Below the pieces are notes generated by a model, which worked only from the letters and a program-made list of their open reading frames with translations, did not search any database and had not been told where the DNA came from. Source: Dimorphilus gyrociliatus (Eukaryota > Animalia > Annelida). Taken from it: DNA of 64,000 nucleotides. Positions 1 to 64,000 of the stretch are shown here, piece after piece. A program made the translations under genes and the position numbers. The stretch is taken from NCBI GenBank assembly GCA_904063045.1, contig CAJFCJ010000012.1:1860001-1924000 (forward strand). Direction: 5' to 3'. How positions within the stretch are numbered: the stretch's first letter is position 1; the number at the start of each line of letters is the position of its first letter.

Positions 1-1407
1 TTTCATTTCACGGGACAAGTCAAAAGTCTGCGATTGAAATAAAAGTTGATTATAAGATGAAAAATAAAGAAGGTATGATTGAAAACAAATCGGAAATGAT
101 ATCAAAAGAAGATGAAACTGTTCAGAAAACATTTCATGGTCTTATAAAAGGCGAGCGTTCAAGCTTAGCTAAAAGTATAACAATGTGTGAATCAGTTCAT
201 CCAAAAAAAAAGGCTCAAGCTCAAGTTTTGCTTGCCGAAGTTCTCGAATACAATAAGAAAAAGGGTAGAAAACGAAACGCCAAGAGTAACGCCCTACGTA
301 ATAAACTGACTATATTATAATATACTTTTAAATATCTTTTCCTTTGAATAGCAATGACGAAACACGCATCCTTAAAACATGGAACATTTAGAATTGGTAA
401 TAAATTTTAATCTTTATATTAAAATCACTATTTCAAACTTAATTTCGAAAAACAGGTCTCTCTGGACCTCCAGGTGCGGGAAAAAGTACTTTTATCGAGG
501 CATTTGGTAAATTCTTAACTGAACGAAAGCATAAAGTTGCCGTCTTAGCCGTTGATCCTAGTTCAAGTACTACAGGAGGTAGAAAGTTTTAACTTTTCAT
601 ATATTTTGAACACTTAAGCTTATTTATATTAAAATATTAAGGTTCTTTATTGGGAGACAAAACGCGTATGCCTGAATTATCGGTTGACGCTAACGCTTAT
701 ATCAGACCTTCACCATCCTCCGGAACACTTGGTGGAGTTACAAGATCTACAAACGAGGCAATTGTTCTCTGCGAAGGAGCAGGTTACGATACTATTCTTG
801 TTGAGACAGTTGGTAAGGTTGTTTTACTAATCAATAGAATAATTTATATTTTCAATGTGTTCTTCTATTCAAACTTATAGGAGTTGGACAATCCGAGTTC
901 GCAGTTGCTGATATGGTTGATCTATTCGTTCTCATTCTACCACCAGCAGGTGGAGATGAACTTCAAGGCATTAAGAAGGGTATAGTTGAAGTTGCTGATT
1001 TAATTGTTATAAACAAATCCGATGGAGATTTAGTAGCGGCGGCAAGAAGAATCCAAATGGAGTATATATCTGCACTGAAATTTATAAGACGAAGAAGCAA
1101 AGTATGGAAACCAAAAGTAAGAAGAATTTCATCAAAAACTAAAGAAGGTATTGAAGATCTTTGGGAAAAGATGAAAGAATATAGGAATCTCTCGCTAGAA
1201 AGCGGTGAACTGGAAACGAAAAGAATGAATCAACAAAAGATTTGGATGTGGAGTCATATAAAACATGAGATTATTGATATATTTAAAAACCATTCTCATG
1301 TAAAAGACAAAGTAGATACTTTGGAAAAAGAGGTCTCGTTGGGTAATATTACTCCTGGTTACGCAGCTGATACTCTGCTTAGTTTATTCAAGAGCAAGAA
1401 ACTCTAG
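1..1407 (+). CDS. MMAA: Methylmalonic aciduria type A protein (mitochondrial G3E GTPase, MeaB/ArgK family), 5' partial, spliced
   Basis: Spliced translation gives [15 protein letters not shown] (Walker A), [36 protein letters not shown] and [14 protein letters not shown]. The frame is open back to base 3, so the true start lies before the window. Confidence 0.96.
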
Positions 1408-1551
1408 AACAGTTTAAAGAACGATTAGGCATATAAATTATTAATTAACTGTTAATTTGTATTTTATTTGAAAAGAATAACATTGAAAAATGATTAAATA
1501 TTTTTTCGGAATTAAGATTAAAAGGTCTTTTCCTTGAATTTGAATAATATA

Positions 1552-4500
1552 TTATTTTATTGAGAATGGAGATGATACCGTTGGAGAGATAGGAACAGAG
1601 GAGGAGGTGGACGAAGAAGAAAAGGGAAATGTAGAGGATAAAATATTACTACTATTTATTATTTCTTTTACATCTGTTTTCGTATTCGAAACCCTTTTTT
1701 GTTGCATTCTTTTAATGATTATTCTATTTACCAAACAAAATATAATAGAAGAGGTAAACAAACATCCAAAGATTGTTAATTGTCCCAATAGACTTATTTT
1801 CATCTCTTTTCTTCTATTTCGATATTCGAAATCGTCTCCGAAACAATTATAATGAGGTTTTGAAGGTTTTGGATTATTGCATTTTCTAGTTCGAAAGCTC
1901 TTCCCTTTAATGTTTGAATCGAAATTCCAGTTAGACCAGCTACTCCATTCTCCAATAAGCGGTCTCCAGCAAAGTGTTTGATGCTTCTCCTCGCAATCGG
2001 CTCCTTGCCATTGTATTTCTTTTTCTTCGATCATGGCCAAGTAACAATCACCTTCTAAACTACTCACAACTTTCTCATCTACTACGTCAGTATCGTTCCA
2101 AACGAAAGAGTCCCATACAAAAGTTCTTTCGGGTCCTTTCATCTTACGTATACCTAACCAAAGAGTCATGTTTTTAAAAGCATTACGAAGAAATCTGACC
2201 AGATTTGAAGCTTTTTGAACATTTGATAATTTAAATAGATGCAAACCGAGATTCTGACAATATTGAACACCTTCCTCATAAGTTAAATATCCTCCGTATG
2301 ACAAACAATAACCGCTTAATTCGTCATAATAAAAGATTGGTAATTGACAAACGTTGGACGTAAAAATACAACGCTTATCAGTCAATCTGTAAAGTCTTTC
2401 TAAACTGCTAGATTTCGATTTCAAAAAAGAACAAAACGATGTTGATTTAACACATTTATATCTTTTATCTTCTATCTTTAGTGAATAAACTTCCCTACAA
2501 AGTTTATCTTGTAAGCACCAATTGATACAGAGTTCAAATGATATCATATTTTCAACGCTATGCTGTATTGTTGGAATACTTAGAAATTTATTCAAGCTAA
2601 CTTCTGAATCATCTCTTTGAGTAGCAATCATAGATTGGCAAATATCCTTAGTTCTTAGGTGACCATAAAATTCAATTTCAACTGCCATATGAACACTATT
2701 CGGACTTGTAAATTGCCAGCAACGTCGAACTTGTCTCTCTTCTAAGCTTTGCGTACCGCAGGGACTCTCTAAAAACTCTTCAGCAGGTCCAGGATCGTTA
2801 CACTTTCTTGTTCTATATTGTTTAATATTCGTAACAGACTTAAAGTAGCAAGGACAGTCGGACCATTTTGTCCAAGGGGACCAACCACCTCTCAGAGGAC
2901 GTTGGCAAATTGCTGTTAACTTGGAGAAATTGCATAGGATTTCATTTTTTAATGGCAATCTTCTCCGATTTAAACCAAACATATCCTTCAGATCAACGGT
3001 TCGATAGCTTACGTATAAAGCGATACAATTCGATAGAGGAATGTCAGATATGTTTAAGCCTTTTAATTGATTATTATCCAAGAGTTCATATCGTTTTCCA
3101 TCGCCAAAATTAGAGTTATAATGAAGTCGATAATCGATTAGTTTTGTTGACATCCATACAGTTTCTTTTGAAGGGAAGAGCGTTTTTACAGATTCAGATA
3201 ACAAATCCGGTCTAAACATATTCATTTCTATACTCTGACAATATTTAGTAGCCTCTCTATATGTAACATTCCTTTTAATAACAAAACAAACTTTCGTTAA
3301 TGCGTCGTACAAGACGTTGTCAATGGGAACGGTAGAAAATTTTGAACATATATCATGAGTTTTTACATAAAGCCAATGCCCAGCTGGAATATATGTATAG
3401 GCATAATTAGGATCAGTATCGCAATATCTTTCGGTCAAACCGCAATAACCAATAAGTTTATCATCTTTCATAGGAATATATAAAAATCCAACATAGGTTT
3501 GAGAGTCGGAACAGATTTTCCTACATTCGAAAAATGTCTTACCAACAATGTACTTTCTTGCGGTAGGATCATTACCATTCTCGTACGGAATTATTCTCTC
3601 TGTAGAGACAGAGGAGCTATTCCGTTTAGTAAAACTACCGAAATGAAATCGAAAGAGATGTGTAGGACCACAAATATCCCATAGAGCTGGTCTAAAGAAT
3701 TTAAATGAATATTTAATAGAAGGCAAAGATTGAAGGACCATATCTGGTCTTGGAAGTCTGTCAAATATCCTACACCATAGTTTTAATGTAAGAGGAGGTT
3801 GCGTACAAGAACTATCACTCTTAATCTTAAGGAAAGGTATTTCTAAAATATGTCTTGGATATATATTTTCATATAAATCAATAATCGAATGATTGATTTC
3901 TAAGCCCAAGTGATCATCTTTAAAAGTAATTGTGGGTTGTAAGTCTGCATTGAGCCATAAATAATCAAGTCCAAATGTAGCACATAATCCTTTCATTAAA
4001 TATTTCCTTCTTTCTTGAGCTAAAGCTTTAATGTTATTGATATTTATACATAAAGGTTTAAGCAAACCATTCCATCTCATATAAAGAAATCCACAACGGG
4101 AATTTCCGCTATTAATTTCAATTTGATCAATAAAACCAAATATATTGACTGTTGCTTTAATATGATCACAATCGTGATTAGTAAATGTTCTCATTATAAG
4201 AAAGCCATCAAACGATTCTAAATCTTTTATTGAGCTTGTTCTACTTGAATAGTTGATCTTACTTGAACCAAAATTAACGATATCTGTATATCTAGCCAAA
4301 CTTTTAAATTGGGGAAAACAATAGCTCTGATCGACATGATTAAATTTAAGATTGCAATAATGATATCTAAAGGGTAATTTATATTTAGAAGAAGGAGTTT
4401 GTATAAACTAATAAAAACTAACTTAAAATGGATAGCCTTATCATTATCTCCTATGTAAGGTGGATTAGGTTTTTTAAGCATTTCTTTTATCAGCCACTTT

Positions 4501-5954
4501 TGACTTTCAGTTATATTCCAACCATCTTTCGGTTTATAACAAATGGTTGTTAATCTACTCTTACAATTAATCTTTTCCCTATCCATTAGTAAGTAATTCT
4601 TATTATATCTAATCAATGCAGAATTACAATCTTCTCGTAGACTTTTTAAAGGATAGAACTTTGATTTAACTTTTAATAATTTATCTCTTGATTGAAAAAC
4701 GTTACGCCAATAGAAACCTCCATCTTTTTTTATTATAGGTAACCATATTCTCTCTCCTTTAGTAGAGAAAAACGTTTTTACCATATTTGGCAAATATTCA
4801 TTATTCTCTGTAACCTTTAGAATTGCCATTCCTCTATTTGAACATTCTTTTTCGGCTTCTTCCCAATTGAATTTATCCTTCAAGATTGTATAACAGTACG
4901 AAGGTTTAAAATAGTTTTCAAAATACATCTCATTTGCATAAAGCCTATTTGAACATCTTTGGGATGTTCTAACATATAAATTTTGTCCAGGTCTTAGATA
5001 AACCATCTTGTTAGATTGAACATTTTCGCATTGTTTATTAGTAAGATGACAAATTGAGCCAGATTTTAATGGGAAAAAACCGAAGGCAACGCAATCTCTG
5101 CTATTTAAACATTCGTCCGCGCAATTGTCAACCGTTTGAGAAGAAATAGAAGTTTTCGAATTGTTCCATTGTAAATTTGCTTCATTTATTAAATGAAGTG
5201 GTCCACAAAGGTGATAATTATCTTTTCCTGGTCGATATAGTATAAATATTACATGCATTTTAACAATCTTTAAAGGAGGGAAATAGGTTGTATTCTTCGA
5301 ATTGCATTTAACTAGCAGAGGTTGTTTACAAACTTTACTAGAACTTTCTAAAGCATTGGCTTCGAATAGGTGAGATAAGATAACATCATCGAATATCTTG
5401 CTAGATATTAAATCGTTTGTATGTTTTGTAGAGGATAAAAAAACTGATGGAAATTCTTTAAACAACCTTTCATACTTCCGGTCAACTGTATCGTGCATAA
5501 CTTCTGATTCCATATGAACACTTCGACATATTGCTTTTGAAACGACCCAAACTTTCGTATAGGCTTGATATTCTTTTAAAATATTTTTATTGTCAAGACA
5601 AACTAATCCGAATTGCTTGTTAAAGCGAACTAAACCAATACCGCAAATCATTTTTACTCCGCAATTATCCGTTTGAATTTCCCTAAGATAAACTCTACCA
5701 TCAATTGATTCATAGCCAGTCTCGTTGACTAAAACCAAGCCATACTGAGAATTTGTACCCTCAACCTTTCTTACAGTTCTAAAGGGAGGAAAGTAATAAT
5801 TTAAAGATTTTCCATAATGCCAACAATTAGTTATTGATCTGTTACAAGTTATCTTTGGAGAATTTAGAGTATTTTTTTTTGAATCTAATGTCAGAAATAG
5901 AAGAAATATAATTGAGAAAAAGCTAATTGAATGTAAAATGTTACATTTACACAT
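1552..5954 (-). CDS. About 1448-aa type I membrane mosaic protein: signal peptide, three PAN/Apple-like plus C-type-lectin-like modules, two TSP1 repeats, TM helix, Ser-rich tail; one 56-nt intron (4367-4422)
   Basis: ORFs 4227-5954 and 1552-4299 join in frame through a GTTAGT...CTTTAG intron (exons 1532+2815 nt = 1449 codons). Motifs: WSPWTKWSDC..RTRKC and WSSWSNW..RTRKC (TSP1), YEEGVQYC..LWLG..C (CTLD), CADECLNSRDCVAF (PAN), and a C-terminal hydrophobic segment. Confidence 0.85.
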
Positions 5955-6189
5955 TCAAACAATTGTTAATCTATTTAATTGAAATAAGCAAAATAAACGA
6001 CATTTGGATTATAAAATAATACCATTTTTATTTTGTTTGTTTGTTGTTTGTCAATTTTTTGTTTTTTTAAATATATTCATATTTCGTTCGACAAACAATT
6101 TTACTAATATTTTATTACATGTTGAAGAAAAGTCGGAAAGGCTAATATATTTGTGATTTTATATTATCGTTATCATTATTATTATTCTT

Positions 6190-6444
6190 TCAATTGTCTT
6201 CAGCGCTATCTTGAACTCTTTCCTTCAGTTCATTACGGGCACGGTGACCACGAAAAGTTGCTTGTATTTTTATAGCCGCCTTTTCTGTTTCAGGATCGTC
6301 CAAATCGACGTCTGTATTCTCTTCGGCTAAATCTAAAGTTATTATTAAATTTAGAAAAAGACGTCAAGAGCGAACTAAGAAGAAATTACCTTCATTCTTA
6401 TTTTCATTTTTAAGTTTGGTTGAAGAACTAGCGTTGCATCCCAT
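6190..6444 (-). CDS. 65-aa IQ-motif calmodulin-binding protein (neurogranin/GAP-43/PEP-19-like) with MGC acylation motif; exons 6390-6444 and 6190-6332
   Basis: Manual splice across a 57-nt GT-AG intron gives MGCNASSSTKLKNENKNEDLAEENTDVDLDDPETEKAAIKIQATFRGHRARNELKERVQDSAEDN*, with canonical IQxxFRGxxxR. Not in the ORF track. Confidence 0.85.
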
Positions 6445-6886
6445 AATTAGAGGAAGAGTAAAGGTATTAAGTCTTCTGTTTGTTAATTATTTTGAAGTTG
6501 ATTCCATGGCGATAACCCTGTTTAATTCTCTTAGACCATTTCGACTTATTGATATCGTATTAATTGCTTCCTCAGTTAAACTTTAATCAAATCAATGAAC
6601 TTTTGGCCTACGAGATCATTTACAAGCAATTTAAAATTTGTAGACGTGAAATGCCCCTCTTTTACTCTTATTATTAATTTAAGTCATGTCTAATAAAATT
6701 CTTCTCAACTACTGTAAAACTGCTAGTCTTACTTCTTTCATTACATTGCCTACTAGAGATGATATTCTAGTGTATGGATCTTACAAAATGGAGCGTGAAT
6801 GTAAAGACAAAGACAGCGAAATAGATTTTATCAAACGGTCAAATGTATTATCTTTTTATTCTGACAAAGTGTATCACCGGAAGTTT

Positions 6887-8025
6887 CTACACAGAGTCGA
6901 CAACTGGTGGTTCGTAGTTGTCTGGGCGAGCAACCTTTTCACCACCTTCAGAAATGACACCACCTTTGGAGGTACCCTCACCATGTAGGTCCATCAAACG
7001 ACCCAAATCGAATTTCGGTTTCTTAAGAATTTTAACTTTACGGATGTAGACATCATGTAAAGGAAAGATTCCTTGACAAGATTTTTCGATATCTTTGCTG
7101 ATCGAGTCTGGGATCAATTTGTTGACGACTTCTTTAAGCTCAAAGTTGGAAATTTCGCGGGTCATTATTTCAACCATCTTCTTTCTGATAGTTCTTACCT
7201 ATTATTTAGAAAAAAAAATAAAATTACATATGTCTCTTATTTTACGGATAACTTTACAACATAATGATTGTTTGATGGTGGATAGGTGAATGAATGGTAC
7301 GTTTATATACATATTAGAGAAACAAGTTCAAACGCCTTTATTTGTGATGTTGCCTAATATGTCGTAAAAAAGATCACTTACTTGTTGTTGTTGAGCATAG
7401 CACGTTTTGGAAGTCTGACCGCTATTTTTCTTGGTGAAGGCTATGCAGAACATTCTAAGGAGATATCCATCGCTGGTCTTAGCATCAACGTTGGCCTCAA
7501 TGAGAGTTTGCCATTTTTTGACCATTGATCTCAATTTATCGGTTGTCAAATCCATACCGTGGAAATTTGTTAGTACATGTTTACCTTGTACTTCTTCGGC
7601 AACCATCTTAAACTTTCTAAAAGCGACTTCATCGTCTTGCAAGTCAGCCAATGAAACTTCAAACACTCTACCTTTCAGACCGTCCGAAGCAATTTCTGTA
7701 TTCAAGTGACGGTCAGACAGATTCAATAAAATAAAAATTTATCTTACTTGTTCCTATGGTCTTGGTAACTAGAGTTTTACCAATGTTACGTTTGTTAAAC
7801 ATACACGGCACTTTAACATCATACCATTCCTTCTTGGCGAATGGATCCACACTGTTACATATCCAAAAAAATCTCATTAACAATTAACATTTTACGCAAA
7901 AAAAATGGCCTAATCTTTAGATTATCATTATATCTTTAATTCCAATGAATAAAAGCTACATACGCCTTCTTCTTTCCACCCTTTTTGCCTCCTTTTGATA
8001 GCCTCTTGTTTTTACCGACAACCAT
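6887..8025 (-). CDS. RPS3A: 40S ribosomal protein S3a (eS1), 4 exons: 7964-8025, 7748-7851, 7382-7695, 6887-7198
   Basis: [34 protein letters not shown]...[19 protein letters not shown]...[31 protein letters not shown]. Exon phases are consistent (263 aa). Confidence 0.99.
7228..7363 (-). ncRNA. Candidate intronic box H/ACA snoRNA in RPS3A intron 3
   Basis: A 9-bp stem ACATATTAG/CTAATATGT is immediately followed by ANANNA (ATATAA), with ACA+3 nt about 70 nt later (about 136 nt total). The second hairpin is weak by eye. Confidence 0.3.
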
Positions 8026-8040
8026 CTTGCCAGATTTTCC

Positions 8041-8051
8041 GGAAAAGGAAG
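8041..8051 (-). promoter_or_regulatory. 5' TOP / TCT-initiator-like pyrimidine tract of RPS3A (CTTCCTTTTCC)
   Basis: The minus strand reads CTTCCTTTTCC ending 15 nt upstream of the RPS3A ATG, which is typical of ribosomal-protein start sites. Confidence 0.65.
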
Positions 8052-8215
8052 TGTAAATTTTCTCGGACCCCGCACTCGATTTTTCGACTCTGTTTCGTTA
8101 GCGAGAAGTCAAACGACTATTTCGCATATTTTTTTTAATGTTTTGATGCTTTAACTGAAAATCGACAAAGTTAACGTAAATCTTGGATTTATTAGAAATT
8201 TATAAGATAGAAAAG

Positions 8216-9296
8216 ATGGTAAATTGTTTTATACTTTAATCCATAGCTAATCATATTTAAAAGAAACTTAATAGAGTGGGCGATAAAAGGATATATTTTA
8301 CTATCTTTTCAGTCTTCTCAGTCCCGAGTTATAAAACTGGGCGATCAAAGTACTTTTGTTCAAATATCAAACGGTAAAATACTGCAAGAGAATGGTCAGA
8401 ATGTTTATTACGTCCTTGGAGATGAACAAGTCGAGGAGATTGAACAAAATACTCAAGAAGAGACCGAATATGTAATAATGACAAATCAACAAGGAGACAA
8501 CGAATCCTTAGCATTACAGCAATTAGATGTTGCTGAAAATTGTGTAGTTGATTCAACAGATACGATACGAGTAAGCATTCTACCTCCAGAGTGTCATGTG
8601 CCCTCATCCGAAATTATATCGTTGGAAAACAAAGCTCAAGAAGAAAAGGAGGAGAAAGAATCGAGTTCATTTAATACAGTTGCTGAAGAAGTTACAATTG
8701 GAAGGATTGGTACACCGTATTCGTATTCAAAGAAAAAAATGCTGCAACCAGGTCCTACCGCAGTATCAGATGTAGAAATTATTACTTGCCCAACCGTAGC
8801 AGTAAAAACAGGTTAATTATTATTTTAAATACTATAAATAAATAAAAACTTTTAATAATTAATTGTTGTGTCATAATTTAATGAATTTCAGAAAGTAGAA
8901 TGGCATTCGAAAGAAGTAATATACCCATTCACGCACCAAAATATGTTTGGCAATGTGAACAGTGTACTGCGTTAATGGAAAACGAAGCAGAATACAAGAA
9001 TCACATAACATCTTGCGACGAAATGATAGAAATTAATAACGATACAAGGTAAAACAATGTAAAGCCTACTTGGAACCTTTGAAAATAAATTTTTTTTCAG
9101 GTTTATATGCCCAAGGTGCCAAAATACATTTAAACGATTGCCAAGCCTACATTTTCACCTTGATCGAATACATTCTATGATCGTACAACATCCTCAAACA
9201 AATAATGTCCCCGAAACAGACGAAATGTCGTTTGATAATGGTCAAGAGGACGAAGACGTTGATGATGCTGAATTAAGTGACGAAGACAATAGTTAG
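8216..9296 (+). CDS. Acidic protein with a C2HC-like and a C2H2 zinc finger; first exon probably ATG only (8216-8218)
   Basis: ATG|GTAAAT at 8216 and an acceptor at 8312 are in frame with ORF 8478. Later exons encode WQCEQC..HITSC and FICPRCQNTFKRLPSLHFHLDRIH; TAG at 9294-9296. Confidence 0.75.
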
Positions 9297-9349
9297 AATG
9301 TCTAGTTATGTATATAGTTTATTTGTATGTATCATTTGTAAATATTTTA

Positions 9350-9742
9350 TTACTTAAGAGCTGACCAGCTTCCTATACTTTCCGGGTCTTTTAATTGTTT
9401 ACTCATTAAGGCTTCACCTTCTTTTTCCATTCGGTTTATGATGAAATTACTTGCATCAATGAAACGGTTGACGCAATTCGTTAGACACGTCTCAGTTTTC
9501 TTTTCTAATCTATTCGACGGTGTTCCCATACATGCATCCCAACAATGGTCTGTTAGTGAGTGAACGATTTCTTGAAATTTTTGACGTTGGGTCTCCGTTT
9601 CAACAAAACGTTTCAGTTGTGGATCAGATGCCTAAATAATTCATAACTACATTATCGTTCATAAGAAAGTCTACATTTTAGTTTTCAGTAATCATTTAAG
9701 AGTCATTAAATTAAGTAATAAAAAATTTGTTAAATTTACCAT
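9350..9742 (-). CDS. TIMM8: Mitochondrial intermembrane-space chaperone Tim8 (twin CX3C); exon 1 is ATG only, exon 2 is 9350-9631
   Basis: M|ASDPQLKRFVETETQRQKFQEIVHSLTDHCWDACMGTPSNRLEKKTETCLTNCVNRFIDASNFIINRME. Not in the ORF track. Confidence 0.95.
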
Positions 9743-10228
9743 TTTTCAAATCGTATAAATTTTACTGTGTATTTTTTTACTTATGATTTCAAAGAAAAGT
9801 ACGCCTGAAGTCAAACCACAGACTTTTGAGCGATACTAAATAACAAAATTATTTACCAGTTTATATAAAAAGTTTTGAATTATATCCCAATAAGATATCA
9901 AATTTCTTTATAAGCCACTTCATTTATTATACCATAAAGAATAGAAAAACAATTGTCCTACATGTCAAAATTTGTTTCCAAGTTTTGTAAAAAAAAAACA
10001 CATTTTATTTTTCACATTCTGTATCTTTCTGGTGAAGACAGCGTTGTCACAAAATTTACAAAGCACAATTAAATAAATCTTTGGAAGAAAATCTACAGAA
10101 GTTATTTTTTTTCAAAAATACAAATTGCAATAGTAAGTAGACGCCTTCTTATCTAATAGAAAATATACTAAGTACAAAGTATGTCAGAAAGTAATCAAAG
10201 CACCGTCAAACAAGAAAGTTTAAAGGCA

Positions 10229-12593
10229 TTAAATATGAACCCGATTTGGAATATGCTGAGGATCGAGATACGGATAAGAATATTTTAATGTCGGGTTTTC
10301 TTTCCTTTTCTGCTCTCTTAACTTGCTTGCTTCGCTTAATTGAGCCAAATCTTGCTGAAATTCTTTTACAGCTTGGATACACATAGGCTCGTAATGAGCG
10401 TGATCCTCTCCTAATGATCTTGCTTCGGTATTGCTGATTAATTTGGTTAAAGCTGCAGTCTCACATGTGACTTGTTTGGATGGTATGAAAGAGCATAATT
10501 CATCTTCTGTTATAGGTTGCTTAGTTCTTGGTGGTGAGCCCTTTAACAGCAGGGGATAACTGGGAGGGAATGCACAGTGATCATACAATGGCAGAGAGGT
10601 TGCTGCATGAACACCCGTACACGTCCATATAATACCAGTTGCTATTTTAATGATTTCATCCTGAGTTTTTACAGAAGGCGGAAGCCCATTCACTCCGATT
10701 CCTCCAAATGACCTCTCTCTAGCCAATTCGCCAATAAATTGTTGAAGCTCGTAATCTTTTATAACTGAGTCCATGTCCTTGTAATAAATTTTAATTACCT
10801 TTGTTACATAAGAATTCATCACTTTGTGTAGTGGTATAGCCTCATCCCTGTAAGAGTAGTTTGGTAGAACATTCAGATCAAGAAGACCTCGTTGTTCCAA
10901 TTCTCGCGGTACACAGCCCTAGAAAAGAAACCAGAATACAAATTTAATTCTATGTTCGTTGGTAAAAATATTTTAATTATAAATTACTTGAATGTCCAAG
11001 CACCAAGCCTCCGCTGCCCTTATGCATAGCTCTAAAGTTCCCTTTCTCCCTACTGAAAGATTTCTCTCTGCCCAGCCTGACTCTGAGAGCAATTCATTGA
11101 CAACTCGCCTGTTCAAAGAAGGTATATGAGCTAGATGAGGATATAGTAGTCTATGAAGAGGATGAGATGGTGCTAGATGGCGTTGTAAGGCCACAGAAAT
11201 TCCTTCCATCATCATGTGTGTAATACCAAATCTCCATAGACAAAAGCTTAATGTTGCATCAGCATGATTAAACCACATCTTTGCAGCTATCCAAGTCAAC
11301 TTCGGATCGGAGGGAAAGAAAACGGGCCCATCTCTTTCTAGTTGAATCGCAATGGGTTGGAGCTTTTTATCTCCAGAAACGAAGAACAAACCAATAGCCG
11401 CATCACACAGATGTCTTCCGGGAACTGTGGTAACACCTTCCAACAAATGAGAATGATCAACGAAGAACAATCTTCTAGCCTGTATGATCTGTTTCACTGA
11501 CCATCCTTCCAGGAAAGGCTTAAGCATATCATGAGTAACTGGTAGTCGATCAGGAAGAGAATGACATAAACAGATACTAGTCGGCAAACACCCTGCTAAG
11601 CGTTGGGCGCCGAAGCAACAATCGCTAGACCAATCAGACTTACAAGCTGGAGTTGGAAGACCTCCAGGACCATCAAATAATTGAACAACTTCATCAAAAC
11701 CGGCAAACGATGTGGAAGTTGTTCTCGCTAATCCATATTGTGCAAGAAGTTCTGTTTTTCTTCTTATCAGATCCCAAAACGGAGCAAGTTCCGAACTAGT
11801 ATCGATAACGTCCCTCTGTTGTAGGGGCGCATGGGCCACCAATTGAGCATATTGATGTGAAGATCTGTTATCATAAGGTATGATTTGTATATTTATTTAT
11901 CAGCCCGATAAATTATAAACATTTTAATGATACAATTTCTATAAAAAGTAATTTGTCTTATAAAAAACATGCTATTGAAGATAACAAATCAGTTATAATA
12001 ACGTTCTAAAATTTTTAACTTGTTTTCCTCGTTTAAAACTGATAATAAAAAGTTTCGAAATTGTCGTAAAGACGTTATTTTATTGTTTCAAGCTGACCTA
12101 CCGATTTTCTATTAGCTCCGCTTCTCTTAATTTGGCATGAGCGTCATTCTGAGGTAAGCTAGTGTCGTTTCTTTTCACTCGTATCCTTCTTCCTGCCTTT
12201 AACCAACGACCAATAGGAAAATGTGTTATAAGGCCTTTCGCCCTACTATGAACTGTAATAACATCGCATAGCCAATCAGCGTCCGAGTCATTTGGGTCTC
12301 TCCAGATTTCCAACTCTGTAACCGATGACAATTGGTCCCATGATTCCGCTTGAAAGACGTCAGTATGCCCAGGTTGCGGATCCATAACTTCTACTGGTAT
12401 CTCGTCAACATGAATACCTGTATGAAAAAGCTGTTTATCAATCTGAAACTTTCTTTTGCATGACTATCAGACCCATATTGTCATAGGCAATCATTCGCAA
12501 TCTGACATTCGTAGCCGACGGTCTGGCATCTCCTGTCCTTATATAAATCCAATAATTTACGGCTCCTTTTACCGCGCAACAGTTATTCCCCAT
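10229..12593 (-). CDS. Lipoxygenase-family protein (PLAT + LOX domain), 667 aa, with degenerate iron ligands; exons 12473-12593, 12102-12417, 10988-11864, 10229-10918
   Basis: PLAT motifs (YWIYIRTGD, WLCDVITV, FPIGRWL), FGAQRLAG, LQPIAIQL, AKMWFN, HPLHRLLYPH, YSYRD, C-terminal PNRVHI. Exon phases sum to 668 codons. Confidence 0.93.
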
Positions 12594-12949
12594 CTTTCAC
12601 AGGTACATTTATCAGATTAATCACCGCCCTTATCACCTGGATCAACCTGAGTCACGTGACAATATAAAAAAAACTGGTATACTTGAAACTAACAGCCTCT
12701 TTTATTTCCGTTTCTTTGAATATTTAAAAATATTGAAGTCTTATTGTCTGTACTTGTTACTAATTCCGTTGTTTCTGTTTGTTTTTATCAATCTTATATG
12801 TTTATTAAGGGAAAAATAATAACTTGAATATCTGGAGTAGATTATGACAGACTGTACAGCATGATAAATAATATGTATTGCTTGTCAAACTAAAAAGTTT
12901 ACAATTGAAAGAGTTATCGATATATATATATTGTTTTTATACAGTGAGT

Positions 12950-14253
12950 TTACTTAAGTTTGTATTTATTATTATATTTTTCCATTAGAGATTTTATCTT
13001 TGGAAGTGAATTGTCTATAATAGAGTTCCTGTCAACACTCTTTAATGGACATCTAACAGGACCTAGGTTAATATCCAGAAAGAAACTTGTAAAAGTTTTT
13101 AAAGATGTAATACCACGCCCTATAGATAAAATATATAGTTAATATATCTCTATACTACTAGAAGAATACTTGTATAAATTACCATTTTCAAAGATAATCT
13201 CTAAAAATTCCTGAGCAAAAGTTTGAATTTCAAGAGCCTTTTTAAGATTTCCATCTTCGAATGAACTGATTAATTCCGTGTAGACGTTCCCTGTTTCGCG
13301 TGTTATTTTGTAAGATCTGAATGATATATTAATACAAGTAGATTGTTATTATTCTTACCAATATAGTTATAAGTTGAACCAATAGCTGCATCTATCCCAA
13401 ATACCATGGCTCCTAACAATTGTTCGTCCATACCGTAGAGAATGTTATATTTTCCATTATCAATCATTCTACACAAATTTATTTCAGACAAGTTCCAATG
13501 ACTATATTTCAAACCCCGAAGATTAGGTATTCTCTTTGCAGCTGTCCATAGAAACTCTTTCATGCATACTAAGTTTAAAACGGAAAAGAAACATAGATGA
13601 TAGGGATTGATAAATTATCAGATTATTTACATTGGATATTCGTTCTCATAGGAATATGATAATAGTAGAAAGGAATGTTAGGGGCTTCACTCGCTACTCT
13701 TGAACAGTAGTCAATCAAATCGTCTAGAACGATTTGAATATTTTCCTATTTAATTAAAGTGCAATAGATACAGACCAATTGTTTCTGGTTTAAAGTAGGT
13801 CGGTGCCATAGCTGAAATGGCGTCAACATGCTTTTCATTACAAAATCTCGCTAATCTACAAGCATCTTTTACGGACTCGGCGCCGACATGAATTATTACA
13901 TTTTCTAAATTATTTTTCTCCTTAACATTCATCCAATGTTCACTTAATTTGTTCCTCTCTTCAACACTTAGGGAAAGACCTTCTCCAGTAGAACCATTAA
14001 CTATTAAAGTTTACTTAATTAGAAATAAGTTAATTCTATTATCTAAAACTTTACCAAACACGTTTTTAACGTTGATACTACTCAATTTTTCAGCATATTT
14101 ATCAATTATCCCATAATTGACATACCTACAATTAAATTTATTACATATACTTTGTTAGCAAAAGTACAAAAGTAATGATTAATAAACGTACTGATTATCG
14201 TCAAAGGGCGTAAAAACAGCTGCTACTAAACCCTTTATTCTATAATTACTCAT
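12950..14253 (-). CDS. NPL: N-acetylneuraminate lyase (DHDPS family), multi-exon
   Basis: MSNYRIKGLVAAVFTPFD, VNGSTGEGLS, YYHIP, LRGLKYS (Schiff-base Lys), GMDEQLLGA, AAIGSTYNY, LGPVRCPL. Confidence 0.93.
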
Positions 14254-14552
14254 TTTGAATGTAGCCATTCTCTGTTTATTCCGTATGTACTTTACTAATA
14301 TAATTACTCCCACAAAATATATTTAAAAAACAAATTAATGATAAGATAAAAGTTTCAATAGATATCTGCATGTTTTTTTTTTACTCTTATTTGTTTATTA
14401 CTTGTATTTAATGCAACTATTTCCATATTTATGAATTATTTAATAGATGTTGTTTTTTTTTCATTTAAATATTCGTACTAATGAAATGCTTATTCTATTG
14501 TAAACATTATCTATTATATAAGATACCAAATTTGTTTGTATTATCATTTATT

Positions 14553-14566
14553 CACTAGATGGCGCT
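14553..14566 (+). promoter_or_regulatory. CTCF-type motif CACTAGATGGCGCT
   Basis: Matches the CTCF core consensus (CCACYAGRKGGCGC type), and lies between the divergent NPL and small membrane-protein genes. Confidence 0.55.
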
Positions 14567-14799
14567 TTTTTTATCATCTCATAGCATAGCATCATCTATT
14601 ACTTGTATATTAAGTAAATTATGAGATAGTTCCTACAAATATAAATAGATATTATTAATACGACGAATTGTTATTCATAAAAACCCAAGTATTAGCAATA
14701 AAAATACGAAAACTGTGTTACCCCGAGAGACGGCAAACACCCTTTACTAATCCATGAAGATCAATACGCCCTGCACATAGTCCGCAAGAAAATTCCGCC

Positions 14800-15134
14800 A
14801 TGATTGCGCACGTTCAGAAAATTTTCGCTTTGTTCGTTACGATATTCGCTATTGTCAGTGCTCAAGAGAGTAAGTAACAAACAAAAATAATCAATAAATA
14901 AGGATGATAATTAATTATTACCGAGAGCCTTCGCTTTTCAACCTATTTTGTTTGTCATTCATTTGACATTGTTGTGATTTTTTATTCTTAGGCATAAATC
15001 CACACGAGGGTTTCAACGTCTTTCTGCACGCTGGTATAGCTTTATTAATGAGCTTCGGTATCTTAGCATCATGCGCAGTTGGTGTAAATGTCCTCAGTAA
15101 ATATTGCGCTAAACGTATTGGCAAAGCCGAATAA
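14800..15134 (+). CDS. 70-aa type I single-pass membrane microprotein; exons 14800-14869 and 14992-15134; 3'UTR intron directly after the stop
   Basis: Kozak CCGCCATG and donor GTAAGT. Translation MIAHVQKIFALFVTIFAIVSA|QESINPHEGFNVFLHAGIALLMSFGILASCAVGVNVLSKYCAKRIGKAE* gives signal peptide, TM helix and basic tail. Not in the ORF track. Confidence 0.75.
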
Positions 15135-16767
15135 AAAGTAAGTAACGATTAAGAGATGCATTTAATTTTACTCTTTATAGAATATATATGTGCATACAGT
15201 ATTTTTAAATATCATACAATAAATGAGATAATATATATTATTCCATAATTTTCAGACTCATCCCACCGATATCGTAGAGATTTCAAGGAAATTGTGTGAT
15301 TTAGTTGTTTTTTCCTAGCTATATTGACTTATTACGCATAAAAAGGATATAAATTATTATAGAGCATGTTTTTTTAATTGTTAAAAAACACTATTTTAGT
15401 ATCTTGTTTAGACCTTTTACCAATTTTTGTTTGTTTATATATCGTCCATTGCATTGTTATATTCAGAGAAGAAAAAGTTGGAACAAACCTATATAATAAG
15501 ATAAGTCAAAAAATGTTCTTAAGAAAATTTAAATAATACAATTTAAAATGAACACTGCTGAAGAATTTTTGACATTACGTAAAAAAAAAAGAATAAAAGA
15601 ATAAAGAACAAAAAAATATGTAACGTTCCTTCGTTCTATTTGCATCAAATAAAGAGTAAATTCCGTGAATTCTATAATGGGTAAACTGTATTGTGATCTT
15701 TATTCGCTTCAAAGTTAAGAGGAAATATATATAATATATATATATAATTCAATTCATAAAAAAAGATATTGAAAGAGGAAAAACGAGATATGGAAAAAGA
15801 GTCATAAAAAAAAAGAAAAGAAATTTTCATGCTATTTACAAAGAAGATTTAGCAAAGCAATCAAAATAGTTCTACTCGGTTTAACATAAATAATATTTGT
15901 ATATACGTATACATGAGATAATATTACTTTTTCAAAAAAGTTATGCCTTCAATTAGTATTTTAAAGAGAGTATGAAATTTATAGAAATATAATATATGAA
16001 AACAGTAAAAAAGAATACATGATACTTTTTAATTACTATACAGGTAATTTAATTATAGTAGTTTTTATTAAGTTATAAAAGTCTACTTAATTGAAGAAAG
16101 TTAGTTAATAGGGGAAAATAAGTTTCTCTCCTTCTCTTCTTTTGTCTATATATATCTTTGAAATAATATATGTACGGTTTGTATGATGAAAGGCATTCTT
16201 TTAGTTTTTTCCTAATAATTTTTTCTAACTTGTTATTTTAGAACGCAGTTCTTTCACGGAAAAACACAGTAAAGAAAAACATTCTTTTTTGTTCCATTTG
16301 CGCAATAGTTATTCTTTCTTTTTCTGGATTGCTTCTAGATCATGATCTTATTCTTATTTCAGATGTAACGTTTTGTAAATTAAAAAGATATAACGCGTTT
16401 TTTTGTAAATGTCCTTTAAAAGGAAAACTATTTAGATATAATTTTTTTGAAGTCCTAAGTAGAGTATAGAAAAAACACCCCTATATTATTTTTTACTTTC
16501 AAATGAAATTTTTTATTTTAAATTTATAACTTGAACAAAAGTTCAATATTTATAAAATTAATAAAATTTCCAACTTTCCAACAGAAAAGATAATAGTACA
16601 TTCTATAATTTTTCTCATATTTTATATTTAATAGAATGAATCCCTTACAAAAATTTTATTATAAACCAAATATAACCGTTTCCTACTCTATAAAATAGTA
16701 GAAAATTTTCACTTTGCACCACGGAACCACACGTTGACGTGCTAAATTACGTCCGTCTCCAGTGCAG

Positions 16768-16793
16768 CTGCGCATATTCTGCAAGTTAACTAC
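16768..16793 (+). promoter_or_regulatory. Composite promoter element CTGCGCA-N7-CAAGTTAACTAC (copy 1, upstream of UBR1/2)
   Basis: 23/26 identical to 54002-54027; about 130 nt upstream of the UBR ATG. Confidence 0.5.
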
Positions 16794-16925
16794 AAAGCGT
16801 CTACCAAAGTGTACTGATTATATTTCTTTTGTAGACTTGGATGGGATTATGAAATTTTAGAAAAGTCTGCTTATTAGATTTCATAATTTTTCTCTACAAA
16901 ATTCGTCTGCTGCTAAGCACTCAAG

Positions 16926-19900
16926 ATGGAGGTGCTGACAGCATTTGGAGATGTTTCTGATCATTTTAGTCAATTAGACTTTGATAAAATAATTTCTGTA
17001 AGTTCTATTATCTAAATTATTATCCATAAATCTGAACATGAAATAGTGGATTAACAGCAAATAACAGTCATCGATTGTCAATTAATATTAAATATCTCCC
17101 TTCCAGGATTGGACAGACTCTGTAGACAATTCTGAAAGCTTTAACGAAAAATTACGAAATTACATCAAAAACAACATTCTTAAAGTACTTCATCCTAGTC
17201 CTGAGTGTGATCTAAATGTTGAAGAGCCTAAAATTGATACGTACTTCTTTAAACTTTTCGAGGTTTTCATTTGTGGTAATAAGGAGACAGAGAAAACTTT
17301 CAACGAACTAAAAAACCTCGACAGTCCGTCCGTTATTTGTGGCAAAGTCTTTAAAACAGGAGAGCCTGTATATTCCTGCAGGTTTGTGTCTATAGCATAA
17401 ATAAAGCGAGACAAATACTTTGACAGTTAAAAAATATTTTCAGAGACTGCAGTGTCGATCCAGCTTGTGTGTTATGTATCAAATGCTTTAACAGCAGTAT
17501 TCACAAAAAACATCATTATAAGGTAAGTTACTTATGTTTTTTTTTTTATTAATATAATATGATCATGTGAAAATTAAGATAACTGCATCTTCGGGTTGTG
17601 GTTATTGTGATTGTGGCGATCCAGAAGCCTGGAAAGATGGAGTATATTGTTCGCTGCACGAGCCAAAACTAAAGTCTGATTCAAATAAGGTGTGCCCTAG
17701 ACTTTGACCATACTCTATAGTATTTTCATTTTGAATGTATTGTTAATTATATAGCCACTCGCAATGGATAACTTGCCTGAAGAAGTAAAAAAACGAGCTA
17801 CAGCTATATTTCTCTTCCTGTCAAATTATATACTTGAAATTTTGACTATAAAAGAAAACGATTGCCTTCCAGAACGTTATCAAGCTCTTGCTAAGAGTGA
17901 AAACTTTGTAACAATGTTGTATAATGATGAAATCCATACATATGAGCAAGTAAGAGCGCTAATTATGATCCAAGTCCATTTATTGTTTTAATAAATATTT
18001 TCACGACATAGGTAATAAGTGCTCTAATGAAGTCAATCAAGTGCGAGCAGAAGAGAGCCGTAGATATCGCTACGTTTGTTGATAAAGAGGGAAGGGCAGC
18101 TATATCCTTCGGCCCAAAAGCTAATTGTCTCCGTCTGAAAGAAGAAATTGAAAAAACTACAGCTAGATCTACTGGTCAAGGCTCAATTCAACCATCCCTA
18201 CTGGTTTGTCATATTATAAAAGATAAAGAACGGAAAGATATATATACATGTTTTTTTAAAACAGGTAAAAGTTATTCATAATTCAATTGTTGCTCATCAA
18301 ATGTTTGCAATGAGAGCACTCTCGTGGTTTCTAAACATTGCTGGAAAATCAGGTACAGCAATTGAAATTGAAGTAGTTTTTGTTAACAATGGAAACTATT
18401 GTTTTTATTTTCTATTAAAAGATGGACTGCTCCATTTGTTCTGCTCTCTATCAATGACCTCACCCGTAACGTATCCTAATGCAACGGAAACAATTATTGA
18501 AGAAAGTATGTTGGCCGATACTGATCTATGGAAAGGTAGTTCTTCCGTTATAAATATGTAAAAGTAATGGCTAACTAAACATTATTTATCTCCAATTGCT
18601 AGGCGCTAGACTTCTTTGCCACGAATTATTTATGACTGGTATTTTGAAAAATATTGACCTTAAACATAAATTTAGTAAAATTTTTGTAAAGGTAAGTAAA
18701 TTTCTAAATCGCTTAAATTCTTTGTATTGTCCAGTAGTTGTTAATTTAGTGTGAAATTTTTGTATATATAAAAATATTCTTAAAAAGTAGAGTATATCAA
18801 AGAGGGTTTGCGGTAAATGTGTTTCAGCATTATGCGAAAGTACAGAGAAACAATACTCGCGATGATCATGAACCCAACGTCTGTATAGCTACAGAGAGCG
18901 TGCAAATATTTACAGTACCGAGTCTGGTAAGTGACATTCTCAAGTCTATTCTTTTTTCAGGTATATCCAAGACTGTGTGCTGATTTTGTTATGGACGATC
19001 ATCATCGTTCCGTATCAACAATGAACTTTAGCGTTCAATTGCTGACAGTTTCCACTTTGGTAAAAAAAGATATCTTTCTTTCCCAAATAAATAAGCATCC
19101 TTCTTTTTTAAAGTTATTTTTTTTTTATATTGTTAATACAAACAAATTCATGTTCTTTAAGGCAAGGATGCTAATTCGAGAGGACAACGTTCTTGAAATT
19201 GTGTTAAAGTCTTTCATAGAAGAATGCAAGCATAAATTAAGTAATTTTCTTTTTAAATTACTGTCTCCTAGTTTTTACACTAATCAAATTTTTTGTGTTT
19301 CCCTATTCAGAAGACGACAAATTTAATTTTGATCGTAATGATAGAAGCTCAAGTAATAATGGACAACTAAGATATCGAAGAGCATTGTATATACTATACG
19401 ATGTTAAATACTTGCTCATAACTGTTCCTTCGGAGGACGAATGGGACAGTGCATTTTGTCAAAATTTTATCAATGGCCTAAACTATCTTCTTGACTTGCT
19501 ATCTTATTTACATGTATGTTTTTTTTTTTTGCTATCTTTGAAAATTTCTTATATAAGCTATACTTTTTGTAATAATTTTCTCCTTTTTTCTGGAAAAAAG
19601 GGTGTTGACTCAGTTAAACGACAAACTGGTGCACATATTGAATATGAAAGTGAATGGGAAGGAGCTTTTGGCTTACAAATCAAATTGTCTGATATCTTTG
19701 GGCCTTTTCTGGAATGGTGTAGCGTCAAAGTAATTTATTAAATTTTTTCTATATCATTCTTTGATTGTAAAAGCTTTTAATTTTACAATAACTTCCAGAC
19801 TTGCGTTCTTGAGGAAGCCTTTAAGAGAACTGTAAACTTAATTGAATCACAGAAAAATACACCATCAGTAGTCTGGAAAACAATCCCTCTTCAAGGTTTT

Positions 19901-22900
19901 CATTAATAAAATCCTGTTTATATATTGAAATTATATTTGTTACTTTATTATTTCAGTCGCCGGGTTCGAAGACGAGATTCACGTTGTTGATTACGATGTT
20001 TCAACGCATAAAGTGTCAGTCCATATTGCTTTACATAGATTTCTAGCAGGTTTGTACAACAATATATTTCTATACTTGTGCATAATGTTTTGAACTGAGT
20101 TACTTATTGCAAAATGTAGGTCTTTGTCCCGGCCTAAACGCCTACAATATCACGTTAACAGAATTATTAAGTCGGTCCGAATCAAGAGTAAGTAAACTTT
20201 GGTGTCATTTATTAATTTTGATTAGAATATACATTCTAATTGACTCTTTCTTTGTGTTTATAGCCTGGCTTATGCGATAGTGTTAAATCCAGAATTGCAT
20301 TACTCCTAGATCCAGTGCTTAGAGTGCAAGTACTAATTGCACAACATAGAGCTGGAATGTGGAGGAGGAATGGATTTTCTTTAATTAATCAAGTATGTTA
20401 AAACATCAAAGAAAGATTAAATTTATGTTAAATTCTTTTAGATATACTTCTATAGAAATGTTCGATGCCGAACTGAAATGCAAGATAAAGATGTTATTCT
20501 TGTACAAAAAATTGCTGCTGGTATTAGATACATATATTTTTTTATTTCGTTTTGCTTTGAAGTCTAACAATTTTACAGAGTTACCTCCAAATGAGTTCTT
20601 AGCTCACTGCCTAAACAAATACGGTTTACTTAATTGGATAAAGTACGATTTTTAATTAGTTTTTACACCAATATATAATTATTTTTAATCTTATATTTTA
20701 GACAAGAGTACGATGATGTAAGAACAGCACCAAGCGAAGACAGAGTTGTTCAAACCAGTGTTATTGCTGAAGAGTTTTTTATATTAATTCTGACTATTTT
20801 AAGTAAGTAAAATTTATTATCTCATTACACGTTGTTAAACATTTTTTTAAAGGCGAAAGATTTACTCCGAATATGGGTTGCGTTGATAAAAAAGACTCTA
20901 TTAAGCGAGAAATAATACATTTACTATGTTCTGGACCATTGTCTCATTCAGAATTGTGTAAAAGTTTGGTTGAAGATGTACGTTTCAATATTTGTTCCAT
21001 AAATAAAATATATACACTAATAAAATTATTCTTATATTTTTCAGATCTGCAATATGACAGAATTAGAATCTATCGTTTTGGAAGTTGCAGATAAAAAGTA
21101 AGTTAAATATAATATATATTTTTACCCACAAGTATTTAATTAGAATATTTCAGTCTTACCGTATATAAGATAATTTTTTTATTAGTGAGACTTTATGATA
21201 ACTTAATTAATATAAAATACTGAAAAGTTTATCAACTTTTTAAGGTTTTAAATCAAAGTAATAAGTAAAATATAGCTGTTTCGATATAACTAAAAAAGTA
21301 TTCCTTATGGAAATTAGGATAGTCTCACGTTAAGTTTCAAACATACATGTAATCATTTAATGCTATAGTTGAAAGAAAGTGTATATATTTATATTGAATC
21401 AATCATTTGTGTTTCTACATCCATTAAGGAAAATATCTTCCGGTAAAATCGAGTATTGTTTGAAGCAAGAATATTATGATTGGTACAATCCATTCTTCTA
21501 TCATTATGGCAAAACGGAACAAACTAAGGTAAATATGACTCCTACCACATAGAATAGTATAGATTTCTCTCTATATATTATTGTCTGTTATAAGTTTATC
21601 ATACGATTTCTATATTATATATAAATTATCTATACATATTGCAGTCGGAGCAAAGGCAGCTAAAGAGAAGAAAAGAGGCAAATGAAGAAGAATGTAAGAT
21701 TATACTCAATATATACTGTATATAATTTATACAAATTATATCTGTTCTTTCCACTTTCAACAGGTTTACCTCCACCTAAACCGCCCAAATTTCACAAAAA
21801 TATGGAGAGTATTCTTGAGCTTCTAAAATGTGATGTTATGATTTATTTGCAAAAACTTGTATTGGAGAGAATGGAAGCAAAGAGATCTAGATCAGCATCT
21901 GAAAATCAACTGCACATTGTTCTTCACCTTATTGCTTTAAGTTTATATGAAGAAGAGAATGCCCATAATGATGGAAAATGTTTTGGATATGTGAAAAAGG
22001 CCGTATCTGGTAAAAAATAAATTAAACAAATACTTATACTGAATATACAAAAATCTATTATTTTTTTTTTAGAACCATCATCAATTTATCAATTACTTAA
22101 GAAGTTATTAGATTCACCAAACGTAAAGTCACCACCAATGAGGAGTCTTTTAACATTTGTTTTTAAGGTTTTTTTCAAAAAGCGTATTTCGAAAAGCTTG
22201 AACTAATGACTGAAAATTCAATTCTTTTCGTTAGAAATTCATCATTGTTCGTCACTTGGTAGATTCATCAATTGGCTCAAAGATAGATAAAGATCTCGAA
22301 AGATTTCTTAGCCAGAGCGACAAAGAAAAAACCGAACAGAAAAAGAAGGCTGACATTGCAGCGAAACGTAGAAGAAGAATATTGGAACAAATGAATAAAA
22401 GACAAAAAGAATTTATTCAGTCCAACATTGAGTTATTTCGAAAAACTAAATCAGGTTCACAAGATGAAATTATGGAAACAGATACTTTGTTAGTTTCTTT
22501 TTTTTTTTATTTTAATGAAATTTCCATCTAATAATACTATTAAATCTTTAGAACTACGGATTCAGAAACTTTTCACGTAGCCCTTGGCGATGACAGGACC
22601 CACATAACTTCTCCTGTTTCTGTTGTGCGAAAAATTTGCATTCTATGTCAAGAGGAACAAGACATATCGATCTCATCGAAAAAACCAATGGTTCTTTGCT
22701 CTTATGTTCAAAAGTCGACTGTTTTATCTCAAAACCGAACCAAATGCGTTCAAAAAATAGGCGCATATTACGAATCCGTATTCTTTCCTGCAGATTTAAT
22801 ATTAGGAACGCACGTGAGCACGTGTGGTCATGTGATGCACGCCGATTGCTGGCAAAAGTATGCAGTTACATTCTCATATTTATTTAAATTTAAAAACTTA

Positions 22901-25042
22901 TATTTTTAGTTGGTACGAAGCGTTAACTCATAGAGATAGAAGACGTATGGGACGCTTAAGAGGACCTCATCACTCCAGCTACGATATCGAAAAGCGAGAA
23001 TATTTGTGTCCTTTGTGCGAGACATTAGGGAATTCAGTATTACCTCTTCTACCAAAGTTAACCTATTTTACATCACAATCAAGGCAAAATAATGCAACAT
23101 TTGGTGTGTCATTGAGTATGAGTGACTGGTTGGATGGTCTTCGAAAAACTGTTCAGAATTCCATTCAAAAGGAGAGAAGCCAACAAAATAATGATTCTGA
23201 TGAATTTTCAATATTTTTTGTTCCTTGTCCTCTGTCATCAATAACTCGCCTTATGGCTGAAAGCGTGGCTAAGAACTTTCAAGCTCTATTTGAATATTAT
23301 TATGATATGGATCCAGCCTTAAGCCTTAATGATGAAACAGTCCAGATGGTCAGCAAATTTGCACTTGATGTCTATATTGTGAGTAACTAGCAATTTAGGT
23401 AACGCATGCTAATTTAAATATTTTATGATTTCTTAGCATGGGTGTGATGCTGAGGCGGATGACAATAATAGGAATGTACCACTTTTAACATGGGTTTCGG
23501 CGGCCTATACAATAATGTCAACTGGTAATAATTTAGATTTATTCTCTTGACAGAATTAACTCTCTTTTCATTTTAGAACACCTCTTAAGATACAGCAATC
23601 AACCCCTGTTTAGTACCCTTCCAGCACGTCAAGAGGATTGTTTAGTTAGTATCGTTAGATATGCTGCAGTAGCAACAGTTGTCATGCAGAAAAATTTGAT
23701 AAAGGATTACTGCGTAAGACTCTTATCTGCACTTGTTTGCGATTCGGCTGACAAACGCTTAAGGAAAACTCCAAGCATTTTGGATATGGATATGTTTCAT
23801 TTATTAGTTCCCCTGGTTTTGAGTTTGCCTACCTTATATGCAGAGGAAGATGTTTCTTCTGCTCAAGCAACAGGAGGAACTGAAACTAAATTTCAGTCGT
23901 CCAGAATCGCAACGGGCGATTTGAATTCTAAACATATATTAAATTTAGTTTTTACTGCACATGTTGTGCAAACTATCTTATCCGCCAGTCAAGAAGATAT
24001 TTATTGCGGGGAAGATTCAATGGATGCTCAATCTTCGGATGAGAAGGGTGAAAAGCTAGCTGATATATTTATGCATCTTAGAAATTTAGCCCAGTTAGTC
24101 AATTTTAATTATTCTTTACTTAATTTTCCTTACTGATTGTATTTTTTTCCTGTTAATTTTAAAAATAGGGTACCTACAATCGAGGCTAAATCATGGAATA
24201 TTGAAAAATATATTCAAAAGGCAGTAATGCCTTTCTTAAGATGTTCTGGTTTATTCTTCCACTATTTAACATCAGTTTCGCCACCTGATTTACTCAAGGA
24301 GTTACACCAAACTGAATCATCCATTGAATTTGAACTGTTAACAAAGTATCTAGCTTTGCCCCAAAATCTTGCAGATCTTTTTCATCCTGAAGATAATGAA
24401 GTTGTTCAAAATTTGTGTAAAAGCTGGTGCACAGACGACTCAATGAAAGAAACTCTCAACAGAGTAAATCACACAATCGTAAAACATCCCATCAAAGTAA
24501 ATTCATTATTCGATTTACCCGATGACTATACCGACGTCATTAATAGCGCATCTACCTTCTCGTAAGTTTATCGAACTATTTTAATTATACTACGAAAAGA
24601 TAAATGAATTAACTATTCATATAGATGCCCAAACAACAAAGAAGTTGACGATGCCCGAACTCCTACTATGTGTTTGATATGTGGTCAAATGTTGTGCTCA
24701 CATGGCTATTGCTGCCAAGAACACTTGGGTAAATTAATTGTTGGAGCTGCAACTGCACATGTTCAAATTTGCGGATCTGGCACAGGAATGTTTTTTAGAC
24801 CAAGAGAATGTCAACTATTAATGCTAAGCGGTAAAGTTAAAGGATGTTTTTATCCACCTCCCTACCTCGATGCTTACGGAGAAACAGACTCAGGTTTGAG
24901 GAGGGGAAATCCACTATTCTTGTGTCAGCAAAGGCTAAAGAATTTAAACAAGCTGTGGCTAAGGCACGGAATACCCGAGACAATTGCGCATAGCCTGGAG
25001 GTTAACACTAATTGGTTGGATATTGAATGGTTTAATCTGTAA
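16926..25042 (+). CDS. UBR2: E3 ubiquitin ligase UBR1/UBR2 (N-recognin), many exons
   Basis: UBR box ([33 protein letters not shown]), ClpS-like [17 protein letters not shown]2 ([24 protein letters not shown]), C-terminal [22 protein letters not shown]1 versus UBR2 is not resolvable (likely a single invertebrate orthologue). Confidence 0.96.
18828..18926 (+). other. UBR1/2 mutually exclusive exon A (99 nt): [33 protein letters not shown]
   Basis: TTTCAG acceptor and GTAAGT donor, phase 0/0, homologous to exon B. Confidence 0.85.
18961..19059 (+). other. UBR1/2 mutually exclusive exon B (99 nt): [33 protein letters not shown]
   Basis: TTTCAG acceptor and GTAAAA donor, phase 0/0; only 34 nt from exon A. 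Confidence 0.85.
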
Positions 25043-25198
25043 ACTGTATTCCTTTCCCCCTAAGAATAACTTTATTTATCACCAATTAATTCCCGTTGCT
25101 TTGCGTTTGTTAATTCTTCTAACTTTGTTACATACTGCTTGGATTCGTTAAGCACCTATGGAAGAAGAAACAAATATATCATTGTGCACCCTTTCATA

Positions 25199-26232
25199 TC
25201 AGTTATGAAAAAGAACTTTAAAAATTGCTTGTCTATTTAATATAATTACCCAATCATTGACATTGCGTAAAAGATCTTTAGAAGTACCATCTTTCTTCTT
25301 ATTTACTTCTTTAACATATCTATTCTGAACGTCTCTGATCTTTTCTTTATACTTATTGCATAAATTTTTCGAATTTTTCGCTAGCATTTCTCTATGCTCT
25401 CTGGTTATTCTGTTATGAAGTGGCAATAAGAGCTTTAAAAAGTTATAATTTCCCTCTTCTACTTTCCTTACTTGGGAATTGGAACAAATAGAGTAGTTCC
25501 GTCCTGTTGTGGGTTAAGATTAAGGCCAGATTCCATTATAGCTTTTTTAACATTACCAATATACTATAATAATTTTATAATAATTGATATATTCTTGGTA
25601 CAACACTGATAAAAAAATTAATTACCTGAGGAGTAGCTAACATATTAATAACAACCAAATTTGCATTTTTTTGAGTTATTTGACCCAATTGCATCAACGG
25701 ATAATTACCGTCTGGAGTCGAAATATCCAGTCTTTCAAGCGCACCTAAAGACCGCAAAGGATATCTTCAGTAGTATGAAATGGAATAATAGCCGATCTTT
25801 AAGAGGATATGCCTACCTGTATTGGTTCTTAACGAAAGCTGTTCATTGAAGTCTGACTGCATTTTCTTAACAACTGCATCAAGACTTGAATGAAATCTAT
25901 CAGGATCTAGCAACTGATTAAGTTCTTCATCAGACAAATGTACTAGTTTCTTCCCTAGAAAATTTTCACAACGTTTATATACGCAAATCTTTCCACGTTA
26001 ATAATTACATTTTACCTTTTTTATCCTTTTTATCCTTCTTTTTAGGTGCCTTAGAGCCATATTCTCTTAATAGCCTATCCCCAGTTAGAAACTTTGAAGT
26101 TGAGATAGGAGCTAGATTGTTTCGAATTTGATATTTCGAATTTGTCATAAAATTCTTACATGCAATACTGTTTCCGAGAAACAAGCGATGCGATGCCCAA
26201 TAGAGTCTAATAGAATTGCGAAATGCCAACAT
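25199..26232 (-). CDS. MRRF: Mitochondrial ribosome recycling factor
   Basis: Presequence-like N-terminus; GALERLDISTPDGNYPLMQLGQI, IMESGLNLNPQQDGTTLFVPIP, ITREHREMLAK. Confidence 0.92.
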
Positions 26233-26884
26233 CTATAACAACATATATTTTTGTAAATAATGTAAAAAGCATTGAAAATCGTTTATCTAATCATCCTAAC
26301 ATTTGTTTAGAATTGTTTAAAATTGGATTTAACTCGCTATCATGGAGAATATTTGCTCTCTTCTGAAAAATTATCAATTTATAAAAAAGATCTTGAACCA
26401 CCTTATTATGTTGTTATTAAAAGGCAAACTTTCCGCCGATAAAATTCAAAAAGTGGTACTTTTTACCAAAAGCCGTCTGCAGTTAACCACGTGATCCAAG
26501 ACACGGCAAAGTCGACCGGTCAGAAATGGAACTTTTGAAACCGGTTTAAATTCTACAAGTATACACTTCTATCAAAAAGTTTTTATATTAACTTTTCAGT
26601 TTGAATAAACGTGAATATAATTAAAAGTATGGTTATTGCCATAATCTAATAATTAAGGCAGACTTTAGCCTTACATCTAAATCCAACCTAGATATAAGAA
26701 AACTGCGTAAATTGATAAAATAAAATGTTTCATATTATCTTTTTTTTGTATTCAGAAACTTTTTGAAAATCAATGTTTGTATTTAACAAACATACAAAAT
26801 TTAGATTACAAGAAAGTTTTCTTTCACAAATAAAGAAAATTTAGAGAATGTTTAGAAAAAAATCTTCAATACGGTCTGCTATGA

Positions 26885-28546
26885 TTAAAGTTTCTATGGT
26901 GAGAGAAAGCTCGATATTGCTGATAATAATTTCTATCGTATTCGTGATTTTGATGTTGAGATCCTTTGTATCCTATAAATGTATTGAAAAGCTATTATGA
27001 TTATTTCAATTGCAGTAAAAAATAGGATAAAAGTAACCTCTTTCATCGATACGTCTACTTAAGTTATCACCTTGATAGTTCATCATTCCAGGTCTTGGTA
27101 ATTTACAAAAGTTACAGAGTAGTCTCCAAGAGAAATTATTATTAGCGCAAGACGGATCGGGACAAATCCAATCCCCATTTCGATAAGTTTCGGATCTTCG
27201 TCTGGGTTGGTATCTATAATTCCTCATTCCTGTGGATATCGGATGATTGTCTATGTAGAATAGGTAATTAAAACGAATATAATCGAAAGTTAGGCGATAA
27301 TTTTCCACATAAATAGTGCAAGAGTGGTTAGTTAGGAACCTTACCGCAAAGTTCTCTCGCTTGAGAAAAATCATAACCATATCAAAAGAAATTCTCCCAT
27401 CTTCTCTATCTAACTTAAAAAGTCGAATTAGAAATTGCTCAATCTATCCAAAAGATCGAAATAAAAATAATGGCCACCTCCAGACCAATAAACAACTTTT
27501 TTAAAAGGAGGGAAAGCGGATTAGAAGATTAAGCAACCGATTTCTTTATTAGTATTAGCAATAAATGGTAGTATATTACTAAACCAACCATCGTAATTTC
27601 TATTAAGACCGTATCTATAATTATTCGATTGTGTAGAACTATTAAATTGAAAAAAAAAAGGTTACTCTTCCAAAAATCTAGGTCAATTTGTAAAAATAGA
27701 CTTATTTTTTATATGTTCTCTTCTAAAATAAATAGATTTCTTTACCTGCTTTGTCTATTTGTTCCATTAATAAGATTCTCTACTTTTATAGAGGAAAAAC
27801 TCTATTTAATTAATAAGAAAAACAAATTAATAGTTTCTAACTTACGATGAGTATTGTTTATATTATCATTTGATCTACCACCGTAAGTAGGTGAAGTTAA
27901 ATCCAGGGTACAGTTGTTATTGCTTTCGAAATTATTATTATTGTTACAGTTGTCTAAATGAAAGAAATAGCGAATTTAGAATAAGATTAAATAGTTATAT
28001 ATAACGATGTTGTTTTTGTTATTACTAGGTTTTGCGGAATAATCAAATGGAGCTTGGGAACAATTATGGAGTCCATGCTTGTTTAATACATTCGCCAATA
28101 ACATTGGAAAAGGTACTTGCGCTCCTCCCAAAAGATTCCTTGCAACGTTTCTACCCGTAACATCATTTTCTATATATTGATTCGTCAAGTATGTCCCATT
28201 TACTGGAAAGTTGTTATGAGTATCTATTTCAAATGTAGATAAAGATGAATTGCCCAATTTCGGAATAATATTACTGGCATTTGCTTGAAAATCCAAAGTA
28301 GGATAAGTCAAATTATCAAGTCTATAAGTTTCCTGTGGAGATGTTATTACATCTGTAAGGATACTGTGACCAAATGTAGTAGGATCGGCCCCTCCACAGA
28401 AGTTTGAATAGGAGCTGAAAATGTTATTCGTATTTTTTTTATTTTCTTAATATGGTAAGAAAAATAAAAAACTTACCTTTGAAGTGTTAAAGGAAAACCA
28501 ATAGCTCTTAATGGAGGGGGAGGTAACGAATATTCCTCAAAATTTC
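26885..28546 (-). CDS. Low-complexity (N/S/Y-rich) protein with a RanBP2-type zinc finger resembling FET/TEX13 fingers; start and some internal exons unresolved
   Basis: [29 protein letters not shown]. Upstream exons link in phase (28477-28546, 28026-28414, 27846-27953, 27746-27779); last exon [28 protein letters not shown]. Confidence 0.6.
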
Positions 28547-28996
28547 CTAATTAAAATGTCATATAAGTTAAAAGTTGACTAAGTTTTAATAGCATCTGTT
28601 CAACTAACTATATTTTAATCATTAAAGTAATATATAAATATACATATTAATCTAAATGAAAAGCTGTAAATTTAGCAAGTCACGTAATCATAATACTCGA
28701 AAGGAAATAAAAAAAGTTTCAAAATATCAACATAATTTACATAAAATTTGTCTTTTTATTATGGTTTTATAAAGAAATTTCTACGAAAACAAATGTTAAA
28801 ATATTTAACAAACTATTTAAGTTTTGTCCCAAATTGCTATTCATTTTGTTAAGACACTTTTGAAGCAAATTCAGTGTGAAATTTGTCAAATCAGACACAT
28901 AACACTTTTTTATCCACCGGTGATGAGTTACCGTTTTCAAATTTGACCTTGAACTGACATTACCAGTTGTTTCGTCTTCCAACGCAAAACAATGCT

Positions 28997-30329
28997 ATGG
29001 CGGATAGTATAGAAACTGAATTTAGATTAAAGCTTCCATCGCATTTTGAAGCGAATACACTTTTCAAAGATTCATCGAATGCAATTGTTGTCGGAGAAGA
29101 GATTGATCTGTGTCTAATTGCCAAACAGCTTGACGGATCAAAGGATATTTGGGAGAAAGCAGTATCAAATGTTCGGGCTGCTGTTTCCGTAGTAGACATA
29201 CAGGGCAGCCGCCCACCAAAAGAAAATTTTGATTGTAAAGTTGTTAAATCTAGTAGGGGCCGAGACAAACATCGACGTTCACCACCCAAAACTTTAGATA
29301 GTCCAGACTCTCAGAAATGGCAGAAATTAAACGATAATACAATGAAATTAATAGTTCCAATACAATTTGTGCCAGATTCTAAAACTCTTAATAAATCATA
29401 TAAAATATTCGTTGCTCTATGGTCGACTGATGGAGCGGAAAGTAATTTGGAACTTTCAACTCATAAACTAATGTCACCTGCTCTAAACGTTCAATTTCCT
29501 CCATTAATCACTTCCAGGGTTGTTCAATTTTCTGGAAAAACATTTCTAAAGATTGAACTACGTAACGTAGCAATTGAAACAATTCAATTGAATTCCCTCA
29601 AGGTTCTGATATCCGCTGAGAAAGAAGGAGAAATTACAATAGATCATTCAACCTTGCCAAACTTTCCTATGAAGCTAGATAAAGAATGTGAATATTCATT
29701 TATTGTTGAAATAATTGACTGTGTTAAAGAAAGCGATAATAGAAGTTCAAGTTCTTCCAACGTCAACTTAGTTGCCGAATTAAATTGGGAAAACGAAGGC
29801 GCTTCAGCACTTGATAGAATAACTACAACTTATAGGTAGGACTATTAATTTAATTAATTTATTCATTTATGCATTATGTATATTCCTTGTAGTGAGGTAT
29901 ATAAAAATACTTATATATTTATATTTTTGCAGTTTGCAGCAGATAGCCCTGAAATATCCACAATTATCATTGTTTGTCACCCTGCCAGAGATATTAGGAT
30001 CGCAATTTATTATAGAATATACCTTACAAAATTATATGCAAGACTTTCGTAACATTAAATTGACACTACCCGATTACGATGCTGAAGGATTAATATTTTC
30101 AAAACGTTCTATAGATTTAGGCGTTTGTTCTGTAAGAAGCATCAAGAAGGCAAAGGTTTTGGTCACAATTTTGAAACCAGGTACATTCGATTTATGCAAG
30201 AATGTTAAAATGAGCTTACAATACAGTACACCAAAAAATTCTGACCCAAATGGACCTATAAAGTTGGATAATGTATTAAAATTACCCTGCCCTATTTATA
30301 TCGAAGAAAATGGCAATACAAAGAACTGA
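28997..30329 (+). CDS. TRAPPC14: Trafficking protein particle complex subunit 14 (C7orf43/MAP11-like), 2 exons
   Basis: IVVGEEIDLCL near the N-terminus; exon 2 QFIIEYTLQNYMQDFRNIKL..DLGVC..TILKPGTFDL..MSLQY..KLDNVLKLPC resembles the C7orf43 C-terminus as I recall it. Confidence 0.75.
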
Positions 30330-30577
30330 TATATATTTTTATAGACGTTATTAACAAATCTCTGCTCAAAAACAATTTCTATTTACGTACAGAAAATATA
30401 TTTATATTTTTTCAATTATGAATATTTATGAAAATATGCAAATATAAAGCTTCTTTTTTTAGCTTTTATTTTCAAGGGAAATACAAATTATCGTTAATAA
30501 CTTTTCATATTTTTTGTTTATCTGCATCTAAGTTTATTCCTAGAAGTCTTTCGATTTACCTTATTTCATTTTATAGA

Positions 30578-31505
30578 TTATTTTATATTTCTCATTAACC
30601 AAAGTCCGTCATTGAGGTAGTGGATATTCTCAACAGCAATTCCTTTGTTCTGCGTCTCTCTAGAAAGATATAAATAGGAGATAGGACTAGGAATGGATAT
30701 TACTTATTTAACTTACATATCTTCAGAAGACATTTTGGTTAAACCTACAGCAAGTGCGTGTTGTTTTCCTGCAGCCGTTACGGCCTATAATATATCAATT
30801 ATAATGAGCTTCTCATAGAGATACTATCCTATTATAAATTAAAAGAAAGTGAGCTTACCACTATTGTTCCACTATCGACTTTAGTCATTTTAGCTCCGGC
30901 AGCCCGATTAGTTAATCCTGGGCTCATAATATTAGCTCCGCTAAGTATAAATTTAATTGCTCCTTTATCAACTCGCATTTCCGGTAGAATAAAGGGATCT
31001 TTTTATAAGATATATCTCAAATTTATAATCTCTTCAGGGAGAAATGAGATTTTCTTAATACTTACACTTGTGAACAAGTTTCAGAGAAGGATAAAACTGT
31101 CCATCTCTCTGTTTAAAGAAAACAACTTCTCCTTCTCTTGCCGCTAAAGCTTCAATATGATCAGCGCTGTTCAATATTTATTATTAGTGAGTTAAATTTT
31201 TTATAGAAAAATATGGTCAACCATTTTACTAATTTCCATTCCTTTTTTGGTAATATCTCATCAATATAGTCTGCGAGAAAGGGCATTTGTTGAATAAGTG
31301 AAGCTTTCAGAGATCTTTGAACAGATGATTTGATACTAGTAACACCAGAAACATGCTCCTTTTCGTCGAACCTGTTTTATCGTCCAGACGGTTACACAAT
31401 ATACGACGATGTTATGATTTCAGCAAAAGTACATAAACTCAACAAATGTTAAAACTGGGAGAATTAATATACGAATATAAAAAACGATACAAACTTTTTA
31501 AACAT
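30578..31505 (-). CDS. MCTS1: Malignant T-cell-amplified sequence 1 (translation re-initiation factor, PUA domain), multi-exon
   Basis: [12 protein letters not shown]..., [45 protein letters not shown]. Not in the ORF track. Confidence 0.96.
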
Positions 31506-31999
31506 AGTGAAATTCTAAAAAATTATTAAATATATTGACGGACTATGCTCTTTCCAAAGTTTCAAAGTTAAGGGAATAGTTTTCGCTTAACTTTCGAAAG
31601 AAAGTGACGAAAACACTAATAAAAACCTTAATTTAAAACATAAAACTACATATTAGCAAGTTAATACTAAATACTTATTAAATATAAATAATCTATTATA
31701 AGAAAAGTTACTCTATTGTTAAATTGATTCCTTATAGTAAAGTATATTTAAAAAATATTGCAAAAAATATATTTTTCAAGGCTTCTCTTTACCAAAGATT
31801 CATTTAGCAATGCTTATATAAATATAGTTCACTGTATTGTATTTAGAATTATCTAGAGGATAATTTTAACTATGAAATTACATCTGATGGTTTATTATTT
31901 CATATATAAACAACGATCGCGAAACTCTTCAACACAGTTCTGAGAACACTGTCGGTGTCCAGATTTTTTCTTCTTGAGATATATAAAATCCTACCGAAT

Positions 32000-33517
32000 A
32001 TGGCTTATTCTTCAATTGTAAGAAATACATTTCACAAGATTCGATTATCTACTTCCTTAGGCAAGAATCTAGGAACAAGATCGTTGGCAGAAGTTCCGTT
32101 GAGGCACAGTTCTTCAAATGCAACAGAACAAAATGAATCTATTATCGCTATTCAAGAAATGCACAGATTTATGAAAGATTGTATGTTAGCTGTTGGATGC
32201 ACAGAAACAGACTCTAATCAACTTGCAGAAACATTGGTTCATGCCGATCATAGGGGACATTATTCCCATGGCTTGAATAGATTAGGTAATCAAGCTGTTC
32301 TCCGACAATGTTATTTTTGACCTTGATTTGATCTTCGTTCTTCTAGATTCCTTCCCTTGTTTTCTTTAAAAGCGAGATCTATTTTTAAGTTTTCGATTTT
32401 GCAAATAACGTTCTTTCTTCTATAGTTACACATTATTGTAAATTCTTTTAAAATTCAAAGCTTAAAACCTTTGAAAAGAACGAATAATCTACTAAAATAT
32501 AACATTTTCTCCTATCTTCACCTGCCAAAACATTTTAGCTAACGATATGATTTATAGTCTTTTTTTATGCCTACCTACTTGATTTTAACTTGTTTTTTAG
32601 ACATGTACGTTGAAGATGTTCGTTGTGGAGCGACTGTATCAGGGATTGTGGAGCCAATTATTATTAAGGAAACTACATCATCAGCTTCCGTTGATGGAAA
32701 TAATCTTTTAGGGCCTGTTGTAGGAAATTTCTGTATGCAATTGGCAATAAAGAAAGCAAGAGAATCGGGAATTTCTCTTGTTGTTGCTAAAGGATCAAAC
32801 CATTATGGTATTGCAGGACATTACTCTTTACAAGCTGTTCGTGAAGGAATGATTGGCATATCTATGACAAACACCTCTCCGTTGGTTGTTCCTACGCGGG
32901 CTAGTGAATGCATTCTTGGAACCAATCCAATAGCTGTTGGTGCTCCCGGGTTAGGTGATGATTGCTTTGTATTAGATATGGCTACGAGTGCAGCTGCCCT
33001 TGGAAAATTGGAGTTAGCTGACAGAAAGAGTCAAAAAATTCCAATTGGTTGGGGTGCAGATAGTACTGGACAAGCGACCGAAGATCCAAAAGAAGCTTTG
33101 AAGGGTGGCCTTATGCCTTTAGGAGGAATTGAATATACATCAGGTTACAAAGGATTTGGGCTAGCAATGCTTGTAGAAGTTCTGACAGGTATCCTCTCAG
33201 GTGGAGCATACGGGCCATTCGTGAGGAAATGGAAAGTACGTTCAAAATTGGCTGATTTAGGACAAATGTTTATGGTAATTAACCCTAACTTTTTCCCCGA
33301 TGGCTTCCGGGAGAGAATGCAAGAGTTGATGGATTTCTTGCGCCAAGCAAATACTGCTCCCGATGCTAAAGGAAATGTACTTGTGGCGGGTGATCCTGAA
33401 AGACAGAATATTGCAAAATGTGAACGAATAGGAGGAATTCCTTATTCGCAAGTTCAAGTTGATTACGCAAACAACTTGGCTAAATTGTTACAGATAGATC
33501 AGCCTAAAATTCTATAA
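32000..33517 (+). CDS. Malate/L-lactate dehydrogenase Ldh_2 family (ComC/YiaK/AllD-like) oxidoreductase with presequence-like N-terminus; one intron (about 32287-32600)
   Basis: ADHRGHYSHGLNRL, GSNHYGIAGHY, GTNPIA, LDMATS, GYKGFGLAMLVEVL. Confidence 0.9.
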
Positions 33518-34031
33518 AAGTGCTAACTAAACATTATTAAAAGAACATATTAATACACCTAGCATAATTTTTAATAACACGAAAATAGATATAGTAACAA
33601 AACTGATCTAGATTTCTTTTTTATTATGAAGGAAAGCTCACTAAGATAAGGTTGCTCATTTTTCTTTGAAACATTTTAATTGTACAAAGTATACCAATAC
33701 GAAGTCTTAAAACGTTTTCCAAGTATTAAAAGAGAGCTATTGAATATTATACATATATTGTTGACGTTAGAGGTATTATTCGACTATGCACCAAATGAAA
33801 TTGGATAATCTTCTGTTCTATTACAAATAAAAGAAGTTCTATAAGCCAAATACTTGAATGGAAAAATATTAAATGGAAAAAATGGCAATTGTATTAATTT
33901 GAAAAGAGTTTTAGCAAACTATCTTATTGTATTGCTAAATGATGAAGAATAAAATAAGAGAAATATTAAAAACTGTGCAAAAATAATTGTTTTATTTAAA
34001 AACATTTTTCAAATCGTTTTTCTTTTCAGTA

Positions 34032-34997
34032 CTATTCGTCATCTTTTACTTTATATTCAACCATTCCTTGAACTTTATGAACTGTGGTTGAAAACGATTT
34101 AAATTTTACTTGTTCTGCATCTTTTATCAGAAGAGCGCTGCTCTCATAACAGCAAGATGGGGTTTCCTCGTCTTTGTCGGTGTAAACTTGAACGTCGATA
34201 GTACCTGCAAAATATATATATATTTTTTGAAATACATACTTTAATAGATATTTTTGTTGTATGTGTATACAATGTACTTACAAGTATCTTCCAAAGCAGG
34301 TAAGAATGTTACTGATGCAATAATTTGTCTTAAAACGGCTCTTATCTCATTTTGAATATCTTTCAATTCCTTTTTACTATTCGTACTAGAAAACAAGCAA
34401 AAGTTTAAATAATAATTAAATATTTAAAGAAAACGCTTTATACTAACTTTTCACTGTCCACTTGTTTTTCGCAATCTATATTAAACACCCATCTCTCTAC
34501 AATTTCTTCGGTTTTGACATTTTTCATAACCAGAACAAGCTTTTTTATAACTTTTTTCAAAAGCCATTCTGTTGAAAAAATTATGTAACTATTTTATCGT
34601 CTCTTTAGAGTTTATACCTCGGACTTGGTCCAAAACAGTCTTCAGAAATTGTTCTAATTTTGGATCACTTGTTACCAAAATTGATAGGCCATAAGCCTCC
34701 TTTCTGGTAAACATGTCATCTGGATATACCCCTCTTTGATAAAGAATACTATTCAGTCCAAACCCTGTTTATCAAACAACATTGAAAGATTATTAGCACT
34801 TAATTAACTAATACTTGAAGAATTCGCTTAGTTTAAAATGAATTAGAAATAAAAACCAACCTATCATAGAGCGATAATTGAGCTGAGTTCATAAAGTATC
34901 GTTTTAAAGTTTAAATTAGCGTAAATAACTTACCGAAAAATTCAGTCACCATTTGTGTGGAACCTTTCAAAGTAATACCTGTCTTATTTGCCTGCAT
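34032..34997 (-). CDS. MAD2L1: Mitotic spindle checkpoint protein MAD2A (HORMA), multi-exon
   Basis: [83 protein letters not shown]. Not in the ORF track. Confidence 0.96.
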
Positions 34998-35727
34998 TTT
35001 ATGAATTAAATGACCTTATGTTAAGGAAACTTATTCAAATTTTAAATTTGAGCTGTGAAACTGTCATAAACTGGTATGTTGTTCTAAAGTTTCTGTCAAA
35101 TATAACTAAGTGGTATCTGAAAAAGTTGTCTTTAATTTATTGAAAAACAATAAATTTATTAATAAAATTAAATGATTATAAATATATTTAAATATTTTAT
35201 TCATTTTATCATAAACTAAACTTTAAAGATCATATTGTTAGTATAGTACATTTTGTATTAAAATATTTTCCCAAAATATTAATTTATATTGCATTTATGC
35301 TGTTTATATCAATTAAAGTCCCTGATAGTTAATTATAACACGAAATTAGTTTGATAAAGTTTTAATAAATTTTATTAATTTAAATGTAAAATTGAATTTT
35401 ATTAAGTCTCTAATCATATGACTTATTCCAAGTAGTATTTAGTGTTAACCAAATAGATATTTCTTAATTTTCGGATTATAAAATGAACAATTTAGCAATG
35501 TTGATTCACTCAAACTGATGATATTCACTACATATTAACTCTGTTACAGTTAAACTTTAGTTTAACTCAATTTCTAAAATTTATTACCTTCAAAAAAAAC
35601 TTTTTTTGACCTCAATCGAAGTGTTTTGGATAAGGTTAGCCACTACTTTTACTATCTGCGACAAATACAACATAAATACAACTTTGAAAGATAGAATATT
35701 GTATTAAATGAGAAATTGTACAAGAAT

Positions 35728-37845
35728 ATGGATATTCTCAAAAGTCAAGCTCTCAAGATAGATTTTTCACCTTGCGCTGATGAATATGAATTAAATGATA
35801 CTATTGGAAGTGGTGCTTATGGAGTTGTCTGTTCAGCTATTCATAAACATACAAAAGCAAAGGTTGCAATAAAGAAAATATCAAAAATATCCGATCATAC
35901 TGAAATTGCACGGAGAACATTAAGAGAGTTGAAAATCTTACGTTATTTTAAGCACGAAAACGTAATATCCATAAGGAAATTAATGCAGCATAGTAAAGAT
36001 GGAAAGATATTTGATGTTTATATTGTTCTTGACTTTATGGATACAGATCTTCATAATCTTATTCAATCAAAGCAGGCTTTATCAATGGAGCATATTCGTT
36101 ATTTTCTTTATCAAATGTTATGCGGTCTAAAGTATATACATTCCGCCAGTGTTTTACACAGGGATTTAAAACCAAGCAATATACTTGTTAACGAAAATTG
36201 CCTATTAAAAATTGGTGATTTCGGTTTGGCTAGAGGATTGTCAAATAAAAATCTAGTCACAGATACAACAAACTTTCTCATGACACAATATGTGGCTACA
36301 AGATGGTATAGAGCTCCAGAACTCCTTTTGGGAACAACTCATTATACCTTTTCAGTAGATTTATGGAGTGTTGGATGCATACTTGCCGAAATGTTCCGTA
36401 GGAAACAACTTTTCCCCGGAAGGTCATTTCCTGAACAGTTAGATAAAGTTTTAACAACTACTGGATTGCCTCCAGAATCTATATTGAAACATGCTCCGGC
36501 AAACCTTCAAAATTTTATAAATGGTAAGTTTTTCGTTAAACATTTCCTTATGTTTCTTCTTTATAAACCGTTTGTTCTTTATAGATAGATATAAAAATCT
36601 CAAGCTAAAATCTCTGGAAACTGAAATACCAGTGATAGATCCTCTAGCTTTCGATTTATTAACTAAACTCTTAAAAAGCGATCCTGAGGAAAGACCGACA
36701 GCAATTGAATCGCTAAATCATCCGTTCTTGTCAAAATTGTACTCAAACGACGATCCACCTTGCAATCCGCCGTTTGATTTTTCTTTTGATAAACCGGTAA
36801 GTTCTGATAATTTTGCTGAATAAATATCAGTATTTTAAGCGTTTCTTTAATAAAATAGACTCTAACTAAAGAAGAAATGGTTAATGCCATTATGTCAGAA
36901 GTGAAATCGTACGAATTCAAATTTAACTTTACACCGAATCCCTTAAATTGCTTTAAAAAACCATCTGTCCCAAAAAAAGCCGAAGTACTTGAGAGGTCAT
37001 CAACCACGAAACTGGAACCTCAGGTTATAGAACCAACAACGCAGCCATCCACTTCAGACATCCATATGAATAGTGCAGGCGTTGGGAAGAAGGAAGAAGA
37101 CATAAATTGTTTTGCTGCTACTGCTGCTGTTGACTCAAAAATTGCTCTAAAAAAAGCAATACTAAGGAAACAAAAGAACAAAGAAACAGTCGTTGTTGAA
37201 AGTGACAATCCACAAAAGCCTATGACTGCTCATAGGAAGATGAGAGAACGTCAAATGAAGAGAGAAATACGAAAGAACAAGAATAAAAAAAAGCTGAAAG
37301 ATAAACACAAGACCGAGAAAAGTGCTAAAAGTCTTTTATCGGATGATGACAAAAAGTTATTGGAAAGATGGAATGCTATGCAAACGCGAAAAAATTCTGA
37401 TAAATCTCAAAGCTTTGATTTTCCACCTGATATTTCAGCTCCAGATGAAAGTATACACTCTGATATAGAAGAACTGGCAGTAATAAATAATATACCTTTG
37501 GCTCAAAATCAACCACCCGACGATAAATTCTCAGAGATCGCAACACAGCCTCAAGGAGAGATAACTGCGGATGCAGATACGCTCGATGACCAAGAAAATA
37601 TTGGTCTTTCAAATATCTACAGATCACTTTCAGAAGAGCAACTATCAATTCTTACTCGGCATTTACATATGGAAGATTTCAATCTAATGGATACTCCTAA
37701 AGGAACTGGTGATGGATACGGCATTGGCTTAGACTTAGATGCTCTATTGAATATGGTTCAATCTTTCACAGATTCTGGGAATATATCTCCTTTTCGATCG
37801 ATAGAATCAGAGGAACTGGGAAAAATTTTAGATGATTATAAGTAG
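35728..37845 (+). CDS. MAPK7: MAP kinase ERK5 with TQY activation motif and long C-terminal tail, 3 exons
   Basis: IGSGAYGVV, HRDLKPSN, DFGLARG, MTQYVATRWYRAPE. The basic TAHRKMRERQMKRE segment and the GDGYGIGLDLDALL tail resemble ERK5-specific regions. Confidence 0.88.
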
Positions 37846-38225
37846 CTAATCTAATTGTTTTGTTCGTTAAATTTAACGAGTATAATTGTTAACAGAGAGT
37901 ATTGGCATTATTCATTTTATGAGTTGAAAACTAAGAATAATGTTAACATTGTGTTATACTTTTTTTTGTTTTTTTTTTATATTCTTTAATGAACTAATCT
38001 TATAAATTGAATGAAAAATACAGTCTTTTCTCTTATTCAAGGAAAGTCTAGCTTCTATTTGGTAAATGCTTATAATAGAATAATTATACTTCAGTACGCC
38101 CTACTAAGTTCAGGATTTAGTATATAGCTAAAGGAGATAAATAACATCCGGTTTTATGTGAATAGTCTACTAAAGTAAGTGAAAAAATAGCAGCAAAATA
38201 TTTCCTTACCAGTTTTCTCTGAAAA

Positions 38226-39589
38226 ATGGAAAGCGCTGATCAATTCAAGTAACTAAAGAGTTCATAAACTAAATTATTTGTAAATCTTAGCTAATAATTC
38301 TATTTGTTAATAAAGAATTTTATACTTAATGTTATTTTTCCGTAATCTATAGAGCTGTTCAACCATTGCAATACTACAAGAGATTTTTGGTAAGTTTCCG
38401 AGTGATATTACACAAACAATTTATCCTTAGCACGTGTTGTGAAGAAAAATAAGCTATTATTTCAAAGATCTGTGAGAAAATTATTGTTCAACAGGATCAA
38501 AACATTCGTCCAGATGGGAGGCGTCTACAGGAAGCTCGAACAACAACTGTCAATGTTAATTTTTGCACACACGCAAACGGCTCTGCTATGGTTCGAATTG
38601 GTAATACTACAGTCTGTTGCGGAGTAAAAGCAGTAAGTTTAGTTAAAAAACTGAACTATCTTGCAGTTTTGTATCAATTATTTCAAAACTAAAGGAAATT
38701 ACAACGCCGAGTGTGACACAACCTAACGATGGAATAATAGTACCAAATGTAGATTTACCTCCTTTATGCTCTAGTGCTATTCAAAGTGGTCCACCAACAG
38801 ACTACGCTCAAACGTCTACAAAATTGATAGATGATATCTTGGTCAGGTAAATTAATTTATTTATATAATGAATTTATATATAATAAATTCTTAAAAACAA
38901 ATTGAATTCTTATTTTCAGCTCTAACTTGATTGAAAAAAAAGATTTATGTATAGTTCCATCAAAATACGTCTGGGTATTGTATTGCGATATAGTCTGCTT
39001 GGATCTAGATGGAAATTTAATAGACGCTTCACTTTTAAGTTTAATGGCAGCTCTGAAAAACAGTTGAGTTTTAAAAGTTTTTACTTTTAGTATTGCATTT
39101 AATCTATCAAAAAAAATCAAAAAATAGTAAAGTTACCAGTTGTAAGTGTGAATGAAAAAACTGGAAAATTAGAGTACGATCATGCTAAAACAACGTCTTT
39201 AACTCTTCGTGACGAACCTATAGCCACAACATTTGCAGCGTTTGATTCGTAAGTGTAGTTGAATCCATACAAAAAATGTTATGAACAATGTTTAAACATA
39301 TTCAAAACAGGGACGCAATCATCATGGATCCAACACTGGAAGAGGAGAATCTCTGTAATGGTTCATTTACTATCACATTAAATAAAGAAGATGATATTTG
39401 CAGTTTATTTAAACCAGGTGAAAAAGCAAAAGCATTTAATATAATATATTCATAATTATTAATATGACTTTCTGTTTGTAAATAGGAGGAACTGAACTAG
39501 ATAATCAAAAATTGCAAAATTGCTTAAAACATTGTAAACGACGTGTAAATTCCGTTAGAAGCTTAATGCAAAATGCTGTTTCAAGCTGA
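38226..39589 (+). CDS. EXOSC8: Exosome complex component RRP43, multi-exon
   Basis: [75 protein letters not shown]. Confidence 0.95.
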
Positions 39590-39670
39590 TAATTGTATAA
39601 TGTTTGGCAGTTGTAAATAATAATAACGAAACAAAGCAAAAAGGAAACAAAAGGAAATAAAAATATCTCG

Positions 39671-40264
39671 TTAATCCTTTAAAATAACATATTTGTCTTG
39701 TATTAATTTTTTATAACTAGCTATATACTTTCCAGCTTTTTTTGTATGCTGTAGTATAACATTTTCGACGAATGCTCTCTTTTCCATTAGGAATTCTGTA
39801 TCGAATTTCGAACATTCGGCGAATCGAATAAAATTCAACACAAAATCGAAACAATTTCTATTTGTTGACAAGTAGTTTTCCTTTTTCCAAACCGATCTAT
39901 TCCTATTTAAAAATTCCCCTATTAATTCGTCCAGATCGTTACAATCATCTAATGCAATTGATATACAATGATTCCACGTTTCATCCTCATTTAAACCGTT
40001 CTCGTCATAATGATAGACTCTCCCCATAGAATTAGTAAAGCCTATATGCAACGGTTTGTCGTTTGAATAGTCTGTTAAAAAATTTCCGAACGTAGGCCTT
40101 ATTACAATAGATTTCCCATTTGCCCTTTCAAAAGGTGATGGTAGTCTGAACAGCATAATTTGTAAAGTTATAATTTCACACTGACAAACTGGGCAGATCT
40201 TTGGCAACTCCAAACATAAAACCTTCTTTGTACAATGCTGAAAGCATTTTATCGGATTATTCAT
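39671..40264 (-). CDS. MKRN2OS: MKRN2 opposite strand protein-like, intronless, 197 aa
   Basis: FQHC..CPVCQ..PSPF..IRPTFGNFL..LHIGFTNSMGRVYHYD..NCFDF. Confidence 0.85.
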   Translation of the reverse strand: MNNPIKCFQHCTKKVLCLELPKICPVCQCEIITLQIMLFRLPSPFERANGKSIVIRPTFGNFLTDYSNDKPLHIGFTNSMGRVYHYDENGLNEDETWNHCISIALDDCNDLDELIGEFLNRNRSVWKKENYLSTNRNCFDFVLNFIRFAECSKFDTEFLMEKRAFVENVILQHTKKAGKYIASYKKLIQDKYVILKD

Positions 40265-41055
40265 ATTACATCACACGTATAATAAACATCCATGTAATCA
40301 TATACAACACAGATATTCGTTTTAAGCAGTGTCAAGGGCGTTTAAGGCCTTCTTCGGCACTCTTCTATTCTTGAATCTATATATATATATGCTAAAATGT
40401 CTATATATCACTATATATAAATATATACAGTATTAAGCAGCTAATTATAGGCCTAAACTCTAATCATCACCAGGTGTCGTTTAGACTATGAGGTAAAAAC
40501 AGAGGGAGTCAGCGACTTCTGTCGGTGAGCGGTGGAATTACAACAAGTTTGAACAGAGACAACTTTTAGCGACTTGTACAACAGGGAAAGAGGATGAAGA
40601 ATAAGAATTAAGGAAATAGCCCAAAGATAGAAATGACAACTGCACCAAGAAGTAGAAGAAGAAAGACGTCAAAGAACTCTTCTCCGGTAATTAGATTTAA
40701 AAACATTATTTCTATGACTGTTTTTTTAATAGCTGTTAAAATAAGTAGACTATTGATTATAAAAACACGAGCGTTATCGCACTTCGGATTTGTTTATACG
40801 CGTTTCCATAACAACTACGGCCGTATTGCAGATCTGCAGTTTAGAATCGTCAACTAAAATAATTAATAAGAAAGTTGTCCGTGTACATAACCCCTATAGA
40901 AAAAGACATAATTAGACCGATCACTGGGAATTATTGATTGACTACGCAAACGTTCGCCAAATAGATTTTATTTCGATCAATAATATAAAAAAAGCGGCAA
41001 ATTCCTTGCGTATCTTGACTCTTTTGAAAGCGAGGGGTAGATCACGTGATGTAAA

Positions 41056-44000
41056 ATGGAAGATGCTTTAATTCAGTGGAGAATCAGGGAGAGGGAACTT
41101 TTGTTCGCTTGTCTCCACGTAACGGTATGATAGCTATAGCAATTATCCATACTTGCATAAATCATTAGGAATGGGGTTAAAGATTATATATTTTTCAAAT
41201 TGTATCAATCAGTCGATACGTAAAAGATTAGTTAATTATTTATTTACAACACGTCAATATATTCTGCGTGCAGATAGAGGCAAGGGATGGAGAAATCAGA
41301 GACGCCTTCGACGATTTACTAAGAACAAATTCCGTAGAACTCGCCAGTTTAAGATCAAGGAATCATTCAAACGAACGCCAAATCAGTCGTTTATCGACCG
41401 AAATTGAATACCTGCAGCAGAGAAATGAAGACTTGCAAAGACGGGTGAATAATAAATATTCGATCGAATTTATCTTTTGTTATTAGTGTTACTTTATTAT
41501 TTCATAGCTCGACGAAGCGGCTATAAAGACCGGCTCTCTAGAGCGGGATAAAGAGACGGTTATCAGAACGGCAGATATGGAATTATATGATGCGAAAAGT
41601 GAATTAGATAGGACTAGGAAAGAACAAGAAATTTTGGATAATGAAATTCGCCATATGAAAGCAGTAAAATTTTATTTATTTTCTACCTTTTAATTCAGTT
41701 ATATCAATTAATAGTCAATGAATAGTATATAACTTATATCCAATAGGAAAGGGCTGCCCTTATTTCTGAAATGGACGATTCGAAGTCGCAGCTCGGAGAG
41801 GAGATTGCTCAACTAAGAGAGCTTTTAAGTAAGGCTCACACCGATAAGAAAAAGTTAAGTAGCCGTATCACAAAGCTGACAAATAATGGTTAGTCTTTCT
41901 TTATTCTCTCTGTCAATATCATATCGGAAGGAAATAATAAATCATTAATTACAGAGAGAGAGTTGGTATTAGAGATTGATAGGCTTAAACACAGAAGTTC
42001 GTCTGTTAAGAATGGTAAAAAGACGAATAAGCATGTGGAAAATTTAATCAAATGCTTAGAAGAAGAGAGGAATTATTGGAAAAGCGAAGCGGATGGATTA
42101 AGCAAGCTCTTGAAACTGGGAGGAACTGTTCGATCACGTTCGATTTCACCCTCGAGGAAGGGTTCAACAAAAGCATTACAAGAAGTATGTATTGCTACAA
42201 TACTACTTTTATCCTATTCATTACAGTGTTTTTTTCAAGCTAATAACTATTTTGTTTTCTATAGGCTTTACAAACTGCTGAGGAAGAGAGAAACCACTTC
42301 AGAAGAGAATGCGATCTCTTAAAAGCTATGCGTAGATCCCCATCCCCTACTAGACGATCCCAATCTAAAACAACCTCCAATGAAATTAATAACGAATTTG
42401 ATAAAATGAAAAAGGAGAGGGATGAACTCCAATTGCTTCTTGATAAATTCGAAAGACACATGGCCGAAATTCAGTCGAATGTTAAGGTGCTAACTTCAGA
42501 AAGAGATAAATTAGCTGGAATGTATAAGGAATCAAAACAAGAATTAGGTACATTTTTTTGCAGTTTTTTGCTGTTGAATCCTGCAATTTTTTTTAATTGC
42601 TGTTTCTTTTGTACGGTATATAAAATTTATAATTCATTCTCTCATACATGTTTTTATAGACCGTCTACGCAGAGATGTTGTCAGATCTACAAAATCCGCC
42701 AAATCATCCATAGCAGTGCAAAACGTTCTACATAGAGTAGAATCCGAAAGAGGTTCCGTGTTCATTATTTTGTTAATATATGTTGATTTATGTTTCCTTT
42801 AACGAATAGATAGCGCCTTAACGGAATTAAGACGTATGACCACTGAGAGAGATTCTTTAAGAGAACGCCTAAAAATTGCTACTGAAACTCATTTGTCGGA
42901 CCGTGCACATTTGGAACAGAAAGTAGATGATTTAGAATCGGCAATGAGAGCCTCAGAATTGGATAAGGACGAAGCCATAAATCGTTTGAAATCTATGCAA
43001 GACGTCATTGACGCTGTTGAAGCAAAAGTTCGCGTTGAAGGAGAAGCGTCGGCAACTCATAAAGCGACTGCTACTCAAATGAGACTAATTGCCGAAAAGG
43101 CAGAAAGAGCCGCTCACGATGCTCAAAGACAATTGGCTAAATACGAAAGCGAAGTTAGAGCATCCCGTGAAAAAATCGCCGATTTGGAGGCCGAAGCTGT
43201 TAGTCTTAGGCGGCAAGTCAGCGGAGAAAGAGAACAAGCTAAAACCCTTCATTCGACTGTGGTTGCTGGAAAGAGAGATAACGATAGACTGAGGGAAGAA
43301 GTTACCCAATACAGTCTTGAAGTCGAAGCAAAAGATAAGGCAATGATTGAAAATAGAAGACTTATTAACGAATTAGAGTCTCAATTAGATCGCTACAAAG
43401 GTGAGTTTAAAGCTCACGAAGAAGAAATAAACGATTTAAGAAGGAAGAAAAATGAATTTGGAGACGAAATTTCCATTGTTAAAAGATCTAGAGAAGAGCT
43501 AAGCAGAGAAAATCGTAAACTAGTTGAGGAATTGCACGCAACGAAAGAAGAATTAAGACAAGTACAAGCCCAATTGGAAGAGGCTGACGCCGACGAACAA
43601 GAATTAAAAGATCAAATACAAGGTTACGTTGCCGAAGTAAAAAGAGTCGAAGATCTGCTCAATTCAAAAGAACAACAGAGAAACGATTTATTGGAACAAT
43701 TTAAGTATGGAAAATATCCGTCTAATTGTTACAAATAATAATATAATAAAAAATTCATTGTATTATATAATTTATTCATTTCTGAAATAACAAATAGAAC
43801 AATGAGTGCCAGTGCCGAACGTTATGAAACTGCAACCCACGAATTACAAAGCCAAAGCTCGTCTTTAAGATTGGAATTGACTACAAGAGACGCCGAAATA
43901 AGACGTTACAAAGATCGTGCGGAAGAGGCTGAACGCCAATTAGCCGAATGCTCTAGATCAGAGAATGCTTACCAAACTCAGGTATCTTTTACAAACTTTT

Positions 44001-44693
44001 CCCTTTTAATAGTCTTCTATAAAAGTTTGTTTTTTTTTCCACAATCAAGATTAACAGTCTAACGAAATCAGTTGCGCAATTAGAGGAAAGTTTACGTAGG
44101 GGAGAGACTGAAAAACGTTACTTAAGTAACGATTTATCGGCCGTACGTGATATATGCGGAAAATCGGAGCTATCAAAAGATCAAATAGCTCGTCAGTTTG
44201 CAAGATCGCAAACTCAACACGCTGAATTAGCAAGAACTGTGGAAGATTTGAAATCTGAAAACAATGATTTAAAAGATCAACTGGGCTCCAGCCACGAAGC
44301 TATCTCGAAATTAGAAGATTTAATTCATTCAAACAAGGATAGAGATTTTCAGAATAAAATAGCTCACCAGGAAGCTGAATCTGAAATAAACTTGCTAAAA
44401 GATAGGCTGAATTTGAATGAAAGCAAAGTGTAAAGTTCCCTTTATTTACTCTTGTCGAATGAATTTTCACTTTTCTCTTTCTTTTAATTAGGGACAGTCA
44501 AAATAGGGAATTGAATGCTCTGAGATCAAAGAACATACAGGTAGAAGCGGAAGTTGATAAGCTGAGAAGACAATTAACGAACGAAAGATTCGAAAAGGAA
44601 CGTGCCGCTCAAGAACTAAGACGTCATGGTATTGCACCACCGGGCGAAAGATTGCAATTGCGAACAATAAATGGAAATCCATTAAGCTACTAA
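41056..44693 (+). CDS. CEP135: CEP135/TSGA10-family centriolar coiled-coil protein, apparently lacking the N-terminal ~230 residues
   Basis: ERDELQLLLDKFERHMAEIQSNVKVLTSERDKL and KLRRQLTNERFEKERAAQELRRHG match CEP135. The first exon (41056-41118/41124) is tentative. Confidence 0.85.
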
Positions 44694-45333
44694 CATACTG
44701 TAAACTTTGATAATACCAACTAATTTTCCCAAGTTAATTCATACTATCTTCAATTTTTCAGCTCAAAAACAAAAATGGATGCCGAAAGTTTTACTGTGAT
44801 AATTAATTTATTATTTAAAAAAAGGAGACTTAAAAAAATTCCGTCCAGAACGAAAAAAGAAGATTTCTTTTTTTTCAAGAAAAAAATAATTGCGCTTTAC
44901 CAGTTTTTCTTTTTTTGTTTTTGATCCATTTGTTTTTTTCTGAACCATACTAATTCTGAACTATCATTCAATTTTATTAGTAATTTGTATTGCTTTTTAC
45001 TTTTGATTACGATGTGCTATTGCTCTGTAGAGAATAACGGAAAGTAGAAACAAAATTTTAGCAGTTGGTGTCGGTGTTTTTTTTGTTTGATCTTGTTAAA
45101 TTAGACGTATTTTAAAAAAGAAATTGGTTTCGAATTTAAGAAACAAAAGTTGGAGCACTTTTGCACAAAAATGAAAAACTGTGAAAGAAAATAATACATT
45201 TAAATGAGAAAACAAAGATAGTTTCTTTCTTTCTTTCATTGATTTATTGATTAATAAAATTGAATACAAACAAAGACCTGGAAACAATTTTACAGTAAGA
45301 AAAATATCAACTTTACAATTACTTTTAACAAAG

Positions 45334-45348
45334 AGCGCCATCTAGCGG
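45334..45348 (-). promoter_or_regulatory. CTCF-type motif CCGCTAGATGGCGCT
   Basis: Strong match to the CTCF core consensus, located between the convergent CEP135 and Ly6-like genes. Confidence 0.55.
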
Positions 45349-45365
45349 TTTTACAAATTCATAAT

Positions 45366-46609
45366 TCAAAGAATCAAGCATAGGAAGATAATTGAAATTG
45401 AATAAAATATACTAGTTAATTGTAGACTGTTAGCGGAGTTGCAGTTTTTTCCGCTGCAAATGCATACAACTGATGTAGCTCCATCACCGCCATCGCTATT
45501 GCATTCATTATTCGTTTTTGGCCCAGTGTAGCATCCTCTAGCAACTAATTGATATTCTGTAACAGAAAGGAATAGAATCACCTTGATTGTTATCTTTTAT
45601 AATTGGAATAAATAGAAATACAAACTGTTTGTATGGTATTTAGTTTTAACGCAGTTGGTTGATTGGCATTTTGTTGCATTTTGTGGAGCGGTAAAAACGT
45701 CTGCACACCAAGGATCTTTCAACGACCAACAGCTATAACAATCCCCAGCTTGGCCTTGAAAAAGAGAGAACACATTAAAGATTATTTAGGCAACAGTGGA
45801 AGAAGATATTCATGAAAAAATATTAAAACCTGGTTTGGAGCAGGCGTTACTTGTGGTGGCCACTATAGATGATTGTAGAATTGAAAAGTATGTTTTGATT
45901 TGACCACTTAAACCAGTCTGACAAGCACCTAATTCCCTCTTGAAACATGATTCAATCTTTTGAGCATCGGAACATGATGATAAAACACCTTCGCAAGTTT
46001 TCAATTTTTTATGGCAATCTGAAAAAAATAATTATTAGAAAAACATCTCATTTCGTGGTCGTATCGTAATCTTACCGGAATTTGTATTACATAGTCTCGA
46101 TTCTAAATCTTTAACAGTTACAACAGATATGGTTGAATTTGAACAGGGTTCATACCCTTCAAGACAGCTTATAAATCGCTTTGAAATTCCGCATACCGAA
46201 GTCATAATAATCTCATTTTTTATGACTTTATCAATATCAATCTTGTACGAAACACTGCATTGAAGTTGCTTATCCGCGCAGTCTAATTTAAATATTTTAA
46301 TTTAAAAGGATTAAGAACGGAGACAATTAATTATAATATTACGCTGGTGTCAGCATAATTATTCATAAAGAATTTATTGATTTTTGTCAACAATGAACAA
46401 ACCTTGAGCAGAGACAATTTCAACCTTTGAAAGAAGTTGTACAATAATATCTGTAAAGAAACATATTGTCTATAAATCCATGTAAATTCTAGTTTAATAT
46501 TGACTATCGTCCATTTATTAATTATGATTTAGCATTGAATTATTTAAGGAAATCCGTCTAACTTACGCAGTATAAAGATCCTTCTTGTTGCCATGTTTGA
46601 CAACACCAT
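45366..46609 (-). CDS. Secreted, probably GPI-anchored protein: signal peptide, two Cys-rich modules, Ly6/uPAR (quiver/sleepless-like) domain; 6 coding exons
   Basis: Spliced MVLSNMATRRIFILHIIVQLLSKVEIVSA|Q.. then CADKQLQC..CLEGYEPC.., CHKKLKTC..CFKRELGAC.., CYSCWSLKDPWCAD..C..C..RGC..VCICSGKNCN and a hydrophobic tail. Confidence 0.75.
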
Positions 46610-47086
46610 GGACTTAACTAAATATACGAAAGGTTTTTCATATTCTGATCAATAGCCACAGTTTGATTATCGCCTTACCAGATTTATTTCAAAACTACTC
46701 TGCTTGGATTCCCAGAAACTATACTGAATATATATTAAAGTGTTATGAATATTTAAATGATATTAAGGTATTGGAAAATTAATTATAATAATACTTTCTA
46801 TCGTTTTCATAAGTGATATAATTAATTTATTTTTCTCCTCTATTTGTTTTTTATCAAAGAGTGAAGAATAATCAATTAGCTATTGAGAGTCTCTTTTGAA
46901 TTACTTAAATTTTTATGATCTTATTTAAACGAATACTGCTAATAGTATTAGTCTCCCGCAAAAAACAATAATTAAAGATTCTGAGAGATTAAAGCATGCG
47001 CGGTTATTATTCTAAATGCAGACGTAGATATTTCAAAGGTCAAGGTTTTTTGATACGTTTCCGGCAGGACGTGTAGGTTTTCGAAA

Positions 47087-48174
47087 ATGTCTAGGGGTGG
47101 TTTATCGGAACATTTAAACGAAAATGAATTGGATTTGTCCATGTTACAATACGAAGTTGTTCCGGTTAAGGAAATAGTTAAGTTTTTATAAAAAAACTAT
47201 AGAGGATTCCTTAAATATCTACTTTTTTTCTTTATCAGGTTGCAGTAAAAAAGGCTACTCAACTAGATTTATCGGCTAATTCTATTAGAGAATTACCGCA
47301 AACTTTTGCTTCAAGCTTAACAAGACTAGTCAAATTGGACTTGAGTAAGAATCGCTTGGAAATTCTGCCCGATAATATAAATCTATTGCAGAACCTGCAT
47401 ACGCTAGACTTATATGCTAATCGTTTAACTTCGTTACCCGTATCTATTTTTGAAATGAAAAATTTAAAGTGGTTAGATTTGAAGGACAATCCTTTGAATG
47501 CTGAGCTAAAAGCTGTCGCCGGTGATTGCCTTGATAAGAAGGAGTGTGAAAGGTGCGCAAAAGACGTTCGAGAATATTATGCGAATGTTAACGTTGAATT
47601 AGAAAAGAAGAAAGTCAAAAAATTGAAAAAAGAGAGGAAGAGAGAAGCTCTTAGAAATAGGTTGGAAGAAGAGGAAGCTAAAAAGAAGAAAGAAATTCAA
47701 AAATTAGAAAAAGAACGTAGGAGACAAGAGTTCCTACGTAAAAAAGAAGAAAATACGAAATCTGAAGGTTTGTTATATATTTTATAAAATGGAAAACAAA
47801 TAGAATTGTGTGTTTCTTCTTGTTTTTATTATATAGATATGTATATTGGCTATTTATAATATTTTACCATATTGCTTTTAATTTTTTTCATCTTTCTTAT
47901 TGTTTCTACAGAGAAAAATAACAAGGATGTTACTGAAAATGAAACAAAGACTGAGAAAGATACCAATTCTGATCAGCCCAAGATAAAACCTTCAAAGAGA
48001 AATAATTCTGAAAGTTTTACACTGAAATCGATATTTGTTATCTTTCTGGTGGCGTTAATTTCACTTCTAGTTAGCCTTTGGTTCTACTGTAGTAATTACA
48101 ATGATATTCTCTGTACGGAGGGAAAATATTGGATAGAAATGTATTGGAAGAAATTGCAATTGAAATTGAAATAA
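47087..48174 (+). CDS. LRRC59: Leucine-rich repeat-containing protein 59 (LRR, coiled coil, C-terminal TM)
   Basis: ELDLSMLQYEVVPVKEI, LVKLDLSKN, LDLYANRLTSLPVS, LKWLDLKDNPL..VAGDCLDKKECERCA, TM IFVIFLVALISLLVSLWFYC. Confidence 0.92.
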
Positions 48175-48192
48175 AGAAGAACTTACCACGTT

Positions 48193-48266
48193 CCCTCTCT
48201 CTTTCTTTCTTTCTTTCTTTCTTTCTATTTCTGTTAATCTGTCCCTTTTTCTTTCTTTTTTTCTCT
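48193..48266. repeat. (CT)n/(CTTT)n pyrimidine-rich microsatellite
   Basis: CTCTCTCTTTCTTTCTTTCTTTCTTTC... just downstream of the LRRC59 stop. Confidence 0.7.
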
Positions 48267-48730
48267 GATTCGGCAGTCATTTACGAGACCGGCCTGGTCT
48301 TTGCACTGTGGTCATTTCTTGTTTTATCATTTGACAACAGTACAAAGCCAGACTGGGCACGCAAACTTTAAAATAAAAAAAATAACAGAAAAACACCAAT
48401 TTTTCTCGTTCAAAAGAACTTTTTTGGACCAAAATCGGCGATAAAATTTTGTAGGTATTTGACAAATACTATTGTAGATAGGGCCACGGACGATTTGGGG
48501 TATTGCCAGACGTTCTTTGAAGCTTTAAACAGTCAACGAACATCTCACAAAACCTGCCCGTCCGCTGCAAATCCAAGCCATCGAATGAGGAGAGAAGCAT
48601 CAGCCACCCGTATATATATGTATAAATATCTAAATTCATCGCGCATTAGTCGTTCAGTGCAACAGCTTGAGCTTTAGTCGGACGCCTAATTAGATTAATC
48701 GGATTTCAGAGAGCGAATATAATTTTCTTG

Positions 48731-48741
48731 TTGGCGGGAAA
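48731..48741. promoter_or_regulatory. E2F-type site TTGGCGGGAAA
   Basis: Exact match to the E2F consensus (TTTCCCGCCAA on the minus strand) inside a GC-richer non-coding block. Confidence 0.35.
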
Positions 48742-49239
48742 GCGACAAACTTGCCTACTGAACTGCTATGAATCCTGTTGGAGGCGGAGTCTGTCTGATC
48801 ATGTGCGCAAGTACGAACGCGTTTTAATTCGCTTTTTTTCCATCCGCCAATGCAATTATGCGTTTCGGTTTCAAATTTCACCGGTGGGCATGTGACGGGT
48901 AGGCATAAAAAGTTCCTCAAAATCATATGACCTGTTTTTTTTCCACAAGCTTTTATTTAGCAATACTTCAGACTTATAACGGTGCTATATATAAATACAT
49001 ATACAGTATAATCAGTCAGTTATATACCGTATATGTATATATATAACTATATATTTATACATATTATATTTAAACTTTCTAATAATATAATAATTGAATA
49101 CAGGAGAGTCTAAAGTCAATATTCATCATTTAAACAATTTCATTTTTCATCTATATACGTTGAAAGTTTATATTTCTTGTTTTTTTGACAATTTTATTTT
49201 TCATTTTATACGGAAATTTGTTTCTTTCATCTAATTTCT

Positions 49240-51365
49240 TTAATGTGCGGCGACTGCTGACTGCTGACCATTTTCGGTACGTATTTGCTTGCCCAGATAT
49301 TCCCAATTATGTACCATTAACTTTTGAACAGCCAACAAAGATTCATAACGAACGTTTGGATCTTCGTGTCCCAAATGTTGCATGACCAACTGTTTTCCAC
49401 CAAGTTGTTCAATTACACTGAAAAATAATACTTTTAAAGGCCGAGTATTTTGTTTATATATATATTTATACTTGTACATGTTCATACATTGTACATTATA
49501 CAGTATATACCAACATTTAAAAAAAGATGTTAAAAAGCTTACTGTTTTCCCTTTGGATAATGTCGTACGTACTCCCCTATATCGTGCGCAGCAACTGATA
49601 GGATTAAAGGATCTCTGTTTGACTCCAATAGTTTTATTAGGATCCTAAAAATAATTAATTATGAGGATTTATTAATTATACTTTATGCTTCCTTTTTCAA
49701 TTAATAGAAACTTAATCTTTATTAATTGTTTCTTACTTAAGAAGTTCATAATTCTTTTCGTTTAACCTAGCGGCATTTTCTCTCCAGAATCTCTCTGTCT
49801 TATGCACAGGTGACCACTCCAGACGACCCGACCGAATTTCATTCGTATATTCGTCAAATGAACTGAAGATGGCGTAATTGTACGAACGAAAAAAAATATA
49901 TATATAGTAACTCACCTTAAATCTTGTACTGATTCATGTAATTTCTCATTTAAGAATTCAATATCTTCCGTAATATCTGGATCATCGAATTTTCTGCCTT
50001 CTAAATGCTGTAATTGCTTAAGAACTTTACATTGAACCATCGAAAGTGCATGTTCGTGAATAACGTCTTTCTGATTGGGTTTTTCCAAAAGATTCTTTAA
50101 AAAAAAAACCCCAAAATTAAAAATAGAGTTTTTATTAATATTTAGATAAAAAAAAGAATAAAATATACTATAATTAAGAATAGAGACTTGTATGACTTAC
50201 TCTAAACGTCGCGAGAATAATTCTAGTCACTTTATCCTTAGCACTCTCACTAAGAATATCAGCTGTTATTGGTATAACATTATATTTGTTGACAATAGAC
50301 GCCAAATCTGAATTAAAAGTTAGACACCAGAGACAAAATATTAGCTGATATTGAATCTGAAATCCAACTTTTCCCGCCAAAACGGACACGATTCTAAACG
50401 ATAAAAGTGTATTTAAATTGAGTAACAATATTTTAAATGTTACAATTATTATAATATACTTACACGCTTATACCGTCAACGTTAACAAAAGCTAATCTGT
50501 AAGCGTCTATTCTTAACATCATTTGTAAACATCTGGCGACGGTTTGTAGGTATTCGTTACTATTTCTTTTCATTTCATCTCTTAACCAAGTTAGGTAATA
50601 ATCCAAATCTTGCCCTTCCATTAAAATCGAACTCCAACAGGCTAACTTAGCTATAATTCTAAACGTCTAAAGGTTGATAATAATAATTAGTCATTAATAC
50701 GTAACTCGTAGTATATATATATATATATTACTTGATTGACGATAAATGGATCTGGTCTATTCAGCATATTCAGAAAAGGCGTCCACATTGATTCCTTATT
50801 CTTGACAGCATAATTTTTGAAAATTTCAACTCGTGATTTATCTTCCTGTAATATATCATCAATCATGGTAAGGATATATTGCACAGTTTGATCTTTCGAT
50901 ATATGGCCCATCAAGGTAAGAAATGTTCTAGCACACTGCATTTGAATGAAATTCGTTTAGTATAATGTATAAAGTAATTTCATATTTTTACGATTACGTT
51001 GTATGGTTTTTCGCCTAATAGGGCACTCTTTTGAGCTGGACCGGAGTTATCTAAGCGGGAAATCACTCCAAAATCTTCGGGAGAGATCATTTGACCCCTG
51101 ATTATAAAAATTGTATTTTAAGTGATAAATGTTGGTAAATTTTAAGTACAAACTGTAGATAGGATTGCCAATTAACTCTATTTGCTCGAATTTCATTTGC
51201 TCTTTGCTGCAGAAGACTAGTAGCTGCTGCCACTCCAGCTAACGTGTAATCAATTTTAAATTATTATTTTACGAAGATAAGAAAGTACATCTACCTACCA
51301 GCTTTTTCCAAATCGTCAATATTGGATATTCCAGAATCTTGTAATCTTGTATAGGCTGCCATCAT
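49240..51365 (-). CDS. ATP6V1H: V-type proton ATPase subunit H, multi-exon
   Basis: [103 protein letters not shown]. Confidence 0.98.
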
Positions 51366-51750
51366 TCACAATTCAGTTTAATATTTCTGAAAATCAAATG
51401 GGCAAACAACTTTCATCTGTAATAAGTAGTCATGTGAGATATCACGTGATGGAAGGCGAAAACTGGTATGCTAATAGGCTGAATATAAAACAAAGTGACG
51501 TCACGATAGTGCGGTTGTGTTCCTAAATTTTTTGTTTTTCTTCTTTTATGAGTGAGTTTACGTCTATTTTTATTATTTATCAAAACAGAAATGTTAATGT
51601 TAATGGATAATATTATTCAGATCATTGGTTGAAAAGATCTAGAATAATAAGTATAATTTTAGTAAGTACATAGTTAATTTCAGCAATCAAGCAATGCATG
51701 AACAAAATTATATTTATCTTTAACAATTATTAAACAATACTCTATTAGAA

Positions 51751-52481
51751 ATGTCCATCAAAATGATAAACGATGAAGGCTTGAGCAATGTTTCATTATC
51801 GTCTGACACCGAAACAGGTCGAATCATAGTAATAATAATATCGTTAATGGGAATTTAACTAAACTTGAATTTATCAAAATCATCTTACTATACCTAATCC
51901 TTTCATGCGGGACCCTTGTAACCTTGAATACTAGTCTCTCTTTCCTCTTCTTAACCCTTATATTCAAATCTCCCGGCTTGATAACAGGACTCTTTCTTTT
52001 TAAAAAAACAAATAATGCTCATTCTATCTATTTATTCGAATCTATTACATAATTTGCAAATATAGAATTGGAACGGTCGACTATTGACAACGCTAAAGAA
52101 TCAGCAGACCAATTAAAGAAACACGACATGTCAAATTTCGGTAAAAAAAAACTCTATCGTTAATATTTAATGAAAAACGATACGTTCTTTATAGGCTTTG
52201 ATCAAGAAACTAATGCTGATGAAGAAGAGGAAAAGCAGAGACTTATTTCTCAAGTTCTAGAACTTCAAAACACTTTGGATGGTAAGTCATTTGCACAACA
52301 GTATTTTTACCAAGAGAACTAATGTTCCATTCTAATAGATTTATCTCAACGAGTTGACGCCGTTAAAGAAGAGAATTTAAAATTGAAATCAGAAAATCAA
52401 GTTCTTGGCCAATATATAGAGAACTTAATGAAAGCTAGCGCCGTTTTTCAATCGACTTCTCAATCAGCAAAGAAAAAATAA
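51751..52481 (+). CDS. SCOC: Short coiled-coil protein, 4 exons
   Basis: [59 protein letters not shown]. Not in the ORF track. Confidence 0.95.
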
Positions 52482-52635
52482 CAAGCTTTAATATATTGTA
52501 TTTCTTTTTTCCTAGTCAATTGCTTGGTACTATTTAGCTTGTAGTTTAATAATTAATTATTAAAAAATACATAATATATATATATATATATAAACATAAA
52601 TGAATAAATCATTTTTAGTATTCTCATCCATTTCA

Positions 52636-53786
52636 TTAGACTCTGTGCTTATAAAAGGCGCACAAAGCCGCGCTAATATTCCATCCAACTATCACCGAAA
52701 TTAAATAAAACATGAATGCAACTGTCATTGGTATTAAAATCACTCTTGTCTTCTTCAGAAACGGAAGTGCTGAAATAATGGTTTTTTTTGCTTAAAATTT
52801 TGGCTTCATTTAATATGTTACTTACCACTATACCCTAAAAATGATATATAAACATAATAGCCAATTGCGAACAGCCACAACGTATTTCCAAACAACAGCG
52901 ATAAGAAATTGTGATTCATAAAGGCTATTTAATGAAAATTCTATTTATAATATAGAAATTGAACATTTTTTAAAACTTACCTAGAAAAGGTAATTGAAAC
53001 AGATGCAAGATCATTAATAATGGAAAAAAAGCATTTAAGTGAACATCAAAAGAGTATCCCCATTCAACATCCGCTTTTGATCCTTCTGGTAACAAATAGT
53101 TGTTTGCTACAAACCTTAAAACACAAAATTATGTGAAGAACGTTGGTTTATTATTAACAAGTAAATAACTATTAATTAGAAAATACATACCACATAATAG
53201 TAGCAATAACAACTCCTACTCCGACGCAATCAATAAAGATAACCCAAAGCCAGAACTTAATAAAACCTGCAAAACCCAACTTCAGAACGAGTGAAAACCC
53301 AATTGATGAGACTGTAGAAAAGTTATTGAAATTATTGCTGTTTATGGCAAACTTTTTAGAGAAAATATATCTTACTAGTTAACCATAAAAACAGTAGAAT
53401 TAGAAACGCAGGATCATCTCTAGCCCATTGATTTTTTGTTTCTAGAAAAAATATATTTATTATTAAATAGTCTTTTTAATAAGGTAATTGACTAAAAGCT
53501 ATTCTATTCATCCCTTACGTTTTCTGTAGGCAAAATTTCGATAGACTTTTTGGGGAGATACGAATAAGAAAAGCATTTGCCAGAGAGCATACTCAAAATC
53601 CATTTGCCTGAATTTGAAAATTCTTCGCAAGTACTTCTTTCGCTTTGATGCTGCTGTAGCTACTCTATTTCTCAGATTACTTTCAGATGAATCTTGCCGG
53701 TTAAGCAACAAAACAGTAGAACCCGACGTCGGTGTAGGGGATTGAGGAGTCGACGGAGGGGAATAGTTGCCGTAATACGATGACAT
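52636..53786 (-). CDS. UNC50: Protein unc-50 homolog (Golgi membrane), multi-exon
   Basis: KYLRRIFKFRQMDFEYALWQMLFLFVSPQKVYRNF, ARDDPAF, DVEWGYSFDVHLNAFFP, ALPFLKKT..GWN..LCAFYKHRV*. Confidence 0.96.
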
Positions 53787-54001
53787 CGTCAATCTACTAA
53801 AAGTTGGTAAATAACGAAATTAAAGAACTAATTGAAATTTTAAAGATACAAATTTTAAAGTTTCTACAAAATATTTACTAAACTAAACAAAAACTCTTTG
53901 AAATTCAGAAAATTCTTACTTGTTCAATGTTTTCAAAGGACCTTTGGAATCTTAAATAGTGAAAAAACACGTTTTTAGAGTATGACAACACATCAGAGCC
54001 T

Positions 54002-54027
54002 CTGCGCAAACTCTACAAGTTAACTAC
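54002..54027 (+). promoter_or_regulatory. Composite promoter element CTGCGCA-N7-CAAGTTAACTAC (copy 2, between divergent UNC50 and PY-motif gene)
   Basis: 23/26 identical to 16768-16793. Confidence 0.5.
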
Positions 54028-54495
54028 CTAAAAAACCGGAGAGGACTATAATTTTCCGAAAGCTAATAAGGTGCACCCTTCCCAAACAAAATTGACCACT
54101 ATCTTTTTAAAGGGGAGCTTGACGCCCAAAAAATCATTTTAAACCAATTGATACCATTTGCACCTGGTGACGTCATTGAGAGCAGGTAGGGAATATCGCA
54201 ATATAAGGTAGACTCATCAATTCTGAAGGTGAATGTTGACCTGATGTAACGAGATCGCCATTTGTTGATATTTAGAAGGATTACGCCCTAGTATCCTCTT
54301 TAGACAACGTATAAAAAATCCTGCATAAAGATTTAAAAGCCAAAATATTGAATCGATATCTTAATATAAAACAATATATATTGATATATATTTATAACAA
54401 CAAGAAGAAGGTAAATACAATGAAATATATAGGTCAAAAGAACTTTACCGAACTTTTTTTTCAGTTTTTAACTCTGAACATTCTTAACAATAATC

Positions 54496-55113
54496 ATGTC
54501 AAACGAGTCTACATTTCCAACACAACGATCCTCAACACCATCTCCTAATATTGTTCCTACAGACTTTACTACTATAGCGGGTTTTACTGTGTTCCTTCTT
54601 CTAATTGTTTTTATTATAATTGGTTGTTTAGTTTTGGTACTAGCCAGTAAAAAAGGTTGCTGTCGAAAATCGAATCAAGGAAATAGAGAGAGCAGCACTG
54701 AAGGAGAGTCTGCCACATCGGTAAATATGTCTGATGGACCACCCTCCTACCTGGAGGTCACAGAAAGCAATAGAAATTCAACAGATAATCTTAGCAACCA
54801 AAATAGAATTTTCTTTTGTGAAGTTCCTCCTCCACCAAGTTATAATGAAGTAATGGAGGCTTTAGCTCAAAAAAAGAAAGAAGAGATAAGATCTGCAGAA
54901 CAAGATACTGAATTAGGGAGTCGGAGTGAAAGTAGAAATACTGAACAAGAAGAAATAACTGATCAATCTCAAGAAAGTCCCGAACTTTTAACACTTACAA
55001 TTAATCAATCGGATACGAATGCAATAACAATAAACCAGACAGAAGAACCAGGGAATTCTGCAAATGATAATACGATTTCGCCAGAAAATACAGTCTACAC
55101 CTGGTCCTTATAA
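54496..55113 (+). CDS. Intronless single-pass membrane protein with two cytosolic PPxY motifs (candidate NEDD4-family adaptor)
   Basis: TM IAGFTVFLLLIVFIIIGCLVLVLA, juxtamembrane KKGCCRK, PPSY and PPPPSY motifs, acidic disordered tail. Confidence 0.75.
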   Translation: MSNESTFPTQRSSTPSPNIVPTDFTTIAGFTVFLLLIVFIIIGCLVLVLASKKGCCRKSNQGNRESSTEGESATSVNMSDGPPSYLEVTESNRNSTDNLSNQNRIFFCEVPPPPSYNEVMEALAQKKKEEIRSAEQDTELGSRSESRNTEQEEITDQSQESPELLTLTINQSDTNAITINQTEEPGNSANDNTISPENTVYTWSL

Positions 55114-55372
55114 GCTACTAGATATTATAGATTTTCATGCGATCAGCATTAAAGTTTCATAGCTAAATGCTCAATTTTTAGATATTTTTTGTTTATGGAG
55201 CTCGTAATCTCGATTATGCAACATTTCAAGTGAGAGTGATACTACTAAAGATCTAATTTCATAATTTGATGCATTGTTTTTAATAAAATTTTGACAAAAT
55301 GTTTACATCGCAAACAAATGTTACTTCGAAATGTGTATTTTTATGAGCACATAACTACAGGCTTAAATATAC

Positions 55373-56533
55373 TTATGTATGGCTCGTCCTTGAAATTTCA
55401 TTAACAGTTTCACTAACAGTTTCACTAACAGGTTCCTTGGTCTTTGAACGCGATATGTTCTTCTGTTTATTGTATTTCTGATTGATCCTTTTTAGATCCT
55501 TATTAGATAGCGTTGCTAGACCTTTTTCTTCGTCAAATATGCTCATATCGAAACTGTGCCTATTCATAAGAGCTGTTTCAACAAGATTTCCATTTACCCG
55601 TTCCTCCCTTTTAAACTTTTTCTTGAGTTCTTCTCTCGACCTACCTGGAAATAGTTTTGTTAGAGACGTAAAATCAGTTCCAAGGGTTTTGAGCCCCAAA
55701 TAAAAAGTTGCTGTATCCCGTACTGTCCATGGTCCTGAGAAACTCTGTTTCTTGAAACTTCTACTAGAGACAAATTCATCTTTATTGCCGTCAGTTAAAG
55801 GCATTGATTTGAAATCAAACTTCTTTTTTTCCCTAACAACTAAAGACTCTTCATCAATGACGATTTCACCTTTCTCATCTATTCTAATTTGAGGCGCACT
55901 GGAGCTGCTCTCCTCTGTCAAATCTTCCTCTACAGCGGGTTTATCTGGCTTCTCATCGAATTCTTGTACAACTTCACTGTCATCTTTGGGCATTGGATTC
56001 GTTGTAGGGTTTAAATAAATTAAATCACTAATTTTCATTGAAGATTCCACTGGTGTATGCAAATATTCAGTTTTTCTCGTTAATTTTTTCGATACCATAG
56101 GGCGGACAGATTTAGTCAAGTCTTTCTTCGTTAAGATTGGTAATTCGTCGTCATAAGACTTGCGTCGATTCTTCTCACTTTTGTTTGTTTTCTTTTTGTC
56201 TTTTTTGACTTTGTCATGAGATGAATGGGAACCCGCTTGTTTTCTTTTTTGTGCACGTGGCTTGGGTGTATCAGTCACTTTCGAGTCGGACTTGGATGCT
56301 TCTTTTGCTCCCAAGTCAGAAATTTCTACTATCTCTTCAGCAGCAATATTAGACGGATAATCAGTGGCAGTATTTACTGACTCAATAGCTTTATTTTCTT
56401 CACTTACTTCGGTTTCTGAGATGATTTTACTTTCAACACTCTTCTCATCTTCAACAGTCACTTCAGTATTTTGCGTAGTTTCATCTTTCTTAATCGTCAC
56501 ATTAGGCTTGAAGCGAATTTTTGGTCGACGCAT
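55373..56533 (-). CDS. BDP1: TFIIIB B'' subunit BDP1-like, intronless, about 386 aa
   Basis: N-terminal RRPKIRFKPNV, IDEKGEIVIDEESL, SANT-like WTVRDTATFYLGLKTLGTDFTSLTKLFPGRSREELKKKFKREER. Confidence 0.88.
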   Translation of the reverse strand: MRRPKIRFKPNVTIKKDETTQNTEVTVEDEKSVESKIISETEVSEENKAIESVNTATDYPSNIAAEEIVEISDLGAKEASKSDSKVTDTPKPRAQKRKQAGSHSSHDKVKKDKKKTNKSEKNRRKSYDDELPILTKKDLTKSVRPMVSKKLTRKTEYLHTPVESSMKISDLIYLNPTTNPMPKDDSEVVQEFDEKPDKPAVEEDLTEESSSSAPQIRIDEKGEIVIDEESLVVREKKKFDFKSMPLTDGNKDEFVSSRSFKKQSFSGPWTVRDTATFYLGLKTLGTDFTSLTKLFPGRSREELKKKFKREERVNGNLVETALMNRHSFDMSIFDEEKGLATLSNKDLKRINQKYNKQKNISRSKTKEPVSETVSETVNEISRTSHT

Positions 56534-56661
56534 GGCTGACCTCCACTCGTAAATAACGAGTAAGACTGAAAATCTTATTGCAATAGGCGATGATGTAAAT
56601 GTTGTGAAGCCTGAAGCGGAAACGGAAATAACATGCACCGTGAGAACAAATTCGCGCGAAA

Positions 56662-56696
56662 AGCGCCATCTAAGGCTCCTAACAAAGCGCATGCGC
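56662..56696. promoter_or_regulatory. Promoter motif cluster: CTCF/YY1-like GCGCCATCTAAGG and NRF1 palindrome GCGCATGCGC
   Basis: Motifs at 56662-56676 and 56687-56696, between the divergent BDP1 and 57158 genes. Confidence 0.5.
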
Positions 56697-57157
56697 CATA
56701 CATATTCGGTTTTTATTTGCTCAGGTTCTTTTATAACAAATTCAGGTAATTTACTTTATTTTATCGAAAAAAGAAACTACTAAGTAAGACTAAATTCATT
56801 TTTTATTATTAAAGCCTAAAAACTTATCGTGATTTCGATAAATTTTGACGCTTTTCAAGCATATTTCTCGGCAAGCTGTTCGCTTAACCGGCGTCGTTAT
56901 GGAAATTTTTATGTAAATTAAGCACTAGTATATTAACCATATCTCTATATTCTTTTGCTGCCATTTTCTGTTAATTTTCTTCCTGATTTTAGTAATGTAG
57001 AATTTATTTCATTTTACAACATTTTGGCGCCAGAACTTAAGAATTCAGAGTCAAGGTCATTTAGGCCTGATTCTACGCGCTTCTTTAGAACTCGGAAAAA
57101 TCGAACTTTAAGTTTAATTCCATCTAGTTAAAGTACTATTTAATATTCAGGCAAGCC

Positions 57158-57773
57158 ATGCTACCACTTTCAAAGTCAAACGAGTCAACTCAGGAAGATG
57201 TCGACATGAAGGACAACAGCCTTGTAAACAATAATCGAAATGGATTTTCAACTCCAGTAACTTTTCAAAACGGTTGTAGTAATCCTTTCACGCAGATTTC
57301 TCGTAAAAGGTCACTATGTGATCAAAGTGTTTTCATGGATCTGTCAAAAAAAGCAAAAGTGAGCGAAACATCAAACGGTTCGTAAATAATTATTCTATCA
57401 TTGTTATTTCTTTTGATACAAACACCGGTGTTGGGAATTTTCTTTTTTTTTAAATCGTTTTAAGCTATTTCCGCTTATGGCATTTTCAGATGATAATCCT
57501 TCAAATCCGCAAACTTGTCTCGAGATTTCAAATTATCTTACGTCAACTGTCAAAACACCAACACCTATTTGTTTTGTCGCGAAAGACGGTTTTTGGATGA
57601 ACTATTGGTGATTGACCGTTTCTTGTTTCACAGGATCGTCGTTCAACTTAGGAAATCCAGAAAAAAATTTCCCTTGTACCTCGTTAATTGAGCATCAATG
57701 TAGCATCAATGCGCAAATTGGTTATGCTAACACTTACTGCGACGTTTTAATTGCAGATTATCACTCTGGTTGA
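57158..57773 (+). CDS. Small uncharacterised protein with NLS-like RKRS..KKAK; 3' exon structure ambiguous
   Basis: Exon 1 (57158-57377) splices in phase to an exon from 57490. The frame hits TGA at 57609-57611 and then stays open to 57773. Confidence 0.5.
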
Positions 57774-58021
57774 TGTGAAAATAGCTAGATTATTTTGTTA
57801 TATAATGTTTGTTATGTCTCGTCTCTACACCTGTATATTTCTGGTATGTTCACTGCCCGTTAGTTTTTGGACTCTTTTACGTCTATTGATTTCAATGAAA
57901 CTAGTATGAGTGGAAAATTTATTTTTTATAAATATGATTACAATATAGAAAAATACGAAACAAAAATAGAACAGTTTGATATTTCAAATAACGAATACCT
58001 TCCATTATCAAAGGCTCGTTC

Positions 58022-60932
58022 TTACGACAGACGCGAACGTAGACATCGTATGATTTTCTTTTTCCTCTGTGGAACGTTGTTCAGTTCATTGAGTTTTGCT
58101 TTCATTTTAGAGGATGTTTCATTTAATTGAGTAGAAAAAGAAGTGATTGGGGCTCTACTTCCTTCAACAAGAGTAGTACTTTTCTTCTGCGGTGTTGATG
58201 CTGAGTGAGCGCAATACGGCGATGGTGGGCTTTTACAACGTAATCTCTCTGATCGTCTATTCTCATCTTCGTCACTGAGACGCTCCTTTGCTTCTTTCTC
58301 ACAAATTCTTGGCTTCTTATAACCATCGTAGTTAGTTAAACGAGAATTATAATCAGATTCAGGGGGAGCATAGCCTCTCTTTCGTCCCTTAAAAGGAACT
58401 CTGTTAATTAGAGATGGCCGGTCTGTTGATCTACTTCTGAGGTTTTTGCTTGATAAAGAATCCGTTGTTGATCTTTGATCTAAAGAAACACTTTTAGGCC
58501 TTAACGCATTATCAGAAGTTTTACTTTCATCCTCCTTATTAACAGATTTGACAACTTTTTCAGATTTTTTCCCACTTTCAGATGGTGTCTTGGCTAATTT
58601 AATACGAAGAGTTCTGGTTTCATTTATGGTTTTTAAAGCGCTCACAGAATTTGAAGAATTTTCATTTTCATTATAGCAGCTATCGCCTGCTTCGAGTTTA
58701 ACTTTACTCTTCACTTGATTTCGTTGAGACAATCGTTGAAATACAGTTGGTTTTCTCTTTTTTAACAACTTTTGAGCTCCAAATTTTAATTTTTTTGCTT
58801 TTCTTTCTACTTCACTAATTATTTTAGATGATCGACCACGCTTTTGTTTTAAATCGTTCACTTTTGAGGTCTTATCAGTAAGTTCGGTTTCATTTTTCAC
58901 TATTTGCTTTTTAGAATTTGGCTTAAACTTTGGTGTAGTTGCTGAATCGGGAATTTTTAATGTTCGAAATGGGCGTTTGTCATCCGAAAATGATTTTCGC
59001 TCATGTTGTTCTATAACTACACCATTTTTATTGACTTTGTTGGTAATAATTTGCGAATCATGATAGCCGTATCGTTGTTGAAAGGCGTCACTTTCCAATA
59101 TGGCAGTTCGAGCCTTCACTGAATCATGATCATCATAAATCGGTGCAACTCTATGCGCTCTTATTACTTGCGGCTTTTCTCTACTGGTTAAGCTGGTATT
59201 TTCGAGCATTTCTGCTTGTTTGTGAATGATTAATTTTTTAACATTAGCCAACTTTTTACTATGTTTTTCTCTCCTCGTTACAAGATAACATAAATTCCTG
59301 ACCCTTTCTAAATTTTGGCGAAGTTTTATAAACATTGCCAATCTTCTGTTGAGAAGGTCATTTTCAGCTTCCGTTAAGGAGTCGTCGGTTTTAGGATGCA
59401 ATAAAGGTTTATCAAAAAAAGATTTTCTTTTTAACGTCCAGTAGACGTGAACATTTTCAACAATCTCAACTTTTTCCTTCAATGTACATGCTACGTCGGC
59501 GGCGTTGACCAGAGTATAAAATTCTTCTTTTAGTCTTTCAATTTTAGTGTTTCTATTCTCCTGACAAAAATCAATGGTTACATCATCGTCGTCATCATTG
59601 TCAGTGGTCAAATCTGATTTGTTTTTAGAATGTTTGGGGCAATAACTTAGGTAATTAATAGTTCCTTTTGAGGACGGAGTACAATTCATAGTTAAACCAC
59701 TTCTTTGAGCACATGTTACATGGTATGCTTTAACGCAACTTTTTATTGAACATTGGATACAAGCTCCTTTCTTCCTTTTGCAAATACAACAAGCTAAATT
59801 TCTTCTAGACTGAGGTATGCTTTGGATGTGTTTGATTGGTTCCATTAAATCACTGGTATTCTCAATAGCTATCTCAGGTATCCATATAGCACAAGATAAA
59901 TGCGCCCACTGTAATCCTGACCGGGTTGATTTCAAAGCACCACCGGTATTTGGACACAAGACGCATTCTTTCTTAACACCCAAAGCACAGGGCCTGCAAT
60001 AATAAGGTCCATCTGGTATTCTCTGAATTCCATAACAACCTTGATGAACACATACATCACACCCATCGCAAAATACAATCTCATTATTATCCTCAGCGTC
60101 AGGACTTCTACAAACATCACAAACGACATTTTCGTCGTATTCGATACCTAGACCAGCTCCTGTTTTTTCACGCATTTGCATATTTTCATGACACTTATCT
60201 TCAAAGCATTCTATAATGCGCTCCATTTGCCGTGCACCAAGTGTTTCAATGCCAGATGATGTTCTCCCTCGATTAAAAATCTCGAGCCAGCTAATGTCCA
60301 TTAGATCCAAATCGTAACGGCATAAGGATTCACCGATTTTATCGTAATTGCTTAATTTATGCTCTTTCTCGTCATAAGTTTCATCTTTTGTTTGATGGAT
60401 GTATTTTTTAGATCTAAAAATGTGCATATAAATTAGCATTTAATAATTTATAACATCTAAAACTTTACCGAACGAAGCGAACATTATTATCATTGAGATT
60501 GGTTACTTTGACTACTTTTGGACAACTGTCGAAATCTGGATTAACAGGGACTTGAACACCAGCCTCCCATTCTTGTTTCCAGGGATCATTAATTATGATA
60601 ATATCTTCTAGGGGTAAATGTTCACTATCAGGTACTTTCATAGCAGATATTAAATCTTTTCGGAACAGCTGTAGAGATGTATGAAAAAAAATATATTTCA
60701 TATTTTAATGCAATATAATTGCTAACCTCTGCCGGTTTTTGACTACTCCTTCCACGTAACCTTAATGCAGACCGACCGTTTAAACTCTGCCTTAATTCAG
60801 GAGATTTAAGCGATGAGCTTGCTGTAGGTATGTCATTATTAATAAGGGATGCATAATTTGGTGACAAAAGGCGTTACCTCGACGCAAGTGTTCTCTACCG
60901 CTTGGGGCAGTTTCTTCATCAACATCTTCCAT
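58022..60932 (-). CDS. JADE: Jade/rhinoceros-family PZP (PHD-Zn knuckle-PHD) chromatin adaptor
   Basis: KPAELFRKDLISAMKVPDS..DPWKQEWEAGVQVPV (EPC-N), CDVCRSPDAEDNNEIVFCDGCDVCVHQGCYG, LRQNLERVRNLCYLVTRREK. Confidence 0.92.
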
Positions 60933-63469
60933 ATCTATAAGGTAAAATTGGTGTTTAGATAAGCGTTCTAAGCTATTGACTACAAATTTATTGCACAATT
61001 TGATAATTACCTATGCAGATATGCTTTTTTCGCTCGCGACAATTTCTTTTAATAAAAAATCAGCAAGAAGTGGCGAATTATAAAGTATCCTTTCGAAAAG
61101 ATTTGTATAATTTTAATCGAGCTGGTACTCTCAGACATAAACGTTTGTAACCGTTTTGTCTACTTCCGCGCCATAATGTATGGCGTTATTCTTTTCTTCA
61201 GAGACGCCATCTTGGTTTTGAGTCTAATTACCGCGGAAAATTTGAAATTATGTCTAGAATTTATAAATTCGTGAAAGGACTTGATGAATATTTGTTATAA
61301 AAATGGTGTTATTTTTGGTGTTGAAATAAAAATTTATGGGGGTAGAAAATAAAAATATTTTAGTAAATAATCAAAGGTGAAGGTCGTAACCGACTTTCGA
61401 ACAATACATATTATAAATATATGCTTTATATAGTATTGACAATAGGTAAATTTAACATATCGTCTAAACTCAGGTTTGATTTAATAAAAGGAGTGTTTTT
61501 GTGTTTTATAAAAATAAACTACAGAGGCTGGCTGGCATACTTTACTTAAGCAAATATGAATTAGTTTATAGAAAGTACTAAAAATAGTCGACCTATTATA
61601 AACATTCCTTTGATTTATTGATTATTACACGTTTAGAAGATAAATTGAGGGAAGAAAGATTAAAAGTTATTTTAAAAAGTTGCCCATTGATAATTAATAT
61701 GAAAGTATGTTTCAATAAAAGGCCACCTATTATTCTTTTTTAAATAGGCACGTATAGGTCTACACTTTTCTTAGAAGTGTAACTTTTCATTAATTCTTAA
61801 TAAGCATAATGGTATTTGTGGTTTGTAAAGAAACATCGAAAGCAATAGAATAAACGATCAACGCTAAGGAAATCCCAAAGAAAAATGCTAACAGAGCATT
61901 TCTTTTCGTTTATAAAATCTCAATACCAAGCCTAACAAAAAAAATTCGTATTCCTTCGTCTTAAAGAAATAGTGTAATAGGAAACTTGACTCTGAAAAAT
62001 AAATGTTTATCATACAATCGAATAGACGGAAACTGTATCACTTCATTTTAGTCATGTCTGCTTGAAAAGGAAGAGTTTTCCTATTTTTATTATAGTTCAA
62101 CATTCGTCACTTATAAATGTATAAATATAATACGAAACAGTGCATAATTAAACAAAAATTGTTCTAATTGCTAGGATAATAAATCTATAATTATTATTTT
62201 TAGAATGTATATTTTAACAAACCAGTGAAAGCCTATACAGAAATTTAATTATCGGTTTTACATATAGAAAATCAAAGAAGTTAAATTATGTTTAAAAAAT
62301 ATAATAAGAGACATTTTAAAAAGGCAAAGAGTGGTAAATTTAAAAGGAAACGTTTAATGATTAGTCATGACTCTTTAGAACTATTCTCTATTTTTCCCTC
62401 CAAAACCTCTTTTACCCCCCACATAACAAATTGTAGCAATGTGTGTCAAAAATACGATGTGCTTTAATCTTTACACAAACAAAATTCATTGTATATCGTC
62501 GATATTGATTGTTAAAAGCAATTATTTCCTGTACTTTATACTGTGTAGTTCTTAAGCTGTTATTGGGTTTTTTTTCCTCTCGTCAAGATATTTTTTTTTA
62601 TAGTATAACTTTGAATAACAGTCTGATAAAAAAACTTGCATGTATCTTATCAAAATTTTATGTGTCTATGAAAGCCTATAATCAATAGTCTGGTAAAAGA
62701 TAAAATACCTTATCTTATCAATAGTAATGTGTTTAATTAAATTATAACATCCGTGGCATAAAAAGATATTAGCAACTGAATCTATTCAACTTATTATGAC
62801 TAATATAAATTCACTTGTGTAATATTACGTTTGTTTTAGTGTTGCATTGCTACTAATGATTAATTAGGCTAAATATTTTACATTGGTGTTATTGTATTTT
62901 ATTATATGTATAACTAAGATAGTCACAACACAGAATATTGAATATATATGCTTCTTTTATGGTCTTCATATTAAAAAGTTAAAAAAAGCCTTTGTTTATG
63001 GAGGACTCAATAAAAACTGGAAATGTCAATAATTTCATCGTTATAGCTAAAAAAATTTTCCTAATTAATTGGATTTTTAACCGTCCAATTGAATTTTACA
63101 ACGACCCAAATATCCTTTCAAGTTATTACAAGTTAACGTGTCCAAAAATGTGAGATGACGTCATGTCTAAATATGTCGGCCAATGGCCGTTCAGAAAGAC
63201 TGTTTTTTTTATGAATATTCATTGAGTTGCCTTATTGAGTTTCCTTCAGCGTTTACTGTGCTGCAGGCCATATATGCGTATCTAGGGGTTTTGTTAATGT
63301 TTAATTTCTAATTACACTTTTTTTGTAATATTTTTCATGATAATTATTTTTTAACTCATAATAAACTAGATAATTACATAATTTTGCTTTTAAGCTCTTT
63401 GATAAGAGAACTATAAAGCTGAAACCCCTTGAAAAAACAAAAACTGGTGTAGTTCTCTGGTGTGGTTGT

Positions 63470-63599
63470 ATGACTCACCCGACTCCCGCACTCAGTTCTA
63501 GTAGTAGTGGTTATACGACGACGAAGAAAATGAATCGCAGCTTACAACCAGATTTCAACGCTCTTCTTAAAGAAAGATTCTTCCCTGTTCATTCCTCAG
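63470..63599 (+). CDS. Possible first coding exon of an unidentified gene
   Basis: MTHPTPALSSSSGYTTTKKMNRSLQPDFNALLKERFFPVHSS|GTATGA donor, downstream of TGACGTCA and CCAAT motifs near 63155-63190. Confidence 0.3.
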
Positions 63600-63737
63600 G
63601 TATGATCGCCTTATAGTATGCGCAAAAATACTGATGTTTTTGTCAAAGATTTGGGCTAAGATGGGTATAAGTGGGCTTTTCAGGCTTTATTATTATTATT
63701 TTTTTATATATTATTGTAAAGGGACGCTATATTATGG

Positions 63738-64000
63738 TTAAATCATATTTGTAGCTTCTACGATTCGTAATATATTAATAATTAGAGAAGAAATACAGTA
63801 TATCAAAAATAAAATACGACAAGTCGAAGCTAGCAAACAATATCCAAGTGCGTGCTGATAATAGAAACAGCGCTTACAATAAAGATTCATATTGGATTTG
63901 CGACGTTCTGACCTAGGCATAGGCTTCGTTGGCACCTCGCCAATTGGCCGTTCGCCAAGCTTTTGAATTTGTAGAGGTCGCTTTTCGTCAATTTTATAAC
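63738..64000 (-). CDS. Possible 3' part of a minus-strand gene entering from beyond the window
   Basis: Frame open from the window edge: YKIDEKRPLQIQKLGERPIGEVPTKPMPRSERRKSNMNLY, followed by either a GTAAGC donor or a hydrophobic tail. Confidence 0.3.
   Translation of the reverse strand, partial: YKIDEKRPLQIQKLGERPIGEVPTKPMPRSERRKSNMNLYCKRCFYYQHALGYCLLASTCRILFLIYCISSLIINILRIVEATNMI

What the first reader, a model, noticed from the sequence alone, without database searches (positions are those of the whole stretch)
10229..12593. Lipid-anchored lipoxygenase that has lost an iron ligand (candidate pseudoenzyme or altered-chemistry LOX)
The conserved HxxxxHxxxxH helix (5-LOX HQTITHLLRTH) reads SFCLWRFGITH here. 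The first His is Ser and the iron-ligand His367 equivalent is Arg (AGA at 11231-11233). HAAVNFGQ reads HAATSLPL: the His is kept, Asn becomes Ser (tolerated in some LOXs) and the conserved Gln is lost. The C-terminal Ile ligand is kept (PNRVHI). The 667-codon frame is intact, so this looks like a maintained gene rather than a pseudogene. The N-terminus MGNNCC predicts myristoylation plus palmitoylation, which I do not know from typical animal LOXs. Inference: a membrane-tethered lipid-binding scaffold or regulator, or an enzyme with modified chemistry by loose analogy to eLOX3.
Basis: partly seen in the sequence, partly recalled or inferred. Interest (0 to 1): 0.7.

Follow-up and report, generated by a model that had tools for sequence, protein, structure and literature searches.

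The report
Conserved lipoxygenase with remodelled iron site
A tiny marine worm (Dimorphilus gyrociliatus) expresses and strictly conserves its copy of the annelid lipoxygenase, although an iron-holding histidine is replaced by arginine and neighbouring residues are rebuilt, so it probably no longer works as a normal lipid-oxidising enzyme.

Summary
A four-exon minus-strand gene (12593..10229) encodes a 667-residue PLAT + lipoxygenase (LOX) protein.

- **Iron site:** the position of human 5-LOX ligand His367 is Arg (AGA, 11233..11231) and Asn554 is Ser. His372, His550 and the C-terminal Ile are kept.
- **Not an assembly error:** spliced RNA contigs from two further studies carry the same codon and confirm all three introns.
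- **Conserved:** a related species (Logan run SRR23372228) keeps Arg with a synonymous codon (AGG). Its whole protein is under strong purifying selection (pN 0.09, pS 0.74, saturated).
- **Constraint is highest at the altered site:** the rebuilt iron helix opens the longest identical block between the two species (63 residues).
- **More than one change:** second-sphere Gln363 and Gln557 are also replaced. The usual C-terminal tail PN[SA]ISI reads PNRVHI.
- **Origin:** the gene is the dinophilid member of the canonical annelid LOX clade and sits on a long stem branch.
- **Lipid anchor is not special:** about half of canonical invertebrate LOXs start with MG, and annelids start MGNCC.
- **Recurrent loss:** ligand-lost LOXs occur at about five separate places in the tree (flatworms, arachnids, others).
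- **Annotation:** the public model DgyrCDS9005 fuses three genes and hides both protein ends.
- **Earlier finding:** this scan already reported a dead AOS-LOX fusion elsewhere in this genome.

Whether the protein is iron-free or has altered chemistry remains untested.

The parts
12473..12593 (-). Exon A: start codon, N-terminal extension and first PLAT strand (its last base is the first base of a split Gly codon)
   Evidence: In-frame TGA two codons upstream of the ATG. The joint 12473/12417 is seen in RNA contigs. The first 28 residues are identical in the L001 orthologue.
12576..12593 (-). MGNNCC: N-myristoylation-type motif (Gly2, Cys6 fits PROSITE PS00008) plus Cys5/Cys6 as candidate palmitoylation sites
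   Evidence: Identical in L001. Canonical annelid LOXs read MGNCC.
12418..12472 (-). Intron 1, 55 nt, GT..AG
   Evidence: Skipped in spliced contigs of X2, X3 and X5.
12102..12417 (-). Exon B: remainder of the PLAT domain and the linker
   Evidence: Pfam PF01477, E 1.6e-5. 80% amino-acid identity to L001.
11865..12101 (-). Intron 2, 237 nt, GT..AG
10988..11864 (-). Exon C: N-terminal half of the LOX catalytic domain
   Evidence: Pfam PF00305, E 9.5e-20. PDB 11R-LOX and 5-LOX at E about 1e-27. 90% amino-acid identity to L001.
11216..11248 (-). Remodelled iron helix SFCLWRFGITH (canonical HQxLTHLGFTH)
   Evidence: It opens the longest identical run (63 aa) between the two species.
11231..11233 (-). 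AGA = Arg at the position of iron ligand His367 of human 5-LOX
   Evidence: The L001 orthologue has AGG.
10919..10987 (-). Intron 3, 69 nt, GT..AG
10229..10918 (-). Exon D: C-terminal half of the LOX domain, including the stop codon
   Evidence: Pfam PF00305, E 8e-16. PDB 8R-LOX at E 6e-26.
10586..10609 (-). HAATSLPL: His550 equivalent kept, Asn554 to Ser, Gln557 to Leu
   Evidence: Identical in L001.
10232..10243 (-). C-terminal tail RVHI. The Ile whose carboxylate binds iron in LOXs is kept. Positions -4, -3 and -2 are changed from the canonical [SA]-I-S
   Evidence: among 140 canonical tails, Arg at -4 and His at -2 never occur. Identical in L001.
12594..12682 (-). Conserved 89-nt leader/promoter block directly upstream of the ATG. 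It holds the palindrome GTCACGTGAC (12660..12651) and a 3-codon in-frame uORF (12608..12597)
   Evidence: about 92% identical to L001, while four-fold coding sites are only 38% identical.

Best explanation
This is the Dimorphilus gyrociliatus orthologue of the canonical annelid lipoxygenase, a subfamily that carries an N-terminal acyl-anchor motif. In the dinophilid lineage its metal centre was rebuilt: His367 to Arg, Asn554 to Ser, second-sphere Gln363 to Phe and Gln557 to Leu, and the tail from SISI to RVHI. The protein was then frozen under strong purifying selection. I think it most likely no longer holds a redox-active iron or performs canonical fatty-acid dioxygenation. It would keep the LOX fold and hydrophobic channel and act at a membrane as a non-catalytic lipid-binding or regulatory protein. 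The Arg guanidinium (and possibly the new tail Arg and His) would occupy or neutralise the former iron site next to the C-terminal carboxylate. Shown here: the gene structure, expression, the substitutions, their conservation, orthology, and a confident LOX fold. Inferred: loss of iron and activity, lipid binding, acylation and membrane location.
For: 1. The substitutions sit at ligand and second-sphere positions in ungapped alignments.
2. The ligand set His367/His372/His550/Asn554/Ile673 is stated for 5-LOX in PMC5113960.
3. The gene is expressed and spliced in runs from two studies other than the source, with an identical codon.
4. The orthologue L001 keeps every derived state. Over 663 codons pN is 0.092 and pS is 0.741, and the Arg codon differs synonymously, AGA versus AGG.
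5. The remodelled helix starts the longest invariant block, 63 aa. The site is therefore constrained, not relaxed.
6. The window deviates at 9 of 53 near-invariant LOX columns (canonical median 1, 95th percentile 7). Four of the nine lie at the metal centre and seven are identical in L001.
7. The tail residues Arg(-4) and His(-2) are never seen in 140 canonical tails.
8. The gene is nested in the annelid LOX clade (SH-aLRT 100) on a stem of 1.27 substitutions per site, against 0.36-0.55 for the other annelids measured from the same node.
9. The AlphaFold model has pLDDT 89.5 and pTM 0.91, with TM 0.89 to Stable-5-LOX.
Against: 1. No biochemical test was possible.
2. Three of the five protein ligands remain (His372, His550, C-terminal Ile). 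Two His plus one carboxylate is enough to bind iron in other non-heme iron oxygenases.
3. The new His next to the C-terminus could act as a substitute ligand.
4. Strong constraint on the site fits a working but altered catalytic centre equally well.
5. The fold used the public protein fragment, which lacks the first 19 and the last 3 residues. No coordinates were available, so the position of the Arg side chain is unknown.
6. Only two species carry this form, so the age of the change is poorly bounded.
7. The long stem branch could partly reflect a lineage-wide rate; no control gene was analysed.
Confidence: 0.6

Rival explanations
1. The protein still binds a metal through a changed ligand set: the His372 and His550 equivalents, the C-terminal carboxylate, Ser554 and perhaps the new penultimate His. 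Arg would then be a second-sphere residue. The protein would catalyse altered chemistry, such as hydroperoxide isomerase/epoxyalcohol synthase, lyase or peroxidase-type reactions, rather than canonical dioxygenation.
For: Three ligands are retained and invariant in both species. The metal-site region is the most conserved part of the protein. The tail gained a His never seen in canonical LOXs. The fold and most near-invariant columns are kept, 44 of 53.
Against: A positively charged Arg at a first-sphere position should disfavour a cation. Both second-sphere glutamines are replaced by hydrophobic residues. From my own recollection of the 5-LOX mutagenesis cited as refs 31-32 in PMC5113960, mutants at this histidine are inactive. 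No known LOX works with such a ligand set.
Confidence: 0.28
2. The protein is an ordinary active dioxygenase despite the substitution.
For: The overall LOX architecture and C-terminal Ile are intact. Ser at the Asn554 position is, to my knowledge, tolerated in some mammalian LOXs.
Against: The His367 column is His in all 160 canonical representatives examined. Five hallmark positions are changed together. The tail is also changed.
Confidence: 0.07
3. The finding is an artefact or a decaying pseudogene: an assembly error at the codon, or an unexpressed relic.
For: The raw genomic stretch contains stops, and the public gene model is a three-gene chimera.
Against: The spliced mRNA contigs are identical in three runs from two studies. 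The reading frame is intact in two species with saturated synonymous divergence and pN/pS about 0.12. The Arg codon differs synonymously between the species.
Confidence: 0.02

Closest known systems
Canonical annelid / lophotrochozoan PLAT-LOX (e.g. Capitella teleta CAPTEDRAFT_172669, Helobdella robusta HELRODRAFT_66521, Owenia, Ridgeia)
   Same: Same clade, same length and architecture. 40-47% identity. Same N-terminal MGNCC..GAV signature.
   Different: These keep HQxLTH..TH, HAAxNFxQ and PN[SA]ISI. The window protein has SFCLWR..TH, HAATSLPL and PNRVHI, and sits on a stem 2.4-3.6 times longer.
Human 5-lipoxygenase (PDB 3O8Y / 3V98)
   Same: Best structural match (TM 0.89). The His372, His550 and C-terminal Ile equivalents are present.
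   Different: About 24% identity. His367 is Arg, Asn554 is Ser, and Gln363 and Gln557 are lost. 5-LOX has no N-terminal MG-Cys extension.
Non-catalytic human 5-LO isoforms Delta4 and Delta13 (PMC5113960)
   Same: These are LOX-fold proteins without iron or activity that are proposed to act as regulators.
   Different: They are splice variants of an active gene that keep the ligand residues. Here a dedicated gene carries fixed ligand substitutions.
Carbonic anhydrase-related proteins CARP VIII/X/XI (PMC2873310)
   Same: Highly conserved non-enzymes that arose from a metalloenzyme by loss of metal-binding His residues. By my recollection, CARP VIII has His to Arg.
   Different: Unrelated fold and a different metal (zinc). 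This is an analogy of mechanism only.
Epidermal lipoxygenase-3 (eLOX3)
   Same: A LOX-family member that does not act as a normal dioxygenase.
   Different: From my own knowledge, eLOX3 keeps the iron ligands and uses iron for hydroperoxide isomerase chemistry. The ligand loss seen here has no counterpart in it.
Doubly dead AOS-LOX fusion of the same genome (earlier finding s1-080456)
   Same: Same organism. It is a second expressed, conserved LOX homologue without a full ligand set.
   Different: According to that note it is a different gene and architecture (AOS fusion) from an older lineage that has lost all ligands. The present gene is a recent derivative of the canonical annelid LOX and keeps three ligands.

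Membership tests
Lipoxygenase family (PLAT + PF00305 architecture) | N-terminal PLAT/LH2 beta-barrel | tested here: met
   PF01477, E 1.6e-5, on exon B. Beta strands at residues 10-103 of the model.
Lipoxygenase family (PLAT + PF00305 architecture) | Sequence match to the lipoxygenase catalytic domain | tested here: met
   PF00305 on exons C and D. PDB LOXs at E 1e-26 to 1e-27.
Lipoxygenase family (PLAT + PF00305 architecture) | LOX three-dimensional fold | tested here: met
   AlphaFold pLDDT 89.5, pTM 0.91. Foldseek TM 0.89 to Stable-5-LOX.
Catalytically competent iron lipoxygenase | Complete iron ligand set (5-LOX His367, His372, His550, Asn554 or His, C-terminal Ile carboxylate) | tested here: not met
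   Arg at His367 and Ser at Asn554. His372, His550 and Ile are kept. The ligand list is from PMC5113960.
Catalytically competent iron lipoxygenase | Conserved second-sphere glutamines (5-LOX Gln363, Gln557) | tested here: not met
   Phe and Leu here, the same in L001. Gln557 is 97% conserved among the canonical set.
Catalytically competent iron lipoxygenase | Iron content and dioxygenase activity | not testable with these tools
   Needs recombinant protein, ICP-MS and a 234-nm assay.
Pseudoenzyme (conserved non-catalytic homologue of an enzyme) | Catalytic residue lost while the gene is expressed and under purifying selection | tested here: met
Pseudoenzyme (conserved non-catalytic homologue of an enzyme) | Demonstrated absence of catalytic activity | not testable with these tools
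   No assay was possible.
N-myristoylated / S-palmitoylated membrane-anchored proteins | Met-Gly start fitting G-{EDRKHPFYW}-x(2)-[STAGCN]-{P}, with nearby Cys | tested here: met
   MGNNCCA fits and is conserved in L001. The first ATG follows an in-frame stop in the mRNA contig.
N-myristoylated / S-palmitoylated membrane-anchored proteins | Actual lipid attachment | not testable with these tools
   Needs metabolic labelling or click chemistry with G2A and C5S/C6S mutants.
eLOX3-type hydroperoxide isomerase | Retains the full iron ligand set (my own knowledge of the family) | tested here: not met
   The His367 equivalent is Arg.

The most novel reading that the evidence does not exclude
Dinophilid annelids converted their only canonical lipoxygenase into an iron-free, membrane-anchored lipid-binding protein in which an arginine side chain stands in for the metal. 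Together with the dead AOS-LOX fusion, the worm would then have no catalytic LOX at all. This would be one case of a recurrent, undescribed class of LOX pseudoenzymes that arose about five times among invertebrates (flatworms, arachnids, others), most of them keeping the N-terminal myristoylation motif.
Probability: 0.35. Interest if true: 0.7.

Novelty: new variant of a known kind. Interest (0 to 1): 0.55.

Why it matters
- **No described precedent found.** Lipoxygenases are treated as obligate iron dioxygenases. I found no paper describing a conserved LOX pseudoenzyme: searches returned nothing relevant.
- **A clean natural experiment.** This is a recent, well-rooted conversion of a canonical enzyme. 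The metal centre was rebuilt and then held under stronger constraint than the rest of the protein. That points to a non-canonical function of the LOX fold that can be tested directly: iron content, lipid binding, and back-mutation.
- **Two wider points for comparative oxylipin biology.** A probable dual-acylation motif is ancestral to a large invertebrate LOX subfamily. Ligand-lost LOXs recur in several phyla and are all annotated simply as '5-lipoxygenase-like'.
- **An annotation error.** The public model of this gene is a three-gene chimera that hides exactly the two ends that matter.

Tried and rejected
- **Frameshift in exon A.** The first frame hits a stop at about 12440. I considered a homopolymer indel and a 34-nt intron. 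I rejected both, because RNA contigs show a clean 55-nt GT..AG intron.
- **Assembly error or pseudogene.** Rejected.
- **Lipid anchor as a special feature of this protein.** Rejected. It is ancestral and common in the subfamily.
- **A nearby His compensating for the lost ligand.** I considered the His in FNHADA. Several canonical LOXs have the same NH, and it lies about 11 residues away on the helix, so I did not pursue it.
- **All ligand-lost LOXs as one old clade.** The AU test rejects this (p 0.0004). Caveats: the group was defined after the tree had been seen, and long branches are involved.
- **Word search with exon C**. The length filter hid full-length relatives, so I used the exhaustive search and a profile headed by a full-length relative.
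- **Full-length protein record.** None was found for this gene in the collections. The fold and tree used residues 313-956 of the public chimera P0166. That fragment lacks the first 19 and the last 3 residues, so the metal-site geometry with the C-terminal carboxylate could not be modelled.
- **Literature searches.** I searched for LOX pseudoenzymes, acylated invertebrate LOXs and the run SRR23372228. Nothing relevant came back.
- **The species behind L001** could not be named.

Full report
**Gene model and observation**

The stretch 10229-12593 is not one open frame. On the minus strand it reads as four exons:
- Exon A, 12593..12473, contains the start codon.
- Exon B, 12417..12102, encodes most of the PLAT domain.
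- Exon C, 11864..10988, encodes the first half of the LOX domain.
- Exon D, 10918..10229, encodes the second half of the LOX domain and the stop codon.

Pfam finds PLAT on exon B and Lipoxygenase on exons C and D. The closest solved structures are 11R-LOX, 5-LOX, 15-LOX-2 and coral 8R-LOX, at E about 1e-26.

In ungapped alignments the canonical helix H-Q-x-x-T-H-L-x-x-T-H reads S-F-C-L-W-R-F-G-I-T-H. In 5-LOX numbering this gives:
- His362 is Ser.
- Gln363 is Phe.
- The ligand His367 is Arg (AGA, 11233..11231).
- The ligand His372 is kept.

In the second motif, His550 is kept, Asn554 is Ser and Gln557 is Leu. The C-terminal Ile is kept. The 5-LOX ligand set is His367, His372, His550, Asn554 and Ile673, as stated in PMC5113960.

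**Is the sequence real, and is the gene expressed?**

Public runs hold the gene. Three runs other than the likely source each hold a single spliced contig that skips exactly the three modelled introns and shows no other difference from the window. These are X2 and X3 from one study and X5 from a second study under another organism label. They therefore carry the Arg codon.

These contigs are mRNA. They confirm the 55-nt intron that rescues the frame, and they show that the ATG at 12593 is preceded by an in-frame TGA. A coral metatranscriptome (X6) holds 99%-identical pieces, including the Arg codon. Its six variants are four synonymous changes, one Ala-to-Ser and one Met-to-Ile. Assembly error and a silent pseudogene are excluded.

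**Organism and annotation**

A profile search returned DgyrCDS9005 of Dimorphilus gyrociliatus, 1050 aa. Its three parts map at 100% identity to three places in the window:
- 14253..12953 holds a DHDPS/N-acetylneuraminate-lyase-like gene.
- 12542..10238 holds the LOX.
- 9631..9353 holds a Tim10-family gene.

The window is therefore D. gyrociliatus. The public model is a three-gene chimera that omits the LOX's first 19 residues (including MGNNCC) and its last three (VHI).

**Orthologue and selection**

A Logan assembly of run SRR23372228 (locus L001, species not named by the tools) carries the same four-exon gene with the Tim10 gene downstream.

Over 663 aligned codons, pN is 0.092 and pS is 0.741. 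Four-fold sites are only 38% identical, which is near saturation. dN/dS is therefore far below 0.1.

Every derived state is shared between the two species: MGNNCC, FCLWRFGITH, HAATSLPL and PNRVHI. The Arg codon differs synonymously (AGA versus AGG).

The longest identical run between the two proteins is 63 residues, and it begins exactly at the remodelled helix. The first 28 residues are also invariant. The altered centre is the most constrained part of the protein, not a relaxed one.

**Relatives**

The exhaustive search with exon C found 1578 relatives. The nearest full-length ones are canonical: Helobdella at 47% identity and Tubulanus at 44%.

In a maximum-likelihood tree, the window and L001 form a pair (support 100) inside the annelid LOX clade (support 100), together with Capitella, Helobdella, Ridgeia and unnamed Logan annelid-like sequences. 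The pair sits on a stem of 1.27 substitutions per site. The other annelids lie 0.36-0.55 from the same node. No control gene was analysed for lineage-wide rate.

The shared N-terminal signature, MGNNCCAVKGAVN here versus MGNCC[VA]V[EK]GAVD in annelids, was not part of the window's row in that tree. It supports the placement independently.

**Extent of remodelling**

Among 53 alignment columns that are at least 93% conserved in 160 canonical representatives, the window differs at 9. The canonical median is 1 and the 95th percentile is 7. Four of the nine are at the metal centre, and seven are identical in L001.

The canonical tail is P-N-[SA]-I-S-I. Arg at position -4 and His at -2, as found here, occur in none of 140 canonical tails.

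The public fragment (residues 313-956 of P0166) folds with pLDDT 89.5 and pTM 0.91. It matches Stable-5-LOX at TM 0.89. The scaffold is therefore intact.

**The lipid-anchor motif**

Of 168 canonical full-length invertebrate LOX representatives, 81 start with MG. Of these, 56 fit the PROSITE myristoylation pattern and 43 also have Cys at residues 3-8. They include annelids, molluscs, echinoderms, hemichordates and cnidarians. The motif is ancestral to this subfamily and is not linked to the ligand loss.

I found no paper describing the motif. A 2025 paper (PMC12463027) links the KRAS/ABHD17C axis to human ALOX15B. I did not read it.

**Other ligand-lost LOXs**

Several other representatives also lack ligand histidines:
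- flatworms: Heterobilharzia and Macrostomum;
- arachnids: Centruroides and Ornithodoros;
- several unnamed sequences;
- Ridgeia, in which His372 is Asn.

On the tree, loss of the first ligand needs at least five changes of state. An AU test rejects a single clade containing all the ligand-lost sequences (p 0.0004). The group was named after the tree had been seen.

This scan had already reported a dead AOS-LOX fusion elsewhere in this genome (s1-080456). I did not re-test it.

**Interpretation**

Shown here:
- The gene is a maintained, expressed orthologue of a canonical enzyme.
- Its first-sphere, second-sphere and tail residues around the iron were replaced together.
- Those replacements have since been conserved.

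Inferred:
- Canonical iron-dependent dioxygenation is lost.
- The protein acts as a membrane-anchored lipid-binding or regulatory protein, with the Arg occupying or neutralising the former metal site.

The main rival is retained metal binding through His372, His550, the carboxylate and perhaps the new tail His, with altered chemistry. This cannot be excluded without biochemistry or a full-length structure.

The exons were always searched separately by reference. The joined 667-residue model was never built, searched or folded.

Noticed in passing
window 9353-14253, minus strand: The public protein DgyrCDS9005 (1050 aa) merges three separate genes: a DHDPS/N-acetylneuraminate-lyase-like gene, the LOX, and a Tim10-family gene. 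RNA contigs show that the LOX has its own 5' leader, start and stop.
   Followed up: yes
window 12594-12682, minus strand: The 89 nt directly upstream of the ATG are about 92% identical to the L001 orthologue, although synonymous sites are saturated. The block holds a perfect palindrome GTCACGTGAC (12660..12651), an E-box of the CLEAR/TFEB-MITF type; in L001 it reads ATCACGTGAC. It also holds a conserved in-frame 3-codon uORF (12608..12597). It may be a promoter or leader element.
   Followed up: partly
proteins P0006-P0282: About half of canonical invertebrate LOX representatives start with MG, often followed by Cys (annelids, molluscs, echinoderms, hemichordates, Nematostella, Acropora). This is a probable ancestral dual-acylation anchor. 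I could not find it described in the literature.
   Followed up: partly
proteins P0015, P0017, P0018, P0022, P0019, P0036, P0037, P0052, P0066, P0179: LOX homologues lacking one or more iron-ligand histidines occur in flatworms, scorpions, ticks and others, at about five separate places in the tree. Most keep an MG start. Ridgeia piscesae has His372 replaced by Asn. All are annotated simply as lipoxygenase-like.
   Followed up: partly
run X6 laid on window 10441-12241: A coral metatranscriptome holds 99%-identical pieces of this worm's gene, one of them across intron 2. DNA or pre-mRNA of D. gyrociliatus, or a very close strain, was therefore present in that coral sample.
   Followed up: no
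window 1552-5954, minus strand: Two long overlapping-end ORFs (915 and 575 aa) each carry a weak C-type lectin domain.
   Followed up: partly
window 55373-60439, minus strand: A long ORF at 55373-56692 encodes a Myb-like DNA-binding protein. A second at 58022-60439 encodes a PHD/zf-HC5HC2H (JADE/BRPF-like) protein. Both look like ordinary host genes.
   Followed up: partly

What the first reader, a model, noticed from the sequence alone, without database searches (positions are those of the whole stretch)
18828..19059. Mutually exclusive exon pair in the N-recognin UBR1/2, likely enforced by a 34-nt spacer
Two phase-0 exons of exactly 99 nt encode homologous 33-aa peptides sharing Y..DDH....SVQ..TV..L. 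Each fits between ..KFSKIFVK (ends 18691) and ARMLIRED.. (starts 19162). The spacer (18927-18960) is 34 nt, well below the shortest introns I could confidently place here (52-56 nt), which points to steric exclusion. Retaining the spacer frameshifts into a TGA. From memory, vertebrate UBR2 has two alternative versions of this same segment (..[22 protein letters not shown] / ..DDHERAVSVTALSVQFFTAPTL); exon A ends identically in [10 protein letters not shown]. If that holds, the switch may predate the protostome-deuterostome split and mark an unexplored regulatory surface of the N-degron pathway.
Basis: partly seen in the sequence, partly recalled or inferred. Interest (0 to 1): 0.78.

Follow-up and report, generated by a model that had tools for sequence, protein, structure and literature searches.

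The report
Either/or exon pair in worm UBR ligase
The worm's single UBR1/2-type "N-recognin" ubiquitin ligase gene carries two old, interchangeable copies of one 99-base exon only 34 bases apart, too close to be spliced to each other; this is a clean new example of a known exon lock, and the pair is shared with molluscs, brachiopods and ribbon worms but probably arose separately from the similar pair in vertebrate UBR2.

Summary
Observation confirmed. Exons A (18828-18926) and B (18961-19059) are both 99 nt, phase 0, AG..GT-bounded and homologous. They lie 34 nt apart in the genome's only UBR1/2-type gene.

They are not a local oddity. A matches the first (alpha) and B the second (beta, "DDHxR") exon of a tandem pair. 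I found that pair, in the same order, in Owenia, Tubulanus, Lingula and many molluscs. NCBI annotates isoforms there that differ only in this 33-aa segment.

The spacer is 53-461 nt in those species and 34 nt here. That is 15 nt below the shortest of 25 RNA-confirmed introns of this gene.

RNA contigs show:
- an A-only mRNA;
- an abundant form (about 40% in one data set) that keeps A, the unspliced spacer and B, and hits a TGA;
- no spacer excision;
- no B-only junction.

So the size lock is supported, but productive use of B here is inferred, not shown.

The vertebrate UBR2 pair is real and already published. The two fish exons group with each other. Starfish, acorn worm, sea squirt and horseshoe crab have one copy. 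A pre-bilaterian origin is therefore not supported, though a 33-column alignment cannot exclude it.

The scan noted the same kind of short-spacer pair in this genome's ATE1 and troponin T genes. This is a new member of a known kind.

The parts
17444..17687 (+). Two exons (17444-17522, 17579-17687) encoding the UBR box of the gene
   Evidence: Pfam zf-UBR scores 26.8 and 26.0 bits (cut-off 25.2) for the two exons taken singly. Both are spliced in RNA contigs.
17753..18203 (+). Two exons (17753-17949, 18012-18203) encoding the ClpS-like N-domain (type-2 N-degron site)
   Evidence: Pfam ClpS scores 35.1 bits (cut-off 23) for the second exon. The first exon occurs only once in the 77.9-Mb genome, so there is a single UBR1/2 gene.
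18603..18691 (+). Constitutive upstream exon (..[29 protein letters not shown]), donor AAG|gtaagt
   Evidence: X3 bin depth fits full coverage of this exon and none of the intron behind it.
18692..18827 (+). Intron upstream of A (136 nt), removed in all contigs
   Evidence: X3 record 9 and X1 record 3 run from 18691 into 18828 (length arithmetic).
18828..18926 (+). Exon A: alpha-type copy, 33 aa [33 protein letters not shown]. The default exon in the RNA seen.
   Evidence: X1 A-only contig; X3 main contig. It groups with Owenia, Lineus and Tubulanus alpha exons (80/93) or with mollusc alpha exons (97/90*).
18927..18960 (+). 34-nt spacer GTAAGTGACATTCTCAAGTCTATTCTTTTTTCAG. It carries A's donor, B's polypyrimidine tract and acceptor, and a candidate branch A at 18942, 16 nt from the donor. 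It is too short to be excised.
   Evidence: It is 15 nt shorter than the shortest of 25 RNA-confirmed introns of the gene. It is retained in X3 record 10, and that contig is not broken at 18961, so no excised form is present. The branch point is inferred from the sequence only.
18961..19059 (+). Exon B: beta-type copy, 33 aa [33 protein letters not shown]
   Evidence: R16 ('DDHxR') is present in all 13 other lophotrochozoan beta exons and in none of the 14 other alpha-type exons listed. It groups with Owenia and Lingula beta exons (88/88; 97/92* beta clade). The related strain X2 lists no difference in B but 5 substitutions and 1 indel in the next intron.
18981..18983 (+). TGA reached when A, spacer and B are all kept (frameshift +1)
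   Evidence: Translation; coordinates.
19060..19161 (+). Intron downstream of B (102 nt). With 18927-19059 it forms the 235-nt intron removed in A-only mRNA.
   Evidence: X3 record 10 joins 19059 to 19162. X1 record 3 joins 18926 to 19162.
19162..19240 (+). Constitutive downstream exon ([26 protein letters not shown])

Best explanation
A and B are this annelid's copies of an old, lophotrochozoan-wide tandem pair of alternative 99-nt exons: alpha first, beta second. The exon encodes a helical hairpin of the UBR1/2 N-recognin, residues about 395-427 in human numbering. It lies just behind the ClpS-like type-2 N-degron domain and holds the family's invariant DDH and SVQ motifs.

In relatives the intron between the two copies is 53-461 nt. 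In this compact genome it has shrunk to 34 nt. A's 5' splice site and B's branch point and acceptor therefore lie within about 16-34 nt of each other, and the spacer cannot be spliced out.

Three products are possible:
- upstream exon > A, then A donor > 19162: A-only, productive, the main form seen;
- upstream exon > B, then B donor > 19162: B-only, productive, expected from relatives but not seen in the contigs available;
- upstream exon > A, then B donor > 19162: a dead end that keeps the spacer, shifts the frame and stops at TGA 18981. It is abundant in one RNA data set.

An in-frame A+B protein cannot be made. Exclusivity at the protein level is enforced by spacer length plus the frameshift.

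Shown: the anatomy, the homology, the orthology to annotated alternative exons elsewhere, the retention and non-excision of the spacer, and the A-only mRNA. Inferred: the steric cause, the branch-point position, the existence of B-only mRNA in this species, and NMD of the dead-end form.
For: Anatomy and significance.

Gene identity: UBR box and ClpS exons, PDB UBR1/UBR2 residues 395-427, single copy in the genome.

Orthologous pairs:
- Isoforms that differ only in this segment exist in Owenia, Mizuhopecten, Mytilus, Saccostrea, Liolophura, Lingula and Physella.
- Genomic pairs of two 99-nt AG..GT exons, alpha then beta, lie in Owenia (spacer 280), Mizuhopecten (461), Lingula (402) and Tubulanus (53).
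- More molluscs, including cephalopods, show one or the other type.

Placement: B falls in the beta clade (97/92*) and A in an alpha clade (97/90*). With more rows, A sits with the annelid and nemertean alpha exons (80/93) and B with Owenia_b and Lingula_b (88/88). R16 is diagnostic.

Spacer too short: 25 RNA-confirmed introns measure 49-331 nt, median 67. There is a C. elegans precedent: 14- and 30-nt inter-exon introns are never excised and the minimum intron is about 40 nt (PMC4165533).

RNA:
- X1 record 3 (618 nt) leaves 269 letters between 18533 and 19311. That equals 2+89+99+79, so exactly one 99-nt exon. Bin depths 2.73 and 1.06 place it on A.
- X3 record 9 (1490 nt) runs unbroken through 18691>18828 to the end of A.
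- X3 record 10 (190 nt, depth 147) is 18898-19059 read straight through, then 19162-19189. It is bounded by the branch at A's donor and the merge at 19162, and is not broken at 18961.
- Depth arithmetic gives about 204 for A>19162 against 147 for A-spacer-B>19162, so about 42% retained.
- No other intron of the gene shows read-through depth.

Constraint on B: intact frame and splice sites, beta-specific residues kept, and no listed difference in strain X2 against 6 in the adjacent 102-nt intron.
Against: - No contig shows the 18691>18961 junction. In X3 the contig graph has no branch at the upstream donor and none at B's acceptor, so B-only mRNA is below Logan's contig threshold there (perhaps under 10-20%).
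- Contigs drop rare variants. Thirteen joints and 54 contig pieces were not printed.
- B has changed two strongly conserved residues (F28>L, P31>S).
- The AU test does not formally reject A and B being sisters (p = 0.095 and 0.073).
- Pairwise scores are noisy: A is closer to alpha in 8 of 11 species and B closer to beta in 6 of 11.
- The minimum intron size was measured on 25 introns of one gene, not genome-wide.
- The steric cause itself was not tested.
Confidence: 0.68

Rival explanations
1. In this species B is no longer an alternative coding exon. Its donor (19059|19060) acts as a competing 5' splice site that extends exon A by 133 nt into a frameshift and stop. This would be unproductive splicing that tunes the level of full-length UBR, or yields a RING-less N-terminal fragment.
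For: B is seen only as A+spacer+B, at about 42% of transcripts in X3. No branch exists at the upstream donor or at B's acceptor. B has lost the conserved F28 and P31. The B-donor intron (102 nt) is nearer the species' preferred intron size than the A-donor intron (235 nt).
Against: B keeps an exact 99-nt open frame, AG/GT boundaries, a strong polypyrimidine acceptor that a mere donor extension would not need, and the beta-diagnostic DDHxR and SVQ..TV..L residues. It sits with the beta exons in both trees. No difference is listed in B in strain X2. The orthologous beta exon is used as a coding alternative in many relatives.
Confidence: 0.22
2. One reading: the A/B switch and the vertebrate UBR2 switch descend from one duplication older than the protostome-deuterostome split.
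For: The exon, phase and 99-nt length are the same in fish (Gadus L007 8402-8500 and 8596-8694). All vertebrate copies and the lophotrochozoan beta exons share DDHxR. AU tests do not reject alpha+vertebrate-2nd, beta+vertebrate-1st or beta+all-vertebrate groupings (p = 0.18-0.25).
Against: The fish 1st and 2nd exons form their own clade (96/80*). The ..VPSL-type exon is first in lophotrochozoans and second in fish. Single copies lie in the Asterias, Ptychodera, Styela and Limulus loci. Only one version appears in about 100 arthropod, echinoderm, hemichordate, amphioxus and fish UBR1 proteins. At least four independent losses would be needed, against two gains.
Confidence: 0.12
3. B is a decaying pseudo-exon and the similarity has no present function.
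For: No B-only RNA was seen. B has a long branch (1.27-1.28).
Against: A has an equally long branch (1.03-1.13). The pair is several hundred million years old, yet B retains its frame, length, splice sites and class-specific residues. B's donor is heavily used. B is conserved between strains while the neighbouring intron is not.
Confidence: 0.05

Closest known systems
Vertebrate UBR2 mutually exclusive exons (two 33-aa versions of residues about 395-427; validated by qPCR in CHO cells, bioRxiv 10.1101/863175; annotated in Gadus isoforms X1/X2)
   Same: The same gene family and the same exon. Both copies are 99 nt and phase 0, in tandem, with a short inter-exon intron (95 nt in Gadus). Isoforms differ only in this segment.
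   Different: Probably a separate duplication: the fish exons group together, the order of the ..PSL-type copy is inverted, and the intermediate phyla are single-copy. The vertebrate spacer is long enough to be an intron. Any steric lock there would need a distant branch point, which the pyrimidine-rich Gadus spacer hints at (inference).
Alpha/beta exon pair of UBR2-like genes in other Lophotrochozoa (NCBI isoforms X1/X2 of Owenia, Lingula, Mizuhopecten, Mytilus, Saccostrea, Liolophura, Physella, Octopus)
   Same: Orthologous: same order, same length, and the same diagnostic residues (alpha DDHDH.., beta DDHxR..).
   Different: Their spacers are 53-461 nt and so in principle spliceable. Physella even has annotated isoforms with both exons in frame. 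Here the spacer is 34 nt and double inclusion is only possible as a frameshifted retention product.
C. elegans mutually exclusive exons with too-short intervening introns (egl-15 5B/5A 14 nt, let-2 9/10 30 nt, bet-2, gly-5, gly-6; PMC4165533); steric interference in mammalian alpha-tropomyosin and OGDH (PMC7969005)
   Same: Exon lengths are multiples of three, so NMD alone cannot police double inclusion. The intron between them is below the species' minimum size, and no mRNA has that intron excised.
   Different: Here a large share of steady-state RNA is the dead-end product that keeps the short intron. The species' minimum intron (about 49 nt in this gene) is higher than in C. elegans (about 40 nt).
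ATE1 and troponin T exon pairs of the same genome (scan notes s1-080898, s1-080851)
   Same: The same genome and the same design: homologous tandem exons 28 nt apart. ATE1 belongs to the same Arg/N-degron pathway.
   Different: Different genes. These are unchecked notes that I did not re-test.

Membership tests
[quoted passage not shown] | UBR box zinc finger | tested here: met
   Exons 17445-17522 and 17579-17686 each pass Pfam zf-UBR (26.8 and 26.0 bits, cut-off 25.2).
[quoted passage not shown] | ClpS-like N-domain, which separates UBR1/2 from UBR3-7 | tested here: met
   Exon 18012-18203 scores 35.1 bits on Pfam ClpS, cut-off 23. The best full-length relatives are named UBR2 or UBR1.
[quoted passage not shown] | RING-H2 and the C-terminal UBLC/PRT6_C domain in the same gene | tested here: inconclusive
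RING-like CxxC...CGHxMHxxC motifs are visible in the frame translation downstream.
Mutually exclusive exon cluster from tandem exon duplication | Adjacent exons of equal length, the same phase, homologous sequence, each fitting both flanking exons | tested here: met
Mutually exclusive exon cluster from tandem exon duplication | Each exon is found alone in mature mRNA | tested here: inconclusive
   A alone: yes (X1 record 3 and the X3 junction contig). B alone: not seen in three runs of contigs. It is seen in annotated isoforms of relatives.
Mutually exclusive exon cluster from tandem exon duplication | The two exons are never joined to each other in productive mRNA | tested here: met
   No 18926>18961 path exists in X3's contig graph. 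The only form with both exons keeps the spacer and is frameshifted. Limited to contigs of three runs.
Sterically / size-locked exclusive exons (intervening intron too short) | The intervening intron is shorter than the species' smallest spliceable intron | tested here: met
   34 nt against 49-331 nt for 25 RNA-confirmed introns of the same gene. The published median for D. gyrociliatus is 66 (10.1101/2020.05.07.078311). No genome-wide minimum was measured.
Sterically / size-locked exclusive exons (intervening intron too short) | Lengthening the spacer permits A-B splicing (causal test) | not testable with these tools
   Needs a minigene or genome edit.
   The fish exons group together (96/80*). 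Asterias, Ptychodera, Styela and Limulus have a single copy. AU tests lack the power to exclude it.

The most novel reading that the evidence does not exclude
The same 33-aa helical hairpin of UBR1/2 (DDH...SVQ.FTVP, directly behind the type-2 N-degron domain) was duplicated into an either/or exon pair twice independently: once in the lophotrochozoan stem and once in vertebrate UBR2. Both pairs have been kept for hundreds of millions of years. [quoted passage not shown]

In the compact Dimorphilus genome the lock has become absolute. Its by-product, a retained-spacer mRNA making up about 40% of steady-state transcripts, may itself down-tune the ligase or encode a RING-less decoy that holds the UBR box and ClpS domain.
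Probability: 0.45. Interest if true: 0.62.

Novelty: new member of a known kind. Interest (0 to 1): 0.48.

Why it matters
For splicing: this is a natural case where genome compaction shrank the intron between two alternative exons from hundreds of bases to 34. An in-frame 'both exons' option, still annotated in a snail, became a frameshifted dead end. RNA data show that dead end at a high level. It gives a compact, testable model of the size lock outside nematodes.

For the N-degron field: no paper I could find addresses what the two UBR2 exon versions do. The same segment is alternatively encoded across molluscs, annelids, brachiopods and nemerteans, and probably independently in vertebrates. 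That argues the hairpin next to the type-2 site has two useful states worth comparing biochemically.

It does not change what is known about mechanism. The pairs in other species are already present, without comment, in automatic annotations.

Tried and rejected
- **RNA structure (docking/selector) as the lock.** Folding 18692-19161 gives z = -1.37. The inverted repeats are AT-rich and short. No support.
- **Recent local duplication.** A and B are less alike (score 44) than either is to human UBR1/2 (75-77), and each sits with foreign exons. Rejected, although AU gives only p = 0.07-0.10.
- **A second UBR1/2 gene or other copies of the exon in the genome.** None found.
- **Count of the 13 unprinted joints as evidence against a B-only junction.** I can account for 12 of them, so I did not use the count.
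- **X2 record 6 begins at 18960, one base before B.** This could mark a branch at B's acceptor. At depth 2, and one base off the expected branch, it is only a hint.
- **Hatje et al. 2017 human MXE catalogue (PMC5740500).** UBR2 is absent from the text and from the 11 supplements held.
- **JBS mutation L427R recalled from memory.** No paper found; dropped.
- **The search for related loci with exon B.** With exon 19313-19513 there were no metagenome relatives.
- **The worm's own annotated protein.** It did not appear in either protein word search, so the annotators' isoforms could not be read.
- **Lineus and Branchiostoma loci.** Their gene ranges are too long to fetch.
- **Structure.** The AlphaFold model of Owenia residues 91-721 (pLDDT 83, matches yeast Ubr1 7MEX with TMq 0.70) gives only the secondary structure of the segment: helix, DDH loop, helix, turn. 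No contacts.
- **Joined models.** No joined (spliced) model of the window's gene and no junction string was built or searched.
Full report
**1. The observation**

The sequence is as described.
- Exon A is 18828-18926 and exon B is 18961-19059. Each is 99 nt, opens after cag and closes before gt.
- Each is in phase 0 with the upstream exon (ends 18691, ..KFSKIFVK) and the downstream exon (starts 19162, ARMLIRED..).
- The peptides [33 protein letters not shown] and [33 protein letters not shown] share 11 of 33 residues.
- Their ungapped BLOSUM62 score of 44 is the best non-self match among 22,086 stop-free 33-mers in all six frames of the window (next best 28). None of 100,000 shuffles reached it.
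- The spacer 18927-18960 is 34 nt, GT..AG. Reading through it gives 18 codons and then TGA at 18981-18983.

**2. The gene and the organism**

- Upstream exons taken singly pass Pfam's UBR-box and ClpS thresholds.
- Both A and B align end to end with residues 395-427 of solved full-length UBR1 (9wbw_A) and UBR2 (9wbv_A).
- The genome (77.9 Mb, 349 contigs) holds the ClpS exon and exon A once each, so this is the only UBR1/2-type gene.
- Earlier scan notes name the genome Dimorphilus gyrociliatus. So does the median of 67 nt for 25 RNA-confirmed introns, against the published median of 66 (10.1101/2020.05.07.078311). I treat the name as likely, not proven.

**3. RNA evidence** (contigs only, one call allowed)

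Three runs hold the gene: X1 (coral metatranscriptome), X2 (marine metatranscriptome, a slightly diverged strain) and X3 (organism A, spliced throughout).

- *A-only form.* X1 record 3 (618 nt) has 269 letters between its pieces ending at 18533 and starting at 19311. That equals 2+89+99+79, which is exactly one 99-nt exon. The bin depths (2.73 and 1.06 at contig depth 5.45) place it on A with nothing on B.
- *No branch at the upstream donor.* X3 record 9 (1490 nt, depth 323) has 392 letters after 18202. That equals 1+88+114+89+99+1. It therefore runs unbroken through 18691>18828 and stops at A's donor, a branch point.
- *Retained spacer.* X3 record 10 (190 nt, depth 147) is 18898-19059 read straight through the spacer, then 19162-19189.
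  - Its two ends are exactly where a k=31 unitig must end if A's donor is either used (to 19162) or read through, and if B>19162 merges with A>19162.
  - It is not broken at 18961. So neither an 18691>18961 path nor an 18926>18961 path enters B in that contig graph.
- *Proportions.* The bin totals (267.1 and 175.0) are reproduced with an A>19162 junction contig of depth about 204. Roughly 58% of transcripts are A-only and 42% are A+spacer+B.
- *Specificity.* The same arithmetic shows zero read-through in the neighbouring introns, so the retention is specific to the spacer and is not pre-mRNA or DNA.
- *Strain X2.* X2 record 6 covers B, the next intron and the next exon unspliced. Its five listed substitutions and one insertion all lie in the 102-nt intron (19116-19152) and none is listed in B. 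At most one unlisted difference sits near a contig end.

Contigs drop rare forms, and part of the tables was not printed. Absence of a B-only junction therefore means 'minor at best in these samples', not 'absent'.

**4. Is 34 nt too short?**

- The 25 introns of this gene confirmed by spliced contigs measure 49-331 nt.
- In C. elegans, introns of 14 and 30 nt between exclusive exons are never excised, and the minimum intron there is about 40 nt (PMC4165533).
- In humans, a donor-to-branch distance under 50 nt is the accepted steric criterion (PMC5740500).
- Here the only plausible branch A inside the spacer (CTCAAG, 18942) is 16 nt from A's donor. That position is inferred from the sequence.
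- No competing RNA structure stands out.

**5. Relatives**

A search with the ClpS exon, followed by two word searches, gave about 300 UBR1/2 proteins.

- *Isoform pairs.* Pairs of equal length that differ only in this 33-aa segment are annotated in the annelid Owenia, the brachiopod Lingula, the bivalves Mizuhopecten, Mytilus and Saccostrea, the chiton Liolophura and the snail Physella. Cephalopods and other gastropods show one or the other type.
- *Genomic loci.* Each holds two 99-nt AG..GT exons in tandem:

  | Species | Locus | Spacer (nt) |
  |---|---|---|
  | Owenia | L003 | 280 |
  | Mizuhopecten | L004 | 461 |
  | Lingula | L011 | 402 |
  | Tubulanus (second exon not annotated) | L010 | 53 |

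- *Two classes.* The first copy (alpha) reads DDHDH.. and the second (beta) reads DDHxR.. in every case. Dimorphilus A has P and B has R at that position.
- *Trees of the 33 columns.*
  - B falls in the beta clade (97/92*) and A in a mollusc alpha clade (97/90*).
  - With more rows, A sits with Owenia, Lineus and Tubulanus alpha exons (80/93), and B with Owenia_b and Lingula_b (88/88).
  - Forcing A and B together costs 16-20 log-likelihood units, but AU gives only p = 0.095 and 0.073.
  - Pairwise scores alone are noisy.

Taken with the conserved order and the diagnostic residue, I judge A = alpha and B = beta to be well supported. The pair is then at least as old as the common ancestor of annelids, molluscs, brachiopods and nemerteans.

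**6. Vertebrates and the deep claim**

Both versions exist (9wbv_A; P0021). The CHO-cell study validated the Ubr2 exclusive pair and noted 33 aa with 19 identities (10.1101/863175).
- In Gadus the two exons are 8402-8500 and 8596-8694: 99 nt each, 95 nt apart.

Four results argue against a single early duplication:
- The two fish exon classes are each other's nearest relatives (96/80*), apart from fish UBR1 and from all invertebrate exons.
- The ..VPSL-type copy is first in lophotrochozoans and second in fish.
- The loci of a starfish, an acorn worm, a sea squirt and a horseshoe crab contain one copy only.
- All arthropod, echinoderm, hemichordate, amphioxus and fish UBR1 proteins seen carry one version.

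Two gains are more parsimonious than one gain and at least four losses. AU tests cannot reject the deep groupings (p = 0.18-0.25), so I put that reading at about 0.12.

**7. Where the segment sits**

- In Owenia the segment (391-423) follows the ClpS domain (218-297) and precedes the winged-helix domain (773-870).
- An AlphaFold model of residues 91-721 (pLDDT 83) matches yeast Ubr1 (7MEX, TMq 0.70). It shows helix, DDH loop, helix, turn for the segment.
- The H of DDH and the Q of SVQ are invariant in 52 aligned proteins.
- By the yeast description this is the helical scaffold between 'Ubr-Box2' and the winged-helix domain (10.1101/2021.04.12.439291).
- Contacts could not be read with these tools.

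**8. Verdict**

- This is a real, ancient, selectively kept exon pair.
- The lock by spacer length is the best explanation for why A and B cannot be joined. The retained-spacer transcript is its visible by-product.
- Productive use of B in this worm remains to be shown.
- The mechanism and the vertebrate counterpart are known, and the same design was noted by this scan in ATE1 and troponin T of the same genome.
- New, as far as I could find, are the lophotrochozoan-wide conservation of the UBR alpha/beta pair, its likely independence from the vertebrate pair, and the effect of genome compaction on the outcome of choosing both exons.

**9. Left out by rule**

I built no joined coding sequence of the window's gene and searched no exon-junction string.

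Noticed in passing
L010:2953-3051 (Tubulanus polymorphus UBR2-like locus): An unannotated second (beta-type, DDHSR) 99-nt exon with AG/GT boundaries lies 53 nt after the annotated one. This whole 1762-aa gene spans only 9.4 kb.
   Followed up: partly
L007:8501-8595 (Gadus chalcogrammus UBR2): The 95-nt intron between the two fish exons is almost pure pyrimidine behind GTGAGTAAC. That suggests a distant branch point next to the 5' splice site, the classical steric design.
   Followed up: no
P0087, P0217, P0154, P0203/P0133, P0132, P0113: Gene models of Pinctada, Mercenaria, Mytilus edulis, Physella and the fishes Enoplosus and Lota read both exon copies in tandem (+33 aa). Most are probably annotation errors. 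Physella also has separate alpha-only and beta-only isoforms.
   Followed up: partly
L003, L004, L007, L010, L011 and window 18692-19161: In five of six genomes the intron between the two copies is the shortest of the three introns around the pair. Lingula is the exception.
   Followed up: partly
P0127 / P0199 (Antedon mediterranea), residues 781-796: Two equal-length isoforms differ in a second short segment inside the winged-helix region. This may be another alternative exon pair of the family.
   Followed up: no
window 18927-19059 in run X3: About 42% of steady-state transcripts keep the 34-nt spacer and carry a premature stop, while no other intron of the gene shows any read-through. That is a high level for a presumed NMD target.
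   Followed up: partly
window 20520-20584 in run X2: The related strain X2 has 5 other letters (AGCTT) at the 20519/20578 exon junction region. This is a small indel or an alternative splice site in that strain.
   Followed up: no
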